Positions 1 to 64,000 of a stretch of DNA of 64,000 nucleotides are shown piece after piece. Source of the stretch: Puia sp. (GTDB taxonomy: Bacteria > Bacteroidota > Bacteroidia > Chitinophagales > Chitinophagaceae). The first letter of the stretch is position 1. Each line of letters opens with the position of its first letter. The notes beneath the pieces are model-generated. The model was not told where the DNA came from and searched no databases. It saw nothing but the letters and a program-made list of their open reading frames with translations. Both the position numbers and the translations under genes were made by a program. The DNA lies in NCBI GenBank assembly GCA_036500545.1, contig DASYBV010000032.1:45721-109720 (forward strand). Direction: 5' to 3'.

Positions 1-863
1 TGTTCCAGGTAGCGCGGGTCCTTTGTCGACCGGTAGAGCATGGTATAGCCATACAGTCCCCAGGCCTGTCCTCTCGACCAGGCGGACTCATCGGCCGCAC
101 CCTGGGCCGTTTGTTTTTTAATGACTTTCCCCGTCTGCGGATCATAGACCACCACATGGTAGGAACTGTAATTGGGCCGGAAATGGTTCTTCATGGTCGT
201 ATTGGCATGGGTCACGGCCACCTTATAAAAGGAAGAATCCCCGGTAACTTTTGTCGCCCACAGCAATAATTCGAGGTTCATCATATTGTCGATGATCACC
301 CGGAACTGGGTCGTGTCATCGGACTTGCCCCAGCTACGGATACAGCCTACGGCCGGATTAAAGCGGGTCTTCAACGACCGGGCCGAATTCAGCAGGATCT
401 GCTTGTATTTTTCCTCCGGATGGAGACGATACAGGTTCCCATAGCTGCAATACATCATAAAGCCCAGGTCATGGGTGCCGGTATTGAATTGTTCCTTGTC
501 CATCAGGGGTATTTTCCTTACCGCCTCATCGTACAGCGCCTTGTCGCCCGTAGCTTCATACAGGTATAGTAAAGTGCCCGGGTAAAAACCGGCGACCCAA
601 TTGTCCGACGTACAGGTCTTGAGACTGTCATGGGCCATCGACCTCGGCATTACTCCTTCCGGAACCGTTGGGATCAGCACCTTATATTGTTTGTCGGCCT
701 CCTGCATATGCCGGTCGATCCATTTTACGGAAACAGATCCGGCCGCCGAAGCCTCCTGCCGGTCGCCCGGTGAAGCCCCTTGCTTCTTCGAAGCGGAACA
801 GCCGGCGAAGAATCCCCCGGTAATAACCGCCAGGACCCCGGCAGTGAAGAATAATTTGTTCAT
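1..863 (-). CDS. Glycoside hydrolase family 88-like (unsaturated glucuronyl hydrolase) lipoprotein; C-terminal part lies outside the window
   Basis: Absent from the ORF track because it runs off the window. My reverse translation from ATG at 863 gives MNKLFFTAGVLAVITGGFFAGCSASKK (lipobox), then NWVAGFYPG, HDLGFMMYCSYGN, IIDNMMNLELLLWA and SRGQAWGLYGY. I associate these motifs with GH88. Confidence 0.75.
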   Translation of the reverse strand, partial: MNKLFFTAGVLAVITGGFFAGCSASKKQGASPGDRQEASAAGSVSVKWIDRHMQEADKQYKVLIPTVPEGVMPRSMAHDSLKTCTSDNWVAGFYPGTLLYLYEATGDKALYDEAVRKIPLMDKEQFNTGTHDLGFMMYCSYGNLYRLHPEEKYKQILLNSARSLKTRFNPAVGCIRSWGKSDDTTQFRVIIDNMMNLELLLWATKVTGDSSFYKVAVTHANTTMKNHFRPNYSSYHVVVYDPQTGKVIKKQTAQGAADESAWSRGQAWGLYGYTMLYRSTKDPRYLE

Positions 864-921
864 ACGTAGATGTTGTATTGCGTTTTGCATGGTCTGAGTT
901 GAATTTTGAAGGTCTTATGCT

Positions 922-3189
922 CTATAATATCTGATTGGGCAGTTTTTCCATGTCCTCCACAAACCTTGTCCATAACTGAGCAGCTGCTATGTTATGACCA
1001 TTCTTTGGCTTTGGCTGTACCGGGCTTTTCTTCCCGCCGCAGGAAATAAATCCGACCAGCTGCGTATAAGGGCGATGGGTATTCATGTTCGCGGAATAGG
1101 ATCGGATCCATGTCTCCCGGTACCATTTTTCAAAGGGAGGGCGTTCTGCCCGCAGGGTCTCCAGCTCCAATTGCTCCAGGGGCTTCAACGCTTCTCCGAC
1201 CAGGGCCCAGGCCTTTGCCCGGTCCGGCTCCGACAAAGCCCGGAGGAGCAGCAAGGCCGCCTGTGTGGGCCTCCAGTCGAACAGTAACCCAATCTTGACC
1301 TGCTCGTAAAAAAAGACGGCCTGTTCCTGGCGCATTCCTTTCATCTCAACGTCTATCGCCCGGATGACAGCCTGGTATTTTCCGTCCCTGCTCTTCAATA
1401 GCTCGACGTTGCCGGTCTCCGCCGGGGTAAAGGGCTGGCCATTCATCTTCCGGCTCAGCTTGTCCAGGAGATCCTGCACCATCTCCGACCCGAACCAGGT
1501 GATGGCCGGCTTATTCAGCAGGTCATAATATTGCCGGTATATATTACTAAGCCGGGTATTGTCCCCATCGCCGAAATATTCATTGCACCACCATTGAATA
1601 TACGCATCTCCCGTATTATTTTCCTTGTACAGCTCCGCCCCCTTCCAGGTGATCTCGGCCAGCATCCTCGCTTCCATGACGAACTCCCGCAGCTCGCTGG
1701 TATTGACCAGCATGAACTCGGTAGCCTTCCGGTCGATGATCTTTTTGAATTGCTCCGCGATGGTCTGCGGCGATACCGTATGAAAGCTTTGCTTGGTATT
1801 GACGCCGCCGAAATAAGCCAGGTGATAATATACCCCATGTTTCCATTTGCCCGTTTCTTCCGGCAATTCCCGCATGATCCCGTTGTTATCGTCCGGCCAG
1901 ACGATGATCACCTCTTCCGGGATGTTAAAGGCCGCCCGGTTTGTCTTGTACTTATCCAGCATTTCCGTATACAAGGTAAAATGAAATAGCGAGGGATAGT
2001 CCGGGGGCAGCGCATTTTTCACCAATGATACCTGTGTATCGATGGCTTCGAGGAATACTTTCGCCTGTACATCTTCCGGCGTATTGGGCGGGAAATCATA
2101 GGCATGGTCGTCCGTTCCCCTTAAGCCGACAGGCCAGATGGTATACAGCTTCTTGTTTTCTTCCACTCCGCCATTCCAATAGCCGATGATCCCCTTTTTA
2201 TTGGTGAACCAGTCCCATTGGGGATCGATGCCTCTCTTTTTGGCCAGGTCGTACCGTTCGATGCCGAATGGATTGGACAGTAAGATATCATAGTGGTGGG
2301 AAGTATAGAACAACCCCCAGTCGCTGGCGCATTGCTGCACTTCATACCGGCGGTGAACGCGCGTATAGGGCGCCACCATGTTCATCCGGAGACGCAGCGC
2401 CGTCTCAAAATATTTCCGGTACCATTCCATGGGCACATCCCCGAGCCGCATCGGGTAGCCGTTCGCCTCGAATGGCCGTGGAAGGATATCCTCGTCGTCA
2501 TGAAAAAAGCCCCGGTATCGGAAGGCGGGCGCAGCGGTATAAAAATCGGTCTCCTTCAGTACGAGCCCATCCCTGGTCTCGGGGGTAAAGCCGCTCCAGT
2601 GATAAAGGGGATCGATGCCCAGGCGCTCGCACAAGGTATAAACGGCGAAGGCGGTTCCCCGAAAATCCGCCCCTACCAGCCATACGGAATTACCCCGGGT
2701 GCGAATATGATAGGCCTCCTTCTGCCCCATGAGCTGTTGGACTTTCAGATCCCCGGGCACGGTATCCGCGCCCGCCACGGCCAGCCGGATCGTTGCCGTA
2801 CTTTCATCCGCCGTCTCCACGATGGGAGGCAGGAACCCGGTGATCTTTTGGATGTCCGCCGCGAGGAATATCGCCGCCTGCCGGAGAGCCGTATGGGCAT
2901 TCTTCCCGATGGACACCTGGCAGCCCTTTCCATTGGCCACCAATGTTACGTCGCCTTTTGCCGGCTGGTTCCGCTGCACCCAGGAGCCTCGGATGGCGGC
3001 CTTGTCACCCGCCGGTGCGGTATGCCCGGAACCGGCATCCCCGAAGGACCTGCGCTCTTCGCCCTGCGCCTCCTGCTCTCCTTTGCCGGCCAGGCTTTGC
3101 AGCCCTGTTGCGCTTAATGTCAACCCGCCTACGGCCGTAGTACAGTTTCGGATAAAGTCCTTTCTTGAAATATTCTTTTTATTGCTCAT
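922..3189 (-). CDS. GH115-like glycoside hydrolase (alpha-glucuronidase family), Tat-like signal
   Basis: 755-aa ORF. N-terminus is SRKDFIRNCTTAVGGLTL. It also has LRQAAIFLAADIQKITG, FRYRGFFHDDED and YFETALRLRMN...YTSHHYDILLSN, a pattern resembling GH115 catalytic regions. Confidence 0.55.
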   Translation of the reverse strand: MSNKKNISRKDFIRNCTTAVGGLTLSATGLQSLAGKGEQEAQGEERRSFGDAGSGHTAPAGDKAAIRGSWVQRNQPAKGDVTLVANGKGCQVSIGKNAHTALRQAAIFLAADIQKITGFLPPIVETADESTATIRLAVAGADTVPGDLKVQQLMGQKEAYHIRTRGNSVWLVGADFRGTAFAVYTLCERLGIDPLYHWSGFTPETRDGLVLKETDFYTAAPAFRYRGFFHDDEDILPRPFEANGYPMRLGDVPMEWYRKYFETALRLRMNMVAPYTRVHRRYEVQQCASDWGLFYTSHHYDILLSNPFGIERYDLAKKRGIDPQWDWFTNKKGIIGYWNGGVEENKKLYTIWPVGLRGTDDHAYDFPPNTPEDVQAKVFLEAIDTQVSLVKNALPPDYPSLFHFTLYTEMLDKYKTNRAAFNIPEEVIIVWPDDNNGIMRELPEETGKWKHGVYYHLAYFGGVNTKQSFHTVSPQTIAEQFKKIIDRKATEFMLVNTSELREFVMEARMLAEITWKGAELYKENNTGDAYIQWWCNEYFGDGDNTRLSNIYRQYYDLLNKPAITWFGSEMVQDLLDKLSRKMNGQPFTPAETGNVELLKSRDGKYQAVIRAIDVEMKGMRQEQAVFFYEQVKIGLLFDWRPTQAALLLLRALSEPDRAKAWALVGEALKPLEQLELETLRAERPPFEKWYRETWIRSYSANMNTHRPYTQLVGFISCGGKKSPVQPKPKNGHNIAAAQLWTRFVEDMEKLPNQIL

Positions 3190-3250
3190 TTTTACCGGTT
3201 ATACATCATTGTTATAGCATTAAATGTTCCCGTCGCCAGTCGCCCCTTTT

Positions 3251-4627
3251 TCAATAAGCGCCGATATCCGGCCGCCTGTTCTTCGGGATCGGATACCCAT
3301 CGAGGTCTTCCTTATAATGTAAGATCGCCCCGGCCGCCCTCGCCGGGCTGCCCGGCAAGAGCCTGAAGTTCCCGTTGCGGGCGTCGACAAACATCGGGTC
3401 CGCGACCCGGTCGCCTTTACCCCGGGGGATCCCTCCGAGTGGATCGCCCGGGCTATTGCCGGCGAAGAAATAGAGATTATGATCATGCGGCTGGTTACCC
3501 ACCCGGCTCCGCTGGTGCCCCTTTGTCTTATTTAACGGACCATATACCTGGATATCCGGAGGCAGCACGAAGATATTGTTGCGGACCACCAACGAGGTGC
3601 TATCCAGGTTGAAGGTCCAGAATATATAGCGGTCTATATTGGGATCCCGGGTCCTTATGACGGTGTTGTTATAAACAAAAACATTTCTCATCGATCCGCC
3701 GCCGATGAACTGGTTGGTGTCGTCGCTGACATTATAGGCTACGGTAATACTGTCCATCCCCCTGCCTGCCAGCTCCAGGAAACCATGATTGTTGATGGAA
3801 ATATTATGGTGGATATTGACCTGCCGGCCGTCGAAGTCGTCATCCACCCCATCCAGTTCGACCACCCCGCCGTCGGAACCATAAGGGCCTCCATAAGAAC
3901 CATAGTTCTCGATCCGGTTATAGCAGATCTCGTTGTAGGGTTTTACGATCATGATGGCCAGGGGTCCCCAGGAATAGGCCAGCTTGTCGCTGGCATCATG
4001 CAGGTAGTTATGCGTTACCAGGTCATAGGAGCCCTTTATCTTGATGCCTACGGGAGAGTGAAAGAACTCACACTGCCGGATGATATTGTGGTTGGCGCCC
4101 AGCGCGAAATAAACGGCTCCCATCTTCTCCACATTCTTATTGATATGATCGGAGCTGGGCGGGTAGGTATTATCGTGAAAATACAGCCCCTCCAGGATGA
4201 TATAGCTACCCTTTACCTGGAAGATGTTGCCATGGAGCACCGTCCAGTCAGGATTCGTAAAAGAAGGCGCAGGGCCACCCCCGTATTTGATGAAGATACT
4301 ATCCAGCTTCGACCGGGGAATGGCATGGATGATATCGGGGCCTATATGGTAGTGGGAAAAAACAATGGGTTTACCGGCCGTCCCGGACGAATGAAAAACG
4401 AATCCCCCGGTATAGGACGACCCGTCCGCGAATAAAATGCTGTCGCCGGGCAGGAAATCCCGCCGCTCCAGGTTGGTCAGTCCCTTCCAGGCGGCATCGG
4501 TGGTCGTTCCGGCGCGTCCGTCATCCCCGGTCCGGCTATTTATATAATAGGTGGCGGCCCCGGCACTCCCTATCGATAAGAAGAACAGGAGGGCGGCAAG
4601 GAAAGGACGGGCGGCAAATAGCATCAT
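3251..4627 (-). CDS. Secreted right-handed parallel beta-helix repeat protein (candidate polysaccharide lyase or hydrolase)
   Basis: 458-aa ORF with a signal peptide ending SAGAATYYINS. It has GDSILFADGSSYTGGF and repeated short N/H/G-rich beta-helix turns (IHHNISINNHG, VYNNTVI, VRNNIFV). Confidence 0.6.
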   Translation of the reverse strand: MMLFAARPFLAALLFFLSIGSAGAATYYINSRTGDDGRAGTTTDAAWKGLTNLERRDFLPGDSILFADGSSYTGGFVFHSSGTAGKPIVFSHYHIGPDIIHAIPRSKLDSIFIKYGGGPAPSFTNPDWTVLHGNIFQVKGSYIILEGLYFHDNTYPPSSDHINKNVEKMGAVYFALGANHNIIRQCEFFHSPVGIKIKGSYDLVTHNYLHDASDKLAYSWGPLAIMIVKPYNEICYNRIENYGSYGGPYGSDGGVVELDGVDDDFDGRQVNIHHNISINNHGFLELAGRGMDSITVAYNVSDDTNQFIGGGSMRNVFVYNNTVIRTRDPNIDRYIFWTFNLDSTSLVVRNNIFVLPPDIQVYGPLNKTKGHQRSRVGNQPHDHNLYFFAGNSPGDPLGGIPRGKGDRVADPMFVDARNGNFRLLPGSPARAAGAILHYKEDLDGYPIPKNRRPDIGAY

Positions 4628-4638
4628 TAGGAATATAT

Positions 4639-7560
4639 TTATTTAAAGGAGGTCTGCAGCAACACCAGCCTGCGGTCCCCGGTAAAGGTCATCTTTATAT
4701 CCGTCATGGCGGCGGTCGCACCGGGAGCCGCAACCACCGGACAATTCACGATAGCCGTCGTATTTGGTTCGATCTCCTGCCCGACTTCTTTCTCATTCAC
4801 TTTTATTTTGATGGTCAGCTTTTCCGTACTGGGATTCCAGACAAGCGTGGAAGCCGTTTTTTTCCCGGGAAGGACGCTGCACCAGAAGAAACCTTCCCCC
4901 GTATGGTTCTTTGCATCCAGCGGGCGGGGAACGCCCAGTCCCCTGAGATCATAAGGGCCAAAGGGACGTCTTCCATAGGCTACATACTGCAATCCCGGTC
5001 TGTCATTCCATCCCCCCGGCTTCCCGGCGAATTCATCCCCTTCGGCGGTGATCACCAACGGTATTTTCTTGTATTCTCCCGTGAGACGAGGCTTGCCGTT
5101 CACGATCAAGCCGCTGTTCACTCCTGTCAGCAACCCTTTTTCCGACCCATAATTTCCCCATACGATCGGATCGGTGACAATCGGGTAGCGGGCATGCCGT
5201 TCGCGGTCTCCCATATATCCCACTATATTCAGCAGCAGCCGGTCCGCCACCGGATCAAGACCGGACCGGTTTACGAGGTCGAGACCGCATAACAGGACGC
5301 TCCCCTTCCCGTCAAATTGTTCGGCCAGCGCGATGCCTTCCAGCCCCGGCCCATAGTTGCCATATACGGCCGTGGAACCGATATCATTTTTGTTGCCGAC
5401 GGCAAATCCCCCCGTAACCGGGTAAATAGCAGGGAATCCCTTTTGTGACTCGTCCCAGTGGGTATAATCGGACCACACTTTTAAATTCTCCCGGTCGATG
5501 CCCGCGAACAGGGGATGTCCCGGATGTTCGGGGTTGACATAATAGCCATCCCGGGAAGGACGGGGCGCGGGGGGATAATTAGGATCATCCAATTCCACGG
5601 TCACTACCTTTACCGGGTGGCTGAGCAGCGCATTCAGGTTCCGCAGGTGTAGGGTGTCCTGGCAAAGGCTGATCAGCCTCCCGCCCTTTTCGACAAATTG
5701 CTTTATCGCCGTACTATGCTTCAGGAGACCGGCATCCGCGGCATTCTCCCCGATCAGCAATACGGAGGTGAGGGGAAGGGACTCCAATTCGGTCGTTTTA
5801 CGAAAATCGACGGACAGGCTTTTCAGGGCCTTCTCCGTCTTTCCGGAAGGATCGTACAATAGAACGGGCGCCTTTGATCGTACAGCCGTCGCCGTGAGAT
5901 CCGGACCGGCGATATAAAGGTCGAAATAGTTTTCCGAAATGGTCTTCCCTTTCCGGGTAATGGCTCCTTTCAACTGGTAGGAGCCCGCCGGCAGGTCCGC
6001 GGGGATCTTTAGATCCAGCTTATCCTGCCAGGTGTCATAATATTTTATGAGGGGCAATGCCAGCGTATCCGAGACAATGGCTGTCTTTGTGCCATCCAGC
6101 AGCTGGTATACCAGCCGGGCGTCTTTGAGGTCCTGGAAGTCATCGTCGTCGTTGACGATATGCACGATCGGCTGCAGGGTGGCGGCCGCATAGGCGTTCG
6201 GCGTCCAGCATTCCCAGCTCAGCAATACCGGCGCGTATGAAAGCCGGGCCTGTTGGGTGACCGGCTTGGGGGACATATCCACGAAATCACCCACCTGCCA
6301 GTTGTAATATAAGATGGTGAAGGGGAAGAGACCGCTTAGTTCACTGTTCACGGACCGGAGACGCCTGAACAGCTCCGCCGCCTGTTTAAAAGTATAGCTC
6401 TGGTGCTCATTGGCCAGCCGCGCCTGCAGTTCTTCGGGCGCATTGCCCGTCCAGTTCAGCTGAGAACCCGGATTTTTATGATTCGGCGATAGATTATATC
6501 GCCCGTCCGGGCCCGTATAGTTGCCCACACATTCGGTAAACGTGACCGGCTGTACTTTTTTCTTAAAGGGAATGATATCCTCGTTGTACCGGATATGCAG
6601 AAAGGTAAAAGGAGAGGCATAGTACCAGCCCCAGTAGCGGTGAATATCGCAGATATCCCCTGACTTCCCGTACCCATATCCCGCATTGGCGATATAAACA
6701 CGGGTACTGTCCCATTTTTCCATCTGATCATAGGCGTAAGAGAGGAACTTTTCCCATTTCGGCGCCAGCGGACCCCGGAAAGGGGCTTCGTTGACCAGGG
6801 CATAGATCATTAAGCTGGGATGCCCGGCAATGGGCAGGAATTTCTTTTCCTTATACCAGTAGATCGCATCCTCGTAGTTCCCGGGAGGCTGCTGGCCGTT
6901 GACGCCGCCTGCATAGTTGCCTCCGAACACCATCATTCCCTGCTCGTCGCAGACATCATACCAGGTCTCCTCATCGGGTATCCGGATGATATTGACATGA
7001 ATGCTCTTCATGTATTTCACATAGTCTTCGGCGAACTTCCTGCTCCGTCCCACGCTGTCGGGTATTCCCCTTCCGGGAGGATTGATGGCGATGCCCCGGA
7101 GAAAGATTGGCTTGTCATTCAGATAGATCTGCCCGTTCCTTGATTCCACTTTCCGGAAACCCAGTCGTTCGCTGACTTCCTGCGCCACTTTATTGTCCCT
7201 GATCAGCTGCAGCTTTGCCAGGTATAAGTAGGGGTGGACGGGAGTCCACAGCACCGGGGAAAGCCCCTCTACGTTGAAGGAAATATGATGTGCGTCGCGG
7301 TCGGCATAGCCCTGCCCCTGAACGGGTCCCTGCCAGAGGACCGTCCCGTCGCTGACGGACTGGATGATGATCTTATATTGATATTGGGCCAACGCAGCGG
7401 TATCCGCCACATGCGCGACGATCCTTACCCGGTTCATCCCGGTAAAAGGCGTGATCCCCGAAATGACCGGCTGCTGTGCGGCCGATCGGCCGATGCCGGC
7501 GAAAGGAACGGATAACAATAGTAATAACGTTCTGAAGAGTAATAGCGTTCTCCGGTTCAT
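4639..7560 (-). CDS. Glycoside hydrolase family 2 protein with extra C-terminal domains
   Basis: 973-aa ORF with a signal peptide. It has LWTPVHPYLYLAKLQL, GFRKVESRNGQIYLNDKPIFLRGIAINP, NIIRIPDEE, CDEQGMMV and ALVNEAPF (candidate acid/base NE). Confidence 0.7.
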   Translation of the reverse strand: MNRRTLLLFRTLLLLLSVPFAGIGRSAAQQPVISGITPFTGMNRVRIVAHVADTAALAQYQYKIIIQSVSDGTVLWQGPVQGQGYADRDAHHISFNVEGLSPVLWTPVHPYLYLAKLQLIRDNKVAQEVSERLGFRKVESRNGQIYLNDKPIFLRGIAINPPGRGIPDSVGRSRKFAEDYVKYMKSIHVNIIRIPDEETWYDVCDEQGMMVFGGNYAGGVNGQQPPGNYEDAIYWYKEKKFLPIAGHPSLMIYALVNEAPFRGPLAPKWEKFLSYAYDQMEKWDSTRVYIANAGYGYGKSGDICDIHRYWGWYYASPFTFLHIRYNEDIIPFKKKVQPVTFTECVGNYTGPDGRYNLSPNHKNPGSQLNWTGNAPEELQARLANEHQSYTFKQAAELFRRLRSVNSELSGLFPFTILYYNWQVGDFVDMSPKPVTQQARLSYAPVLLSWECWTPNAYAAATLQPIVHIVNDDDDFQDLKDARLVYQLLDGTKTAIVSDTLALPLIKYYDTWQDKLDLKIPADLPAGSYQLKGAITRKGKTISENYFDLYIAGPDLTATAVRSKAPVLLYDPSGKTEKALKSLSVDFRKTTELESLPLTSVLLIGENAADAGLLKHSTAIKQFVEKGGRLISLCQDTLHLRNLNALLSHPVKVVTVELDDPNYPPAPRPSRDGYYVNPEHPGHPLFAGIDRENLKVWSDYTHWDESQKGFPAIYPVTGGFAVGNKNDIGSTAVYGNYGPGLEGIALAEQFDGKGSVLLCGLDLVNRSGLDPVADRLLLNIVGYMGDRERHARYPIVTDPIVWGNYGSEKGLLTGVNSGLIVNGKPRLTGEYKKIPLVITAEGDEFAGKPGGWNDRPGLQYVAYGRRPFGPYDLRGLGVPRPLDAKNHTGEGFFWCSVLPGKKTASTLVWNPSTEKLTIKIKVNEKEVGQEIEPNTTAIVNCPVVAAPGATAAMTDIKMTFTGDRRLVLLQTSFK

Positions 7561-10205
7561 AAGTGTTGAATTTTTATTCCGCTCAGGACCGCGCTGCCTT
7601 TTTTGACGTCGAAGGAGATGTCCACCCCTTCTCCGTTCACGGCCCTGACAATAAACGTTTTTTTGATGGCGACGGCATAGCCATAGGAGCCGGCCAGGTC
7701 CAGGTCCCTCAGCACCGTGCGCCCATTGGCGGCAATATCGAAGACCCGCTCTCCCGCCCCGCTATACCTGCCTTCCGCAAAGTAAAGGGTCACGGCATAC
7801 TCGCCGTCCTTCACATCGAAACGATAACCTTTCAGGCTGTCGAGATAGGTATAGTACAAGGGGACATCCCCCGTGCCTTTTATGATCTCCCCTCTTGCGA
7901 AGGTCTGCCGCACTCCCCCGATAGATCCGAATCCGGATCTGGTATATGGCCGGTCTTCGATCCATACTTCCCCTGAAGGATCGAGGTATTGGGCATTGGA
8001 GCCGGTATTGACGGAGAGGGATTGGAAGGGGACGGCTGCCTCGGCCGGGTGCGCATCATAGACCCGGTAATCGATCGTTGTCTCATCATGCCAGGTCTTC
8101 CCCTCCTGTTTGGCCATGGCCATGATCGTATTCGGGCCTTCTTTCAGGTACACCTGCCAGCTTGCCTTCTTTATTGCATCGGGCTTTATCGTTTTCTGTG
8201 CCTGGCCGTTCACATACAGGGTCACTTCGGCCCGGTTGCTGTATACGTCGATGGTGGAGGGTGCGTCCCGTTCGCCCGCCCGTATCAGCCAGTTGCGCGT
8301 GGCGATATAGACCATCGGATCGGGATTCCAGTTAGCCTTATACAGGTAGTACACATCCTTTGGCTTCCGGTCCCAGGTCACCATTCCCTTTTGATTGCGG
8401 TGAGGGGTAGGCCCGCCGATATTCGGTTGTGAAAAATCGAACTCGTTCCAGATGGACGTACCTGCCAGCCAGGGCCGATCGTCGATCTGGCGGAGATAGG
8501 ATTCATGGTATGCCCGTTGGTATTGCCCGGTATAATCCATGCGCCCGGGCTTTTCCGTATTCAGTTGGATCTCCCCTTCCGCTCCGTATTCACTGACGAA
8601 GATGATCTGCCGCGGATCGGCCCTGTGCATAGCGTCCAGGTCCTTGCCGAAGTCCTCCAGCTTGCCCGAATACCACCCGTCGTATATATTATGGCCTGCC
8701 ACCTGCGAGATCTTATCGAGACCAAAACGCGCATAATCGTCGCTCAAATGCATGGCCATAGTACTATAGCGGGTAGGGTCCTCCACACGCACCGTACTGT
8801 CGAGCCGGACCGCATATTTTCGCAGGCCGCGGATATAGGCCGTATCCGTATGCCGGATGACCCGGCTGCCTTCCTTTCCATATAATAATATTTCATTCAT
8901 CGACCCCCACAGCGCCACGGAGGGGTGATCGTATCCCTGCCGGATCATCTCCCGGATCATGTTTTGCGCGTTATGCAGGAATTCGGGGTCCAGGGTCATA
9001 TAATTCACGACCGGCACTTCCTCCCAGATGATGATACCCAGCTTGTCAGCCCAGTCCAATACGGCCGGCGCCTGCGGGTAGTGTGCGAGACGGATGAAGT
9101 TCGACCCCATCGCCTTGATCATTTTCATATCGCGTTCATGGTCCTCCCCGCTCAGCGCATCTCCTTTTCCCATCAGATCCTGGTGACGCGTAGTGCCATG
9201 CAGGACGAGCTTTTTTCCGTTCAGGCTAAACCCTTTGTCAGGGTCGAAGCTGAACCAGCGAAAGCCCAGGGGGTTGGACACTTCATCCACCGTCCGCCCG
9301 TCCACCTCCAGCCGGCTTACAACCCGGTACAGATAGGGGTCGTCCGGGCTCCACAGGCGGGGATGGCTTATAGGACCGGTCTCCGTCTGCACAAGGGCTT
9401 CTCCCTGCGCGGCGATCGTATATGGATTAACGGTAGAGTCTACCCGGTGTCCGGCAGCGTCATAGATGATATTTACAAACCGGAATGACAACACATGGTC
9501 ACCCTCGTTCTTCACCGTCGAGCGGGCGTTCACGGTTGCCTTTTCCGCGGAGACGGCCGGGGTCTTTATAAATACGCCGGATGCATTGGTGTTCACATCG
9601 GTAAAATGAAGCCCCCCGGTGGCGATCACCCAGACATCGCGGTAGATCCCCCCATAGGAGGCATACCCGATGGACAAAGGAGGGATAAACGGGTCCCATG
9701 CATTACTGACCTGTACGGCTACCAGGTTGCTGCTGCTGTCCCCCTTCCATTTCAACAGGTCCGTTATATCCATGGTGAAGGCCGTATAGCCTCCCTTGTG
9801 CCGTCCCGCAAAGGCCCCGTTCACATAGACATCGGCCAGCTGGCCGGCGCCTTCAAAACAAAGGAAGACCCTCTTATTCCTGAATCGACCGTCGAGCACC
9901 AACGGCCTGCGATACCATCCGACGCTGCGCCGGTAAGTATGATCGTTGTCAAAAGGATCTTTGGCGTTCCAGGTATGGGGCAGCGAAACGTTTTCTCCTT
10001 CGATATCATCCCGTTTCGGATCTGCGGCATAGGCCTTTCCCTCCGAAATATATTTCCAGCCGTCGTCGATGGTAAACCGTACCCTGTCGCCCGCGCCCTC
10101 GCTGGGATTGCGATCGGGAGCCTGCGCCCGGATGCCTTTAAAAGGGATCGTCATCAGGAAGGCTGTCATCAATAAGAACAGGATAATCGTCGTTGATCGG
10201 TTCAT
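7557..10205 (-). CDS. Glycoside hydrolase family 2 (beta-galactosidase/beta-glucuronidase type) with C-terminal malectin-like domain
   Basis: 882-aa ORF. It has DDGWKY...SLPHTWNA, VFLCFEGAGQLADVYVNG, LWSPDDPYLY, GFRWFSFD...LNGKKLVLHGTTRHQD, NFIRLAHYP and WGSMNE. The C-terminus has FDIAANGRTVLRDLDLAGSYG. A 4-nt overlap with the downstream GH2 indicates an operon. Confidence 0.8.
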   Translation of the reverse strand: MNRSTTIILFLLMTAFLMTIPFKGIRAQAPDRNPSEGAGDRVRFTIDDGWKYISEGKAYAADPKRDDIEGENVSLPHTWNAKDPFDNDHTYRRSVGWYRRPLVLDGRFRNKRVFLCFEGAGQLADVYVNGAFAGRHKGGYTAFTMDITDLLKWKGDSSSNLVAVQVSNAWDPFIPPLSIGYASYGGIYRDVWVIATGGLHFTDVNTNASGVFIKTPAVSAEKATVNARSTVKNEGDHVLSFRFVNIIYDAAGHRVDSTVNPYTIAAQGEALVQTETGPISHPRLWSPDDPYLYRVVSRLEVDGRTVDEVSNPLGFRWFSFDPDKGFSLNGKKLVLHGTTRHQDLMGKGDALSGEDHERDMKMIKAMGSNFIRLAHYPQAPAVLDWADKLGIIIWEEVPVVNYMTLDPEFLHNAQNMIREMIRQGYDHPSVALWGSMNEILLYGKEGSRVIRHTDTAYIRGLRKYAVRLDSTVRVEDPTRYSTMAMHLSDDYARFGLDKISQVAGHNIYDGWYSGKLEDFGKDLDAMHRADPRQIIFVSEYGAEGEIQLNTEKPGRMDYTGQYQRAYHESYLRQIDDRPWLAGTSIWNEFDFSQPNIGGPTPHRNQKGMVTWDRKPKDVYYLYKANWNPDPMVYIATRNWLIRAGERDAPSTIDVYSNRAEVTLYVNGQAQKTIKPDAIKKASWQVYLKEGPNTIMAMAKQEGKTWHDETTIDYRVYDAHPAEAAVPFQSLSVNTGSNAQYLDPSGEVWIEDRPYTRSGFGSIGGVRQTFARGEIIKGTGDVPLYYTYLDSLKGYRFDVKDGEYAVTLYFAEGRYSGAGERVFDIAANGRTVLRDLDLAGSYGYAVAIKKTFIVRAVNGEGVDISFDVKKGSAVLSGIKIQHL

Positions 10206-10235
10206 ATAATGTTAGACATTGATTCGTGACAGCTG

Positions 10236-11873
10236 TTAGTATCCCGGGTTCTGCGGCAACACTGCCGTAAGGTTCGCGTCTATCACATCCTGGGGTATGG
10301 GCAGCAGGCTGTCACGGGCGGCGACGGTCAGCCCGCCTACCTTATTATATAATTTCGTCCGCGTCAGCCAGGTGCCGGTACGTAGCAGCACATAACGCCT
10401 GTCTTCCTCGGAGAATAGCTCCCGCGACCTTTCGTCCAATATGAAATCCAGCGTAACCTGTGAGGGGATGATCGGCGTGGCGTGGGCCCTGTTACGCAAT
10501 GCATTGATGGCGTCGGCCGCGCCCTGGAGATCATTGAGCCGGAAATCGGCTTCCGCCAGCAGCAGGTAGGTCTCGCCCGCCCGGACGAAGACCTGGTCAT
10601 TATAGGATTTATCCACCGTAGGATCGACAGGGCTTGCGTAATCCCATTTACGCGTAGACGGCCAGTTGGCATTTGTTATTTTTTCCGTGGAAGACTTATC
10701 CAGGTAGATCGTATCTCCTAATTTCGATCCCTTGGGGATGCTGGCAGGGTTATTTATGAGATAGTAATACCGCCAGGCAAAATCGCCGCCCCGGTCATCG
10801 TTCGCGTCATAAATGGTCATTGCCCATTTGGTGGGGCTTAGCCGGCCGATCCCCCGGCCTCCGTTTGCGGCCGAGACCAGGACGGGAGTGGCCGCTTTAC
10901 CGTCCGTTCCTTTTACGCTGAGAGAATAATAGCGGTTCACCCAATAGCGCCGCATGATCGTCGACCCGTCCCCGCCGGGCAGATTGATATCGCTCTGGAT
11001 CACCCACAACGCCTCCGTATTGCCTTCGCTTCTTTTCGAATTGCCATCCAGGAACATATCCGTAAAAGGAGTGCCCGGACTTGTTTTTTGAACGCCATAA
11101 CGGGCGGTGACCAGTTTATAGTTCGCGTCGGTGGTGACTTTCAACGCTTCGATCTTCGCGCTGTCATATTGTTTTGTTGCCAGGTAAAGCTCGGCCAGGA
11201 AATGCGAGGCCGTGCCTTTTAACAGTTGGGCGTCATCGGAAGAGGTCTCCGGCAGGTTTTGTTCTGCGTACAGCAGGTCCTGTTTCATCGCAGTTTGTAT
11301 ATCGGCGACAGGTGTCCGCGTCAGGTCCGTCCTGATATTCGTACCGGATGATTCCTCCAGCGTCAGGGGTACCGGGCCCCATAGATAGGTGAGATGGCGG
11401 TAGCACCAGGCGCGGATCAATCTTGCCCCGGCCACGATCGTGGCCTTGTCTTCCGGGGTCCAGTCGATACCCGTGTTCTCCGACCGGCCAATGATGGTAT
11501 TGGCGGCATTGATGGTCTCGTACAGCCAGGCCCATACTTCACTCGTGTGGGGCTTATTCGGCAGGTTGTAGGTGCCCCAGTAATTAAAGATATCGATAAT
11601 GGCGTCGCGCCAGTTCCCATAGCCGTTGTCGACGCCGATCACCGCCTGCATGTTCATGATGTCATCCTCGCTGCCGTAGGTTTCTCCCGACCGGTAGCGG
11701 CGTACTTCGCTGTATAAGCCGTTAAGCGCGTTTTGAAACCCGGCCTTGGTCTTGAACAGCAGGTCCGCGGTCAGCACGGAAGGGGATTGCTCATTGAGTA
11801 CGGATTTGGAACAGGACAGGAACATAAGCATGCCCGTCAGGGTTCCGAATATATATTTTGTGTATGATTGCAT
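10236..11873 (-). CDS. susD: SusD/RagB family nutrient-binding outer-membrane lipoprotein
   Basis: 545-aa ORF with lipobox LSCSKS, sitting directly downstream of the SusC-like gene. It has typical SusD features (RAWCYRHLTYLWG, AEADFRLN, IPQDVIDAN). Confidence 0.85.
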   Translation of the reverse strand: MQSYTKYIFGTLTGMLMFLSCSKSVLNEQSPSVLTADLLFKTKAGFQNALNGLYSEVRRYRSGETYGSEDDIMNMQAVIGVDNGYGNWRDAIIDIFNYWGTYNLPNKPHTSEVWAWLYETINAANTIIGRSENTGIDWTPEDKATIVAGARLIRAWCYRHLTYLWGPVPLTLEESSGTNIRTDLTRTPVADIQTAMKQDLLYAEQNLPETSSDDAQLLKGTASHFLAELYLATKQYDSAKIEALKVTTDANYKLVTARYGVQKTSPGTPFTDMFLDGNSKRSEGNTEALWVIQSDINLPGGDGSTIMRRYWVNRYYSLSVKGTDGKAATPVLVSAANGGRGIGRLSPTKWAMTIYDANDDRGGDFAWRYYYLINNPASIPKGSKLGDTIYLDKSSTEKITNANWPSTRKWDYASPVDPTVDKSYNDQVFVRAGETYLLLAEADFRLNDLQGAADAINALRNRAHATPIIPSQVTLDFILDERSRELFSEEDRRYVLLRTGTWLTRTKLYNKVGGLTVAARDSLLPIPQDVIDANLTAVLPQNPGY

Positions 11874-11900
11874 GGTTCTTTAAATTAATATTTTAACAAA

Positions 11901-14867
11901 TCAGAGGCTTACATTCAGGCCGAGTACATATTCGCGTTGCAATGGGATACCGCCCTGGTCCGACAGTTCCGGATCGAGTCCCGTCCATTTGGTGAACGTG
12001 AAGGCGTTCCTTACCTCCAGGTACAATTTCAATTTATCCAGCCTGGCGCTCCGTAGGATCCTCGGGGAGAAATCATAGGATAAGTTGATGTCCTTTACCC
12101 GTAAGAAACTTTTGTTTTGCAGGATCTGGGCGCCGAACGTATTTGCGCCCAGGGCATTGGCCCAATAGTCATTGGTGGGATTGGTAGGTGTCCACCAGTT
12201 CTTCTTCAAGGTATTGTAACGTACTCCGGAATTGACATTATCGGTGAACAGCGGGTTGGGTTGTTCGATACCCTGTACCCCCTGCAGGAATATATAAAGA
12301 GAGACATTCCTATACTTGAAAGTATTGCCGAGGCCCCATATGAATTTCGGCTGGAGACTTCCCAGGATGGTCCGGTCCCGGCTATCGATCACGCCGTCAT
12401 GGTTCAGGTCCTTGATCTTGGCATAACCTGGCTGAACGCCCGGCTGCGGGGAGGCCGACAGATTGTCCTTGGTCTGCCAGACCCCATTGAATACATAACC
12501 GAAGCTGACGTCTATCGGGTGGCCGATAAACCACTGACTGGCTGTATCATTCTTTCCATCGCCATACAGTTCCACCACCTTATTCCGGTTGAAAGAGATA
12601 TTTCCGCTGGAAGTCCAGGTAAAATCCCGGTCCTTCATATTGATGCTGGTCAGCCCCAGTTCCATTCCTTTATTGGCTGTCTTGCCGATATTCTGGAGGA
12701 TGGTGCTTACCCCTTCGACGCTGGAGATCTGCCGCGTAAGCAGCAGGTCATGGGTGTGGGCGCTATAGGCATCGATCGTACCCTGCAGCCGGCCACCGAA
12801 GAATCCGAAATCGAAGCCGATATTGGCGGTATTGGTCGTTTCCCAATGCAGATCGGGCGTAGCCAGCGTGGTTGGCAGATAACCGGGCGCCGTGGAAGTG
12901 CTGTCCACGTAGGAACGGGTGGAGAGACGTGCCAGCGTCTGGTAAGGATCGACGGCCTGGTTCCCGTTGCTTCCATAGGAAAGCCGGAGCTTCAGGTTGG
13001 AGACCACTTTATTATTCGCCATGAACTTTTCATTGATGATATTCCAGCCTGCGGCTACCGATGGAAAGAACCCGTATTTATCATCGACGCCAAACCCCGA
13101 ATATCCATCGCGCCTTCCCGTCAGGGTCAACAGGTAACGGCTGTCATACCCATAATTGATACGCGCCATTTGCGATACCAGCACTGTCTTGACATAAGAG
13201 GCGCCGGGCTGCACGGATAAGGCGACATTCGCCTGGTAATAGGTCAGGATATCATCCGGGAAGGTCTGAGCGGCAAGGGTGGTTCCCTGTGTATTGTCCA
13301 TTTCATAGCTATACAATCCTGTAAACCCGATAGAATGCTTGCCGAACGTATGGTCATAGTTCAACAGGTTCTCCAGGGTCAGGTTCCGTTGCGTCGACGT
13401 ACTGCCGGTATACGACCCTCCGTTCTGGACACCCGTACGGGTATTCCTTCCATAATAGGTATTGTTGACGCTGCTCTGGTATTCCACCCCCGTATTGAGA
13501 CGATAGCTCAACCCCGGGATAAAAGGAAGTTTGACCAGCAGGTAATCATTGCTGAATACCTTGTAACGGTTATTCTGGTTATTGGCGAGGGTGGGCGCCA
13601 GCGGGTTGCCGAAGCTGACATCGTCCGGCCAGGGATAGATGGTCGGCTTGCCCAGCGAATCGAAGGCCGTCGTCAGCGGGTTCATATAAAACACGCCGGC
13701 CGTTCCCGGTCCCCCGAATGTCGCCGGAAGACCGCTGTTATCGTCATAGTTCAGCTGTGTATTGGTGCCAAAGCTAAGCCAGTGCGTAATATTGGTCTCC
13801 AGGTTGATCCTCACCGATCCGCGTCTGAAATGATCGTTGACCGCGACGCCTTTCGAATCCAGGTAGGTCAGGGAGAGAAAGTATTTTGTATTGGTATTGC
13901 CTCCCCGGATGCTGACGCTATGCTGGTCCCGGGCGCCGGTCCGCGTGCCCAGGCCGAGCCAGTTGGGGAATTTTTTGGAATCGTAGACCGCCTGCTCGGA
14001 AGGGGTGATAGACCCCGGCTCCCGGTATTGCTTGAACGCGTAGAACTCCGTCGGCGACAATAAGGTGGGCAGGTGTGCGATCTTCTGGATGCCCGCAAAG
14101 CCATCATAGGTGATGACAGGCTTTCCGTTCTTGCCCTTGACGGTAGTGATCAGGATCACGCCGTTGGAACCCCGGGAACCGTAGATGGCGGCTGCCGAGG
14201 CATCTTTCAGGACGTCGATGCTCCCGATATCGGAGGGAGTGATATCGGATATGAGCCCATTATAAGGGATCCCATCCAATATGATCAGGGGATTATTGCT
14301 GGCCGTAATGGAATTTTTACCCCGGATCTGGATGGTCATATTATTCCCCTGCGCGCTGGAAGATGTCTGGGTGACGGTCACACCCGGCAATGCGCCTTCC
14401 AGGGATTGATAGAAATTGGAGCTGGGCAGGTTATCCAGCCGTTGCCGGTCCAGCGATACGACGCTGCCGGTGATATCCTTCCGCTTCTGGGTTCCGTAAC
14501 CGACGACCACCACTTCGTTCAGGCTGGCCGTCGTGGGTGACAGGGAGATATTCACGGTGCCCTTTCCGCTCACCGTTTGTTCCTGACCGGCATAACCGAC
14601 ATAGTTGAATGTCAGGATCGCCTTCCGGCTGGGGACCATGATACTGAACTTCCCCAGCGAATCGGTGGTGGTTCCCCGCTGGGTGCCTTTTACCTGTACC
14701 GATACACCGGACAAGGCTTCGTTCTTTGTTTGGTCCGTTACTGTTCCTCTTACGTTGACCTCCTGCGCCATTAAGGCAACAGGCAAAAAGAAAAGTATGA
14801 AAAGCAAGAAGAGCAGGGACCTTCGCAAGCAGTTAAACTTATGCATGACTTGTTTTTTATATGGCAA
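11901..14867 (-). CDS. susC: SusC/RagA family TonB-dependent outer-membrane transporter
   Basis: 988-aa ORF. It has an N-terminal carboxypeptidase-regulatory-like domain (VRGTVTDQTKNEALSGVSVQVKGT), a plug region (VVVGYGTQKRKDITGSV) and SusC-type C-terminal beta strands (REYVLGLNVSL). Confidence 0.9.
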   Translation of the reverse strand: MPYKKQVMHKFNCLRRSLLFLLFILFFLPVALMAQEVNVRGTVTDQTKNEALSGVSVQVKGTQRGTTTDSLGKFSIMVPSRKAILTFNYVGYAGQEQTVSGKGTVNISLSPTTASLNEVVVVGYGTQKRKDITGSVVSLDRQRLDNLPSSNFYQSLEGALPGVTVTQTSSSAQGNNMTIQIRGKNSITASNNPLIILDGIPYNGLISDITPSDIGSIDVLKDASAAAIYGSRGSNGVILITTVKGKNGKPVITYDGFAGIQKIAHLPTLLSPTEFYAFKQYREPGSITPSEQAVYDSKKFPNWLGLGTRTGARDQHSVSIRGGNTNTKYFLSLTYLDSKGVAVNDHFRRGSVRINLETNITHWLSFGTNTQLNYDDNSGLPATFGGPGTAGVFYMNPLTTAFDSLGKPTIYPWPDDVSFGNPLAPTLANNQNNRYKVFSNDYLLVKLPFIPGLSYRLNTGVEYQSSVNNTYYGRNTRTGVQNGGSYTGSTSTQRNLTLENLLNYDHTFGKHSIGFTGLYSYEMDNTQGTTLAAQTFPDDILTYYQANVALSVQPGASYVKTVLVSQMARINYGYDSRYLLTLTGRRDGYSGFGVDDKYGFFPSVAAGWNIINEKFMANNKVVSNLKLRLSYGSNGNQAVDPYQTLARLSTRSYVDSTSTAPGYLPTTLATPDLHWETTNTANIGFDFGFFGGRLQGTIDAYSAHTHDLLLTRQISSVEGVSTILQNIGKTANKGMELGLTSINMKDRDFTWTSSGNISFNRNKVVELYGDGKNDTASQWFIGHPIDVSFGYVFNGVWQTKDNLSASPQPGVQPGYAKIKDLNHDGVIDSRDRTILGSLQPKFIWGLGNTFKYRNVSLYIFLQGVQGIEQPNPLFTDNVNSGVRYNTLKKNWWTPTNPTNDYWANALGANTFGAQILQNKSFLRVKDINLSYDFSPRILRSARLDKLKLYLEVRNAFTFTKWTGLDPELSDQGGIPLQREYVLGLNVSL

Positions 14868-14894
14868 TGAATAAACCGTTTAATTTAATGATCA

Positions 14895-15698
14895 TCAAAA
14901 CCCGATGGAATTGCCGCCGTCTACCGGCAATATGGCGCCCGTCACATACCTGGCCGCTTCGGAAGCCAGGTACACCGCGGCCAGGCCTATGTCTTCCGGC
15001 TTGCCGAGATATCCCATCGGCGTGCGGGCCAGCACCCGGCTCTTACGCTCCGGGTCACCGTTCAATGCCTTTGCCGACATAGGCGTCTCGATAAAGCCGG
15101 GAGCGATACAATTGACACGGATCCCGCGGGGAGAAAGATCGACCGCCATCGACCGGGTCATTCCTTCGACGGCCGACTTGGCAGCCGTATAGGCTATCAC
15201 CTTTGGAATACCGTACCTTGCCGCCATAGAGCTGATCAGGATGATGCATCCTTTTCTGCGTGGCTCCATCTTCCGGGCCACTTCCCGCGTCAGTGCAAAA
15301 ACCGCCGCCTGGTTCACCTGTATGACCGTCCCGAACTCCTCATCCGTCACATCGAGGATATCCTTTTTCAGGTTGATGCCGGCATTGTTCACCAATACGT
15401 CCAGCGGACCCTCGGTCGCCTCTATCTCCTCCACCAGTGAAGGAATGCCCTCCATATGAGCCAGGTCATATACCCGGTAAACCGCCTTTCCGCCTAACTC
15501 CCGGCAGGTATCCTGTAAAACATCCTCCCGGCGGCCGGTGATGATGACCTTGGCCCCGGCAAACCGGATCGCCCGGGCAATGGCATAGCCCAGCCCGCTG
15601 CCGCCGCCGGTGATCAAAACCGTTTTGCCCGTCAAATCAAAAAGAGAATGGGTCTGCGCTATTGTCTTGCTGTCTATGGCTGTTTCGATGGAGTGCAT
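14895..15698 (-). CDS. SDR family oxidoreductase, KduD/gluconate-5-dehydrogenase-like; first gene of the PUL operon
   Basis: 267-aa ORF with TGGGSGLGYAIA, NNAGIN, SSMAARYG...YTAAKSAVEGMT (intact S-Y-K) and PGFIETPM. Confidence 0.8.
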   Translation of the reverse strand: MHSIETAIDSKTIAQTHSLFDLTGKTVLITGGGSGLGYAIARAIRFAGAKVIITGRREDVLQDTCRELGGKAVYRVYDLAHMEGIPSLVEEIEATEGPLDVLVNNAGINLKKDILDVTDEEFGTVIQVNQAAVFALTREVARKMEPRRKGCIILISSMAARYGIPKVIAYTAAKSAVEGMTRSMAVDLSPRGIRVNCIAPGFIETPMSAKALNGDPERKSRVLARTPMGYLGKPEDIGLAAVYLASEAARYVTGAILPVDGGNSIGF

Positions 15699-15828
15699 TC
15701 GTTGTCTTTTATTCTATCCGCACAGGGAATGATTGGAACCTGATCTTCCTGCTAAAAGTAAATAGCTTTCAAATCCAGACCAACAGCGGAGAGGCGACCG
15801 AAAACACCGCAAATATTTCATACGTTCT

Positions 15829-15842
15829 CGGTAACGTTTGCA
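15829..15842. promoter_or_regulatory. LacI-family operator-like site CGGTAACGTTTGCA
   Basis: Matches the generic LacI operator pattern TGnAAnCGnTTnCA around a central CG. It lies in the divergent spacer between the PUL operon and a LacI gene. Confidence 0.4.
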
Positions 15843-15964
15843 GAATAGATGCTGCAGAATATCTACAAATAAATTGGAAAACAAATAATTGCTTCCGATT
15901 GCAACTATATGATTTCTAATGGAGAACCCATCTCCCGGGCAAGGCTCTAAAATTTGTTTTTCCC

Positions 15965-15978
15965 GTTACTCGTTTGCA
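15965..15978. promoter_or_regulatory. LacI-family operator-like half-conserved site GTTACTCGTTTGCA
   Basis: Shares the right half CGTTTGCA with the other two sites. The left half is weaker. Confidence 0.3.
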
Positions 15979-15984
15979 GACGGC

Positions 15985-15998
15985 TGGCAACGTTTGCA
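15985..15998. promoter_or_regulatory. LacI-family operator-like site TGGCAACGTTTGCA
   Basis: Best match of the three to TGnAAnCGnTTnCA, with only position 4 deviating. It lies 112 nt upstream of the LacI gene start. Confidence 0.45.
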
Positions 15999-16109
15999 TA
16001 ATATTGGCTATCTTCGCAATACCATTCCCTTTAACCCGCCGATTGATTGTAGAAAACCTCCCGCCTTGTCCTTTCCGGTAATATCGAACCCTGGTTAAAT
16101 TCTTTCGAA

Positions 16110-17144
16110 ATGAACGAGCAGCATAATGTGACGATCAAGGATATTGCGCAGCAGTTGAAGATTTCTGTCTCTACCGTATCGCGGGCCCTGCGGAACAGCC
16201 CCGAGATCAAACTGGCCACCCGGGAACTGGTCCGGGAACTGGCCGCCGAGCTTCGCTACAGCCCCAATCCCATTGCCCTTTCCCTGAAGGAGAAAAAGAG
16301 TAAGATCATCGGCGTGATCGTGCCGGAGATCGCCAATAACTTTTGCGCCTCCACCATCGCGGGGATCGAAGACATCGCCTATAGCAAAGGCTATCATGTC
16401 ATCATTTTCCAAAGCCATGAAAAGCTGGACCGGGAAGTGATCAATACGCAGCTTCTGAACTCCCGCAGGATCGAAGGACTGATCATTTCCCTTTCCAATG
16501 AGACCAATACCTTCGAACATCTTCACGAGACCATCGAAAAAGGGATCCCTATCGTCATGTTCGACCGCGTTTCCGATGGGATCATCACCCACAAGGTAGT
16601 GGTCAACGACTATTATGGCGCCTTTAATGCCACCGAACACCTGATCCAGGAAGGTTATCATCGCATCGCCCATATCACTATTTCAAAATTCCTTTCCATT
16701 ACAAAGAACCGGCTGAACGGCTATATCGATGCATTAAAAAAATATGGCATCCCCATTAAAAAGGAATGGATCATCCATTGCAATTTCAACTCGGCGGAGA
16801 ACGAACGGATCATCCGCCAGCTCTTCCTGGAAAAAGACCCGCCCAATGCGATCCTTGCCTCCGTAGAACGGCTGGCCACCAGCTGTATGAATGTATTGAA
16901 GGAAATGAACCTGCGGATCCCGGAAGACGTCGCCCTGGTGGGGTTCTCCGATAACCCGATCAATCACCTGCTGTCGCCGGCGCTGACGTCGGTCCGCCAG
17001 CCGACATTCGACATTGGACAACAGGCGGCGGAATTGCTGATCAACCTTATCGAAAATAAGAATACGACACAGAAATATAAGACGGTCCAGCTGGAGACCT
17101 CATTGGATATCCAGGCCTCTTCCCGCCGGGTATCCGTCTTTTAA
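16110..17144 (+). CDS. LacI family transcriptional regulator
   Basis: 344-aa ORF with N-terminal HTH VTIKDIAQQLKISVSTVSRALRN followed by a periplasmic-binding-protein-like sugar-binding fold. Confidence 0.9.
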   Translation: MNEQHNVTIKDIAQQLKISVSTVSRALRNSPEIKLATRELVRELAAELRYSPNPIALSLKEKKSKIIGVIVPEIANNFCASTIAGIEDIAYSKGYHVIIFQSHEKLDREVINTQLLNSRRIEGLIISLSNETNTFEHLHETIEKGIPIVMFDRVSDGIITHKVVVNDYYGAFNATEHLIQEGYHRIAHITISKFLSITKNRLNGYIDALKKYGIPIKKEWIIHCNFNSAENERIIRQLFLEKDPPNAILASVERLATSCMNVLKEMNLRIPEDVALVGFSDNPINHLLSPALTSVRQPTFDIGQQAAELLINLIENKNTTQKYKTVQLETSLDIQASSRRVSVF

Positions 17145-18196
17145 GCCGGGCTCGCGTCATCGCCATTGCGTAGCGAAGAAGCCCTTATGATGAGATCGGA
17201 CTTCAGGATGACCCTATTGGTAGCGCTGTTCTTCGGGTGTTGTTTCAGCAGGCCGATCAAATGCCGGGCCGCCACCTCACCGATCTCCCGCCCGGGATAG
17301 TCGATGGTGGTTAATCTGGGCTCCACGATCTTGCAGATAATATCATTATTGAATCCCACGACCGCAATGTCGTTGGGTATATTCACCCCCGCCTCCTTCA
17401 GGCCCTGCATCACCACGGAGGCGCAAAAGTCATTGGTGACAAACAGGCCGTCCGGCCGTGGCTGCATGGCCAGGATCCTGCGGGTAGCTTCCAGCCCCGC
17501 CTTATCGCTGAGATCATTGATGATCACCCGGTCTTCGCGATAGGCAAGGCCATTGGCCAGCAGCGCCTCCTGGTAACCTTTCAGCCGGTCCGCATAGACG
17601 TTCCGCCGCAGACTGCCCGTAATATGAACGATGTCCCGGCAGCCTTGCCGGATCAGATGCCCGGTAGCCATGAAACCGGCCTTGACATTATCGATCACCA
17701 CCTTGACTCCCACGGCCTTCTCCTCCACCCGGTCGAAAAATACGATCGGCGTCCCTTTCTTTATAAAGGGATCGAAATGAGAGAGGTCTTCCGTATCATA
17801 TGCCAAAGAGGCGACCAGACCGTCTACCCGCTTGTGAAAAAGATTATGGGCATTCGCGATCTCCTTTTTGACGGTCTCGGAAGAATGCGCGATGATGATA
17901 TCATAGCCCGCCTCGGCCGTTACCTTTTCGATCCCGGTCAGGACCGAAATGATAAAATTGCTGTTCAGCTCGTGGATGATGATCCCAATGGTATGGGTCT
18001 TCCTGGACCGGAGGTTACTGGCGAAATTATTCGGCCGGTAACCCATTTTCCTCGCCGTCTGCAGGACCTTCCTGCGAGTGCTCTTACTGACCGCGGGGTT
18101 ATTCTTTAGCGCTCTGCTGACGGTAGCCGTGGACACGCCCAGCACTTTTGCAATGTCATAGATGGTGATCTCTTTATCGTTGTGCCCGGCAGTCAT
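17141..18196 (-). CDS. LacI family transcriptional regulator (second paralog)
   Basis: HTH is ITIYDIAKVLGVSTATVSRALKN. I prefer the start at MTAGHND (18196) over the track start at 18217. Its stop codon shares TTAA with the convergent LacI gene. Confidence 0.85.
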   Translation of the reverse strand: MTAGHNDKEITIYDIAKVLGVSTATVSRALKNNPAVSKSTRRKVLQTARKMGYRPNNFASNLRSRKTHTIGIIIHELNSNFIISVLTGIEKVTAEAGYDIIIAHSSETVKKEIANAHNLFHKRVDGLVASLAYDTEDLSHFDPFIKKGTPIVFFDRVEEKAVGVKVVIDNVKAGFMATGHLIRQGCRDIVHITGSLRRNVYADRLKGYQEALLANGLAYREDRVIINDLSDKAGLEATRRILAMQPRPDGLFVTNDFCASVVMQGLKEAGVNIPNDIAVVGFNNDIICKIVEPRLTTIDYPGREIGEVAARHLIGLLKQHPKNSATNRVILKSDLIIRASSLRNGDDASPA

Positions 18197-18238
18197 TTTT
18201 ATGCGTAAATATAGCAATGCTTTCCTTATCTTAGAAAA

Positions 18239-19534
18239 ATGGTCAGGAAACTACTCTTCTCCCTTCTTATCGGCGGTCTTTGTCATCCCGCCCATTCGCA
18301 GCCGCGGACAGACGCTTTTTTAAGGGATCTGCTGGCAGGCGACAAGCAGCCTATTGTAAAAGACGTGATACAGCACCCGGCGACATACCGCGCACAGATC
18401 ATCTATACGCAGATCGACAGGGATAAGAACAATATCCCCACCTTTACCAATTATTATTATAATGCAGACAGCCTGCTTTACTTCAACCCCGCCTCCACCG
18501 TAAAGCTCCCCCTGGCCCTGTTATCCCTGGAGAAGCTGAACGAACTGGGGATGCGCGGTATCGACAAGTATACCCATCTTCAGTATGACAGCGGCTATAA
18601 TGGCTTACGACCCGAATACAGGGACAGCACGGCGCCGGACGAGCTTCCCTCCCTGGCGCATTTTATCCGAAAGGCCTTCCTCGTCAGTGACAATGATGCT
18701 TACAACCGGATGTATGAATGGGTGGGACAACAGACCATCAACCGGAGATTACGGGAGAAAGGATATACCGATGTCCGTATAACCCGTCACTTCTATCCCA
18801 TGACGGCCGATCAGAACCGGCATAGCAGCCCGGTACGGTTTATAAAAAAGGACGGAACGCTCCTTTATGCACAGCCGGCCGCCACGAATACCGATTCATT
18901 CGACTTCAGCCATATAAATAAAATAGGCAATGGTTATTTTAACAGCAGGGACAGCCTCATCAATGAGCCCATGGACTTCACTACCCATAACAACGTCTCG
19001 TTGCATGATTACCAGCAAATGTTGCAGTCGGTCCTGTTCCCCGCTTCCGTACCGGCAAAACAACGGTTCCGCCTGACAGGGGAAGACTATCGTTTCTTAT
19101 ATCAATACCTTTCTCAATTCCCTTCGGAGACGAATTATCCAAAATATGATTCTGCGACCTATTATGATTCCTATGTAAAGTTCTTTTTCAGGGACAGCCT
19201 GCACAGACATCTTCCGGAAGGCGTACGGGTATTTAATAAGGTGGGCTGGGCCTATGGCTTCTTAACGGACATCTCTTATGTAGTGGATTTCAGGCATCAT
19301 GTCGAATATATGCTGGCCGCCACGCTTTATACCAACAGCGACGGCATCCTCAATGACGACAAATATGATTTCGAGACGATCGCCCATCCCTTTATGTATG
19401 CGCTGGGCCAAACGATCTATCGCTATGAGCTCGCCCGTCCCCGGAAATATACCCCCGATCTTTCCGCCTTTATCATCCCCTATGAAAAAAGGATCCCGGA
19501 TCAACGGCCGGTGATCAGCCAGGTGGATAATTAG
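18239..19534 (+). CDS. Class A beta-lactamase-related serine hydrolase, secreted
   Basis: 431-aa ORF with a signal peptide. It carries the three class-A-type motifs STVK (SxxK), SDN (FLVSDNDAYN) and KVG (a KTG variant, FNKVGWAYG). Confidence 0.65.
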   Translation: MVRKLLFSLLIGGLCHPAHSQPRTDAFLRDLLAGDKQPIVKDVIQHPATYRAQIIYTQIDRDKNNIPTFTNYYYNADSLLYFNPASTVKLPLALLSLEKLNELGMRGIDKYTHLQYDSGYNGLRPEYRDSTAPDELPSLAHFIRKAFLVSDNDAYNRMYEWVGQQTINRRLREKGYTDVRITRHFYPMTADQNRHSSPVRFIKKDGTLLYAQPAATNTDSFDFSHINKIGNGYFNSRDSLINEPMDFTTHNNVSLHDYQQMLQSVLFPASVPAKQRFRLTGEDYRFLYQYLSQFPSETNYPKYDSATYYDSYVKFFFRDSLHRHLPEGVRVFNKVGWAYGFLTDISYVVDFRHHVEYMLAATLYTNSDGILNDDKYDFETIAHPFMYALGQTIYRYELARPRKYTPDLSAFIIPYEKRIPDQRPVISQVDN

Positions 19535-19881
19535 GCGCCGGCAGCATGGACGCTCTTTCCCAGACCTCCCCGGACAATGGCATGACTATTTCTCCATACG
19601 GTTCCCTTCCGGCGTATTCCGTCGGGAAAATACCAGCTGCCCGCCGGCCAATAATATACGCCAAAAGGATCGAAGGCATAACTCCACAATTGCATCATCG
19701 ACGGATCGTCGCAGGGTTCGCAGGGACAGAAACAGGAATCCGTCTCACAAGGCGGGGTGATTGCCCGGGAGATAGTATCGGACAGGTTATCGTTCAGGGA
19801 TCTTGCCGGAACCCACACCCGGCTGCAGGATGCCAGGGCGGCGGTGATAAGGACAAGTTGTACGCGTAGAGATCTTTTCAT
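19531..19881 (-). CDS. Small Cys-rich putative lipoprotein, unknown function
   Basis: 116-aa ORF with lipobox LASCS and the cluster PPCETDSCFCPCEPCDD. No family recognised. In GC-rich DNA it could still be spurious. Confidence 0.35.
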   Translation of the reverse strand: MKRSLRVQLVLITAALASCSRVWVPARSLNDNLSDTISRAITPPCETDSCFCPCEPCDDPSMMQLWSYAFDPFGVYYWPAGSWYFPDGIRRKGTVWRNSHAIVRGGLGKSVHAAGA

Positions 19882-20102
19882 AAAACAGGGTTTGAGGGGA
19901 TGGAATATTCTACGGGATCGTATGCAATTTAGGCCGGCATTGCATCCGGTATTGCAAACGGTCGGTTAAGACCGCGTGAACGATCGGTTAACACGGCAAC
20001 ATCAACCTTTTACCACGCCTATTGTTAATGCGCGTTAACAAAAGGAAAATAGCCGGTACTTTTCCGATTTTTTATCTATTTTCAGAACCATAAAATCGAT
20101 CT

Positions 20103-22124
20103 ATGAAATTTGCATCTCCCTTCCTGTCGGGGATCCTGGTAGTTTTCCTGCCCGCCGTATTGTCGGCCCAGCCGGGCCGTCCCGACATGAAGTTCGGTGA
20201 AGTGTCCTCACAAATATTTGCTCCCGCCGTCTATGGATTGGACAGCAATGCCAATGCCGTTGTCTTATTTGACAGGGGAGAAGTAGTCTTCGATGAGGCA
20301 TCCCGTGACAATCATGGATTCGATATTGTATTCGAAAAACACGCCCGTATCCGTCTGCTTCATAAGAATGCCTTTGGCCTGGCCAGCATGGTCCTTTCCA
20401 CCTCCAACCGGAAGAATGCCAATGCTGCGACCATCGAGAATTTCAAGGGTGCGACCTATAACCTCGAAGACGGGAAGGTGGTCGTGACAAAACTGGACAA
20501 AAGCAATATTTTTAAGGAACAGAACGGTGATCTGACCCTGGAGAAGATCGCCTTTCCGAATGTAAAGGAAGGGTCCGTTATCGAATATACTTTTCGTATC
20601 GCTTTTCCCGGCTTCTCCTATATACCCGAGTGGACCTTCCAGGGAGAGTACCCTGTATTATGGAGCGAATATGATATCACGTTCCCCACGCTGTTCGATT
20701 ATGTCACGGAAAAACAGGGCTACCAGAAATTTGCCCTGGACACCGTCTTTGTCTCCAATGCCACGATCCCCGTTACGTTCCCGGGCATCGGGTTTGGACC
20801 CCCATACCGCGGAACATGGTCGGGAGAGGTAGTACGGCATATATGGGCCATGCAGAACGTCCCCGTGCTGGAAAAACGGGAACCCTTTACCACCACGCTC
20901 CGGAACCACATCAGTAAAATTGAATTCCAGCTGTCTTCGATCCGGGTATCCGGCTATAACAGGAGCTTTCTTTCGACCTGGGACGAGCTGACCGATCAGC
21001 TCATGAAGGACGAACATTTCGGGATACCCCTCACCGATCGTAACCACTGGATGAATGACGAGCTTAAAAAGATCACCGGAGACGATAAGACATCCCTCCA
21101 GTCGGTCAGGAATGTCTATACCTATGTACGGGATCATTTCGATTGCTCGAATGCGGAGGGGATCCGGATCTCCCAGCCGTTCAAGACGACCTGGGACGAT
21201 AAAAAGGGGAACGTGGCCGACATCAACCTGCTGCTGACGGCGCTGTACCAGCACCAGGGATTGGAGGCATCGCCCGTGATCCTCAGTTCCCGTGCGCATG
21301 GTTTTGCCCTGCCCTCCTATCCGCTTATAAAAGATTACAATTATGTGATCACCCGTGTCAGGGTCGACGGACAATATTATCTGCTGGACGCTTCCAAAAA
21401 TTATATCGGGTTCAACCAACTTCCCGAACTCTGCTATAACGGCGTGGCGCGGGCCATCGATGCCAGCCATGATCCCATCCTTTTATCACCCGACTCCCTG
21501 ACGGAGAGAAGGACCACAACGGTCAACCTTTCCCTCGACAGCGCCGGTCTCGCGGGGAAACTGGTCCATGAAGCGGGTCGCTTTGAATCGATGGAACTGC
21601 ACAACCGGCTGAAGAAGACCAAACCGGAGGATTTTTTTGAGGCCCTGCGCAAGACGATGGCTGGTTATAAAACCATTACGGAAAGCAGTTTCGATACCCT
21701 GACCCTGAAGGACCAGGACCTGCCCGTGGTCTGGCATTATACTATGAAATATCGATTTGTCAACAGGACCATCACCTTCACCCCGATCATGTACGACAGA
21801 CAGATCAATCCATTTACTTCGGCCGATCGCCACTATCCCGTCGAAATGCCCTTTGGGGGAGACTATACCTATAACCTGAATATGGCGATCCCCACAGGAT
21901 ATACCGTCGAGCAGCTGCCGAAATCCCAGCGGGTCATCATGGACGATAGCACCTGTATCTTTGAATACCGGGCGGAATCGGACGGGAAGAACATCCGTCT
22001 TTCCTCGATGGTGCGTATCAAGAGAACATGGTTCCCCGTAGAAGGATACGAAGGACTGCGGAACTTCTTCTCCCTCGTCGCCAACAAGGAAAAAGAACAG
22101 ATCATCTTTAAAAAACTCCACTGA
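20103..22124 (+). CDS. DUF3857/transglutaminase-like superfamily protein, catalytically degenerate paralog
   Basis: 673-aa ORF with a signal peptide. The region KKGNVADINLLLTAL...NYVITRV aligns with the Cys and His positions of the downstream paralog but has Val and Tyr there. Confidence 0.6.
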   Translation: MKFASPFLSGILVVFLPAVLSAQPGRPDMKFGEVSSQIFAPAVYGLDSNANAVVLFDRGEVVFDEASRDNHGFDIVFEKHARIRLLHKNAFGLASMVLSTSNRKNANAATIENFKGATYNLEDGKVVVTKLDKSNIFKEQNGDLTLEKIAFPNVKEGSVIEYTFRIAFPGFSYIPEWTFQGEYPVLWSEYDITFPTLFDYVTEKQGYQKFALDTVFVSNATIPVTFPGIGFGPPYRGTWSGEVVRHIWAMQNVPVLEKREPFTTTLRNHISKIEFQLSSIRVSGYNRSFLSTWDELTDQLMKDEHFGIPLTDRNHWMNDELKKITGDDKTSLQSVRNVYTYVRDHFDCSNAEGIRISQPFKTTWDDKKGNVADINLLLTALYQHQGLEASPVILSSRAHGFALPSYPLIKDYNYVITRVRVDGQYYLLDASKNYIGFNQLPELCYNGVARAIDASHDPILLSPDSLTERRTTTVNLSLDSAGLAGKLVHEAGRFESMELHNRLKKTKPEDFFEALRKTMAGYKTITESSFDTLTLKDQDLPVVWHYTMKYRFVNRTITFTPIMYDRQINPFTSADRHYPVEMPFGGDYTYNLNMAIPTGYTVEQLPKSQRVIMDDSTCIFEYRAESDGKNIRLSSMVRIKRTWFPVEGYEGLRNFFSLVANKEKEQIIFKKLH

Positions 22125-22126
22125 TC

Positions 22127-24076
22127 ATGTCTGTCCGATCTCCCCAACGCTCCCGCCGGCATTTTTCTCTTCTCCGGCATTTCTCCCTTCTGCTGACAGC
22201 CTGTACCCTGGTCCTGCAGCTTCGTGCCCAGGATTGGACCCCCGCCCCCCTCCCCGATTCCCTGCAAAAGAACGCCGGGATGGTCAAAAGACTGGACGTG
22301 ACGGAACTGGAGATCCTGTCCCCCCGCAAGGCCCGGCTGCACTACCGGCGCATATTCACCATCCTGGACAATACCGGAGACAGATATGCGGTCGTATCTG
22401 CGCTCTATGATAAATTCCACAACCCCGACAATATCACCGCGGTCCTTTATGACGCGACAGGCAAGGTGCAGAAGAAGGTCCGGAAGAGCGACATGTCCGA
22501 CCAGACCATCGATGGGGCGGGGATCATCATGAGCGATACCCGGGTGAAATACTATCGGTTCGCCTTTCACAGCTATCCCTATACGATCAGCTATGAGGAG
22601 GAGACGGAGCTCAACGGCCTGTTTATCTTACCCTCGTGGCAGCCCCAGTCCTCCCCCGGGATATCCGTAGAACATTCCAGCCTGGTGGTAAAGACGCCCG
22701 CGGGATATCCCCTTCGGTATAAACAATACAATTACCCGCAGGAACCCGTCATCACGGAGAAAAAAGACGAAAAGACCTATACCTGGGAATGTAATGACCG
22801 CCCGGTAGTGCCGCAGGAACCCTTCACCATTCCCTGGCAATGGCGGGAAACCCGCGTCAGCCTTGCTCCCGGCAATTTTGAGATCGAAGGGTACAAAGGC
22901 AGCCTCTATACCTGGACGGATATGGGAAAATTTGTGGGATCCTTGTTCCAGGGACAGGACCAGCTGTCGGAAGAGGCAAAGAAAAAGGTCCATTCCCTGA
23001 CAGACGGTCTTCCCGACGAGCAGGCAAAAATAAAAGCGCTGTATGACTTCCTGCAAAAGAATACCCATTATGTAGGCATCGAGCTGGGCATCGGCGGCTG
23101 GCAGCCCTTTAATGCAAACTATGTCTATACAAAAAGATATGGGGATTGCAAGGCGCTCTCCAATTTTATGGTGGCCCTTCTGAAAGAAGCCGGCATCCGC
23201 GCAGGGTCGGTACTCATCCGGGGCGGATACAACGATCCGGGCATCGACACCGGTTTTGCCTCCAGCCAGTTCAACCATGTGATCACGCTGGCCTTTGCCG
23301 GCAAGGATTCTATCTGGCTGGAATGTACCAGCGCTATCCTGGCGCCCGGATACCTGGGTGGTTTTACTTCCGACAGGGATGGCCTGCTGATCGACGGCTC
23401 GGGCGGCACGATCGTACATACCCCCGTCTATAGCGCACAGGACAACCGGTTGACGCGGATCCTGAACGGCAGCATCGATAACAACGGCACCCTACGGTGT
23501 TCGCTGCAGATAGACTATACCGGACAGGAACAGGATGCCCTGCAGAACCTGCTGGACCGGTCGTCCAAAAAAGAGCTGCTGGACCAAAGACAGCAATCCT
23601 TTGGCCAGAACGGCACGGTCACCGACCTCCATTACCAGGCGATGCCTGCCTCTCCCATCCCGGCCATCGAAGAGACGATGCAGCTATCGATCGATCATTA
23701 CTCCAATATTACCGGCAGCCGGCTGATGCTGCCTCTCGGCTTTTTTTTAAAAAGGGCGGTCGCCGTATCGGAAGATCCCCAGGGCCGGAAAAACGAGATC
23801 GAGTTGACCACCTCCGTCCAGGAAACGGACTCTATCGTCCTCCGGATCCCGCCCGGCTATGAACCGGAAGGCGCGCTGCTGTCGCGCAATTTCTCTTCCT
23901 CCTTTGGCAGCTATCACTATCATTCCGAGCGGAAAGGCGACACCCTGATCCTGACCTGCCAGTTCCGGCAAAACAAAGGACGATACCCTCCATCCGTCTA
24001 TCCCAGGCTCGCTGCCTTCTTCAATGCAGTCCACCGGGAGAACCAGCGCCAACTCATATTTGTCAGGAAGTCGTAA
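22127..24076 (+). CDS. DUF3857 plus transglutaminase-like cysteine protease domain protein
   Basis: 649-aa ORF with RYGDCKALSNFMVALLKEAGI (core Cys), FNHVITLAF (His) and WLECTS. It starts 2 nt after the upstream paralog. Confidence 0.65.
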   Translation: MSVRSPQRSRRHFSLLRHFSLLLTACTLVLQLRAQDWTPAPLPDSLQKNAGMVKRLDVTELEILSPRKARLHYRRIFTILDNTGDRYAVVSALYDKFHNPDNITAVLYDATGKVQKKVRKSDMSDQTIDGAGIIMSDTRVKYYRFAFHSYPYTISYEEETELNGLFILPSWQPQSSPGISVEHSSLVVKTPAGYPLRYKQYNYPQEPVITEKKDEKTYTWECNDRPVVPQEPFTIPWQWRETRVSLAPGNFEIEGYKGSLYTWTDMGKFVGSLFQGQDQLSEEAKKKVHSLTDGLPDEQAKIKALYDFLQKNTHYVGIELGIGGWQPFNANYVYTKRYGDCKALSNFMVALLKEAGIRAGSVLIRGGYNDPGIDTGFASSQFNHVITLAFAGKDSIWLECTSAILAPGYLGGFTSDRDGLLIDGSGGTIVHTPVYSAQDNRLTRILNGSIDNNGTLRCSLQIDYTGQEQDALQNLLDRSSKKELLDQRQQSFGQNGTVTDLHYQAMPASPIPAIEETMQLSIDHYSNITGSRLMLPLGFFLKRAVAVSEDPQGRKNEIELTTSVQETDSIVLRIPPGYEPEGALLSRNFSSSFGSYHYHSERKGDTLILTCQFRQNKGRYPPSVYPRLAAFFNAVHRENQRQLIFVRKS

Positions 24077-24097
24077 AATCGCTACATTTAACGTGTT

Positions 24098-24340
24098 ATG
24101 ACCAACAAAGAATTCTCCTCCATAGAAGTCGAAAAGCTGACCCGATCGTCCTTACCCGCCCCCAGCGACGACCTGGTCGGCCAATATTATAAGATCCCGT
24201 ACAACGACGCTCCGGACCCCAGTGTCCCGGCACCGGCAGAAGCCCCGAAAAGCTGGAAAAATGGCGTTTTTAAGTTGACGGAAAAGATGGAATGGATCTT
24301 TATCGGTATCGGGCTCATCCAGCCGGAAGGATCGCTGTAA
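24098..24340 (+). CDS. Hypothetical 80-aa protein
   Basis: ORF starting 21 nt after the preceding gene. It is Pro/Ala-rich in the middle with a hydrophobic C-terminus (WIFIGIGLI). No family recognised. Confidence 0.3.
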   Translation: MTNKEFSSIEVEKLTRSSLPAPSDDLVGQYYKIPYNDAPDPSVPAPAEAPKSWKNGVFKLTEKMEWIFIGIGLIQPEGSL

Positions 24341-24493
24341 CGGCCATTATTCTCCCTACCGCACTACCTTATAGAAGATAATTCTATAATAATCAGGAAA
24401 TTGATTATTGAGATCTCCTAACATATATAGTATTGCTATATATGTTTCTCTTTACACGATCTTATTATTATCTTGGTTCAAATTCAATACCCC

Positions 24494-27400
24494 ATGCCCA
24501 AAATCTACCCTGGGAACAAGCCTTCCTATGGCATTGGAAAACCGTCGTTATTGCTCATCCTTGCGATAGCTTTCCCGTTTTTTCTTTTTGCACAACCGGC
24601 TATTACCTCCCTTTCGCCCGCCGCAGGGCCGGTCGGGACGCCAATAACCATTACCGGTAGCAACTTCAATACCACGCCTTCCGCCAACATCGTCTATTTC
24701 GGATCGGTAAAGGCTACGGTATCCGCCGCCACGGCGACGACGCTGACGGTCACCGTTCCGACGGGCGCCAGCTATCAGCCCCTGACGGTGACGACGGGCG
24801 GTCTGACGGCTGCCTCCGCGCAACCCTTTAACATTACCTTTAGCGACCCCAACCAATTTACGGCCAATGCCTTTTCCCAGCGAACGAACCCGGACATAGG
24901 GACGGATCTCGGACCACAGGGGATCTACTCCGTCGACATGGACGGGGACGGTAAACCGGATATGATCGTCGCCAACGGCGATGCCAACAGCATCTCCCTT
25001 TACAGGAATACCAGCGCCGCGGGAGCGACCTCCTTTGTCCTTGTCAACTCATATCCCATGAGCCAAAGCCCGATAGATTATCCCGTCGGCGTAACGGCAG
25101 GCGACCTGGACGGGGATGGTAAACCGGATATAGTCATCAGCAATATCAATTCCACCACCATCGCGATCTTCCGCAACACCAGCACGACGGGTAATATTTC
25201 CCTGGCGACGCCGGTCTATTTCCAGGCATCGGCCGGCACGGGCCCCCTGTCCGTGAGCATCGGCGATCTTAACGGGGACGGCAAACCGGAGATCATCACC
25301 GCCTGTCCCGGGCTCGATGGGCCTTCCACCTATAACACCCTGACCATTTATAGCAATAGCAGCACTCCCGGCAACATTTCCTTTCCGACCTCGGGACAGG
25401 ACCTCGTCCTGCCGCCCGGGAGCTTCCCGGAGACCGTAGTCATCGGGGATTTTGACGGCGACGGCAAACCGGACCTGGCCACGGAGGATTATTATTCGTC
25501 CTTTGTCTCTATATTCCGGAATACCAGCATAACCAATGGAGCGATCTCCTTTGCCGTCAACCAGGATTTCCCGACAGGCATGAATCCCAATGGGCTCGCC
25601 GCCGCCGACCTGGACGGAGACGGCAAGATCGACCTGGTAACCGTAAACCAGACCGACCAGACGATCTCCCTGTTACGAAATACCACTACCGGCAGCACGT
25701 TCTCCTTCGATCCGGGAACGGGCACAGCCCCTCCTACCGGGCTTGGTCCACAGGATATCGGTATCGCAGATCTTGACGGGGATGGCAAACCGGACCTGAC
25801 CGTCACCAATGTCACCGACGGAACGGTATCCGTATTCCGTAATACCGGCACCAGCGGCAGTCTTTCCGTCGCAACGGCCGTTATTTATCCGACGGGTTCA
25901 TCCCCCCAGTATATTACCATCGCCGACTTCGATGGCGACGGCAAACCGGACCTGGCTACCTCCAATTATAATGACAACACATTCGCCGTATTAAGGGACC
26001 AGGGAGCATCGGAACCGATCGTCCGCTCCTTCTCTCCAATAAAGGGGCCGGCCGGGACGCTTGTGACGATCATCGGGAATAATTTTACCGGGGCGACCAG
26101 TACCACTTTTGGAGACACCCTTGCGACCTCCTTTAACATCGTCTCCGATACATTGATAACGGCTACCGTTGGAGCCGGCGCATCCGGCGCTGTCGTCGTG
26201 ACGACTCCTGTCGGTACGGGCTCACTCAATGGATTTACTTACCAGCTGCCGCCCCCTGTTATTCATTCGTTCGCCCCCGTCACGGGACCACCCGGGACAA
26301 AAGTATTTATCTCGGGGAGCGGCTTTAGCACGGTCACACAAATAGGTTTTGGCGGTACGCCGGCTACGTCGTTCGGTATCGTTGCAGATACCCTTGTCTA
26401 TGCCCTGGTAGGAACCGGCTCTTCGGGAAAGATCACGGTCCTCTCTCCCAATGGCTCGGACTCATTGGGTGTCTTTACCTTTATAGATACCACGACGCCA
26501 CCACCGCCACCACCGCCACCACCGCCACCGGTCGCATTGGATCTTAGCTCCTTTTCACCCACCAGTGGACAAACCGGGACACCGGTCACGCTCAAGGGGA
26601 TCAGTTTTACAGGGGCCACCGCCGTCAGCTTTGGCGGGACGCCTGCACGTTCCTATACTATTGTATCGGATAGCGTACTTGTCGCGGTTGTCGGGACAGG
26701 TACTTCCGGACAGGTATGGGTGACGGGGCCCAACGGAATGGACAGCCTGCCCGGGTTCACCTATAGTCAACCCGTCCAGCTGGTTTATTCCATCACCTCC
26801 TTCTCTCCCACAAGCGGAAATACGGGTACCACGATAACGATCCGGGGAACCAACCTGAATGGCGCCACCTCCGTCCGCTTCGGGGATTCATTGGCTGCCT
26901 CCTTCGCGGTCACTTCCGACAGTACCATCATCGCCCTCGTCGGCAACGGCGCGAGCGGGGAAGTCAACGTATCGGGCCTTTCCTGGCAGGATTCTCTTGC
27001 CGGGTTTACGTATATACAGGATACCGGCCATTCCGGATCGGGTGGGACGCCGCCGCCTCCACCGCCGGTGACCGTCTTTGAGCTGTTGCAGTTCTCCGGT
27101 TCCTTATCCGGCGACCAGCCGGTATTGCAATGGGTGGCCCGCAACGATAAGGGCATCTTCCATTACGTAGTGGAACGCGGGACCGACAGCACCGACCTGT
27201 CCGTCCTGACCAGCATACCGCCGGACACAAAGGATCCGGGTAATCACGGCTATGCATATACGGACCTTACCCCGCGGGCCGGCACCAATTATTACCGGCT
27301 TAAGATGGTGGATACTTCCGGCTCCTTTATTTACAGCATCGTCATCCAACTAAAGGCAAAAGGAACGACGGACCGGTTGTCGATCTATCCAAACCCCGTA

Positions 27401-27613
27401 AAATACGGGTGGACGCTTGTAGACATCCCGGGTATCACCCGGCCCTCGCACATCGAGGTGACGGACATGCTGGGTAAGATAATAAAGGCGCAGGATGTCA
27501 ACGCGAACACCCCGCAGGTCCGTGTCGATCTGCCGGGATTGCTCAAAGGAACCTATAAAATGGTCTGGACCGACGGAACGAATTATTCGTGGGGAACGAT
27601 CCTTGTCTTATAG
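24494..27613 (+). CDS. Large T9SS-secreted surface protein: IPT/TIG, seven FG-GAP/VCBS repeats, four IPT/TIG, Fn3-like domain and Por_Secre_tail CTD
   Basis: Start chosen at MPKIYPG (24494). It has seven D(x)DGDGKPD calcium-loop repeats, five IPT-like units (SFSPxxGxxGTxVTIxGxxF) and two proline runs (11 P and 6 P). The C-terminus is LSIYPNPV...GTYKMVW, typical of type A T9SS sorting domains. Confidence 0.8.
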   Translation: MPKIYPGNKPSYGIGKPSLLLILAIAFPFFLFAQPAITSLSPAAGPVGTPITITGSNFNTTPSANIVYFGSVKATVSAATATTLTVTVPTGASYQPLTVTTGGLTAASAQPFNITFSDPNQFTANAFSQRTNPDIGTDLGPQGIYSVDMDGDGKPDMIVANGDANSISLYRNTSAAGATSFVLVNSYPMSQSPIDYPVGVTAGDLDGDGKPDIVISNINSTTIAIFRNTSTTGNISLATPVYFQASAGTGPLSVSIGDLNGDGKPEIITACPGLDGPSTYNTLTIYSNSSTPGNISFPTSGQDLVLPPGSFPETVVIGDFDGDGKPDLATEDYYSSFVSIFRNTSITNGAISFAVNQDFPTGMNPNGLAAADLDGDGKIDLVTVNQTDQTISLLRNTTTGSTFSFDPGTGTAPPTGLGPQDIGIADLDGDGKPDLTVTNVTDGTVSVFRNTGTSGSLSVATAVIYPTGSSPQYITIADFDGDGKPDLATSNYNDNTFAVLRDQGASEPIVRSFSPIKGPAGTLVTIIGNNFTGATSTTFGDTLATSFNIVSDTLITATVGAGASGAVVVTTPVGTGSLNGFTYQLPPPVIHSFAPVTGPPGTKVFISGSGFSTVTQIGFGGTPATSFGIVADTLVYALVGTGSSGKITVLSPNGSDSLGVFTFIDTTTPPPPPPPPPPPVALDLSSFSPTSGQTGTPVTLKGISFTGATAVSFGGTPARSYTIVSDSVLVAVVGTGTSGQVWVTGPNGMDSLPGFTYSQPVQLVYSITSFSPTSGNTGTTITIRGTNLNGATSVRFGDSLAASFAVTSDSTIIALVGNGASGEVNVSGLSWQDSLAGFTYIQDTGHSGSGGTPPPPPPVTVFELLQFSGSLSGDQPVLQWVARNDKGIFHYVVERGTDSTDLSVLTSIPPDTKDPGNHGYAYTDLTPRAGTNYYRLKMVDTSGSFIYSIVIQLKAKGTTDRLSIYPNPVKYGWTLVDIPGITRPSHIEVTDMLGKIIKAQDVNANTPQVRVDLPGLLKGTYKMVWTDGTNYSWGTILVL
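26498..26530 (+). repeat. In-frame simple sequence repeat (CCACCACCG)x3 + CCACCG encoding 11 consecutive prolines
   Basis: Read directly from the sequence: cca cca ccg repeated three times, then cca ccg. Confidence 0.9.
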
Positions 27614-27620
27614 TAATGAG

Positions 27621-30044
27621 CTAGCTGGCCGGCCATTTCCAGTTCCGCACTTCGGGCATATCCTGTCCTTCCTCGTCTATATATAGACGGTGTTGGATCA
27701 GCTTGTCCTGCATTTCCTGTTTCAGCCAGCCGCATCTTTCTCCCAGCTGCGGCAGCCTGTCGATGACGTCCATGACCAGGTGATAACGGTCCATATCGTT
27801 GAGCACGGTCATGTCGAAAGGAGTAGTGATGGTCCCTTCCTCCTTGTACCCACGGACATGCAGGTTGCCGTGATTGGTACGCCGGTATGTCAGCCGGTGG
27901 ATCAGCCAGGGATAACCGTGATAGGCAAAGATGATGGGTTTCCCGCGGGTAAAGAGATGATCGAAGTCGGCATCGCTGAGTCCATGCGGATGCTCGCTCT
28001 GCGGCTGCAGTTTCATCAGGTCGACCACATTGACCATCCGGATCACCAGTTCCGGAACCCGCTGACGCAGGATGGAGACGGCGGCGAGGATCTCCAGCGT
28101 AGGGACGTCACCGGCAGCGGCCATGACGACATCCGGCTCACCGTCCCGGTCATTGCTGGCCCACTCCCAGATCCCGATCCCCCTGGCGCAATGCAGGGCG
28201 GCCTGTTCCATAGTAAGCCATTGAGGCGCCGGATGCTTGCCCGCGACGACCACATTTACATAATGCCGGCTGCGCAGACAGTGGTCCATGATCGAGAGCA
28301 GGCAGTTTGCATCGGGCGCAAGATATACCCGGACGATCTCCGCCTTCTTATTCATCACATGATCGATAAAACCCGGGTCCTGGTGCGTAAACCCGTTATG
28401 ATCCTGTCGCCATACATGAGAGGCGAGCAGGTAGTTGAGAGAGGCGATCTTCTTCCGCCAGGGAAGATGGGAGGTCACCTTCAGCCATTTGGCATGCTGG
28501 TTGAACATGGAGTCCACGATATGCACAAAGGCCTCATAACTATTAAAAAGCCCGTGACGGCCCGTAAGAAGATAGCCCTCCAGCCAGCCTTCGCATTGAT
28601 GTTCGCTCAGCACCTCCATCACACGCCCGTCGCGGCTGAGATATTGATCATTGTCGCGGGTCTCCGCCTCCCATTGACGATTCGTTGCCGTAAAAACGGC
28701 ATCCAGCCTGTTGGACAGCGTCTCATCCGGTCCGAAGAGCCGGAAATTTCGCCGGTCCTGGTTGAGGCGGATCACTTCGGCCAGAAACGATCCCAGCACC
28801 AATGTATCGGATGCATTATCGGCGCCCGGGGCAGGGACCTTTACCGCAAAGTCGCGGAAGTCCGGCATTTTCAGGTCTAACAGCAACAGTCCGCCATTTG
28901 CATGTGGATTGGCGCCCATCCTCCGGTCGCCGGCGGGAGCCAGCTCCGCCAATTCGGCCCGGAAGGCCCCCTTTTCATCGAACAATTCTTCCGGCTGATA
29001 GCTTTTCATCCATTCCTCCAGCTGCCGCAGATGCTCCGGGTTTTTGGAAGGGTCTGAAAGGGGGACCTGGTGTGCCCGGAAGGTTCCTTCTACCGGTAAT
29101 CCATCCACGAATTTTGGACCCGTCCATCCCTTTGGCGTCTGCAGGACGAGCATGGGCCAGCGGGGGCGTATTGTATTGCCGCCCGCACGGGCTTCCTGGC
29201 GGATGGCCCGGATTTGCCAGACGATGGCATCGAGCGCAGCGGCCATGGCCTGGTGCATTTTCTTTGGATCGTCGCCTTCGACAAAGTAAGGCGTCCAGCC
29301 ATAGCCATTCATCAGCTGTTCCAGCTCGGAGCGGCTGATACGGGCCAGGATGGTAGGATTGGCGATCTTATAGCCATTAAGATGAAGGATGGGCAGCACG
29401 GTCCCGTCGGTCACCGGGTTCAGGAACTTATTGGAATGCCAGGACGTGGCCAGCGGACCCGTCTCTGCCTCGCCATCTCCCACCACACAGCCGACGATAA
29501 GATCGGGGTTGTCGAATACGGCGCCAAAGGCATGGCTCAGCGAATAACCCAGCTCACCGCCCTCATGGATCGAGCCGGGACATTCCGGGGAGACATGGCT
29601 GGGAATGCCACCGGGGAAAGAGAACTGTTTGAACAGTTTTCGAAGGCCGGCTTCATCCCTGCTGATGTCCGGGTAGACCTCGCTATACGTTCCTTCGAGA
29701 TAGGTGCTGCCTACAAGCGCGGGTCCACCGTGACCGGGACCCGCCACATAGATCATATCGAGGTCATACTGCCGGATGATCCTGTTGAGATGGGCATAGA
29801 TAAAATTCTGCCCGGGTGAAGTCCCCCAATGTCCCAGCAACATATGTTTGATATGCTCGATCCGGAGCGGTTCCCGCAACAGCGGGTTATCCCGTAAATA
29901 GATCTGCCCGACGCAGAGATAGTTCGCGGCCCTCCACCAGGCATCGATCTTATACAATTGTTCGGGGGAAAGCGGACCGCCTTCCTGGCTGACATTGGCT
30001 GTGGAATACGGGTTGCCCGTCTGATCCGTCGTAAGGGTTGTCAT
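27621..30044 (-). CDS. xfp: Xylulose-5-phosphate/fructose-6-phosphate phosphoketolase
   Basis: 807-aa ORF with [46 protein letters not shown] and [15 protein letters not shown]. These are signature phosphoketolase regions. Confidence 0.92.
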
Positions 30045-30053
30045 AAAACTGGT

Positions 30054-31268
30054 TTAATGATCCTTTAAAAGATTATATACCGTTCGCGCAATCATCTGCT
30101 CCTCATCGGTGGGGATCGCATAGACGCCTGTACGGCCCCCGGGTGCGGAGATGACCCGCTCATTGTTCTTATTCTTCTGTTCGTCCAGCCCGATGCCGAG
30201 ATATTCAAGTCCCCCGCAGATCCGGCTGCGGATCACGGCGGCCCGCTCTCCTATCCCTCCCGTGAACACCAGCGTATCGACACCGCCCAGCACGGCGGAG
30301 AAGGCGCCGATCGTCTTTTTTACCTGGTAACAGAACAAGGCGATGGCCTCGGCGGCTCTTATGTCTTCCTTTTCGCGGGCCAGCAGGTCCTGCATATCGG
30401 AGCTTGTCTCCGAAACGCCCAGCAGCCCGGATCGATGGTTGACAAGGTCATTGAACCCGGCGGCCGTCAGCTGCTCTTTTTGCAGGATATACCAGGCGAC
30501 GCCGGGATCGAGATCGCCGGTCCGCGTACCCATCATGATCCCGCCGGTGGGTGTAAAGCCCATCGTGGTATCGACGCTGCAGCCATTCCTGACGGCAGCC
30601 ATGCTGGCCCCGCTGCCCAGATGAGCGATGATCACGCGGCCATTCGCAATCGCAGCCCCCTCCACACGCGCCAGATCCTCCAGGATATATGCATAGGACA
30701 GCCCATGAAACCCGTATCGTTGAATACCCGATCCATCATAACGACGCGGAATGGGTAAAAGTTTAGCCACCCGGGGCAGACCGGCATGAAAAGCCGTGTC
30801 AAAACAGGCAAACTGGGGCAGGTCCGGACTATGACGCCGGAATAACCGGATAAGCCCGATCTCCCCGGGAAGATGATCGGGGTCATAGTCACGGATGCTT
30901 TGCAGCTCATCCAGCAAACCATCGTCGACCGGCATCGCCTGCCGGTGCTGCATACCATGTACGACCCGGTGACCGATGGCGGCCAGGGGCAGGACATCCT
31001 TTTGCCGCCCAAGCCAGTCGAGCAGGAAAACGGCCGCCTCCTCCGGCCCCGCGGCGTCTGCGGGCAGGCTGCCCTTCCCGTTATTTAGGATATCTGTAAA
31101 CGTTAGTGTTGCCTCCTTCATCCCGATACGGTCGATCTTACCGGACAGTTTTTTTGTCAGTGCGGACGCATTTTCACCGGCACGCGCACCATCCGTTCCG
31201 TATACCGCGAACTTTATGCTGGACGACCCGCCATTAACGGCGAGAATGTTTTTATCTTCCTGGCTCAT
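30054..31268 (-). CDS. ackA: Acetate kinase
   Basis: 404-aa ORF with ILAVNGGSSSIKFAVY, GHRVVHG, FDTAFH and HLGSGASMAAV. It lies 9 nt downstream of xfp. Confidence 0.9.
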   Translation of the reverse strand: MSQEDKNILAVNGGSSSIKFAVYGTDGARAGENASALTKKLSGKIDRIGMKEATLTFTDILNNGKGSLPADAAGPEEAAVFLLDWLGRQKDVLPLAAIGHRVVHGMQHRQAMPVDDGLLDELQSIRDYDPDHLPGEIGLIRLFRRHSPDLPQFACFDTAFHAGLPRVAKLLPIPRRYDGSGIQRYGFHGLSYAYILEDLARVEGAAIANGRVIIAHLGSGASMAAVRNGCSVDTTMGFTPTGGIMMGTRTGDLDPGVAWYILQKEQLTAAGFNDLVNHRSGLLGVSETSSDMQDLLAREKEDIRAAEAIALFCYQVKKTIGAFSAVLGGVDTLVFTGGIGERAAVIRSRICGGLEYLGIGLDEQKNKNNERVISAPGGRTGVYAIPTDEEQMIARTVYNLLKDH

Positions 31269-31326
31269 ATATTTAATTAAAGTTAACTATCTTGGAGGCT
31301 TGTTTTGAAGTTAACGAATTGATAAT

Positions 31327-32652
31327 ATGAAAAAGATAATTGCGATCGCCTGCATGGCCATAAGTATTACCGCCTGCCACTCCAAAAACGATTATGACCA
31401 GCTCTTCAAAGACCCAAAACTTTATTGCGATGCCGTCCATGAACTGAATACCGTCGTCATGGGAAATAATTTCAGCCCCATCGTAGCGTCGAGGAACTAT
31501 TTATATGCCTCCGTTGCGGGGTATGAAGCCATAGCCGCCGGTTATCCCGGGCAATTCAATTCATTGGCAGGGCAATTGCGCGGTTTAGGCCCGGTACCCC
31601 GGCCTGCCGCTGGACAAAAACCTGATTTTGAGCTGGCATCCCTTCTTGCCTTTTGCAAGCTGGGGGAAGCCGTTACCTTTCCGGAAGGCAGCATGCTCAC
31701 CTATGTCGATAGCCTCAAACAGATGGCAACCGATCATGGTATGCCATCGGATATGCTTGCGGCTACCGTTACGTATGCCGATTCCGTTGCCGCCGCCATC
31801 ATGCGCTGGAGCAAAAAGGATCGCTATCTTGAGACAAGGGGCGCGCCCGAATATACGGTCAACGATTCCCCCGGCCGCTGGGTGCCGACCCCGCCCGCTT
31901 ATACACCGGCGATGGAGCCACATTGGAGCGAAATCCGTTATGTCGTCATGGACAGTGTCCGTGAATTCATGCCGCCGCCCCCCTATAAATTCGATGTGAC
32001 GGACAAGAACAGCCCCTACTACAAGGAGGTCAAAAAAATCCAGGCCACCGTCGACAGCCTCACTCCCGAACAGGCCTTTATCGCGGATTTCTGGGATGAT
32101 AACCCCTTCAAGCTAAACGTCTCCGGGCACCTGATGTTCGGTACAAAAAAATTCTCCCCCGCGGGACATTGGATGGGGATCGTTGGCATCGCCGCGCAAA
32201 AGTCGGGTGCCGATTTCCCCACTACGGCCTCCGCCTATGCCAAGACGGCCATCGCCCTGTTCGACTCCTTTATTCAATGCTGGAATATCAAGTACTTCTA
32301 TAACACCTTGCGGCCGGAGACGGCCATCGACAAATATTTCGATGCCAACTGGCGCCCTCATCTGCAGACGCCTCCATTCCCCGAATATACCTGCGGCCAT
32401 TGCACGATCTCCGCTTCTGCCGCCGAGGCATTAACAAGCGTTTTTGGGGATCATCTCGCCTATACCGATACGACCGAACTGGAGTTCGGGATCAACCGCC
32501 GTTCGTATCATTCATTCCGGGAAGCGGCCGACGAGACCGAAAAGTCGCGTTTTTATGGTGGCATCCATTACCAGTATTCCTGTGCCGTCAGCCACAAGAT
32601 GGGCACCGAGATCGGGATGCTGGTGGCCGATCGGGTGAAGATGAAGAAATGA
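31327..32652 (+). CDS. PAP2-superfamily / vanadium haloperoxidase-like lipoprotein
   Basis: 441-aa ORF with lipobox ITACHS. It has a PAP2-like motif series YNTLRPE, TCGHCT and SRFYGGIHYQYS, with the last Asp not obvious. Confidence 0.55.
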   Translation: MKKIIAIACMAISITACHSKNDYDQLFKDPKLYCDAVHELNTVVMGNNFSPIVASRNYLYASVAGYEAIAAGYPGQFNSLAGQLRGLGPVPRPAAGQKPDFELASLLAFCKLGEAVTFPEGSMLTYVDSLKQMATDHGMPSDMLAATVTYADSVAAAIMRWSKKDRYLETRGAPEYTVNDSPGRWVPTPPAYTPAMEPHWSEIRYVVMDSVREFMPPPPYKFDVTDKNSPYYKEVKKIQATVDSLTPEQAFIADFWDDNPFKLNVSGHLMFGTKKFSPAGHWMGIVGIAAQKSGADFPTTASAYAKTAIALFDSFIQCWNIKYFYNTLRPETAIDKYFDANWRPHLQTPPFPEYTCGHCTISASAAEALTSVFGDHLAYTDTTELEFGINRRSYHSFREAADETEKSRFYGGIHYQYSCAVSHKMGTEIGMLVADRVKMKK

Positions 32653-32736
32653 CGTCCCGGATAAAAAAGATCGGAATTATTTGAATTTTGTAATTATCCG
32701 TTTGAATGGGGTAATACGGATAACGATCCGCTGTCC

Positions 32737-32744
32737 TAATTTTG
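32737..32744 (+). promoter_or_regulatory. Bacteroidota -7 promoter box TAATTTTG
   Basis: Exact match to TAnnTTTG, ending 16 nt upstream of the ATG at 32761. Confidence 0.4.
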
Positions 32745-32760
32745 TGCCAAATAAACTACC

Positions 32761-33546
32761 ATGGACAATCAAGAAGTATGGTTGGTGACGGGCGCAATCG
32801 AAGGTTTGGGACGTATCCTGGTTAAACAATTATTGAAGAAGGGCCGGAAAGTGGCCGCCATCGCAGGGTCCCTCCCTGTGCTTACGGAGACGTTTGGTGA
32901 ACAGCAGCCCGGTTTCCTTCCCCTGGCGGTAGACCTTACGTCTTCTGTCGGCGTGGAGGACGCCGTCGACAGGGTGATCGCCTATTTCGGAAAAATAGAC
33001 AGGGTGGTCAACAATGCCGGATATGGTCTGACCGGAAGCCTGGAAGAGCTGACCGACCAGGAAGTGCGTAATAACTTCGACAGCAACGTATTTGGCACCC
33101 TGAACGTCATCCGGGCGGTGATGCTGTATCTTCGGGAGCAAGGATCCGGGCACATTTTCAATATTTCCGCGGTCGGGGAGGCTTATGACAACTTACCGGG
33201 TCTGGGGATCCATTATGCGACGACGCTGGCCGTACAGGGTCTTACCGGATCGCTGGCCGCCGAGGTAAAACAATTTGGCATTGGCGTAACTACCGTCTCT
33301 ACCGGTTATTTCAACGGACTGAATACACCCCGGAAAAAGATGGCCGCATACCGCAACGCCCGGTATCCCGACGGCATCGATGAGGAGCAGGATGTCCATG
33401 CCGAAAAGATCGCGGACGACATTATCCGGACAGCCGGGAGTCCCGATGCGCCCTTGTGTCTGCACGATCCATACCGTTTGAATACCGTAACTTTACAACA
33501 TGGCAACCACAGAAACGCTAAAGGATTTTTACCAGCAGGCGTTTAA
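32761..33546 (+). CDS. Atypical SDR-family protein (catalytic Lys replaced)
   Basis: 261-aa ORF with VTGAIEGLG, NNAGYG and NISAVG...HYATTLAV. The YxxxK motif reads Y-A-T-T-L (codon ctg). Confidence 0.65.
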   Translation: MDNQEVWLVTGAIEGLGRILVKQLLKKGRKVAAIAGSLPVLTETFGEQQPGFLPLAVDLTSSVGVEDAVDRVIAYFGKIDRVVNNAGYGLTGSLEELTDQEVRNNFDSNVFGTLNVIRAVMLYLREQGSGHIFNISAVGEAYDNLPGLGIHYATTLAVQGLTGSLAAEVKQFGIGVTTVSTGYFNGLNTPRKKMAAYRNARYPDGIDEEQDVHAEKIADDIIRTAGSPDAPLCLHDPYRLNTVTLQHGNHRNAKGFLPAGV

Positions 33547-34402
33547 CTGGCTGCCCGACAATCTCAGCCGGGACATTGGCCATTTTAACGTATTCCGTCG
33601 CGAAGATTTCGCGCACAGGAGTGAAGTCCCCATAAAATATACGCGCAGGGATTTTTATAAGATCAGTCTTATAAGAGGCCGCTACATTTTTCATTATGCG
33701 GATAAAAGCATCCCGATCGACGGTAGTACCCTCATTTTTCTAAACCCTATCATTCCCTATACCTTCGAATCCCTGTCAGACGATAAAACAGGCTTCTTCT
33801 GCGTCTTCTCGGAAGGGTTCTTTTCTGAAAAGCTCCGGGATAATATAAAGGACCTGCCGATGTATATTCCCGGGGGCAGGCTTTTCTACGCTCTTAACCG
33901 GTCCGAGGATGAATACGTCAGCCAGGTGTTTGAAAGGATGCTGACGGAGATCCGCTCCGATTACCGGTATAAGTACGACCTGCTACGAAACTATACCACC
34001 GAACTGATCCACTATGCCCTAAAGGTAGAACCATCGGAGACCATCTATCAGCATCCGGATGCCAATTCGCGTATCACGGCTGTTTTTACGGAATTGCTGG
34101 AGCAACAATTCCCTATTGAATCCGTTTCACAACGGTTTGTACTGCGATCGGCAAAGGATTTCGCCCAACAGCTTTCGATCCATGTAAATCACCTCAACCG
34201 GGCCATCCGTCTGACTACCGGCAAGACCACGACGGAACATATCTGCGAACGGCTGACCAGCGAGGCAAAGGCACTGCTAAAACACACCAACTGGAATATC
34301 GCCGAGATCAGTCACACGCTCGGCTTTGAGCACCCGGCGCATTTCAATAATTTCTTTAAGAAACAGACCAGCGTAACGCCGTCGGCGTATAGAGTTACTT
34401 GA
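33500..34402 (+). CDS. AraC family transcriptional regulator
   Basis: 300-aa ORF. It has an N-terminal cupin-like part with GHFNVFRRED and a C-terminal double HTH (SIHVNHLNRAIRLTTGKTTTEHI...GFEHPAHFNNFFKKQT). Confidence 0.85.
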   Translation: MATTETLKDFYQQAFNWLPDNLSRDIGHFNVFRREDFAHRSEVPIKYTRRDFYKISLIRGRYIFHYADKSIPIDGSTLIFLNPIIPYTFESLSDDKTGFFCVFSEGFFSEKLRDNIKDLPMYIPGGRLFYALNRSEDEYVSQVFERMLTEIRSDYRYKYDLLRNYTTELIHYALKVEPSETIYQHPDANSRITAVFTELLEQQFPIESVSQRFVLRSAKDFAQQLSIHVNHLNRAIRLTTGKTTTEHICERLTSEAKALLKHTNWNIAEISHTLGFEHPAHFNNFFKKQTSVTPSAYRVT

Positions 34403-34503
34403 CCGTCCGGAGGACGGTCGGCCGAAGGCCCGACATTAGACCAGGAGACCGCACAGCGGTCCGTGAGAGGGGCTGCTTTAGCAGCCTATGAAATGCGTGC
34501 AAG

Positions 34504-36267
34504 TCATAGATGAGGGTTCCCCGGCTTAACCGGCGCCTCGAAGGGATTACATCCCCGCACCTTTAACTTCCTCCGGTAGACCTTATCGACACAGGTTATA
34601 TAGAGCTCGTCAAAGGCGGGGCCGCCAAAGGCGCAATTCGATGCCTGGCCTGAAGGCACGGGCAGGATGGCATTCACCCTTCCCAACTGATCAAGCACCT
34701 GGATACCCAAGCGCGTGGTGACATACAAACGCCCTTCCCTGTCGCATTTCAATCCATCGGGCCAGGCATTCTCCTGGTTGTCCGGCGCCTGCAGCCAACC
34801 ATAGTGTTGTTTGTTATACAGCGTGCCATCCGGGCGGATGGAATAGATCCAGATCCAATGCGAGGCCGATTCGGCCACATAAAGCTGGGTCTGATCGGGT
34901 GTAAAGGTCAATCCATTTACAAATTTTAGTCCCGAATCCACCACCATCTTTTCACCCCCCGGACGGATCAGGTAGATCCTGCCCGGTTTGTCCGACTCAT
35001 CGGGTACGGTTACATATACATTCCCGTTCCGCGCCACGAGAAGATCATTCCCCGAAAGCCCTTCCGCCACCACGCTTACCTTCCCATCGGCGCCATATCG
35101 CAGGACCTGGCGGCTTCCTCCCGCCACTTCATACCGGTCCCCGTCGACGCCAAAGCAAGTGCCGCTGGCTCTTTTGGCATTCGTGGATATCACCTGCGGC
35201 CGCCCGTCGGTCCCGACCCGGTAGGTCCTGGAGGCAGGGATGTCCTGGTAAAAAAGATCCCCGGCTGCATTCGCGGCCGTGCCTTCCGTAAAACCATATC
35301 CCTGTCCCACCAATTCCCAGTCCTTGCCGGGGAGCAGGATCTCACTGAGAAATTGGTTTTTTGAATTCCCTTTGTTTACAGGCTGGGGCCAGTCCTTCCA
35401 AAGCCAGCGCATCGCATCCGGGAACAACGAAGTGCCCTGGGCGCCGCTATGTCCTCCTTCTCCCCATACATGTCGTACTTCATATCCCGAAAAGACCAGT
35501 GCCCGTTCCATCGTTTCATTTGCCTTCCACCAGTCGCCGCCATAAATATTCAGATCGTTGGACCCACCCTGGAGAAAGACCCGCAGCGGCCTGGGTTCAT
35601 ATTTGCGGATAAGACCCGGATACCGGTCGCCACCGCGGAGACTGACATAGGTACCGATACAACTAAAGACCCGGGAGAACTCACCCGGACGCTCCCACGC
35701 AGCCGTAAAGGCACAGATGGCCCCGCTGCTGGAACCGCCGATCGCCCGGTCATTTCCCTGCCGTGACAGATGAAGGGCCCTTCCGTCCTTTGCCACATGC
35801 CGCTCGACATCCGGCAGGATCTCATCCAGGAGGAAACGGGCATAGGCGTCTCCCAATCCGTCATATTCAAAGCTGCGGTTGAACCGGTCCAGCGAAGTAG
35901 CGGTATCCGGCGCCGGCACCTTTCCCGGCATGATAAATACGCCAATGGTAACGGGCATTTCCCCTGCGGCAATAAGATTATCGAATACCGCCGGCGCCTT
36001 CCATTGGATGCCATCCTGGTTGATATATACACAGGCCGGCCGGCCGGGACGATACTGGGCCGGGATATAGATCCAGTAATCCCGTACGGTGCCGGGGAAA
36101 ATAGCGGAATGATCAAAACTGCATTTTAACACCTCTCCTTTGGGGATTCCCGGATGCTCCACCGAGGCAGGATCGACGCTATATTTTTCGGCAGGGGGCT
36201 GGGCAAAATTGACCATCGGCAGGAGGAAACCGGTAAGGATACAGGCAACCGTTATTATCTTCTTCAT
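34504..36267 (-). CDS. Secreted fusion of an esterase (alpha/beta hydrolase, putative-esterase family) and an SMP-30/gluconolactonase/LRE-like beta-propeller
   Basis: 587-aa ORF. The N-terminal half has YWIYIPAQYRPGRPACVYINQDG and IGGSSSGAICAF (GxSxG). The C-terminal half has NGLTFTPDQTQLYVAES and PDGLKCDREGRLYVTT. Confidence 0.65.
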   Translation of the reverse strand: MKKIITVACILTGFLLPMVNFAQPPAEKYSVDPASVEHPGIPKGEVLKCSFDHSAIFPGTVRDYWIYIPAQYRPGRPACVYINQDGIQWKAPAVFDNLIAAGEMPVTIGVFIMPGKVPAPDTATSLDRFNRSFEYDGLGDAYARFLLDEILPDVERHVAKDGRALHLSRQGNDRAIGGSSSGAICAFTAAWERPGEFSRVFSCIGTYVSLRGGDRYPGLIRKYEPRPLRVFLQGGSNDLNIYGGDWWKANETMERALVFSGYEVRHVWGEGGHSGAQGTSLFPDAMRWLWKDWPQPVNKGNSKNQFLSEILLPGKDWELVGQGYGFTEGTAANAAGDLFYQDIPASRTYRVGTDGRPQVISTNAKRASGTCFGVDGDRYEVAGGSRQVLRYGADGKVSVVAEGLSGNDLLVARNGNVYVTVPDESDKPGRIYLIRPGGEKMVVDSGLKFVNGLTFTPDQTQLYVAESASHWIWIYSIRPDGTLYNKQHYGWLQAPDNQENAWPDGLKCDREGRLYVTTRLGIQVLDQLGRVNAILPVPSGQASNCAFGGPAFDELYITCVDKVYRRKLKVRGCNPFEAPVKPGNPHL

Positions 36268-36482
36268 CAGGAGTCGTTTGTACGGGGAAGTTACACTTTT
36301 TATGAATGAGCTATTTTTTTATCATATTGTCGTATTTGTCCTACACGACCGCTTATACAATGTCAAGGAAAATATATACGCGTATACACTTAATAAAACA
36401 ACCAACCGGGCGTTATTAATAATAATCCATATTCCAAACACATACGCAGCAATTGCTATATAACGTTACCCATAAAAAGAAA

Positions 36483-37157
36483 ATGAGAAAAGGCCTGGTG
36501 CTCACCTGGCTGGTCTTTCTGCTGGCAGGTGTTGCGCTCTTATTCTGGAGAAGTGAATGGATCTACAGTCTGCCGACTCCCGTGCCGGCCAATTATCATG
36601 ACGTCAGGCTGGGATCGACGATCGACCTGCCGCAAAGGGCCCTGCTTCAACCCGAGGCGGCTTCCGGGCAATCGCAAACGGCGGCGCTAACCCTGTCATT
36701 GGCTGTGGGTGCTCCGGTAATCCGTAGCAAACCTCTTTTTCTGCATTTTTTCAACCCCGACTGTCCCTGTTCCCGTTTTAATATGCCCCATTTCCGTTCG
36801 CTGGTACAGCGATATGGGAACCGGGTCGATTTTGCGATCGTACTGATGACCGATAAAAAATTTACCGCCGATCAGATCCGGGAAAGGCTCAAACTTCCCT
36901 ATCCGATCCCCGTTTTGACGGACTCTTCGGTTGCCGCCGCGTGTGGGGTCTATTCCACCCCGCAGGCAGTGATCCTGGATACGCGGGACCGGTTGTACTA
37001 CCGGGGCAACTATAATCGTACCCGTTACTGTACCGATGAAAAAAGCAGCTATGCGCGCATGGCGCTGGACGGGCTGCTGCAAAATAATTATACACAAACT
37101 TTTCCTTCTATGGCCCTCAAGGCTTATGGATGCCAATTACCTACTTGTAACCGATGA
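36483..37157 (+). CDS. Membrane-anchored thioredoxin-fold (TlpA/redoxin-like) protein with CPC motif
   Basis: Start chosen at [16 protein letters not shown]. It has [20 protein letters not shown] at the position of a thioredoxin CxxC, and [10 protein letters not shown] (cis-Pro region). A 4-nt ATGA overlap links it to the downstream kinase. Confidence 0.55.
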
Positions 37158-39409
37158 AGGGAACGCTACCTAACCCATTAACCGACACCAGCCTGCAGGC
37201 CCAGACCGATCATTTCCGTCTGCAGGTAAAGCAGCGGTCCGACAGGCTCATGCATTATTTCCTGATCGGTTTTTTTCTCACGGGTCTTATACTGGCTTTC
37301 TTTTTCGATACCTGGCCGATTGCCCTGGGTGTAGGGGGTATCTCCCTGATCGCCTACTATTCGGTTAAATTTGCGTTGCCCGATTCCGATCTTTATCAAT
37401 ATGTGCTGAGCGCGGTGATCGCGATCTTCATGGCCCAATATATCTACCAGATGCATGGCTTGTTCGAGATGCATTTTTTTGCCTTTATCGGGGGCACCAT
37501 CCTGATCACCTACCAGAACTGGAAACTACAGATCCCGATATTGATCATCGTCATCCTTCACCATTCGGTTTTCAATTACCTCCAGTACATGGGCAATGAT
37601 CACATTTACTTCACCCGCCTGGATTATCTCGACTGGCAAACCTTTGCCATTCATATTATCCTGACCGCCGTGATCTTTTTCATCTGCGGACTATGGGCAT
37701 ACCAATTGAATAAATCGGGTGAGGTACAGATCAGCCAGACGGTACAGATGGCGATCCTTCATAAGGAGGCGATCGTGCTGCAGGAGCGCAAACGAAACGC
37801 AGATGCGCTGGAGAAGGCATGGCTCAATGCAGAACGCGCCCGCAGGGAGGCCGAACGCGCCAACCAGGCCAAAAGCATTTTTCTTGCGACGATGAGCCAT
37901 GAGATCCGTACGCCGATGAACGGGGTGATCGGGATGTCCGCCCTGTTGGGCGAAACGCCCCTTACGGACCAGCAAAAGATCTACACCGAGACGATCACCT
38001 CCTGCGGGGAAAGCCTGCTGAATGTCATCAACGATATCCTTGATTTCTCAAAGATCGAATCGGGCGGAATGGAACTGGAGGAGGAAGATTTCAACCTGCA
38101 GAATTGTATCGAACATATACTGGACCTGTTTGGCGCCCGGGCGGCCCAGACAGGCATCGAGCTGCTGTACCAGGTGGACCGCGAAGTGCCCCAGCATATC
38201 CGCGGAGATGACCTGCGTCTCCGGCAGATCCTTACCAACCTCGTCGGCAATGCGATGAAGTTCACCGAACAGGGAGAGATCTTTATCCGGGTCCGGTTGC
38301 TGGAAAATTTCCCGGGAGGCGCTCTCCGGTTAGGCTTTGAGGTAAGAGACACGGGCATCGGCATTCCGCCGGACAAGCTGGAGCGGCTCTTCAAGGCTTT
38401 TTCCCAGGTGGATTCCTCCACGACCCGCAAATACGGAGGTACGGGGCTTGGGCTGGCCATTTCGGAGAAGCTGGTGAAGCTGATGGGAGGCGATATCACC
38501 GTGACGAGCGAACCGGGCAACGGATCGGTTTTTTCCTTTACCGTTATCACCCGGGCAGGCGCCGATGTACAACAGCCGCATACAAACAACGGGTTGTCGG
38601 AATATGCCGGCAAAAAGGTGCTGATCGTTGACGACAACCTTACCAACCGGACGATCCTGAAAAGCCAGCTGGAATACTGGAAGCTGGTGCCGGTACTGGC
38701 TGCCTCGGGAGTGGAGGCGTTGAATATCCTGGCGGAAGATAATGACTATGACCTGGTCCTAACGGACATGCAAATGCCTTTTATGGATGGTATCCGCCTT
38801 TCGGAATCCATCCGGCAACGATACCCGAAGATGCCGATCATCCTGCTGAGCTCGGTAGGAGATGAATATAAGAAGCACCATCAGAACTTATTCAGCGCCG
38901 TCATGACAAAGCCGCTGAAACAGCAGCTGATGTACCGGTATATCCTCTCGGGGCTCCAGGACCAGGGAAGGACCGGTGGGGAGGGAGACTCCTTCCAGCC
39001 AAAATTACCGGCCGATCTGTCCGAAAAATTCCCGTTGAATATCCTGATAGCGGAAGATAATCTCATCAACCAGCAGGTGATCCTGTTCATCCTGCAGAAG
39101 CTGGGATATACCCCCAGGGTCGTCACCAACGGACAGGAAGCGGTCAACGCCGCCGGCCAGGACCCCTTCGATATTATCTTTATGGACCTGCAGATGCCGG
39201 AGATGGACGGTCTGGAGGCCACCCGCATTATACGCAATGCTCCATTACCGGCCCAACCGGTCATCATCGCACTAACGGCCAATACGATGCAGGGGGATGA
39301 AGAAGAATGCCTGAGTGTGGGGATGGATGATTATATCGGCAAGCCCGTCAACCTGGATGAGCTGGTCGGCAAACTACAAAAATGGGCCTGCCACCGACAG
39401 GCCTCCTGA
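37154..39409 (+). CDS. Hybrid sensor histidine kinase with polytopic His-rich N-terminal domain and two receiver domains
   Basis: 751-aa ORF with about 6 predicted TM helices, then a coiled coil and HisKA ([16 protein letters not shown]). HATPase motifs are [16 protein letters not shown] and [12 protein letters not shown]1 has LIVDDN...[11 protein letters not shown] and REC2 has LIAEDN...[11 protein letters not shown]...GKP. Confidence 0.85.
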
Positions 39410-39437
39410 AACCCTATATTCCTTATATTGCGTCTGA

Positions 39438-40847
39438 ATGCTGAAGAACGCAACGCTCGTATTGATCACACTGATGCTGGGTACCTCGATGGCTGCCATC
39501 GACAGCAGCATCGTCAATGTATCCTTACCGGTTATCCGCAATCAATTCAAAGTAGACCTGGACCAGGTGGAATGGGTGATCACGGCCTATATGATCTCTT
39601 TCTGCCTTTTTATGCCCCTGATAAGCTGGCTGAAGAACAGGATCGGTTATTTTTACCTGTTTATCGCAAGCGTGACGGTCTTTACGCTCGGCTCCCTGCT
39701 TTGCAGCCTCTCCACGAACCTGACGATGCTGGTGATCGCAAGGGTGATCCAGGCCAGCGGCGGCGGCGCCATTTCTCCCACTTCACTTGCGATCCTAAGC
39801 GACAGCTTTCCAAAAGAACGAAGAGGCAACGCCATCGGGTGGTGGGGTATCGGCAATGTCATGGGGCCCGCTATCGGTCCGACGCTCGGCGGTACGCTCA
39901 CTCATTATTTCGGATGGCAATCCGTCTTTTATGTAAATATTCCCCTGGGCATCATTACGGTGCTGCTGACGATACGCCATTTATCCTTCCTGCGTTCACA
40001 ACCCCGAAGCAAACCCTCCTTCGATTTCAGGGGTTTTACCTGGTTCGCCGTCTTCATCGTCGCGATCCAATACACTATCTCCGCTATCTCCAAAAAAGGC
40101 GGCCTGTCCTGGCAACTGGCAGCGGGGTGCACCTCCACCGCCCTGTCCCTTTATCTCTTCATCCGTTCGTCCCGCCGGCCACAACCACTGCTGGACCTGA
40201 CGGTCTTCCGGTCCGGGGACTTTATCAACTCCTCCATAATTATTATCATCCGTTCGGTAGCGCTGTTCGGAGGCATGTTCTTCCTCCCCTTCCTGTTGCA
40301 GGGCCTGCTGGGCTATACGGCCATCCAATCGGGCCTGCTTATGCTCCCCAATGCATTGATGATGCTGCTGACAAGGCCCTATGCCGGAAAAAAGGCCGAC
40401 CAGGGATTGATCCGGAATGTTTCGGTCATAGGGATCGTGATCACCTCGGTGTCCATGTACCTGTTCTCCCGGATCGACGTAGGCTACGCGGTCGCGTGGA
40501 TCATCTTGCCCATGATCGTACGGGGAGCGGGAATGAGCCTGCTGGTCGCCCCGGTCTCCACCGCCCTGTTGAATTCCGTCAGCAGGGAACAAACCACCAC
40601 GGCCACTTCCATGAACAGCCTGCTGCAACAACTGGGTGGCTCCATCGGCATCGCCATCTTTGGCGTGATCCACCAGTTCATCTATTCCCATTATCTCGAT
40701 AAAAAATATACCGCACCGGTAGCGGAACACTTTGCCTTGCAGGATGGGTTCCTGATCTCCGCCTTTGTCATCGCCGTCGCCCTGATCCCGGCCCTGCGCC
40801 TCCCCGGAAAACACCTGATCCATTTAAAGGAAAAGTTGCCCGTGTAG
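39438..40847 (+). CDS. MFS transporter, DHA2 (EmrB/QacA-like) drug:H+ antiporter family
   Basis: 469-aa ORF with MAAIDSSIVNVSLPVI, VIARVIQASGGGAI and LGPAIGPTLGG. The length fits a 14-TMS topology. Confidence 0.8.
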   Translation: MLKNATLVLITLMLGTSMAAIDSSIVNVSLPVIRNQFKVDLDQVEWVITAYMISFCLFMPLISWLKNRIGYFYLFIASVTVFTLGSLLCSLSTNLTMLVIARVIQASGGGAISPTSLAILSDSFPKERRGNAIGWWGIGNVMGPAIGPTLGGTLTHYFGWQSVFYVNIPLGIITVLLTIRHLSFLRSQPRSKPSFDFRGFTWFAVFIVAIQYTISAISKKGGLSWQLAAGCTSTALSLYLFIRSSRRPQPLLDLTVFRSGDFINSSIIIIIRSVALFGGMFFLPFLLQGLLGYTAIQSGLLMLPNALMMLLTRPYAGKKADQGLIRNVSVIGIVITSVSMYLFSRIDVGYAVAWIILPMIVRGAGMSLLVAPVSTALLNSVSREQTTTATSMNSLLQQLGGSIGIAIFGVIHQFIYSHYLDKKYTAPVAEHFALQDGFLISAFVIAVALIPALRLPGKHLIHLKEKLPV

Positions 40848-40900
40848 TTTTTCAGTTTTTTTTCTTAACTTTAGGGTTCACCAAAAAAAAGGAGGTATTC

Positions 40901-40948
40901 ATGCTATCTACAGATAAATCATGGAAACCTTCGGTTAATTTCGCTTAA
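40901..40948 (+). CDS. Candidate 15-codon small ORF (MLSTDKSWKPSVNFA) with strong Shine-Dalgarno
   Basis: AAGGAGGT at 40889-40896 lies 5 nt before the ATG. A TAACTTTA near -7-like box is at 40866-40873 and an intrinsic terminator follows downstream. There is no evidence of translation. Confidence 0.25.
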   Translation: MLSTDKSWKPSVNFA

Positions 40949-40990
40949 CCGGGTTGCTCCAAAAAATAATCTGCTGACAACATTGTCAGA

Positions 40991-41024
40991 AGAGGCTGTC
41001 TCCACGGAGATAGCCTCTTTTTTT
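40991..41024 (+). terminator. Rho-independent terminator
   Basis: AGAGGCTGTCTCC-acg-GGAGATAGCCTCT forms a 13-bp stem with one G-U pair. It runs into a run of seven T. Confidence 0.7.
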
Positions 41025-41040
41025 ACCCCTTCCGCCCGAT

Positions 41041-41268
41041 CTATTCAAGATATTTATATACATTCTTTTTATACTGCTCGAAATCCTCCAGGTTGGCGAA
41101 CTCTTCAAACCGGTAGGACTCCCCGCCAGGCTGCTCCCGCACCAGTGCGACCGTCCCCCCTCCTACCATGACCCGCCTGGCCCGCCGGAACAATTCATCC
41201 AGCGCAGGCAGGTCTTTGATCATTTGCATTTCCTCTACCTTTCCGACATTAATAATAAAATCTTCCAT
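41041..41268 (-). CDS. Hypothetical 75-aa protein
   Basis: ORF MEDFIINVGKVEEMQ...EQYKKNVYKYLE. Composition looks coding. No family recognised. Confidence 0.4.
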   Translation of the reverse strand: MEDFIINVGKVEEMQMIKDLPALDELFRRARRVMVGGGTVALVREQPGGESYRFEEFANLEDFEQYKKNVYKYLE

Positions 41269-41353
41269 ATGTCTGATTGATTACCCTGCAAAAATAAGTA
41301 GAAAGAGGTCGTCCACATATCCTCATAATCCCTGAACTTTACATAAAAAATAG

Positions 41354-42340
41354 ATGAATTATAGAAAGCTCGGAAATACGGACGTAGAATTATCCGCTAT
41401 CGGATTGGGTTGCATGAGCATGAACCATGCCTATGGCCAACCGGATGACAAAGAATCGATTGCCACCCTGGAAAAAGCAATAGAGATCGGGATCAACTTC
41501 TGGGACACCGCCGATGTCTATGCCAACGGAAAGAATGAAGAGCTGGTGGCAAAGGTCCTGCAACCCAACCGGAAAAAAATATTCATCGCTACGAAATTCG
41601 GTTTTATCCAGGATGCCGCCGGCCGTCTTGGCGGCTTCGACGGCTCCCCTGCCTATATGAAACAAGCGGTGGAGAAAAGCCTGCAACGGCTCAAGACCGA
41701 TGTGATCGACCTCTATTATGCACACCGGATCGACCCGAATGTTCCTGTGGAAGAAATGGTGGGCGCCATGGCCGACCTGGTAAAAGAAGGAAAGGTCCGT
41801 TACCTGGGCCTCTCGGAAGCTTCGCCTAATTCTATCCGGCGAGCGCACGCCGTCCATCCGATCAGCGCCCTGCAAAGCGAATATTCCCTGCTCACAAGAG
41901 AGGTGGAGGCGGAGATCATACCTCTCTGCAAAGAGCTGCACATTTCTTTTGTTCCCTTCAGTCCCCTGGCAAGAGGTCTGATGACAAATACCGTGGACGT
42001 AAGCAAGCTCGGCGACAACGATTTCCGGAGATCTTTGCCCCGTTACCAGGAACAGCATGCAGACAATAACCGGCATCTTTCCGCCGGCTTTGCCGATATC
42101 GCCGCTGCCAAAGGATGTACCCCCGCCCAACTGGCGATCGCCTGGGTGCTGGCACAAGGCCCGCATATCATCCCCATACCCGGCACCAAACGAAGAAAAT
42201 ATCTGCTGGACAACGCCGGCGCGGTCGATGTGACGCTGACACCCGCCGATTTTCAGCAGATAGAGGCGCTGCTGGCAAAATATCCCGACACGGGAGCCCG
42301 ATATAACGAGTCGAATAACCGGTTCGTAGATAAGAACTAA
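41354..42340 (+). CDS. Aldo/keto reductase
   Basis: 328-aa ORF with [37 protein letters not shown] and [12 protein letters not shown]. Confidence 0.9.
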
Positions 42341-42350
42341 AAAGAAAAAG

Positions 42351-42376
42351 CCCCTGTATGTACAAGGGGTTTTTTT
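42351..42376. terminator. Bidirectional hairpin terminator between convergent genes
   Basis: AAAAAG-CCCCTGTAtgTACAAGGGG-TTTTTTT. It is a GC stem flanked by an A-run and a T-run. Confidence 0.6.
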
Positions 42377-42394
42377 ATAGATCGTACGAGCAAT

Positions 42395-43045
42395 TTATTC
42401 CGGCACTCCGAAACGCCGGCAGATCTCCGAATAGCTCATCTGCTGAATAGGTTTCACCGAAGCCACCGTGCTTTTGATACCACCGGGGATGATAATATAC
42501 CGGAACTGATGCGCATTGGATATACCCCCATACGCATTCAGGCTGCTGACCAGCCGGATCTTCAGGTTGCCTGCCGTAACAAATGCCGACCAGGTATCGA
42601 TGTTGGAGGCAGATCCATCCAGATAGGTGATGCTGATCGGCAGCAAGGAAACCTGGGCGGACGGCCAGATGACGGGATTGTAACCATCCAGTTTGCCAAA
42701 AGTAAGGACCGTACCGCTATCGACGACTGCCTGGGTGATGTCCGTAGTCGCCTTTGTATAGCTAAATCCATAGATACCAAAAACGGTATCTTTTGTGTAA
42801 GCGGCAGGTGTGAACCAACTGGAGTAGATTACATTGGCGGCGCCTTTCGTACCGGTGGCGCCCGTTGGACCGGCAGGCCCCACAGGTCCCGTTGGACCGG
42901 CATCTCCCTTCTGACAGGATACGATCAGCACGGAGGCAAGTACGATCAGGGATACACGAAGCAAAGCGGCGGCTGTCAGGGATGTCTTGCGATAGAGGGA
43001 ACGATGTGTCTGCATAAAGTTTTGTTTTTTGATCAACAGTTTCAT
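42395..43045 (-). CDS. Lipoprotein with short collagen-like G-X-Y tract and unknown C-terminal domain
   Basis: Lipobox IVSCQKG is followed by GDAGPTGPVGPAGPTGATGTKG. The start may instead be the internal Met at 43015. Confidence 0.55.
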   Translation of the reverse strand: MKLLIKKQNFMQTHRSLYRKTSLTAAALLRVSLIVLASVLIVSCQKGDAGPTGPVGPAGPTGATGTKGAANVIYSSWFTPAAYTKDTVFGIYGFSYTKATTDITQAVVDSGTVLTFGKLDGYNPVIWPSAQVSLLPISITYLDGSASNIDTWSAFVTAGNLKIRLVSSLNAYGGISNAHQFRYIIIPGGIKSTVASVKPIQQMSYSEICRRFGVPE

Positions 43046-43293
43046 TTGAGCACAAAACTAGTCGCAGCGGATACATCGGACAATACCATTTAAGTATACT
43101 TTTTAATGTGTTATAATTTGAATTATACCCTATTGTGGTTATAAAAATACCCGCTTTCGGGAATAAACCGTTTTAGCATCGCATACCCCAAAAGGGGATC
43201 CCCGGTTAAAATGCGGTTGGAAGTAGATAAAATGCATCCCTCTTTCTACCGTACAATCCTTGAAATTAGCGTTGAACCTATTTTATCGTCACC

Positions 43294-45732
43294 ATGATCT
43301 CCATCTATCATAAAAATGCCCCAACTGGGCCTGTCCGCCGTATGACCGGGATCTTTTTCCGGTTGGCGCTGTGGCTATTGATCCTGCCGGTCACCGCATC
43401 ATATGCCCAGCCGGTAACTACCGCCGGCGCCCCGGCGCAGCTGGCGATCCGACAGGCGGGGGAACATAGCATCCGCATTACATTGAAACCGCTCAGCTTT
43501 GGGGAGGATTTTCCTTTCAGCCCCGCGCTGGTGCAACGGAGCTATCCCGCTCCAGAGATCCTGCTGACGACGCTATCGGGTGCCGTCAAAAAAAGGGTCG
43601 GACCCATGATGGTGACCGTTAGTCCAGAAGCGTCGGCCATCCGGGTCACGGTGACCACGCTGAAGGGCGAACCCATACAAGAGCTGGTCTTCAACGGGGA
43701 TAATACCTTGTCCTTCGCCCTCCACGACGCCCCGGTCCTGGGGATGGGGGAAGGAGGACATAAACCCGTGCCCGGCGTCAACTGGCGTACACAGCCCATC
43801 GAATTTGACCGGAGAGGCAGGTTGCAGGATATGCAGCCCCGCTGGCAGGGCGATTCGTATGGTTCCCGCAATCCCGTTCCGTTAATGATCGGAACGGACG
43901 GCTGGGCGCTCTTCGTAGCCACACCCTGGGGGCAGGTCGATCTTCAGGCGGCGGACCATGGGACATACATCCCCTGGAAGCCGACGGCGCAGGATACGGC
44001 CCAGCAGAACGAAAAGAACCAGCAATTGGCCCGGGCAAAGGGAGTTCCTCCGGCCAGTTCCGTCATCCCCGGTCTGTATGATCTGATCGTCTTTGACGCA
44101 CATCAGCCGGCCGCCTTTCTGAAAGATCTTTCGGTCCTGAGCGGGCCGGCCGTCATACCGCCCAAATGGGCATTGGGGTATATGCAATCCCATCGTACGA
44201 TAAAGGATGAGACGCAGATCATCGGCATCGTGGACAGTTTCCGTTCGAAGAAGATACCCGTAGATGCCGTTATCTACCTGGGCACTGGTTTTACGCCGAG
44301 AGGGTGGAATACAAAACAGCCCTCTTTTGATTTCAACCCCGAAGTCTTTCACCGGGACCCGGCTGTAGTATTGGCCGACCTTCATGCCCTTCATGTAAAA
44401 GTGGTGGTGCATATGGTACCCCTGGACCGGGATAAGCTTCCTTCGCTGCATGGTTCCATTCCGGCCCGGCCCGGAGAGGTACTGGATGCGGGACATATAC
44501 AGAACTACTGGCAGCTGCACATCCCGCTTATGAAGACCGGCGTCGATGCCTTCTGGCCGGATGAAGGTGATTGGTTCAATTTATTCGAACGGGTGTCACG
44601 CCACCAGCTTTATTACCAGGGGCCGCTGTCTACGTTCCCGGATATCCGCCCCTGGAGCCTTCACCGCAACGGATACCTGGGGATCGCCCAATGGGGCGGC
44701 TGGGTATGGTCCGGCGATACCGAGTCCTCCTGGAAAACGCTCGAAGGGCAGGTAGCCGTGGGTATCAACTATTCGCTTAGCATCAGCCCTTACTGGGGAT
44801 CGGATATAGGCGGCTTCTACCCGAGTAACGAAAAGACGGGAGAGCTTTATGCACGTTGGTTCCAGTTCGGGGCTTTCTGCCCCTCCTTCCGTTCGCATGG
44901 GCGTACCACCAATAGTATCCTGCCCTGGGGCTGGGGACTCAGCGACCGCGGGGATTTAGAGACCGGCCGCTCCAATTCGGATAGCATCCTCGCCCTGCGG
45001 AATGTACCGGTCTCGGCAATGAACAATCCTGCGATAGAGCCCGTCGTCAAAAAATATGATGAGCTGCGGTACCAGCTATTACCTTATAACTATACATTGG
45101 CCTGGGAAGCGCGACAGACCGGTATGCCCCTGATGCGGGCCCTCTGGCTCCATTATCCCGGCGATGAAAAAGCCCGTGGCATGGGCAGCGAATACCTGTG
45201 GGGCCGCGACCTGCTGATCGCGCCCGTCTTTGAGAAAGGAGCCACAGCCCGGGAAGTATACCTGCCAAAAGGCAGCTGGTATGATTGGTGGAGCAGTCCT
45301 GCCGGCGGCGGAGCCGGCGCCGTCCCCATTACCGGGGGTGTTACCATCCGCCGCGCCGTCGATCTCTCTATCATGCCCATCTATGTACGCGCCGGCGCCA
45401 TCATTCCTTTCGACCCCATCCGTCAATATACTGCCGAACCGGTAAAAGGGCCAACGACCCTTCGGATCTATCCGGGAGCAGACGGAGATTTTACCCTGTA
45501 TGAAGATGACGGCATCAGCCTGCAATATCTCCGGGGCAAAGACACGCGGATCCACCTGAGCTGGAACGATAAGACGCGGACGTTGACCCTTCGCCCGGGC
45601 GCCCCGGACGGCGATTCTGCCGGCGATACCGCCGGCCTGCCGGTGCAGCAGACCTTTGCCGTCGAGCGGATGACGGACAGAACGATCAAAACGGTGAAGT
45701 ATGAAGGGAAGGAGGTGACGGTTCGTTTTTGA
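43294..45732 (+). CDS. Glycoside hydrolase family 31 (alpha-glucosidase/alpha-xylosidase type)
   Basis: 812-aa ORF with PKWALGYMQSHRT, KKIPVDAVIYLG, GVDAFWPDEGDWF, WSGDTESSW and FGAFCPSFRSHG. The start may be the Met at 43342. Confidence 0.8.
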   Translation: MISIYHKNAPTGPVRRMTGIFFRLALWLLILPVTASYAQPVTTAGAPAQLAIRQAGEHSIRITLKPLSFGEDFPFSPALVQRSYPAPEILLTTLSGAVKKRVGPMMVTVSPEASAIRVTVTTLKGEPIQELVFNGDNTLSFALHDAPVLGMGEGGHKPVPGVNWRTQPIEFDRRGRLQDMQPRWQGDSYGSRNPVPLMIGTDGWALFVATPWGQVDLQAADHGTYIPWKPTAQDTAQQNEKNQQLARAKGVPPASSVIPGLYDLIVFDAHQPAAFLKDLSVLSGPAVIPPKWALGYMQSHRTIKDETQIIGIVDSFRSKKIPVDAVIYLGTGFTPRGWNTKQPSFDFNPEVFHRDPAVVLADLHALHVKVVVHMVPLDRDKLPSLHGSIPARPGEVLDAGHIQNYWQLHIPLMKTGVDAFWPDEGDWFNLFERVSRHQLYYQGPLSTFPDIRPWSLHRNGYLGIAQWGGWVWSGDTESSWKTLEGQVAVGINYSLSISPYWGSDIGGFYPSNEKTGELYARWFQFGAFCPSFRSHGRTTNSILPWGWGLSDRGDLETGRSNSDSILALRNVPVSAMNNPAIEPVVKKYDELRYQLLPYNYTLAWEARQTGMPLMRALWLHYPGDEKARGMGSEYLWGRDLLIAPVFEKGATAREVYLPKGSWYDWWSSPAGGGAGAVPITGGVTIRRAVDLSIMPIYVRAGAIIPFDPIRQYTAEPVKGPTTLRIYPGADGDFTLYEDDGISLQYLRGKDTRIHLSWNDKTRTLTLRPGAPDGDSAGDTAGLPVQQTFAVERMTDRTIKTVKYEGKEVTVRF

Positions 45733-45737
45733 GCGCC

Positions 45738-46577
45738 TTACATATAATCCCCGATCCGGAAACAACTGATGCCTTCCACTTCCTTGTAAGAGTCCGTAGA
45801 ATATATTTCATCGACAAAATCGATCGAAGGGCCTTTGCTGAAAATACCGTGACTGACGATCAGGTTGACTTTTCGCGCCCCTTTTTCTTTTAGCATTTTT
45901 GCTGTCCCGGCAAACGTACCGCCACCGTCACATATATCGTCCACGATAAAACAGGTCTGATCGTTCAGATCGGTCGTCAGCGTCTTAAAATTTGTAAGCG
46001 CTCCGGTCCTTACATCCCTTTCCTTCATACACTCTACCACTTGTTCCATTTGCAGGAATTGCGCCAGCTGGTGTATCTTTTTTAAGGCACCGGCATCGGG
46101 AGAAACCAGGCAAGAGGATTCTCCGGGATGTTTGCGGGAGTAATCGTCCAGTGAATCTTTTACGAATCGGTGATTGGATACGGCATAGGACCTATCTATC
46201 AACGCGGTTGACACTTCCGAATGGGGATCGAATATTTTCACTTTCTTAAAACCCGCCTGGTTTAAAATAGCGGCTACTACCTTCAGGGAGAAAGGTTCTC
46301 CGTCCAGCATGACCCGGTCCATGCGGGCAGTCATAAGATAGGAAATATGTAATTCGATATGCGCAAAATCAAGATACTCCAGCGTATTTTTTACAAAGAG
46401 GGCCATCAGTAGGTCATTGGCATTGTTTACACGGGTAAAGATCCGCAACGGCTCTTTCTTATTTTTTGTTTCTGCATGTCCTGCATCGATCTTGATATGG
46501 GGCTGTCCGTCCGGAAAGACCATGGATTTGAACAGGATGTCCGACTTCTCCGGGTAAATTAGATTAAAGGTTGTCAT
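45738..46577 (-). CDS. Short ribose-phosphate pyrophosphokinase (Prs)-like protein; last gene of the NAD operon
   Basis: 279-aa ORF with VFPDGQPHIKI, KIFDPHSEV, VSPDAGALKK and CFIVDDICDGGGTF (PRPP-loop type). It is shorter and more divergent than housekeeping Prs. Confidence 0.7.
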   Translation of the reverse strand: MTTFNLIYPEKSDILFKSMVFPDGQPHIKIDAGHAETKNKKEPLRIFTRVNNANDLLMALFVKNTLEYLDFAHIELHISYLMTARMDRVMLDGEPFSLKVVAAILNQAGFKKVKIFDPHSEVSTALIDRSYAVSNHRFVKDSLDDYSRKHPGESSCLVSPDAGALKKIHQLAQFLQMEQVVECMKERDVRTGALTNFKTLTTDLNDQTCFIVDDICDGGGTFAGTAKMLKEKGARKVNLIVSHGIFSKGPSIDFVDEIYSTDSYKEVEGISCFRIGDYM

Positions 46578-46588
46578 GATTACTGCTT

Positions 46589-47320
46589 TTATTTATTTCT
46601 TCCTTTTTCGCCGGGATATAACTGCGCAACGCCGTCGCTCTGCCGGAACTCATTTGTCGCGATATCCAGGGCGGAGATCTTTCCCTGGAATGCTGCTCCG
46701 GTATCGATATTCCAGACATTGCAACGTTGCATCGGGGTTTCTATATCATAATTTGTAGTAGGAGTATGACCAATATAGATCTCCTTATATAACAAGAGCC
46801 TTTGGGGATAGAATATACTATCCTGGGGTATTCGTCTATCCACCGCCAGCGCCATCTCCCACAGGGTCCTGTCCCAGAAGTAATTGCTTGCATGATGTTC
46901 TCTTGCAGGCCCATGCATAGAAGAAAAACCGGCATGGATAAAAAGACGCCCGGCTCCATCCTCATAATAGGGACGCATCCGGTAAAAAAAAGCAAGATGC
47001 GCCTCTTTCTGTTCCGGGGTGATCCCCTTATAGCTGTCGACGGTAGCCTGACCGCCATGAAATAACCAATCCGGATCTTCTCCATAGCCTCCCAACCATT
47101 CTTCACACCAGGCGTCGTGGTTGCCGCGGATAAAAATACAGGCATGACTTTCTTCCAGTTCCATCAGGTATTCGATCACCTGTCTCGACTGTGACCACCC
47201 ATCCACATAATCGCCGAGAAAGATCAGTCGATCGTTCTTTTTCGGACTGATCTTGTCGATCAGTTGCCGGAGGGCTTTTTCAGCGCCGTGTATATCTCCT
47301 ATGACATAGGTCTTTGCCAT
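46589..47320 (-). CDS. PPP-family metallophosphoesterase (ApaH/PrpE/lambda-phosphatase-like)
   Basis: 243-aa ORF with VIGDIHG, LIFLGDYVDGW, IRGNHD and LFIHAG...YIGHTP. Confidence 0.75.
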   Translation of the reverse strand: MAKTYVIGDIHGAEKALRQLIDKISPKKNDRLIFLGDYVDGWSQSRQVIEYLMELEESHACIFIRGNHDAWCEEWLGGYGEDPDWLFHGGQATVDSYKGITPEQKEAHLAFFYRMRPYYEDGAGRLFIHAGFSSMHGPAREHHASNYFWDRTLWEMALAVDRRIPQDSIFYPQRLLLYKEIYIGHTPTTNYDIETPMQRCNVWNIDTGAAFQGKISALDIATNEFRQSDGVAQLYPGEKGRNK

Positions 47321-47376
47321 TATAAATTAAGTTTTGCGTTGAGCCGGTCGCATAAATGCTCAATATCGTCCTTTCT

Positions 47377-47919
47377 TTAAAAATCAATATAATCCGCAGG
47401 CACATGGTCGGTTAGCCAGACCCCATTCGCAGAAAGATAAAACAGGAACCCATCCTTCTTCATCTCCGCGCTTCTGACAACCAATATAACGGCAGTCCCC
47501 CGTCTATTTCCTACCCTTTCCGCCGTTTCTTTATCCTGGCTGAGGTGAACATGCTGCCTGCTCATTTTCTTCAGCCCTCCCAAACAAATATCGGTCAAAA
47601 ACCTATCAACAGTCCCATGATATAGCAGATCCGGGGGTTCTTTTGCATCCAGTTGCAATTCAACTTCGATAGAATGCCCCTGGTTAGCTCTTATTTTGGT
47701 TCCGTCATTATTGAATGAAAATCGCTGTTTATCATTTGAAACAACTACTTCCTTCAAATCCTGGCTGGAAAAAGACCGCCCGTTGCCCGCGGATTTGGAA
47801 ATAAGTTCATTCACATCTGCCCAACCATTTTCATCAAGGCGAAGACCGATCGCTGCAGGATCATGCCGCAGAACCAAGCTTAAAAATTTACTGGTCTTAG
47901 TTTTTTCTTTCTCATTCAT
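47377..47919 (-). CDS. kptA: RNA 2'-phosphotransferase Tpt1/KptA
   Basis: It has SKFLSLVLRHDP, DENGWADVNELI, IRANQGHS, LYHGT and RQHVHLS. The start was chosen at MNEKEK (47919), which overlaps the upstream stop as ATGAATGA. Confidence 0.85.
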   Translation of the reverse strand: MNEKEKTKTSKFLSLVLRHDPAAIGLRLDENGWADVNELISKSAGNGRSFSSQDLKEVVVSNDKQRFSFNNDGTKIRANQGHSIEVELQLDAKEPPDLLYHGTVDRFLTDICLGGLKKMSRQHVHLSQDKETAERVGNRRGTAVILVVRSAEMKKDGFLFYLSANGVWLTDHVPADYIDF

Positions 47920-48331
47920 TTTCTCTGAATTTTTGTAGTAACTCCGCCATTCCTCCATTCTCCGGGAGTCTAAATTCTCCTCCAAAAAATACTTTTACGA
48001 CATCAATCTGTCCGACAATATTTCTATTGAACTCATCCAATTCCTCCGCAGGCACCCATAATTCATTATGGATATCGCCTCCTACATTCTGAACGATGAA
48101 TTTCGAATAATGTGTCTCCAGGAGATCGAATGCCGTAACAATACCACAGTAGCCGGATGACGGATCTTTCGTATTCCATTGGTCTGCGATCTGTTCGGCA
48201 TAAAGCTGATTCAGCACAGGATAAAATATAGGTTGCCATTCCAGCCTGGGAGGGAACAACAACCAGGCAGACGCCATAATCAGCTCAAGCTCTTTGATGC
48301 CAACAGGTCTATATAATTTTACTGTCTTCAT
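47912..48331 (-). CDS. Conserved-looking 139-aa protein of unknown function
   Basis: ORF with KLYRPVGIKELELI, FPPRLEWQPIFYPVLNQLYAEQIADQWN and ELWVPAEELDEFN. It is wedged between the Nampt-like gene and kptA. I cannot assign a family. Confidence 0.6.
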   Translation of the reverse strand: MKTVKLYRPVGIKELELIMASAWLLFPPRLEWQPIFYPVLNQLYAEQIADQWNTKDPSSGYCGIVTAFDLLETHYSKFIVQNVGGDIHNELWVPAEELDEFNRNIVGQIDVVKVFFGGEFRLPENGGMAELLQKFRENE

Positions 48332-48343
48332 TTCACACTAATT

Positions 48344-49819
48344 TTATAAATTCGCCTTCAACCGTTCCCTGATCTCGGCGAGACTGCAATCAATCATCAG
48401 TTTCCCATCCTTAAAAACCGTTCGTAGCTCCCCCTGCCCTTCTTCTTCCCAGGTACATTGATCTTTCAACGCCAGTTTACCGGTGGCCGGGTTGCGATAG
48501 ACCTGCATCAACCCTTTAGCGGATTTCTTCGTTCCATCGTCCGTCTTTGGATCTTTGAAGATATCACGACCTATTCCATTTACTTCTCCATATGTGGCCT
48601 TCATGGCAAATCCAAACGTATCACGGGTCACGTATTCATAGGTGTAGGAACCGATGCCCAGGACAACATTATAGCTGGCAAATCCTTTTGCCTTCAACCC
48701 TTCCAGTATCGCCGACTGGCGCTCCGTTGTAATACTATCGCCATATATCAAACCGACATGGCTGTCCAACAGTTTATACCCCTTTTTCGTGACCGTACCG
48801 CCAAAGGTTTCCCAGAGGCATTCGATGGCGCCTTTGTACGCTGGGCTTCCCTTGGGGGCAGCCATATCACCTATAATGATCTTTACCGGGTCACCGCTGT
48901 CGGGTCGGATCACCACCTTGCCTTCCCGGGCGAGGATCTTCGCTTTCAATGACGGTAAAATTTCCGTAATGACCTGCCAGAAATCCCAGGTGTCGCTGAC
49001 GATCGATACGATGCCAGCAGGATAGACTTCAGATACCAGGCGTTCAAATGTCTTAACCTCTCCATCCTGGGTACCCATACACATTACGCTATGCTCCGTG
49101 GCGGGTACGGATCCTCCGATCAGTTCTTTCTCACAGTCAGCACGATAATATTGTTCCAGGAAATCGATGGCTGGAATTGTATCGGTGCCGGAAAAAGACA
49201 ACAGATGGCCGGCCCCGCTCATTACCGCATCTTCGATACCACTCATGCCCCGGAAGGAGAAATCATGTCCCTGCCAGGGGATAAAACTCAGGTCCTCTCC
49301 TACTGTCTCCTTTGCAAAGCGGGTAAAGGTCCGCAGGTATTCAAAGGCGCTGGTGGCCGAGGTGGAAGGCTTCCAAAGAATGGCACTCAATACCGTTTCC
49401 AGCATGTTCGTTAGCCAGAAAAAAGCCGGCAAGGTGTTTTTGATCGTGAAAATCGGCACACGCATCGGCACCAGGCTGCCTTCCGGAAGGGCCTTGATCT
49501 CCAAGGGCAGATACCCCAGATCGTGTAATTCCGCAATGTGCTGGTAGGTAATGCTATCCTTACCCAGGTAATTGTCCATTCGTCTTGCATACTCCCTGAC
49601 AACCTCGTCCTTGGGTCGTTGGAAAAACTCTTCATTGAATTGCCGGATCAGGTATTCTTTGATAAAATATTGCAGGCCAAAAAATACGATCTCGTCTACC
49701 GCCTCACTCCTGGATTTTCTTGGCGTAAGGTTGGAATAGACCATGGTGGTTCCGGCCGGGTACTGAAATTTATGGCCTACTTTATAACCGTCTTTTAATA
49801 AGATGGGTGATACTTTCAT
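48344..49819 (-). CDS. nadV: Nicotinamide phosphoribosyltransferase (NadV/Nampt)-like
   Basis: 491-aa ORF with ILLKDGYKVGHKFQYPAGTTMVYSNLTPR, GHDFSFRGMSG, SIVSDTWDFW and IRPDSGDP. Confidence 0.8.
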   Translation of the reverse strand: MKVSPILLKDGYKVGHKFQYPAGTTMVYSNLTPRKSRSEAVDEIVFFGLQYFIKEYLIRQFNEEFFQRPKDEVVREYARRMDNYLGKDSITYQHIAELHDLGYLPLEIKALPEGSLVPMRVPIFTIKNTLPAFFWLTNMLETVLSAILWKPSTSATSAFEYLRTFTRFAKETVGEDLSFIPWQGHDFSFRGMSGIEDAVMSGAGHLLSFSGTDTIPAIDFLEQYYRADCEKELIGGSVPATEHSVMCMGTQDGEVKTFERLVSEVYPAGIVSIVSDTWDFWQVITEILPSLKAKILAREGKVVIRPDSGDPVKIIIGDMAAPKGSPAYKGAIECLWETFGGTVTKKGYKLLDSHVGLIYGDSITTERQSAILEGLKAKGFASYNVVLGIGSYTYEYVTRDTFGFAMKATYGEVNGIGRDIFKDPKTDDGTKKSAKGLMQVYRNPATGKLALKDQCTWEEEGQGELRTVFKDGKLMIDCSLAEIRERLKANL

Positions 49820-50502
49820 GATAAAGTGATGTTAAGCTGAAAATTATTTTGTTTCAATTTCTTGTTGAATCTATATAGCTCGGGGTGCCGGTTCTGCAAT
49901 CCCTCCCGTTTTGTGCCTGTATTAATGATATATTCCGAGGCAAGGATCTTCCTCCTGAAGTTTCGCCTGTCTAATGGTATATCCAGGATACATTCGTATA
50001 ATTCATGTAGCTCCGTTATCGTAAACAGTTCATCCAGCAGCTCAAAACCAACTGGGAAATACAGGATCTTTGATTGCAGACGCTGTAGGGCCCGTTTAAA
50101 TATGATCCGGTGATCAAACCCGAGAGTCGGCATTTTCCTGATATTGAACCATTGCACATCATTGGCCATGGTACCGGCGGAGATTTCAAATTTTCGTGGA
50201 TTGACCAATGCATAATAGGTAACCGATATAGCCCTGCCACGCGGGTCCCTCTCCGGCTCATCAAAGGAATATAGCTGCTCCAGAAATAGCTGGTCCATCC
50301 CCAGCTTGGTACGCAATACTCGTGAACAGGTATCCGAAAAACGCTCTTCCATCTGCAAAAAAGCACCCGGTAAGGTCCAGCCATCCTTAAACGGCTCCTC
50401 CTTCCTGTTTAACAGCAATACAGAAAGTTCATTTGCCTGATACCCAAATACCACCAGGTCAATGGCCAGTGCCGGATTCTGATAAGAATGGAAAAGTTTC
50501 AT
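49816..50502 (-). CDS. nrtR: NrtR-type regulator (non-catalytic Nudix domain plus C-terminal winged helix)
   Basis: The Nudix-box region GAFLQMEERFSDTCSRVLRTKLG lacks the catalytic REUXEE glutamates. The C-terminus has ITELHELYECILDIPLDRRNFRRKI. The start was chosen at MKLFHSY (50502). Its stop overlaps the nadV start as ATGA. Confidence 0.7.
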   Translation of the reverse strand: MKLFHSYQNPALAIDLVVFGYQANELSVLLLNRKEEPFKDGWTLPGAFLQMEERFSDTCSRVLRTKLGMDQLFLEQLYSFDEPERDPRGRAISVTYYALVNPRKFEISAGTMANDVQWFNIRKMPTLGFDHRIIFKRALQRLQSKILYFPVGFELLDELFTITELHELYECILDIPLDRRNFRRKILASEYIINTGTKREGLQNRHPELYRFNKKLKQNNFQLNITLS

Positions 50503-50506
50503 TTTC

Positions 50507-50529
50507 GTTTGCGTTAATCTGACGCAAAC
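50507..50529. promoter_or_regulatory. Perfect 8-bp-arm palindrome GTTTGCGT-n7-ACGCAAAC; candidate NrtR operator
   Basis: Read directly from the sequence. It ends 4 nt upstream of the nrtR ATG and overlaps a TTAGTTTG near -7 box on the minus strand. Confidence 0.4.
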
Positions 50530-50596
50530 TAAGTGCATTTTTTTTACATAGAGAAATTTTTGTCCGTTTTTCTTGAAAATCAAGAATTCCGGGATT

Positions 50597-51190
50597 TCAC
50601 GGCCTCAGCCATCCCATCGCAAAGGAGGTCCCGACACCCAGCACGGCGCCGGCGGTGACATCGGTGGGATAATGTACCCCCAGGTACATACGGGAATACC
50701 CGACGGAGGCAGCCCAGAGAAAGGAGGGTGCGATCACATACCATTTTGGATACGCGCGCGAAAGAGCGGTGACCGCGCTGAAAGAAGAAGAGGTATGACC
50801 CGAGGGGAACGAATACTCCATCGGACGGTATACCGGCACCAGCCGCAGGTCCGTGAGAAAGGGCCGGGGACGCTTCACCAATTTTTTTATAAACAGGTTC
50901 AGAAGATAGGTGGTAGCCGTGCTGGTCGCGATGTAGAGGGCGTTCTGCCGGGTCTGCCGGTCGTTCCCGATGATCCCGTCCAGCAGTACGCCTGCGGGTA
51001 TGGCTATGTTTACATAATTATTTGCATTGGAGACCGACCTCCATAATCTTGTCTGCCCATCCGTCCTGCCGGCGGCAAGCCCTTCGAGGATATGCTCATC
51101 CAGCCGTTGCAGGGAAGATTGTGCGGAGAGCCCGGCCGGTAAGAAGGACAGTCCTGTCAGGACGGCAATGACAATAATTGCTGATCTCAT
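50597..51190 (-). CDS. PAP2 family phosphatase (membrane/periplasmic)
   Basis: 197-aa ORF with KKLVKRPRPF, FPSGHTSSSF and SRMYLGVHYPTDV, the complete canonical PAP2 motif set. Confidence 0.85.
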   Translation of the reverse strand: MRSAIIVIAVLTGLSFLPAGLSAQSSLQRLDEHILEGLAAGRTDGQTRLWRSVSNANNYVNIAIPAGVLLDGIIGNDRQTRQNALYIATSTATTYLLNLFIKKLVKRPRPFLTDLRLVPVYRPMEYSFPSGHTSSSFSAVTALSRAYPKWYVIAPSFLWAASVGYSRMYLGVHYPTDVTAGAVLGVGTSFAMGWLRP

Positions 51191-51224
51191 ATTTTTCCGG
51201 GAAGAAAGATAGGAAAAATACAGG

Positions 51225-51560
51225 TTACATCTTTATCATCTTTGTCGGATGGCTGAGTTTGTAATCCGACGAACTTTGATCGATGCCGATCTTCCGGTTG
51301 ACATATCCTTTTTTATATTTTTTTACCCGCGCTTCGAATTGGATCCTGTCCCCTTCTTTCAGCGGGCCCAGTTTTTCGAATCCTTTCGTGAGATTGAACC
51401 ATAGATGGTCGGTAATAGGAGTGCCCTCGTTATCCCGGATGTTTATTAGCAGCAAGGTATCGGTGGAGGGTCCCCGGTAATTGGATTTGCTCCCATACTT
51501 TTTGAACAGACCCGTAAATACGTCCCGCTGCTCCTCCAGCTTTCTTAATTCCTTGCGCAT
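51225..51560 (-). CDS. Hypothetical 111-aa protein
   Basis: AT-rich ORF MRKELRKLEEQRDVFTG...GDRIQFEARVKKYKKGY. No family recognised. Confidence 0.4.
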   Translation of the reverse strand: MRKELRKLEEQRDVFTGLFKKYGSKSNYRGPSTDTLLLINIRDNEGTPITDHLWFNLTKGFEKLGPLKEGDRIQFEARVKKYKKGYVNRKIGIDQSSSDYKLSHPTKMIKM

Positions 51561-51692
51561 GGGTTGAAAATAATCCTATTTCGGCAAATTGGTAAATGGA
51601 CATTTATAGCCAGGGGCGATTTTTATGAAGAAGTCAACTTTCAACCTCATGATGCCTTTGCATATTCTGCTTTTTTTATAAAAAGAATTCAT

Positions 51693-51700
51693 TAACTTTG
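51693..51700 (+). promoter_or_regulatory. Bacteroidota -7 promoter box TAACTTTG
   Basis: Exact TAnnTTTG match in the 366-bp AT-rich spacer upstream of ppk1. It lies 4 nt before a 54-codon ORF. Confidence 0.3.
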
Positions 51701-51926
51701 GTATATGCCGCCGACAAAGAAAAAAAATATCAGAAAAGCCGGGAAAAGATCCGGCTTGACTACCTCCAATGTAGTTATTGTCAACCATACAGTCGTACCG
51801 GCAAAGGAAACTTCGAAGCTTAAAAAAATCAATGAAATGCTTCGCAATGCTAAATTGCAGCATAGCTAAAAAGTCTTTCTCCTTACCTTTTCTTTTTCCC
51901 TTCCGGAGTATTACACCTGCCACGAA

Positions 51927-54014
51927 ATGGCCAAAAAAAGCTATTTTGCAAGTATGCCTGACTATTCCTTTTCCGATAGAGACCTGAGTTGGCTATCCTT
52001 CAATTTCAGGGTACTGGAAGAAGCTGCCCGGGAAGAGACCCCTTTGTTGGAGAAGGTCCGTTTTCTGTCCATCTACTGCTCCAACCTGGACGAATTCTAC
52101 CGCGTACGTATCCCGGCCCTTGCCGCCCTGCAAAAGATCAAAAAGGCAAAAGGCAGCCACGTTTTACCGGAAGGAGGATCGTCTTTGTTCCTCTTATCGG
52201 AGATCGCGGCCGAGGTCCATTCCCAGCTGGAATATTTTGGCCGGTTGTTTACCGGGAGCATCCTGCCTGCCCTTTCGGCGCAGGATATCCGCTTTATTTA
52301 TCACGAGCCGCTGCCCGAAGCGGTAAAAAAAGAGGCCCGGGCCTGCTTCTTTACCCAGCTGCTCGCCTTTCTGCAACCGATCGGGCTTTCCAAAGCGGGG
52401 AAAGGTTTTTTCCCAGAAAACGATAAGCTGTATTTTTTACTGGTCCTCGATAAAAACACCGCCGCACACGATATAGATGCCGAAGAGGAAGAGATCGTCC
52501 TCCTGAACATTCCATCGGACAGTCTTCCCCGCTTTATACGGGTGGAGGCAGGAACGACCCAATACATCCTCTTTATCGACGACATCATACGGGATAACCT
52601 GGGGTTTATTTTTCCCGGTGTTACCGTCAGGGGCGCCTACAGCTTTAAAATAACCCGCGATGCGGAGCTGGACCTGGAAGATGAATACGAAGGGGACCTG
52701 GCGGAGAAGATCGAAAAGAAGCTGGCCAAACGCGATGCGGGATTAGCTACCCGTCTGCTTTATGAACCGGGTATCCCGCTGCGGGTCCTGGAAACGCTGA
52801 TCCGCAAACTAAGCCTGGATGCGGCGTATGTCGTCGAAGGCGGCCGTTATCATAATTTGAGGGACCTGGCCGATTTCCCGGTGAAGAACCCGGCCCTGTC
52901 CTATACTCCCTGGCCGCCCTTCCAACGCGATCACGACAAGGCGCAAAGCCTGCTCCAGGAGGTCACCAAAAAAGATATGCTCCTGCATACCCCCTATGAA
53001 AGCTATGATCCCGTTCTACAATTCTTCAATGAAGCCTCCATCGACCCTGCCGTAGAAGAGATCTGGCTCACCATGTACCGGGTGGCAAAGGATTCCCTGA
53101 TCGGGCATGCCCTGATCAGCGCCGCACGCAACGGGAAAAAAGTGACGGTGTTCGTGGAACTGAAGGCCCGTTTTGACGAAGCCAATAACCTTCGGTGGGC
53201 CCGGAAGATGAAGGCGGCGGGTGTCCGGATCATCTATAGCATCCCGGCACTGAAAGTACATGCCAAAATAGCCCTTGTAAAAAGAAGGATCGATCAGCGG
53301 GTCCGGTATTCCGGTCTGCTGGCGACGGGTAACCTGAATGAGAATACAGCTCGTTACTATACGGATCATATTCTGCTGACGGGTCAGCACGACCTGATGC
53401 GGGAGCTGGAATTGTTGTTCATATTCCTCAGCCGCCGTAAGGACCCCCGCGGATCGGAGACCATCGATTTCCATCACCTGCTGGTGGCGCAATTCAATTT
53501 GCAGCAACGTCTCCTTTCCCTGATCGACAGGGAGATCGCAAACGCCCGCCAGGGGTTGCCCGCCTCCGTCATCATCAAGGTGAACAACCTGGAAGAACCC
53601 GTGCTGATCCGAAAATTATACGACGCATCGGAGGCGGGGGTAAAGGTCCAGCTGATCGTACGGAGTATCTGCTGCTGTATTCCCGGCGTCAGCGGAATGA
53701 GCGAACATATTACCGTACAAAGGATCGTCGATCGTTACCTCGAACATGGCAGGGTGTTTATCTTTCACAACAATGGCAACGAAGAGATCTTCCTGGGTTC
53801 GGCAGACTGGATGAACCGCAATATTTACCGGCGGATCGAGGTCTGTTTTCCACTGTACGACGAAGCATTGAAAGAAGAGATCAGAAACATTATCCGTCTG
53901 CAGCTGGCAGATGCGGGAGAATATCTCCCGACAACCCACGCGGAAGGTGGGCAACCCTCTTTCCGCTCCCAGGCGGCGATCTATCAATACCTGGCCGGTC
54001 GCCGGTCTTCGTAG
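51927..54014 (+). CDS. ppk1: Polyphosphate kinase 1
   Basis: 695-aa ORF with RDLSWLSFNFRVLEEA, NLDEFYRVR, VFVELKARFDE and KVHAKIALV (PLD-type HKD), plus a second HKD-like region. Confidence 0.92.
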   Translation: MAKKSYFASMPDYSFSDRDLSWLSFNFRVLEEAAREETPLLEKVRFLSIYCSNLDEFYRVRIPALAALQKIKKAKGSHVLPEGGSSLFLLSEIAAEVHSQLEYFGRLFTGSILPALSAQDIRFIYHEPLPEAVKKEARACFFTQLLAFLQPIGLSKAGKGFFPENDKLYFLLVLDKNTAAHDIDAEEEEIVLLNIPSDSLPRFIRVEAGTTQYILFIDDIIRDNLGFIFPGVTVRGAYSFKITRDAELDLEDEYEGDLAEKIEKKLAKRDAGLATRLLYEPGIPLRVLETLIRKLSLDAAYVVEGGRYHNLRDLADFPVKNPALSYTPWPPFQRDHDKAQSLLQEVTKKDMLLHTPYESYDPVLQFFNEASIDPAVEEIWLTMYRVAKDSLIGHALISAARNGKKVTVFVELKARFDEANNLRWARKMKAAGVRIIYSIPALKVHAKIALVKRRIDQRVRYSGLLATGNLNENTARYYTDHILLTGQHDLMRELELLFIFLSRRKDPRGSETIDFHHLLVAQFNLQQRLLSLIDREIANARQGLPASVIIKVNNLEEPVLIRKLYDASEAGVKVQLIVRSICCCIPGVSGMSEHITVQRIVDRYLEHGRVFIFHNNGNEEIFLGSADWMNRNIYRRIEVCFPLYDEALKEEIRNIIRLQLADAGEYLPTTHAEGGQPSFRSQAAIYQYLAGRRSS

Positions 54015-54318
54015 TATATTACAATACGATCTTGCCATATAAAACCCCTTCGTATGCGTACAAGAATATATCTTTTGCCCTGTCTGATCAAATGACGTCA
54101 TACGGGATATTTTTCAACGGAAAAGCATCGCCTGGGCGCATACCGATAACAAATACAAAATGTTCCTTGGCGCCTTTCAGCAATTGGAGCAATATTTACG
54201 CTGAGACCAAAATAGCCTGAAAAAAATTACATTTACCGGCAATTCAACCGCTTTGCCAAAATTCAAAAGGGTTGATTGCGACAGAATTATGGGCTACTTT
54301 TGTAAAAACGCCAAAACC

Positions 54319-55302
54319 ATGGTACAGATCGCCATCCTTATTCCTGATGGTCCATCCATCCTCAGCAGCATCATCGGAACACATCATGTATTTACCGGGG
54401 CCAATGAGCATCTGCAGAGCCTGGGTAAAAGACCCGTTTTCCAGGTCCAGCTGGTCGGTCTGTCAGACAAGGTCCCTTTTCAGGGCGGTCTGTATTCCAT
54501 CCATCCCGATACCGGTCTCGAAGAAGCCAAACAGGCCGACCTGGTGATCGTACCGGCTCTTGATGGCAACCTCGCATTGGCGCTGGCACGCAACAAGGAG
54601 TTTATCCCCTGGCTGAGAGAACAATACCGGCAGGGCGCGGAGCTGGCCAGTCTCTGCACGGGCGCCTTTCTGCTGGCCTCGACAGGATTGTTGAAGGGCC
54701 GTAAATGTGCGACGCACTGGATGGCGGCGACGGCATTTCAACAATTGTTCCCCGACGTGGACCTGATCGCCGAAACGATCATTACCGATGAGAAGGGCAT
54801 CTATTCCAGCGGCGGGGCCTACTCCTTTCTTAACCTGATCCTGTATCTCGTGGAAAAATATGCCGGCCGGCCGACGGCTATCTTTTGTTCAAAAGCCTTT
54901 GAGATCGACTTCGGGCGTAGCAACCAATCTCCCTTTACCATCTTCCAGGGACAGAAAACACACGAAGACGAACCGATCCGGCAGGCACAGCTGTTTATGG
55001 AGAACAATGTAAAAGATAAAATATCCGTCGACCGGCTGGCTTCGATGTTTGCGTTGAGCCGGCGGAACTTTGAGCGGCGATTTAAAAAAGCTACGGCCAA
55101 TACACCTGCGGAATACCTGCAGCGGATCAAGATCGAAGCGGCCAAACAAAGCCTGGAAAGAGGTCGCGCCTCCGTAACGGATATCATGTACGAGGTCGGA
55201 TATACCGATAGCAAGGCGTTCCGTATGTTGTTCCGAAGGATCACCGGTCTGTCGCCGGTAGAGTACCGGAATAAATACACGCGGGAAAGCGTGGCTTCCT
55301 GA
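54319..55302 (+). CDS. GlxA family transcriptional regulator (DJ-1/PfpI domain plus AraC HTH)
   Basis: Start chosen at MVQIAILIPDG. It has ELASLCTGAFLLASTGLL (nucleophile-elbow Cys) and the C-terminal HTH GYTDSKAFRMLFRRITGLSPVEYR. Confidence 0.8.
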   Translation: MVQIAILIPDGPSILSSIIGTHHVFTGANEHLQSLGKRPVFQVQLVGLSDKVPFQGGLYSIHPDTGLEEAKQADLVIVPALDGNLALALARNKEFIPWLREQYRQGAELASLCTGAFLLASTGLLKGRKCATHWMAATAFQQLFPDVDLIAETIITDEKGIYSSGGAYSFLNLILYLVEKYAGRPTAIFCSKAFEIDFGRSNQSPFTIFQGQKTHEDEPIRQAQLFMENNVKDKISVDRLASMFALSRRNFERRFKKATANTPAEYLQRIKIEAAKQSLERGRASVTDIMYEVGYTDSKAFRMLFRRITGLSPVEYRNKYTRESVAS

Positions 55303-55312
55303 GACCCATGCA

Positions 55313-56431
55313 TCACACCCCGCCGGTCCGCCAGCGTTCTTTCTTCCGGAGAAAGAATTTTTCAAAATACCGGTAGCTTGCGGCAGCCGTCAGCAACAAT
55401 AACACAAAGGAAAGCAGCAGATAGATCAAATAGGTCAGGAGGGGCCAACCGGCAATGGCAATATGCATCCGCGTCATAAACAGCGACACACCGATCAGTA
55501 CGGCTGCATGATAGATATAGATCCCATAGGAGATCTTTCCTCCCCGTGCGAGCAGCATCCCGATCCGCCCTACCCCGGCATCCGATTGAACCAGGTGCAG
55601 GATCAAAAAGGCAAAGAGCAGCGAGACCATTCCTGAATAGCCTGTCCTTCCCGGGATGATAAACCACATAAGGGATCCGATCAAGGCGATCAGGCCATAT
55701 CTCCATATTTTCTTCCCGATGAATACCCGTAGCCGGTCGCTGCCTTCCAGGTAGAGAAACGCCGCGATGGCGCCCGCAATAAATGCCGGTATAAAATCCA
55801 GGGTCTCCCGCACCAGCCCATCCCACCGGCCGGGCAACGCATACCCATGTGTCATAAGCCATCCGTGCACTATTTCCAGCAGGACGGGTAAAAGGAACAA
55901 CCCCGCCAGCGCATAACGCAGATACCGGCCCGCCCTTCGGAGGATCAGCGGCCAGAACAGGTAGAACTGCTCCTCGTAACCGATCGTATAGGTATGAAAA
56001 CAGGTAGCCAGGTAGAAGCCGGTAAAGGGAACGATATTGGGCAGGAAAAGAGCATATAACAGGAAGGGCCAACCCCAGTTCCCGATGCCCGCAGCCGGAT
56101 GCCCGTGGATCAAATGCGGAAATACAAAAAAAGAAAGTCCGACGATCAAATAATAAAGCGGCCATATGCGCAATACCCGGCGGATATAGAAACGGCGCAG
56201 GGCGATAGTCCCCGTTGCCTTCTTCTCCCGCAGTAAAAGCCAGGTGATCAAAAAACCACTGAGCACAAAGAAAAAGATCACCCCATAATATCCGGCATCT
56301 TTTATAAGGTCGTTGAAAGACAGCGATGCGACGGGGACCTTGAAAAATACGACGGAATGCGCCAGGAATACGCACAGGCTGGCCAGGAAACGGAGGGGAT
56401 CCAATATGGGGAAATAACCTTGTCTGGTCAC
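55313..56431 (-). CDS. Acyltransferase family 3 membrane protein (O-acyltransferase)
   Basis: 372-aa polytopic ORF with LDPLRFLASLCVFLAHS and FFFVLSGFLITW. Confidence 0.8.
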   Translation of the reverse strand: MTRQGYFPILDPLRFLASLCVFLAHSVVFFKVPVASLSFNDLIKDAGYYGVIFFFVLSGFLITWLLLREKKATGTIALRRFYIRRVLRIWPLYYLIVGLSFFVFPHLIHGHPAAGIGNWGWPFLLYALFLPNIVPFTGFYLATCFHTYTIGYEEQFYLFWPLILRRAGRYLRYALAGLFLLPVLLEIVHGWLMTHGYALPGRWDGLVRETLDFIPAFIAGAIAAFLYLEGSDRLRVFIGKKIWRYGLIALIGSLMWFIIPGRTGYSGMVSLLFAFLILHLVQSDAGVGRIGMLLARGGKISYGIYIYHAAVLIGVSLFMTRMHIAIAGWPLLTYLIYLLLSFVLLLLTAAASYRYFEKFFLRKKERWRTGGV

Positions 56432-56457
56432 GCTCGCAATGTAGGGAATTATCCGCG

Positions 56458-57183
56458 CTAAAACACCCGTTGCTGGATCCTTTTCATAAAGGATTCCCGG
56501 AACTTCTCGCTGATCGGGATCTGTTTGCTGCCGATAAAGACATGGTTGTCGCGGATCGAATCCAGCCGTGCGATATTGATGATATAAGAATTGTGTACCC
56601 GGGCAAAGGACAGCGACAGTTGCTCTTCGATATCCTTTAACCGGCGGTAGACCAGCAGCTTTTGTGTGGGGGTCACCAGCCTTGCATATTCCTTTTCTCC
56701 TTCGAAATACAGGATGTCCTTCAGCAGGATCTTATGCAGCATGCGGCCGGACTTGATAAAGAAATATTCTTCTTCGGATGCGACGATGGCGGAAGGGGTA
56801 TCGCCGGCCAGTTGTTTTTCGGGACGGTCGAAAAAAGCTTCGATCTTTTGCAGGGCCGTATAGAAGCGTTTGAGCGTGATCGGTTTTAACAGGTAGTCGA
56901 TCGTGGGGTAGGTATAGCTGTCGGCGGCAAATTCGGAATAGGCGGTCGTAAAGACGATCCTTGTACCGGGGGGCAGCAAGGCCGCCATTTCCATACCCGA
57001 AAGACGCGGCATATTGATGTCGAGGAAGACCAGGTCTACCGGGTTGCTTTTTAAAAAGGCAAGGGCTTCGACGGCATCATAACACTTTGCAGGCATGTCC
57101 CAGCCGGTATGCTGGCGGATGAACATTTCCAATAGATTGACCGCATTGGGCTCATCATCGACGATCAGGCAACGTAGGTTCAT
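56458..57183 (-). CDS. LytR/AlgR (LytTR) family response regulator
   Basis: 241-aa ORF. The REC domain has LIVDDEP...FLDINMPRLSG...LKP and the C-terminal LytTR domain has ILYFEGEKEYARLVT...VHNSYIIN. Confidence 0.88.
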   Translation of the reverse strand: MNLRCLIVDDEPNAVNLLEMFIRQHTGWDMPAKCYDAVEALAFLKSNPVDLVFLDINMPRLSGMEMAALLPPGTRIVFTTAYSEFAADSYTYPTIDYLLKPITLKRFYTALQKIEAFFDRPEKQLAGDTPSAIVASEEEYFFIKSGRMLHKILLKDILYFEGEKEYARLVTPTQKLLVYRRLKDIEEQLSLSFARVHNSYIINIARLDSIRDNHVFIGSKQIPISEKFRESFMKRIQQRVF

Positions 57184-58199
57184 GGCAGCGGAATTTTTAA
57201 ATAGGCTTGAAAAAAAGAACCCGTCCGGGCGGTATGCAATTCGAAGCGGTCCCCGAATAACAAGGTAAGGCGTTTTTCCAGGTTTTTTAGCCCAAATCCT
57301 TCCTTGGCGGGCCCCACCGGGATATCCTGCAGGGAGTTCTCCGTTTGAAAGATAAGGGTCCCGTCTTTTTGCACAAGGGAAAGATGGATCTGGTTGTCGG
57401 CCGCGGATCGGTCGATCCCATGTTTGAAGATATTCTCCACAAAGGTCATCAGCAGCATCGGGGGGACCGTGGGTTCTCCTTCATATTCTTTATGGAACGC
57501 CACCTTCACCCCATGACGGATCCGTATCTTTTCCAGGGCGATATAATTCTCCAGGAATTGGATCTCGGCCGTCAGCAACACTCTTTCTTTCGGGCTCTCC
57601 TCCACGAAATAACGCATGATATCGGAAAGACGGCCGATGAGCAGGGCGGTACGCGGCGCCTCCCGAAAGGCCTCGTAGTAAATATTATTTAGCGTGTTGA
57701 AAAGAAAATGCGGCTGCACCTGCGATTTCAGGAGGTTCAGCTCCGCCAGGCTTTTCTGTTCCTGCATCTGTTCGGCCTGCTGTTTCAGCCGGAAATAGGC
57801 GATGGCGATCCGAAAAACGAAGCTGAGAATATATACCACCACACCCGTCACCGATATATAGACCGCCATGGCGGCGGTAAATGCCTCGGGCTTTTCCGCG
57901 AAATACCGGTTATAGATCCAGATCCCCAGAAAGGTCCGGGCAAGCCCTACCCCGGTCAGGAACAGGGCCGTAACGACCACATACAAGGCGATCCGGCCTT
58001 TTTCGTACAGCCGGGGAAAAAGAAAGCTGATATTACCATAGATGATGATCGCATAAAAGAAGGTGCTGATCATCGTATAAATGATCGCCTGCCGGAAGCC
58101 ATCCTCCGCCATTACGGAAAGAAGATTGATCAGGAAGACAAACACCCATACCATCAGCTGGAGTTGAAGGGGCGTTGCTTTCCGGGTAAAAATGGTCAT
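57180..58199 (-). CDS. LytS/YehU-type sensor histidine kinase (His_kinase PF06580-like)
   Basis: It has TM helices, then LKSQVQPHFLFNTLNNIY and an ATPase-like C-terminus. The start is uncertain: the track ORF extends to 58412, but the Met at 58199 precedes the first TM helix. A 4-nt overlap links it to the downstream regulator. Confidence 0.75.
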   Translation of the reverse strand: MTIFTRKATPLQLQLMVWVFVFLINLLSVMAEDGFRQAIIYTMISTFFYAIIIYGNISFLFPRLYEKGRIALYVVVTALFLTGVGLARTFLGIWIYNRYFAEKPEAFTAAMAVYISVTGVVVYILSFVFRIAIAYFRLKQQAEQMQEQKSLAELNLLKSQVQPHFLFNTLNNIYYEAFREAPRTALLIGRLSDIMRYFVEESPKERVLLTAEIQFLENYIALEKIRIRHGVKVAFHKEYEGEPTVPPMLLMTFVENIFKHGIDRSAADNQIHLSLVQKDGTLIFQTENSLQDIPVGPAKEGFGLKNLEKRLTLLFGDRFELHTARTGSFFQAYLKIPLP

Positions 58200-58562
58200 G
58201 ACCAAAACTACGAAGCTTTTGGCGGGGCCGTTTTTCTTTTCAATGACCGGCGGCGGTCCTTCAATCTTTCCCCGGATCATAGCAAATGGCCCTTTTTTTA
58301 TCAAAAAGACCCGAATTCTATGATCCAGATTATAAATAATATTTAATTCGCGGGGGGTGTTTCTGCGAGAATCGTAAAGTTTCACATCTGGTCTTTTGCC
58401 ATATTTATTCATAATTACTTAATAATCAAAGTTATATCGGCATAGATACATTGAATTATAATTATACAAATATGTTCGTGCATCTATTTTTTACAAAATC
58501 TTTATACCTTTATCCTGCCATCAGATATATTATTTTTTCGTTAATGTGAAAATACTGAGACC

Positions 58563-59951
58563 ATGTCCAAACTTACTCCAAAGCGTTTTTTACCCTTCTT
58601 TTTCCTGATCGTCGTGGCAGTCGGCGCCATTTTTGTCCCCAGCCTGCCCGCCACCTTCGATGAGAGTAAATACAGCCCCGCCGATATCACCTGGCTGCTG
58701 GTGGCGACCGCCCTGGTATTCCTGATGACCCCGGCGCTGGCTTTTTTCTACGGAGGAATGGTAAACCGCAAGAATGTGCTTTCGACGATGATGAAAAGCG
58801 TGGTAGCCGCAGGAGTGGTTGGCGTATTATGGATCGTGGTAGGATATAGTCTTTGTTTTGGCGACGACATCCACGGGCTGATCGGCAACCCGATGACCCA
58901 TTTCTTTTATAAGGGGGTCATGAGTGGCGCTCCCTGGGGCCCGGCGCCCACTATCCCGAAGTCGCTGTTCTCCATGTTCCAGCTGATGTTTGCCATTATT
59001 ACCCCGGGGCTGGTGGTAGGCGCTATCGCCGAACGGATGCGTTTTTCCGCCTATGTGCTCTTCACGGTCCTGTTCAGCCTCCTCGTCTATGCGCCCCTGG
59101 CACACTGGAGCTGGCATCCCGATGGCTTCCTGGCCAGGATGGGCGCCCTGGATTTTGCCGGTGGTACCGTCGTACATATTTCTGCCGGCTGTGCCGCCCT
59201 CGCCGGGGCCCTGGTGCTCAAACGCCGTAAATCGCATATCGACCGCATAGAAATGCATCCCGCCAATATCCCCTATGTCCTCATCGGCACCGGGCTGCTT
59301 TGGTTTGGCTGGTTTGGCTTCAACGCCGGCTCCGCCTTTGGCGCCAACTCGCTCGCCGTATCCGCGTTCTCGACGACCAACACGGCCGCCGCCGCCGCCG
59401 GTCTGTCCTGGATGTTCTTCGATGTGCTGAGGGGTAAAAAGCCTTCGGTAGTAGGCTTCTGTGTAGGCGCCGTGGTTGGACTGGTGGCCATCACACCCGC
59501 CGCCGGTTATGTGGCCGTCCCCCAAAGCATCTTTATCGGGGTAATAGCCGCCATTATTTCCAATATGGCCGTACATTTTAAGGCTACAAAAACGGTACTC
59601 GACGATACCCTCGACGTTTTCCCCTGCCATGGCATCGGCGGCATGGTCGGCATGCTGATGACGGGTCTCTTTGCAACCGTGGCGGTCAATAAGGCCGGCG
59701 GCGCCAACGGTCTGTTCTATGGCAACTCTTCTTTTTTCTTTATCCAGTTAAAGGCCATGGCCTGCGCCGTCGGATATAGCTTTGTCGTCAGCTTCCTGAT
59801 CTTTAAATTCGTCAACTTCATCGTACCCCTGCGGGTCAGCCATGAAGAAGAGGCAGAAGGCCTGGATGCCAGCCAGCATGATGAAAAATACATGCAGGGC
59901 ACGCTGCTGGTCGCCACCCCCGACGGGCTGAAGGAACAGGAGATCCTCTAA
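58563..59951 (+). CDS. amt: Ammonium transporter (Amt family)
   Basis: 462-aa ORF with FFYGGMV, DFAGGTVVHISAG, LLWFGWFGFNAGS and DDTLDVFPCHGIGG. Confidence 0.92.
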   Translation: MSKLTPKRFLPFFFLIVVAVGAIFVPSLPATFDESKYSPADITWLLVATALVFLMTPALAFFYGGMVNRKNVLSTMMKSVVAAGVVGVLWIVVGYSLCFGDDIHGLIGNPMTHFFYKGVMSGAPWGPAPTIPKSLFSMFQLMFAIITPGLVVGAIAERMRFSAYVLFTVLFSLLVYAPLAHWSWHPDGFLARMGALDFAGGTVVHISAGCAALAGALVLKRRKSHIDRIEMHPANIPYVLIGTGLLWFGWFGFNAGSAFGANSLAVSAFSTTNTAAAAAGLSWMFFDVLRGKKPSVVGFCVGAVVGLVAITPAAGYVAVPQSIFIGVIAAIISNMAVHFKATKTVLDDTLDVFPCHGIGGMVGMLMTGLFATVAVNKAGGANGLFYGNSSFFFIQLKAMACAVGYSFVVSFLIFKFVNFIVPLRVSHEEEAEGLDASQHDEKYMQGTLLVATPDGLKEQEIL

Positions 59952-59961
59952 CATATCTACC

Positions 59962-60618
59962 ATGCATACCGCGGAAATATGGGTGATCGGCGGTGAGACA
60001 CCGTTACATACGCTGTTGATGTCGGAAGGCTATACCGTTTGGATAGACGCTCCCTGTCCCGCCGCCCCCCGTCTGATCATCATCGATCCGGAAGGAGTGG
60101 TAGACAAGACGGACGGGCTATTGAAAAGACTACGGGACGACCACCGGGCCCCCATCATCGTCCTCTCCCACCGCAATGAGGAGGAAGACATCATAGCGAC
60201 CCTGGACGACGGCGCCGACGACTATCTTGTAAAACCCTTCCGCCCCGGTGAGCTGCTGGCGCGGATCCGCGCCGCCTTACGCAGCGCCGTCCTAAGCGAA
60301 CCCGGGGAGGCCCCCGTTATCCGCTCGGGCAGCCTGGAGATCGACCTGTCCACCCGGACGGTGAAAAAGAACAACGAATGGGTAAAGCTGACGGCAACCC
60401 AATATTCCCTGCTGGCGCTGTTTGGCAGAAATGCCGGTAAGGTCCTCACCCATCACTACCTGCTCCACGAGGTCTGGGGCTCCGATTATACCGGCGAATT
60501 ACAATACCTCCGCGTTTTTATCGGGCAGTTACGAAAGAAGATCGAACGTGACATCCATTCCCCCGAACATATCATTACGGAATCCGGTGTGGGGTATCGC
60601 TTTGCCCGGGGAGAATAA
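59962..60618 (+). CDS. OmpR/KdpE-like response regulator with degenerate receiver acidic pocket
   Basis: 218-aa ORF. The receiver reads IWVIGGE in place of the usual xxVDDE, while RLIIID, VLSH and VKPF are kept. The winged helix has LTATQYSLLALF...LRVFIGQLRKKIE...GVGYRF. Confidence 0.7.
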   Translation: MHTAEIWVIGGETPLHTLLMSEGYTVWIDAPCPAAPRLIIIDPEGVVDKTDGLLKRLRDDHRAPIIVLSHRNEEEDIIATLDDGADDYLVKPFRPGELLARIRAALRSAVLSEPGEAPVIRSGSLEIDLSTRTVKKNNEWVKLTATQYSLLALFGRNAGKVLTHHYLLHEVWGSDYTGELQYLRVFIGQLRKKIERDIHSPEHIITESGVGYRFARGE

Positions 60619-60652
60619 ACTGATTATCTTTGCGGGGTCATTCTCCTACTAT

Positions 60653-61300
60653 ATGATTACACCAGCAGTACTCGAAGACGCAAAGAAATTGTGGGACTAT
60701 CATCACCTCCACCATACGCCTGTCCCTTCCGACTGTATCCTGGTATTGGGAAGCCATGACCTGCGCGTAGCAGACAGGGGCGCGGAGCTATACCTCCAGG
60801 GACTGGCGCCCATCCTGATCTTCTCCGGGGGACTGGGTAATGTGACACGGGGCATCTGGAAAGACCCCGAGGCGGACCGGTTCGCAAGGATCGCACTGGA
60901 TAAGGGGGTCCCCGCAGAAGCGATCTTTATCGAGAACGCCTCCACCAACACCGGAGAGAATATCCTTTTCACCCAGCAATTGCTACAGGAGAAAGGCCTC
61001 CATCCCCAAACCTTCCTCCTCGTGCAAAAACCCTATATGGAGCGGAGAAGCTATGCCACCTTCAAAAAACACTGGCCCGACAAAGAGCTGATCGTCACCT
61101 CTCCCCTGCTCTCTTTCGAGGACTACCCGACAAAAGAGATCCCCCTCGAAAAAGTGATCCATATTATGGTGGGCGATCTCCAACGCATCCGGATCTACCC
61201 GGCCAAAGGATTCCAGATCCCCCAGGATATCCCCGACGACGTCTGGGAGGCGTACCAACGCCTTGTGACAGCAGGATTCAACAAGCATCTGGCCGCATGA
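60653..61300 (+). CDS. YdcF/DUF218 (ElyC/SanA-like) family protein
   Basis: Start chosen at MITPAVLEDAKK. It has CILVLGSHDLRVADRGAELY, IFSGG, ENASTNTGEN and LVQKPYMERR. Confidence 0.7.
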   Translation: MITPAVLEDAKKLWDYHHLHHTPVPSDCILVLGSHDLRVADRGAELYLQGLAPILIFSGGLGNVTRGIWKDPEADRFARIALDKGVPAEAIFIENASTNTGENILFTQQLLQEKGLHPQTFLLVQKPYMERRSYATFKKHWPDKELIVTSPLLSFEDYPTKEIPLEKVIHIMVGDLQRIRIYPAKGFQIPQDIPDDVWEAYQRLVTAGFNKHLAA

Positions 61301-61351
61301 ACGTAGAATAATGAATTTTACGGTAAATTTACTTACCAGAGCCCAACAACC

Positions 61352-62317
61352 ATGACCAGACCCCTCCTGCTTGCACTGCTCGTTCTATCGACCTGCTCCG
61401 CATCTTTTTGCCAGAAGATCGAGCGCTATTATACCTTCAATTGGCATGATACCACCGCCAGCAATGCCCGTTTCTATAGCCTGACCGAAAAGACGGACTC
61501 CACCTGGCATCGCCGGGATTATTACCTGCACAGCCTTTTTCTCCAGATGGAAGGCTTTTATGAAGACAGCGCCTGTAAGATCTCCTCCGGCCCCTTCCAT
61601 TTCTGGCATCCCAACCGCGTACCCGAATCCATCGGCGTATATCGGAAAGGGAAAAAACAAGGTCTGTGGCTACGCTTTTACAGCAACGGAATGATGAGTG
61701 ATTCCACGGTGTATAATGAAGAAGGCAATTCCACCGGCATTCGTCAAAGCTGGTACCGCAACGGCTATTCCCGCGACTCCGCCATCCACAATCCCGATGG
61801 CAGCGGGACCGAAGTAGCCTGGTTCGATAATGGCAATCCCGCCGCCGCCGGCCGCTATGGCGTAGGGGGTAAGCCCTTTGGTAAATGGCAATACTTTTAC
61901 CACAACGGCGGGACCAGCGCCCTCGAGACCTATGACCGTGACGGCAAGCTCCAGGATAAACAATATTTTGATGAAAAAGGAACGCCCATGACAGATACGA
62001 CGACAAAGAACCGGGAGGCGGAATTTCCCGGCGGTATCAAAGCCTGGAGCAAATACCTGAGCAAGGCGCTGTACTTCCCCGATGGCTATAAATTCAACAA
62101 CGGCGATCAGGCCGCCGTGGTCATAGATGCCACGGTCAACGAGGAGGGAAAGATCGTCGATGCGGAAGTTGCGGTCCCCTTCTATCCCGCCTTTGATAAA
62201 ATAGCGATGGAAGCCGTCCAAAGGTCCCCCCGCTGGATACCCGCTTTCGAACATAACCGCCCGATAAGATATACGATCCGGCAACCGGTTGTATTTCGCA
62301 TCCCGGAAGAAGACTAA
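61352..62317 (+). CDS. MORN-variant (YwqK-like) repeat protein with C-terminal TonB_C domain
   Basis: 321-aa ORF with a signal peptide. It has repeated GxW/YxNG units (GLWLRFYSNG, SWYRNG, AWFDNG, GKWQYFYHNG), then EAEFPGGIKAWSKYL...RWIPAFEHNRPI. Confidence 0.65.
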   Translation: MTRPLLLALLVLSTCSASFCQKIERYYTFNWHDTTASNARFYSLTEKTDSTWHRRDYYLHSLFLQMEGFYEDSACKISSGPFHFWHPNRVPESIGVYRKGKKQGLWLRFYSNGMMSDSTVYNEEGNSTGIRQSWYRNGYSRDSAIHNPDGSGTEVAWFDNGNPAAAGRYGVGGKPFGKWQYFYHNGGTSALETYDRDGKLQDKQYFDEKGTPMTDTTTKNREAEFPGGIKAWSKYLSKALYFPDGYKFNNGDQAAVVIDATVNEEGKIVDAEVAVPFYPAFDKIAMEAVQRSPRWIPAFEHNRPIRYTIRQPVVFRIPEED

Positions 62318-62422
62318 AAATCATGAAAATGAACCGAAACCTGGTAATGGCCATCCTGATCCCACGCTGGGAATAATAATTGCTTTTATGACCGGTATCC
62401 GGACATCATAAAATCAATCAGT

Positions 62423-63358
62423 ATGGAAAAGACAAATAAATCCCGGGCCGTAAAATTTGATACCTACGGCGGGATCGACGTGCTCAATGTCGTCGAGATC
62501 GACAGACCCGTGCCGGGCAAAAAGCAGGTGCTTGTCAGGGTCAGGGCGGCCGGTATCAACCCGGGCGAGGGGTCTATCCGGGAAGGCAAACTGGCCAAAA
62601 AATTTCCCGCCACCTTTCCCTCAGGAGAAGGCAGCGATCTCGCCGGTACGGTGGAGGCGGTCGGAGAAGGAGTAAATAATATACATATCGGTGATGAGAT
62701 CATCGGCTTTAGCGATCGGCGGGATAGCCATGCAGACTTTGTGATCGTAGAGGCCGATCACCTGGTCCCCCGTCCGGCCAAAGTGCCGTGGGAGCAGGCG
62801 GGTGCTTTATTCGTTGTGGGGACGACGGCTTATGCGGCTGTAAAAGCCGTTGGCGTAAAAGCCGGGGATACGGTGGTGGTGTCCGCCGCCGCGGGAGGAG
62901 TCGGTTCGGTTGCGGTGCAATTAGCCAAAAATGCGGGCGCAAAGGTCATTGGTCTCGCCGGCAAGGCCAATCATAAATGGCTGACCGATCATGGCATCAT
63001 CCCCGTCGCCTATGGAGAAGGCATAGCCGATCGGATCCGGGAAGCATCCGGTGGCAAGATCGACGCCTTTATCGATACACATGGAGGGGGCTATGTCGAA
63101 CTGGCGATCCAATTAGGGGTTGCTCCCGAACGGATCGACACCATCATCGATTTTGCAGCGGCCAAAAAACATGGCGTTAAAACAGACGGCAACCAGGAGG
63201 GGGCGAAAGCCGCGGTCCTGTCGGAACTGGCCGAACAGATCGCAACGGGTCGCCTGGAGATCCCCATCGCCAACGTATACGACCTGGCACATGTTCGCGA
63301 TGCCTATCGGGAATTGGAAAAGAACCATACCCGTGGAAAGATCGTACTGGTGCCCTGA
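62423..63358 (+). CDS. NADP-dependent MDR-family (quinone oxidoreductase-like) oxidoreductase
   Basis: 311-aa ORF with VRVRAAGINPGE, VVVSAAAGGVGSVAVQLAK and TRGKIVLV. Confidence 0.85.
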   Translation: MEKTNKSRAVKFDTYGGIDVLNVVEIDRPVPGKKQVLVRVRAAGINPGEGSIREGKLAKKFPATFPSGEGSDLAGTVEAVGEGVNNIHIGDEIIGFSDRRDSHADFVIVEADHLVPRPAKVPWEQAGALFVVGTTAYAAVKAVGVKAGDTVVVSAAAGGVGSVAVQLAKNAGAKVIGLAGKANHKWLTDHGIIPVAYGEGIADRIREASGGKIDAFIDTHGGGYVELAIQLGVAPERIDTIIDFAAAKKHGVKTDGNQEGAKAAVLSELAEQIATGRLEIPIANVYDLAHVRDAYRELEKNHTRGKIVLVP

Positions 63359-63426
63359 TGCCGTTGAGCGGAAACATTCATCAGGACCGGTTCAGCAGGA
63401 GCGGATCATTTGGCGGCCCGACCGGA

Positions 63427-64000
63427 TCATTTGGCAGCCAGCTTCTTTTCATAAGCCTTTTGCAGATCGTCGATCGCCGAATCATACCCGGCCTGGTCGA
63501 TAAAGGCTTCGGGGCGATAGCCGTCACCTGGATGGCGTTTGGTAAGAAGCCCGAACTGGCTGACATGGGAGGCAAGCCAGATATCAAAGTGGATCTTCTT
63601 CATGGCACTAAGCGTATAGGCATAGTCTTTCCCGACGTCCGGGTAGGTCGGCATACCCGACAATTTTGTTTCATCGAGAATGGTAGGCATATTGGCGATC
63701 AAGACGCGATAGGTCCTGTGCCCGTCCTTTACGTCGAATAAAAAACTACAGGCGCCCTTGGTATGACCCGGGTGGTGCAATACCCGGATCCTCATGCCGC
63801 CCAACGCTACGGTATCTCCGTCATGAAGCAGACGATCCGCCTTAACGGGCGCGAACATGCTGCCCTTTCCACCGAACACATAATCCGAGTTGCCGCCATC
63901 GGCCAGCACCGGCGCATCCTTCGCATGGATCATCATTTTGGCTCCGGTCATTTTCTTTATCGCCGCCATGGCGCCGACATGGTCATAATGTGCGTGGGTT
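63427..64000 (-). CDS. Metallo-beta-lactamase fold protein, subclass B3-like; N-terminus outside the window
   Basis: The track ORF starts at an internal Met. Reading on to the window edge gives THAHYDHVGA (HxHxDH), then VLHHPGHTKGACSF. The gene continues beyond 64000. Confidence 0.7.
   Translation of the reverse strand, partial: THAHYDHVGAMAAIKKMTGAKMMIHAKDAPVLADGGNSDYVFGGKGSMFAPVKADRLLHDGDTVALGGMRIRVLHHPGHTKGACSFLFDVKDGHRTYRVLIANMPTILDETKLSGMPTYPDVGKDYAYTLSAMKKIHFDIWLASHVSQFGLLTKRHPGDGYRPEAFIDQAGYDSAIDDLQKAYEKKLAAK

Follow-up and report, generated by a model that had tools for sequence, protein, structure and literature searches.

Six genes in Puia sp., a soil bacterium of the Bacteroidota, probably form a chromosomal, NrtR-repressed NARP1 operon, in which three further enzymes of NAD+ and ADP-ribose (ADPR) metabolism lie between the two NARP1 genes and the by-products of KptA are recycled to NAD+. 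The window analysed is a stretch of 64,000 nt (assembly GCA_036500545.1, contig DASYBV010000032.1, positions 45,721–109,720), and feature positions follow its own numbering.

All six ORFs are on the minus strand and face the same direction, in the order nrtR (49816–50502; the longest ORF extends to 50583), the Nampt-like namat (48344–49819), p139, an ORF of 139 aa (47912–48331), kptA/tpt1 (47377–47919), a metallophosphoesterase gene, MPE (46589–47320), and the Prs-like adps (45738–46577). They are closely packed. There is an ATGA overlap between nrtR and namat (49816–49819), a gap of 12 nt between namat and p139, an 8-nt overlap of the p139 stop with the kptA start (ATGAATGA, 47912–47919), and gaps of 56 nt (kptA to MPE) and 11 nt (MPE to adps). 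The ORF coordinates confirm the gene order of the original prediction, and every spacing matches it exactly. Its domain calls also agree with Pfam and NCBIfam, which give NrtR_WHD+NUDIX for nrtR, NAMPT_N+NAPRTase for namat, PTS_2-RNA for kptA, Metallophos for MPE and Pribosyltran for adps, and no family for p139. Internal terminators, which might have split the cluster, were searched for and none was convincing, and there are no Rfam elements within 45000–52000. The flanking genes are ordinary metabolic genes, and no defence island is seen.

The two salvage genes were at first taken for an ordinary NadV/Prs pair, and it is here that the original prediction fails. Namat scores 591 bits against the Namat crystal structures 9W5X/9W5W, compared with 264 bits against human NAMPT, and carries the Namat selectivity-clamp (SCH) motif GSYTYEYVTRD together with the stacking (SCL) Arg; the motif is present in 49/49 cluster homologues. 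Adps matches the phage ‘Prs’ genes adjoining Namat at 160 bits (43% identity) but canonical Prs structures at only about 60 bits, and its identity is 34–40% to phage (ICP1/Av-05) Adps versus 20–23% to canonical Prs. As in ICP1 and Av-05 Adps, its PP loop reads DDICDG..F, its K.RDV.TG hairpin is longer, and its N and C termini are both truncated, the Adps-specific features being taken from PMC13586617. By these published signatures, adps is predicted to encode the first NARP1 enzyme, ADP-ribose pyrophosphokinase, and namat the second, nicotinamide ADP-ribose transferase. NARP1, a pathway known mainly from phages, converts ADP-ribose, ATP and nicotinamide directly to NAD+ (10.1101/2024.02.11.579819). 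The Nampt plus Prs route, which forms NMN from PRPP, needs an NMN adenylyltransferase, and a Pfam and NCBIfam search found no such domain in the operon. Some classical salvage is possible, since Namat keeps PRPP-dependent NMN synthesis in vitro, at about half of Nampt’s PRPP activity. A bare NrtR-Adps-Namat core is present in Acinetobacter and Persicobacter.

The nrtR product has a Pfam NrtR_WHD domain (2.4e-22) plus NUDIX, and scores 148.6 bits against NCBIfam NF050029, below the equivalog cut-off of 400. Its Nudix box is without the catalytic glutamates. It is predicted to be a Nudix-related, ADP-ribose-responsive transcriptional repressor, ADPR being the NrtR effector (PMC2330246). The start is most likely ATG 50502, because the resulting 228-aa product matches the lengths of its homologues (227–229 aa), and with this start a 21-bp NrtR-box-like operator lies immediately 5′ of the ATG. 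The box, TTTGCGTCAGATTAACGCAAA (50508–50528, minus strand), was located by an inverted-repeat search and has a single 0-mismatch occurrence in the window. Its arms, GTTTGCGT and ACGCAAAC, are a perfect 8/8 match around 7 nt, or can be read as 11-nt arms at 91%, within an extended inverted repeat spanning 50504–50532. A ‘perfect palindrome’ had been described over the promoter; the inverted repeat is real and promoter-proximal, but it is interrupted. The operator is kept directly upstream of nrtR in related loci (L002–L018, L065, L079), and in L012 and L065 the arms show compensatory changes (TTTGTGT...ACACAAA). A likely promoter of the Bacteroidota type, at 50525–50556 (minus strand), was read from the sequence and the aligned upstream regions of relatives; a sigma-70 scan was also run, with this promoter type outside its coverage. 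The −7-like element TAGTTTG (50525–50531) overlaps the left arm of the operator, and 21 nt further upstream is TTTC (50553–50556), where relatives show TTTG.

KptA matches PF01885 (3.8e-52) and NF002014 (264 bits against a cut-off of 239), and aligns with Runella slithyformis Tpt1 (7KW8) at 193 bits and about 60% identity, with the Arg-His-Arg-Arg tetrad intact. [quoted passage not shown] Tpt1 also takes NADP(H) and 2′,5′-ADP as substrates (PMC10622864). MPE has a Metallophos domain (9.3e-17), the metal motifs GDxHG/GDxxD/GNHD/GHT, and partial NCBIfam matches to bacterial Pnkp, PrpE and ApaH. Its best PDB matches are the Clostridium thermocellum Pnkp phosphatase domain (4J6O, 2e-7) and lambda phosphatase (1G5B), suggesting a binuclear metallophosphoesterase of the lambda-phosphatase/Pnkp-phosphatase (PPP) type that is only distantly related to CthPnkp. 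The phosphatase module of Pnkp acts as a 2′,3′-cyclic phosphodiesterase-monoesterase (PMC3675462).

The 139-aa protein was originally listed as an unknown. It has no Pfam or NCBIfam family, as said, but a probable identity can now be proposed. The AF2 model (pLDDT 95) finds its best Foldseek matches among ADP-ribosyltransferase (ART) folds, namely the RhsP2 toxin (TM 0.51–0.53), TreTu, Tpt1 and CC0527, and although the resemblance is weak (E about 0.02), an ART-like fold is probable. The residues of the candidate triad seem to be R-S-E and not H-Y-E. With more than 8000 homologues, in 2419 clusters at 50% identity, p139 is an unnamed and very widespread domain. Its alignment has 51 invariant columns, and some other proteins combine it in one chain with PARG, ARH, Macro, Nudix, GDSL or GNAT domains.

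The neighbourhood survey that had been called for was made on 80 Bacteroidota species loci collected via the p139 gene, so that all co-occurrence frequencies are conditional on p139. All six genes occur within ±8 kb in 28/80 of these loci, and the individual counts are 65/80 for NrtR, 62/80 for KptA, 52/80 for Adps, 51/80 for MPE and 45/80 for Namat. Because the arrangement recurs in dozens of species, it is more than chance, and the view of the locus as one conserved module stands. The linkage, together with the family matches, likewise upholds the proposed tie of a PPP phosphoesterase and Tpt1/KptA to NAD+ resynthesis. The loci of relatives add NADAR (adjacent to p139 in about 20/80), ARH, DUF4291, macrodomains of the MacroD and TARG1/SCO6735 types, and a PARG fusion, and the six genes of the window are the minimal form of this larger, variable Bacteroidota cluster. 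Adps-Namat-like-KptA(-Macro-NADAR) arrangements recur independently in a phage lineage.

What was directly observed is the gene set, the family signatures, the conserved operator and the synteny; from these we infer co-transcription, the effector and the following enzymatic steps. NrtR would sit on the operator overlapping the promoter until lifted off by free ADP-ribose. KptA would spend NAD+ to strip the 2′-phosphate from a substrate, which may be RNA 2′-PO4 or a 2′-phospho-adenylate metabolite such as NADP(H) or 2′-phospho-ADPR. MPE would open the cyclic-phosphate by-product and take the phosphate off, giving ADP-ribose; it may instead, or additionally, convert 2′,3′-cyclic ends to 2′-phosphate ends. 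Adps would turn ADP-ribose and ATP into ADPR-PP, and Namat would join this to nicotinamide to give NAD+, so that the net price of the cycle is ATP, not NAD+. The p139 protein, translationally coupled to KptA, may provide a second NAD+/ADPR-handling activity. With NAD+ rebuilt from ADPR and nicotinamide, the loop would be tighter than first proposed, which fits an ADPR-sensing repressor. Several points speak against such recycling. Yeast handles the cyclic phosphate (Appr>p) with a 2H phosphodiesterase and a macrodomain protein, and the window has no macrodomain though many relatives carry one. KptA turnover would be stoichiometric with its substrate, and the drain is perhaps too small for dedicated recycling. 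The similarity of MPE to CthPnkp and lambda phosphatase is distant, the scheme does not account for p139, and the many ADP-ribosyl hydrolases of relatives suit detoxification equally well.

These hydrolases lead to the strongest alternative, which we regard as possible although clearly less probable: a damage-response or immunity module for surviving attack by NADases and ADP-ribosyltransferases, whether interbacterial toxins or the cell’s own abortive-infection systems. Hydrolases would free nucleic acids and proteins of ADP-ribose, NARP1 would refill NAD+ from the ADPR and nicotinamide released, and KptA, MPE and p139 would clean up phosphate-linked ADPR adducts. This overlaps with recycling, the difference being the source of the ADPR. 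The NADAR, ARH, macrodomain and PARG families undo toxin-made ADP-ribosylation of DNA and RNA (PMC11833690; PMC11125620), NARP1 has been shown to counteract NAD+ depletion, NADases yield the NrtR effector, and gene content that varies, with its order shuffled between relatives, is typical of conflict systems. However, the minimal version in the window has KptA, MPE and p139 yet no hydrolases, KptA and p139 have writer-type (ART) folds rather than those of erasers, the 53–77% identity of p139 across orders looks like housekeeping-level constraint, and the flanks resemble no defence island.

An RNA end-healing cassette is rather unlikely. Here MPE would turn 2′,3′-cyclic ends into 2′-phosphates (or remove them) and KptA would then remove the 2′-phosphate, with a co-regulated NAD+ supply. 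KptA-then-MPE is indeed the most conserved gene pair (MPE is directly downstream of kptA in 31/48 loci with both), Tpt1 is a proven RNA 2′-phosphotransferase, work from the Aravind laboratory places KptA in RNA repair, and the closest structural relatives of MPE are RNA end-healing enzymes (4J6O; PMC3675462). Against this, ligase, kinase and other RNA genes were not found among the families screened in the clusters, and the Runella Tpt1 belongs to a different, ligase-containing cluster. To our knowledge, these taxa have no bacterial source of internal RNA 2′-PO4. The 2021 review, in its available text, notes the same absence of RNA-repair genes for KptA in NAD+/ADPr operons (PMC8120803).

Classical nicotinamide salvage, with PRPP from Prs, NMN from NadV, an adenylyltransferase elsewhere and the middle three genes as passengers, is very improbable: database names, NCBIfam scores (PRK09198, 604 bits; ribP_PPkin, 120 bits), the PRPP activity kept by Namat and the 2008 interpretation of such operons (PMC2330246) favour it, but the Namat and Adps signatures contradict it, a Prs test of purified phage Adps yielded no measurable product (its authors conclude that the enzyme is not Prs), and the middle genes are conserved partners. 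We give hardly more credence to signalling, in which KptA would make ADPR 1″,2″-cyclic phosphate from NADP(H) as a messenger, degraded by MPE and read by NrtR or another sensor; Shuman and colleagues suggested that ADPR>p might serve as a signal (PMC10622864) and signalling systems commonly pair a synthase with an adjoining phosphoesterase, but the cluster shows no evident gene for an effector or receptor and recycling accounts better for the NARP1 pairing.

Recycling through NARP1 also has counterparts among known systems. In the yeast route for by-products of tRNA splicing, Tpt1, Cpd1 (a 2H phosphodiesterase) and Poa1 (a macrodomain protein) likewise take ADPR 1″,2″-cyclic phosphate stepwise to ADP-ribose, but with hydrolytic enzymes unrelated to MPE, though relatives of the Puia cluster have macrodomains. 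We know of no direct step from ADPR to NAD+ in yeast. By signature, the same Adps and Namat, with the same predicted reaction, occur in one operon in phage NARP1 (10.1101/2024.02.11.579819) and in Paenibacillus foliorum (PMC12774641), both papers leaving the physiological role of bacterial NARP1 open. Unlike these, the Puia operon lies on the chromosome among ordinary metabolic genes, is headed by a predicted ADPR-responsive repressor, and has its two NARP1 genes separated by three others. Phage NARP1 operons receive linear ADPR from accessory enzymes, namely Adpp, the Macro-domain ADPR-1″-phosphate phosphatase of NARP1-AP (10.64898/2026.01.28.702374), and RyDEP (10.64898/2026.05.28.727677). 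The logic of turning ADPR derivatives into linear ADPR for NARP1 would be shared, but the Puia accessories are KptA, MPE and the ART-like p139, with macrodomains in relatives and not in the window; KptA would make an ADPR derivative rather than just consume one, and the setting is a regulated bacterial operon. The NrtR-controlled prs-nadV operons of Rodionov (2008), whose list includes Cytophaga hutchinsonii and Acinetobacter, similarly combine NrtR, a palindromic operator of the 21-bp type and a prs-like/nadV-like pair, but have three genes and were interpreted as PRPP/NMN salvage (PMC2330246), while Puia adds KptA, MPE and p139. The Acinetobacter pair bears NARP1 signatures. Among small single-domain ART-like proteins, p139 recalls Rhs C-terminal ART toxins and, compared by description only, the myxobacterial toxin YarT, which adjoins YbiA/NADAR (PMC11125620) and from which p139 differs in its candidate R-S-E triad. 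The high conservation of p139, with no NADAR in the window, disfavours an unneutralised toxin.

That KptA occurs in bacterial NAD+/ADPr operons, alongside sirtuins, macrodomains, ARHs and NADAR, was already noted in a review that cites analyses from the Aravind laboratory, and is not original here (PMC8120803). These operons are of the same neighbourhood class as that of Puia, but neither the NARP1 chemistry nor the NrtR operator, the KptA-MPE pairing or the p139 family is identified in the available text of that review. The operon offers a testable bacterial context for two of its enzymes.

The six genes of the cluster all lie on the minus strand and are tightly packed. The leading gene, nrtR (49816-50502), is taken to start at the ATG at 50502 because its homologues are 227-229 aa long, and it overlaps the Nampt-like gene (namat, 48344-49819) by ATGA. 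A 12-nt gap separates the latter from the 139-aa ORF (p139, 47912-48331), which shares the overlap ATGAATGA with kptA (47377-47919). The metallophosphoesterase gene (46589-47320) follows after 56 nt and the Prs-like gene (adps, 45738-46577), the last of the cluster, after another 11 nt. The original prediction described six co-directional genes with these spacings, and the ORFs and junctions match exactly; the five families it named are all confirmed by Pfam and NCBIfam, while p139 matches no family in either. Terminators splitting the operon had been named as evidence against it, but none in the cluster is convincing, the two weak candidates from a pattern scan comparing with 5.7 in shuffled sequences. 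A sigma-70 promoter scan is uninformative for Bacteroidota promoters. No Rfam elements occur in 45000-52000, and so there is no NAD+ riboswitch in that region.

The source is a metagenome-assembled genome of Puia sp. (Chitinophagaceae), and a protein of the same source matches p139 at 100% identity. The neighbouring genes (GH31, aldo-keto reductase, MFS transporter, two-component systems, PAP2 and polyphosphate kinase) are all ordinary, and no prophage or defence-island signal is seen around the cluster. Its GC content is 7 points lower than that of the rest of the window (0.465 vs 0.538), with no systematic offset across 64 related loci. Given the ordinary flanks and this lack of a systematic offset, an origin as a mobile element or defence island was rejected. 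The low-GC stretch (~0.46-0.47 at 46000-52000 vs ~0.54 elsewhere in the window) runs beyond the operon, taking in PAP2 (50597-51190) and an ORF of 111 aa without a family (51225-51560), and may represent a horizontal acquisition. Further away, a lipoprotein-like ORF without a Pfam family (42395-43045, minus strand) carries a collagen-like GPTGPVGPAGPTGATG repeat.

The main correction to the original prediction concerns the two presumed salvage genes, which had been read as ordinary NadV and Prs. Both carry signatures of NARP1, a pathway known mainly from phages, in which Adps pyrophosphorylates ADP-ribose (ADPR) with ATP and Namat couples the product, ADPR-PP, with nicotinamide to give NAD+. 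Namat is recognised by a clamp helix of the form GS-X-Phi-X-Phi-X-Phi-TRD, where X is aromatic (PMC12774641), and by a stacking Arg in the beta1-beta2 clamp loop (Arg40 in SpbetaL1 Namat). The window protein has the clamp motif GSYTYEYVTRD, which recurs as GS[YF]T[YF][QE][YF][NVK]TRD in all 49 Namat homologues of related clusters, and its Arg37 corresponds to Arg40 in the alignment. Against the Namat crystal structures 9W5X/9W5W it scores 591 bits, compared with 264 bits against human NAMPT. Adps has a PRPS-like fold in which the PP loop and the catalytic hairpin are remodelled, and it has lost the C-terminal regulatory module (PMC13586617). Compared with references from phage records (ICP1 and Av-05) and with canonical Prs from E. 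coli and a Chitinophaga, the window Adps is 34-40% identical to the former, of which that of ICP1 is structurally characterised, and 20-23% to the latter. In common with the phage Adps, it has a PP loop of the form DDICDG..F (DDICDGGGTF here vs DD[MI]IDT.GTL in Prs), a K.RDV.TG hairpin 2 aa longer than in Prs, and a chain shortened by ~14 aa at the N-terminus and ~25 aa at the C-terminus; equivalents of Lys185, Asp212/213, His121 and Arg87 are kept. The two genes lie in one operon, 1.8 kb apart, and are directly adjacent in many relatives. The operon encodes no NMN adenylyltransferase, although classical NadV salvage would need one. By these signatures the pair is identified as Namat and Adps, not NadV and Prs, with the caveat that Namat still makes NMN from PRPP in vitro.

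The same chemistry most likely extends to operons described earlier. According to GenBank notes for ICP1, the nearest kin of its two genes are Flavobacterium johnsoniae Prs and Shewanella oneidensis NadV, and the motif evidence suggests that the NrtR-regulated prs-nadV operons of 2008 are NARP1. This would account for the dedicated Prs paralogue, a puzzle to the authors of that study (PMC2330246). An Acinetobacter baumannii locus (L170:2599-5816) with prs-nadV-nrtR in the arrangement of Rodionov's 2008 table has DDICDGGATF and GSFTYNYLTRD, and a Persicobacter plasmid (L171:6306-9470) has a bare NrtR-Adps-Namat set.

The KptA protein matches PF01885 over its full length (177 bits) and scores 264 bits against NF002014, above the cut-off of 239. 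It aligns at 193 bits with the Runella slithyformis Tpt1 (7KW8), the Arg-His-Arg-Arg tetrad being conserved: LRH, IRANQGHS and SRQHVHL align with Arg16/His17/Arg64/Arg119 of RslTpt1, and 56 of 63 KptA homologues from the clusters retain the tetrad motifs unbroken. The phosphoesterase has the metal motifs GDIHG, GDYVDG, GNHD and GHT, as expected (GDxHG, GDxxDR/G, GNH[DE], GH), and 49 of its 52 homologues carry the binuclear metal motifs. The solved structures it most resembles, though distantly and with modest E-values, are lambda phosphatase (1G5B) and the C. thermocellum Pnkp phosphatase module (4J6O); the latter, a phosphodiesterase-monoesterase dependent on Mn2+, acts on 2',3'-cyclic phosphate ends (PMC3675462).

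The nrtR product has the NrtR architecture, with an N-terminal Nudix-like domain (PF00293) and a C-terminal winged-helix domain (PF21906). Its Nudix box, GAFLQMEERFSDTCSRVLRTKLG, lacks the catalytic glutamates of REUxEE. At 148.6 bits it falls under the equivalog cut-off of 400 for NF050029, and is best regarded as a family member, not an equivalog of the protein modelled there. Directly 5' of its start codon is the predicted NrtR operator, a 21-bp box TTTGCGTCAGATTAACGCAAA (50508-50528, minus strand). The perfect palindrome proposed for this site is an inverted repeat, but an interrupted one, with arms that pair perfectly over 8/8 positions or, taken as 11-nt arms, at 91%. The box occurs once in the window at 0 mismatches, and no second copy beyond chance is found there at <=3 mismatches. 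Related loci of the Chitinophagaceae type also keep it 5' of nrtR, and two of these have both arms altered in step (TTTGTGT...ACACAAA), the pattern expected for a protein-binding site. The left arm overlaps a TA-n-TTTG element and, in relatives, a TTTG lies ~20 nt upstream; together these resemble a Bacteroidota -7/-33-like promoter. ADP-ribose is known to release NrtR regulators from DNA (Rodionov et al. 2008, PMC2330246), and would be expected to do so here. The kptA-phosphoesterase gap (47321-47376), the only sizeable one in the cluster, holds one half-site of the box, ACGCAAAA, with TTTATGCGA upstream of it; this half-site may be a degenerate second NrtR site or a chance match.

The arrangement is conserved beyond this genome, as the original prediction had asked to be checked. 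Among 80 species-representative Bacteroidota loci found via p139, and annotated by BLAST with the window proteins and reference proteins from relatives, 28 contain the complete set of six window genes. Within +/-8 kb, NrtR is present in 65 of the 80 loci, KptA in 62, NADAR in 53, Adps in 52, the phosphoesterase in 51, Namat in 45, ARH in 41, DUF4291 in 38 and a TARG1/SCO6735-like macrodomain in 31, frequencies that are not unbiased because the loci were sampled via p139. Gene order is shuffled among lineages, yet kptA is followed directly by the phosphoesterase gene in 31 of the 48 loci holding both. A MacroD-type macrodomain often follows p139. The window represents a minimal gene set, extended by no more than a macrodomain in L007 and L033, the relatives nearest to it. 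DUF4291 (e.g. L003:5364-6023, L043:8958-9614) often adjoins p139 or KptA. Two of the surveyed loci appear to come from taxonomically mislabelled bins: L008 (QFQQ01000006.1), labelled Citrobacter freundii, has SusC/SusD-type genes and a Bacteroidota cluster, and L055, labelled Bifidobacterium, has the same Bacteroidota cluster.

Separately from these loci, of 80 viral contigs bearing KptA, 28 share a block and probably belong to a single clade; KptA is thus linked to NARP1-like genes in these phages as well. This large-phage block (IMG/VR contigs L110-L131, L139, L150-L162 and L169; e.g. L110:5979-13832) comprises Adps-like, Nampt/Namat-like, HAD-like (157 aa), KptA, macrodomain, NADAR and NadE-like genes. 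Its Namat-like motif, GAFCFSAV...VTRD, is not a clean Namat signature.

The p139 protein has more than 8000 close homologues, and 51 columns are invariant in a 25-sequence alignment. An exhaustive profile search gives 2419 clusters at 50% identity. The AlphaFold model, a confident one (pLDDT 95), has its best Foldseek matches among ART folds (RhsP2 toxin, TreTu, Tpt1, CC0527 and pertussis S1), these being weak (TM 0.35-0.53, E ~0.02), and the viral structure library BFVD gives similar, weak ART matches. The invariant R8, S59 and H88-x-E90 are a candidate R-S-E triad, judging by where they lie on the strands in the alignment and model. Comparison of the p139 and KptA profiles indicates no relationship (hhalign probability 0.2%). 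The fusion partners of the domain are microbial PARG, ARH, Macro, Nudix, GDSL esterase and GNAT domains, and such fusions probably account for the misleading database name 'ADP-ribosylation/crystallin J1'. Fusions to microbial-type PARG (Chryseobacterium and others) or to ADP-ribosylglycohydrolase occur in L053, L056, L057, L066, L067, L071, L072 (8001-9233), L011:472-1770 and L058:8001-9314. A phage origin was rejected, the family being found in only three huge uncultured phage records. Overall, p139 is an unnamed domain of the ADPR/NAD+ network and is probably ART-like.

Gene identities by signature, a conserved operator, tight packing and conserved linkage are established by the analysis; the cycle inferred from them is the most likely mode of action. 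ADPR would lift NrtR repression; KptA would then spend NAD+ in removing a 2'-phosphate, with nicotinamide and ADPR 1'',2''-cyclic phosphate as products; the adjoining phosphoesterase would hydrolyse the latter to ADPR; and Adps and Namat would restore NAD+ at the expense of ATP. The substrate of KptA is possibly RNA. Metabolites with a 2'-phospho-adenylate, including 2'-phospho-ADPR from NADP+ cleavage, are equally plausible, since Tpt1 enzymes accept the 2'-phosphate of NADP(H) and 2',5'-ADP, and the Runella Tpt1 binds NADP+ (PMC10622864). The strongest rival explanation is that the cluster responds to attack by NADases or ARTs; the main difference is where the ADPR comes from, and this reading is favoured by the many ADP-ribosyl hydrolases in related loci (PMC11125620, PMC11833690). 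A pure RNA end-healing cassette is weakened as an explanation, as no ligase or kinase gene turned up in the clusters among the families screened, a point that PMC8120803 also makes for KptA in NAD+/ADPr operons. The closed cycle, in its most complete form, is a tentative proposal that is rather unlikely to hold in every part: that in Bacteroidota an ADPR-inducible, self-regenerating NAD+ cycle is the physiological context of KptA, which would act on RNA, NADP(H) or 2'-phospho-ADPR, with a dedicated metallophosphoesterase making ADPR, a housekeeping NARP1 rebuilding NAD+, and p139 as a new, widespread, minimal family of NAD+-dependent transferases working with KptA.

Several elements are already known, namely NARP1 (2024), bacterial NARP1 activity (2026), NARP1 with an associated phosphatase (2026) and NrtR-prs-nadV operons (2008). 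The location of KptA within NAD+/ADPr-metabolism operons lacking RNA genes is likewise remarked upon in PMC8120803. Phage precedents are NARP1 with Adpp (10.64898/2026.01.28.702374) or with RyDEP (10.64898/2026.05.28.727677), which have the same design, an accessory enzyme supplying NARP1 with linear ADPR. NARP1-AP has a Macro-domain ADPR-1''-phosphate phosphatase in its operon, whereas the window operon has no macrodomain and many related loci do. The literature search found no paper combining NARP1 with Tpt1 or KptA, and only general background on NrtR beside NARP1. What is new is the recognition of NARP1 chemistry inside a KptA cluster, the operator, the pairing of KptA with the phosphoesterase, the character of p139 and the closed-loop hypothesis.

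Two questions are open in the literature: the role of Tpt1/KptA in bacteria lacking a source of RNA 2'-phosphate, and the reason for NARP1 genes outside prophages in some bacteria (Osterman 2024; Lan 2026). In 2023, Shuman's group noted no evidence that Tpt1 expression responds to physiological cues (PMC10622864). The operon places KptA and NARP1 under one predicted ADPR-responsive operator, and KptA is paired with the phosphoesterase in dozens of species. The p139 family, with its 2419 clusters and its PARG, ARH, Macro and Nudix fusions, is a candidate new ADP-ribose enzyme. The arrangement suggests a closed NAD+ cycle that could be reconstituted from five small soluble proteins, and the finding is of real value because the bacterial roles of Tpt1 and NARP1 become directly testable.
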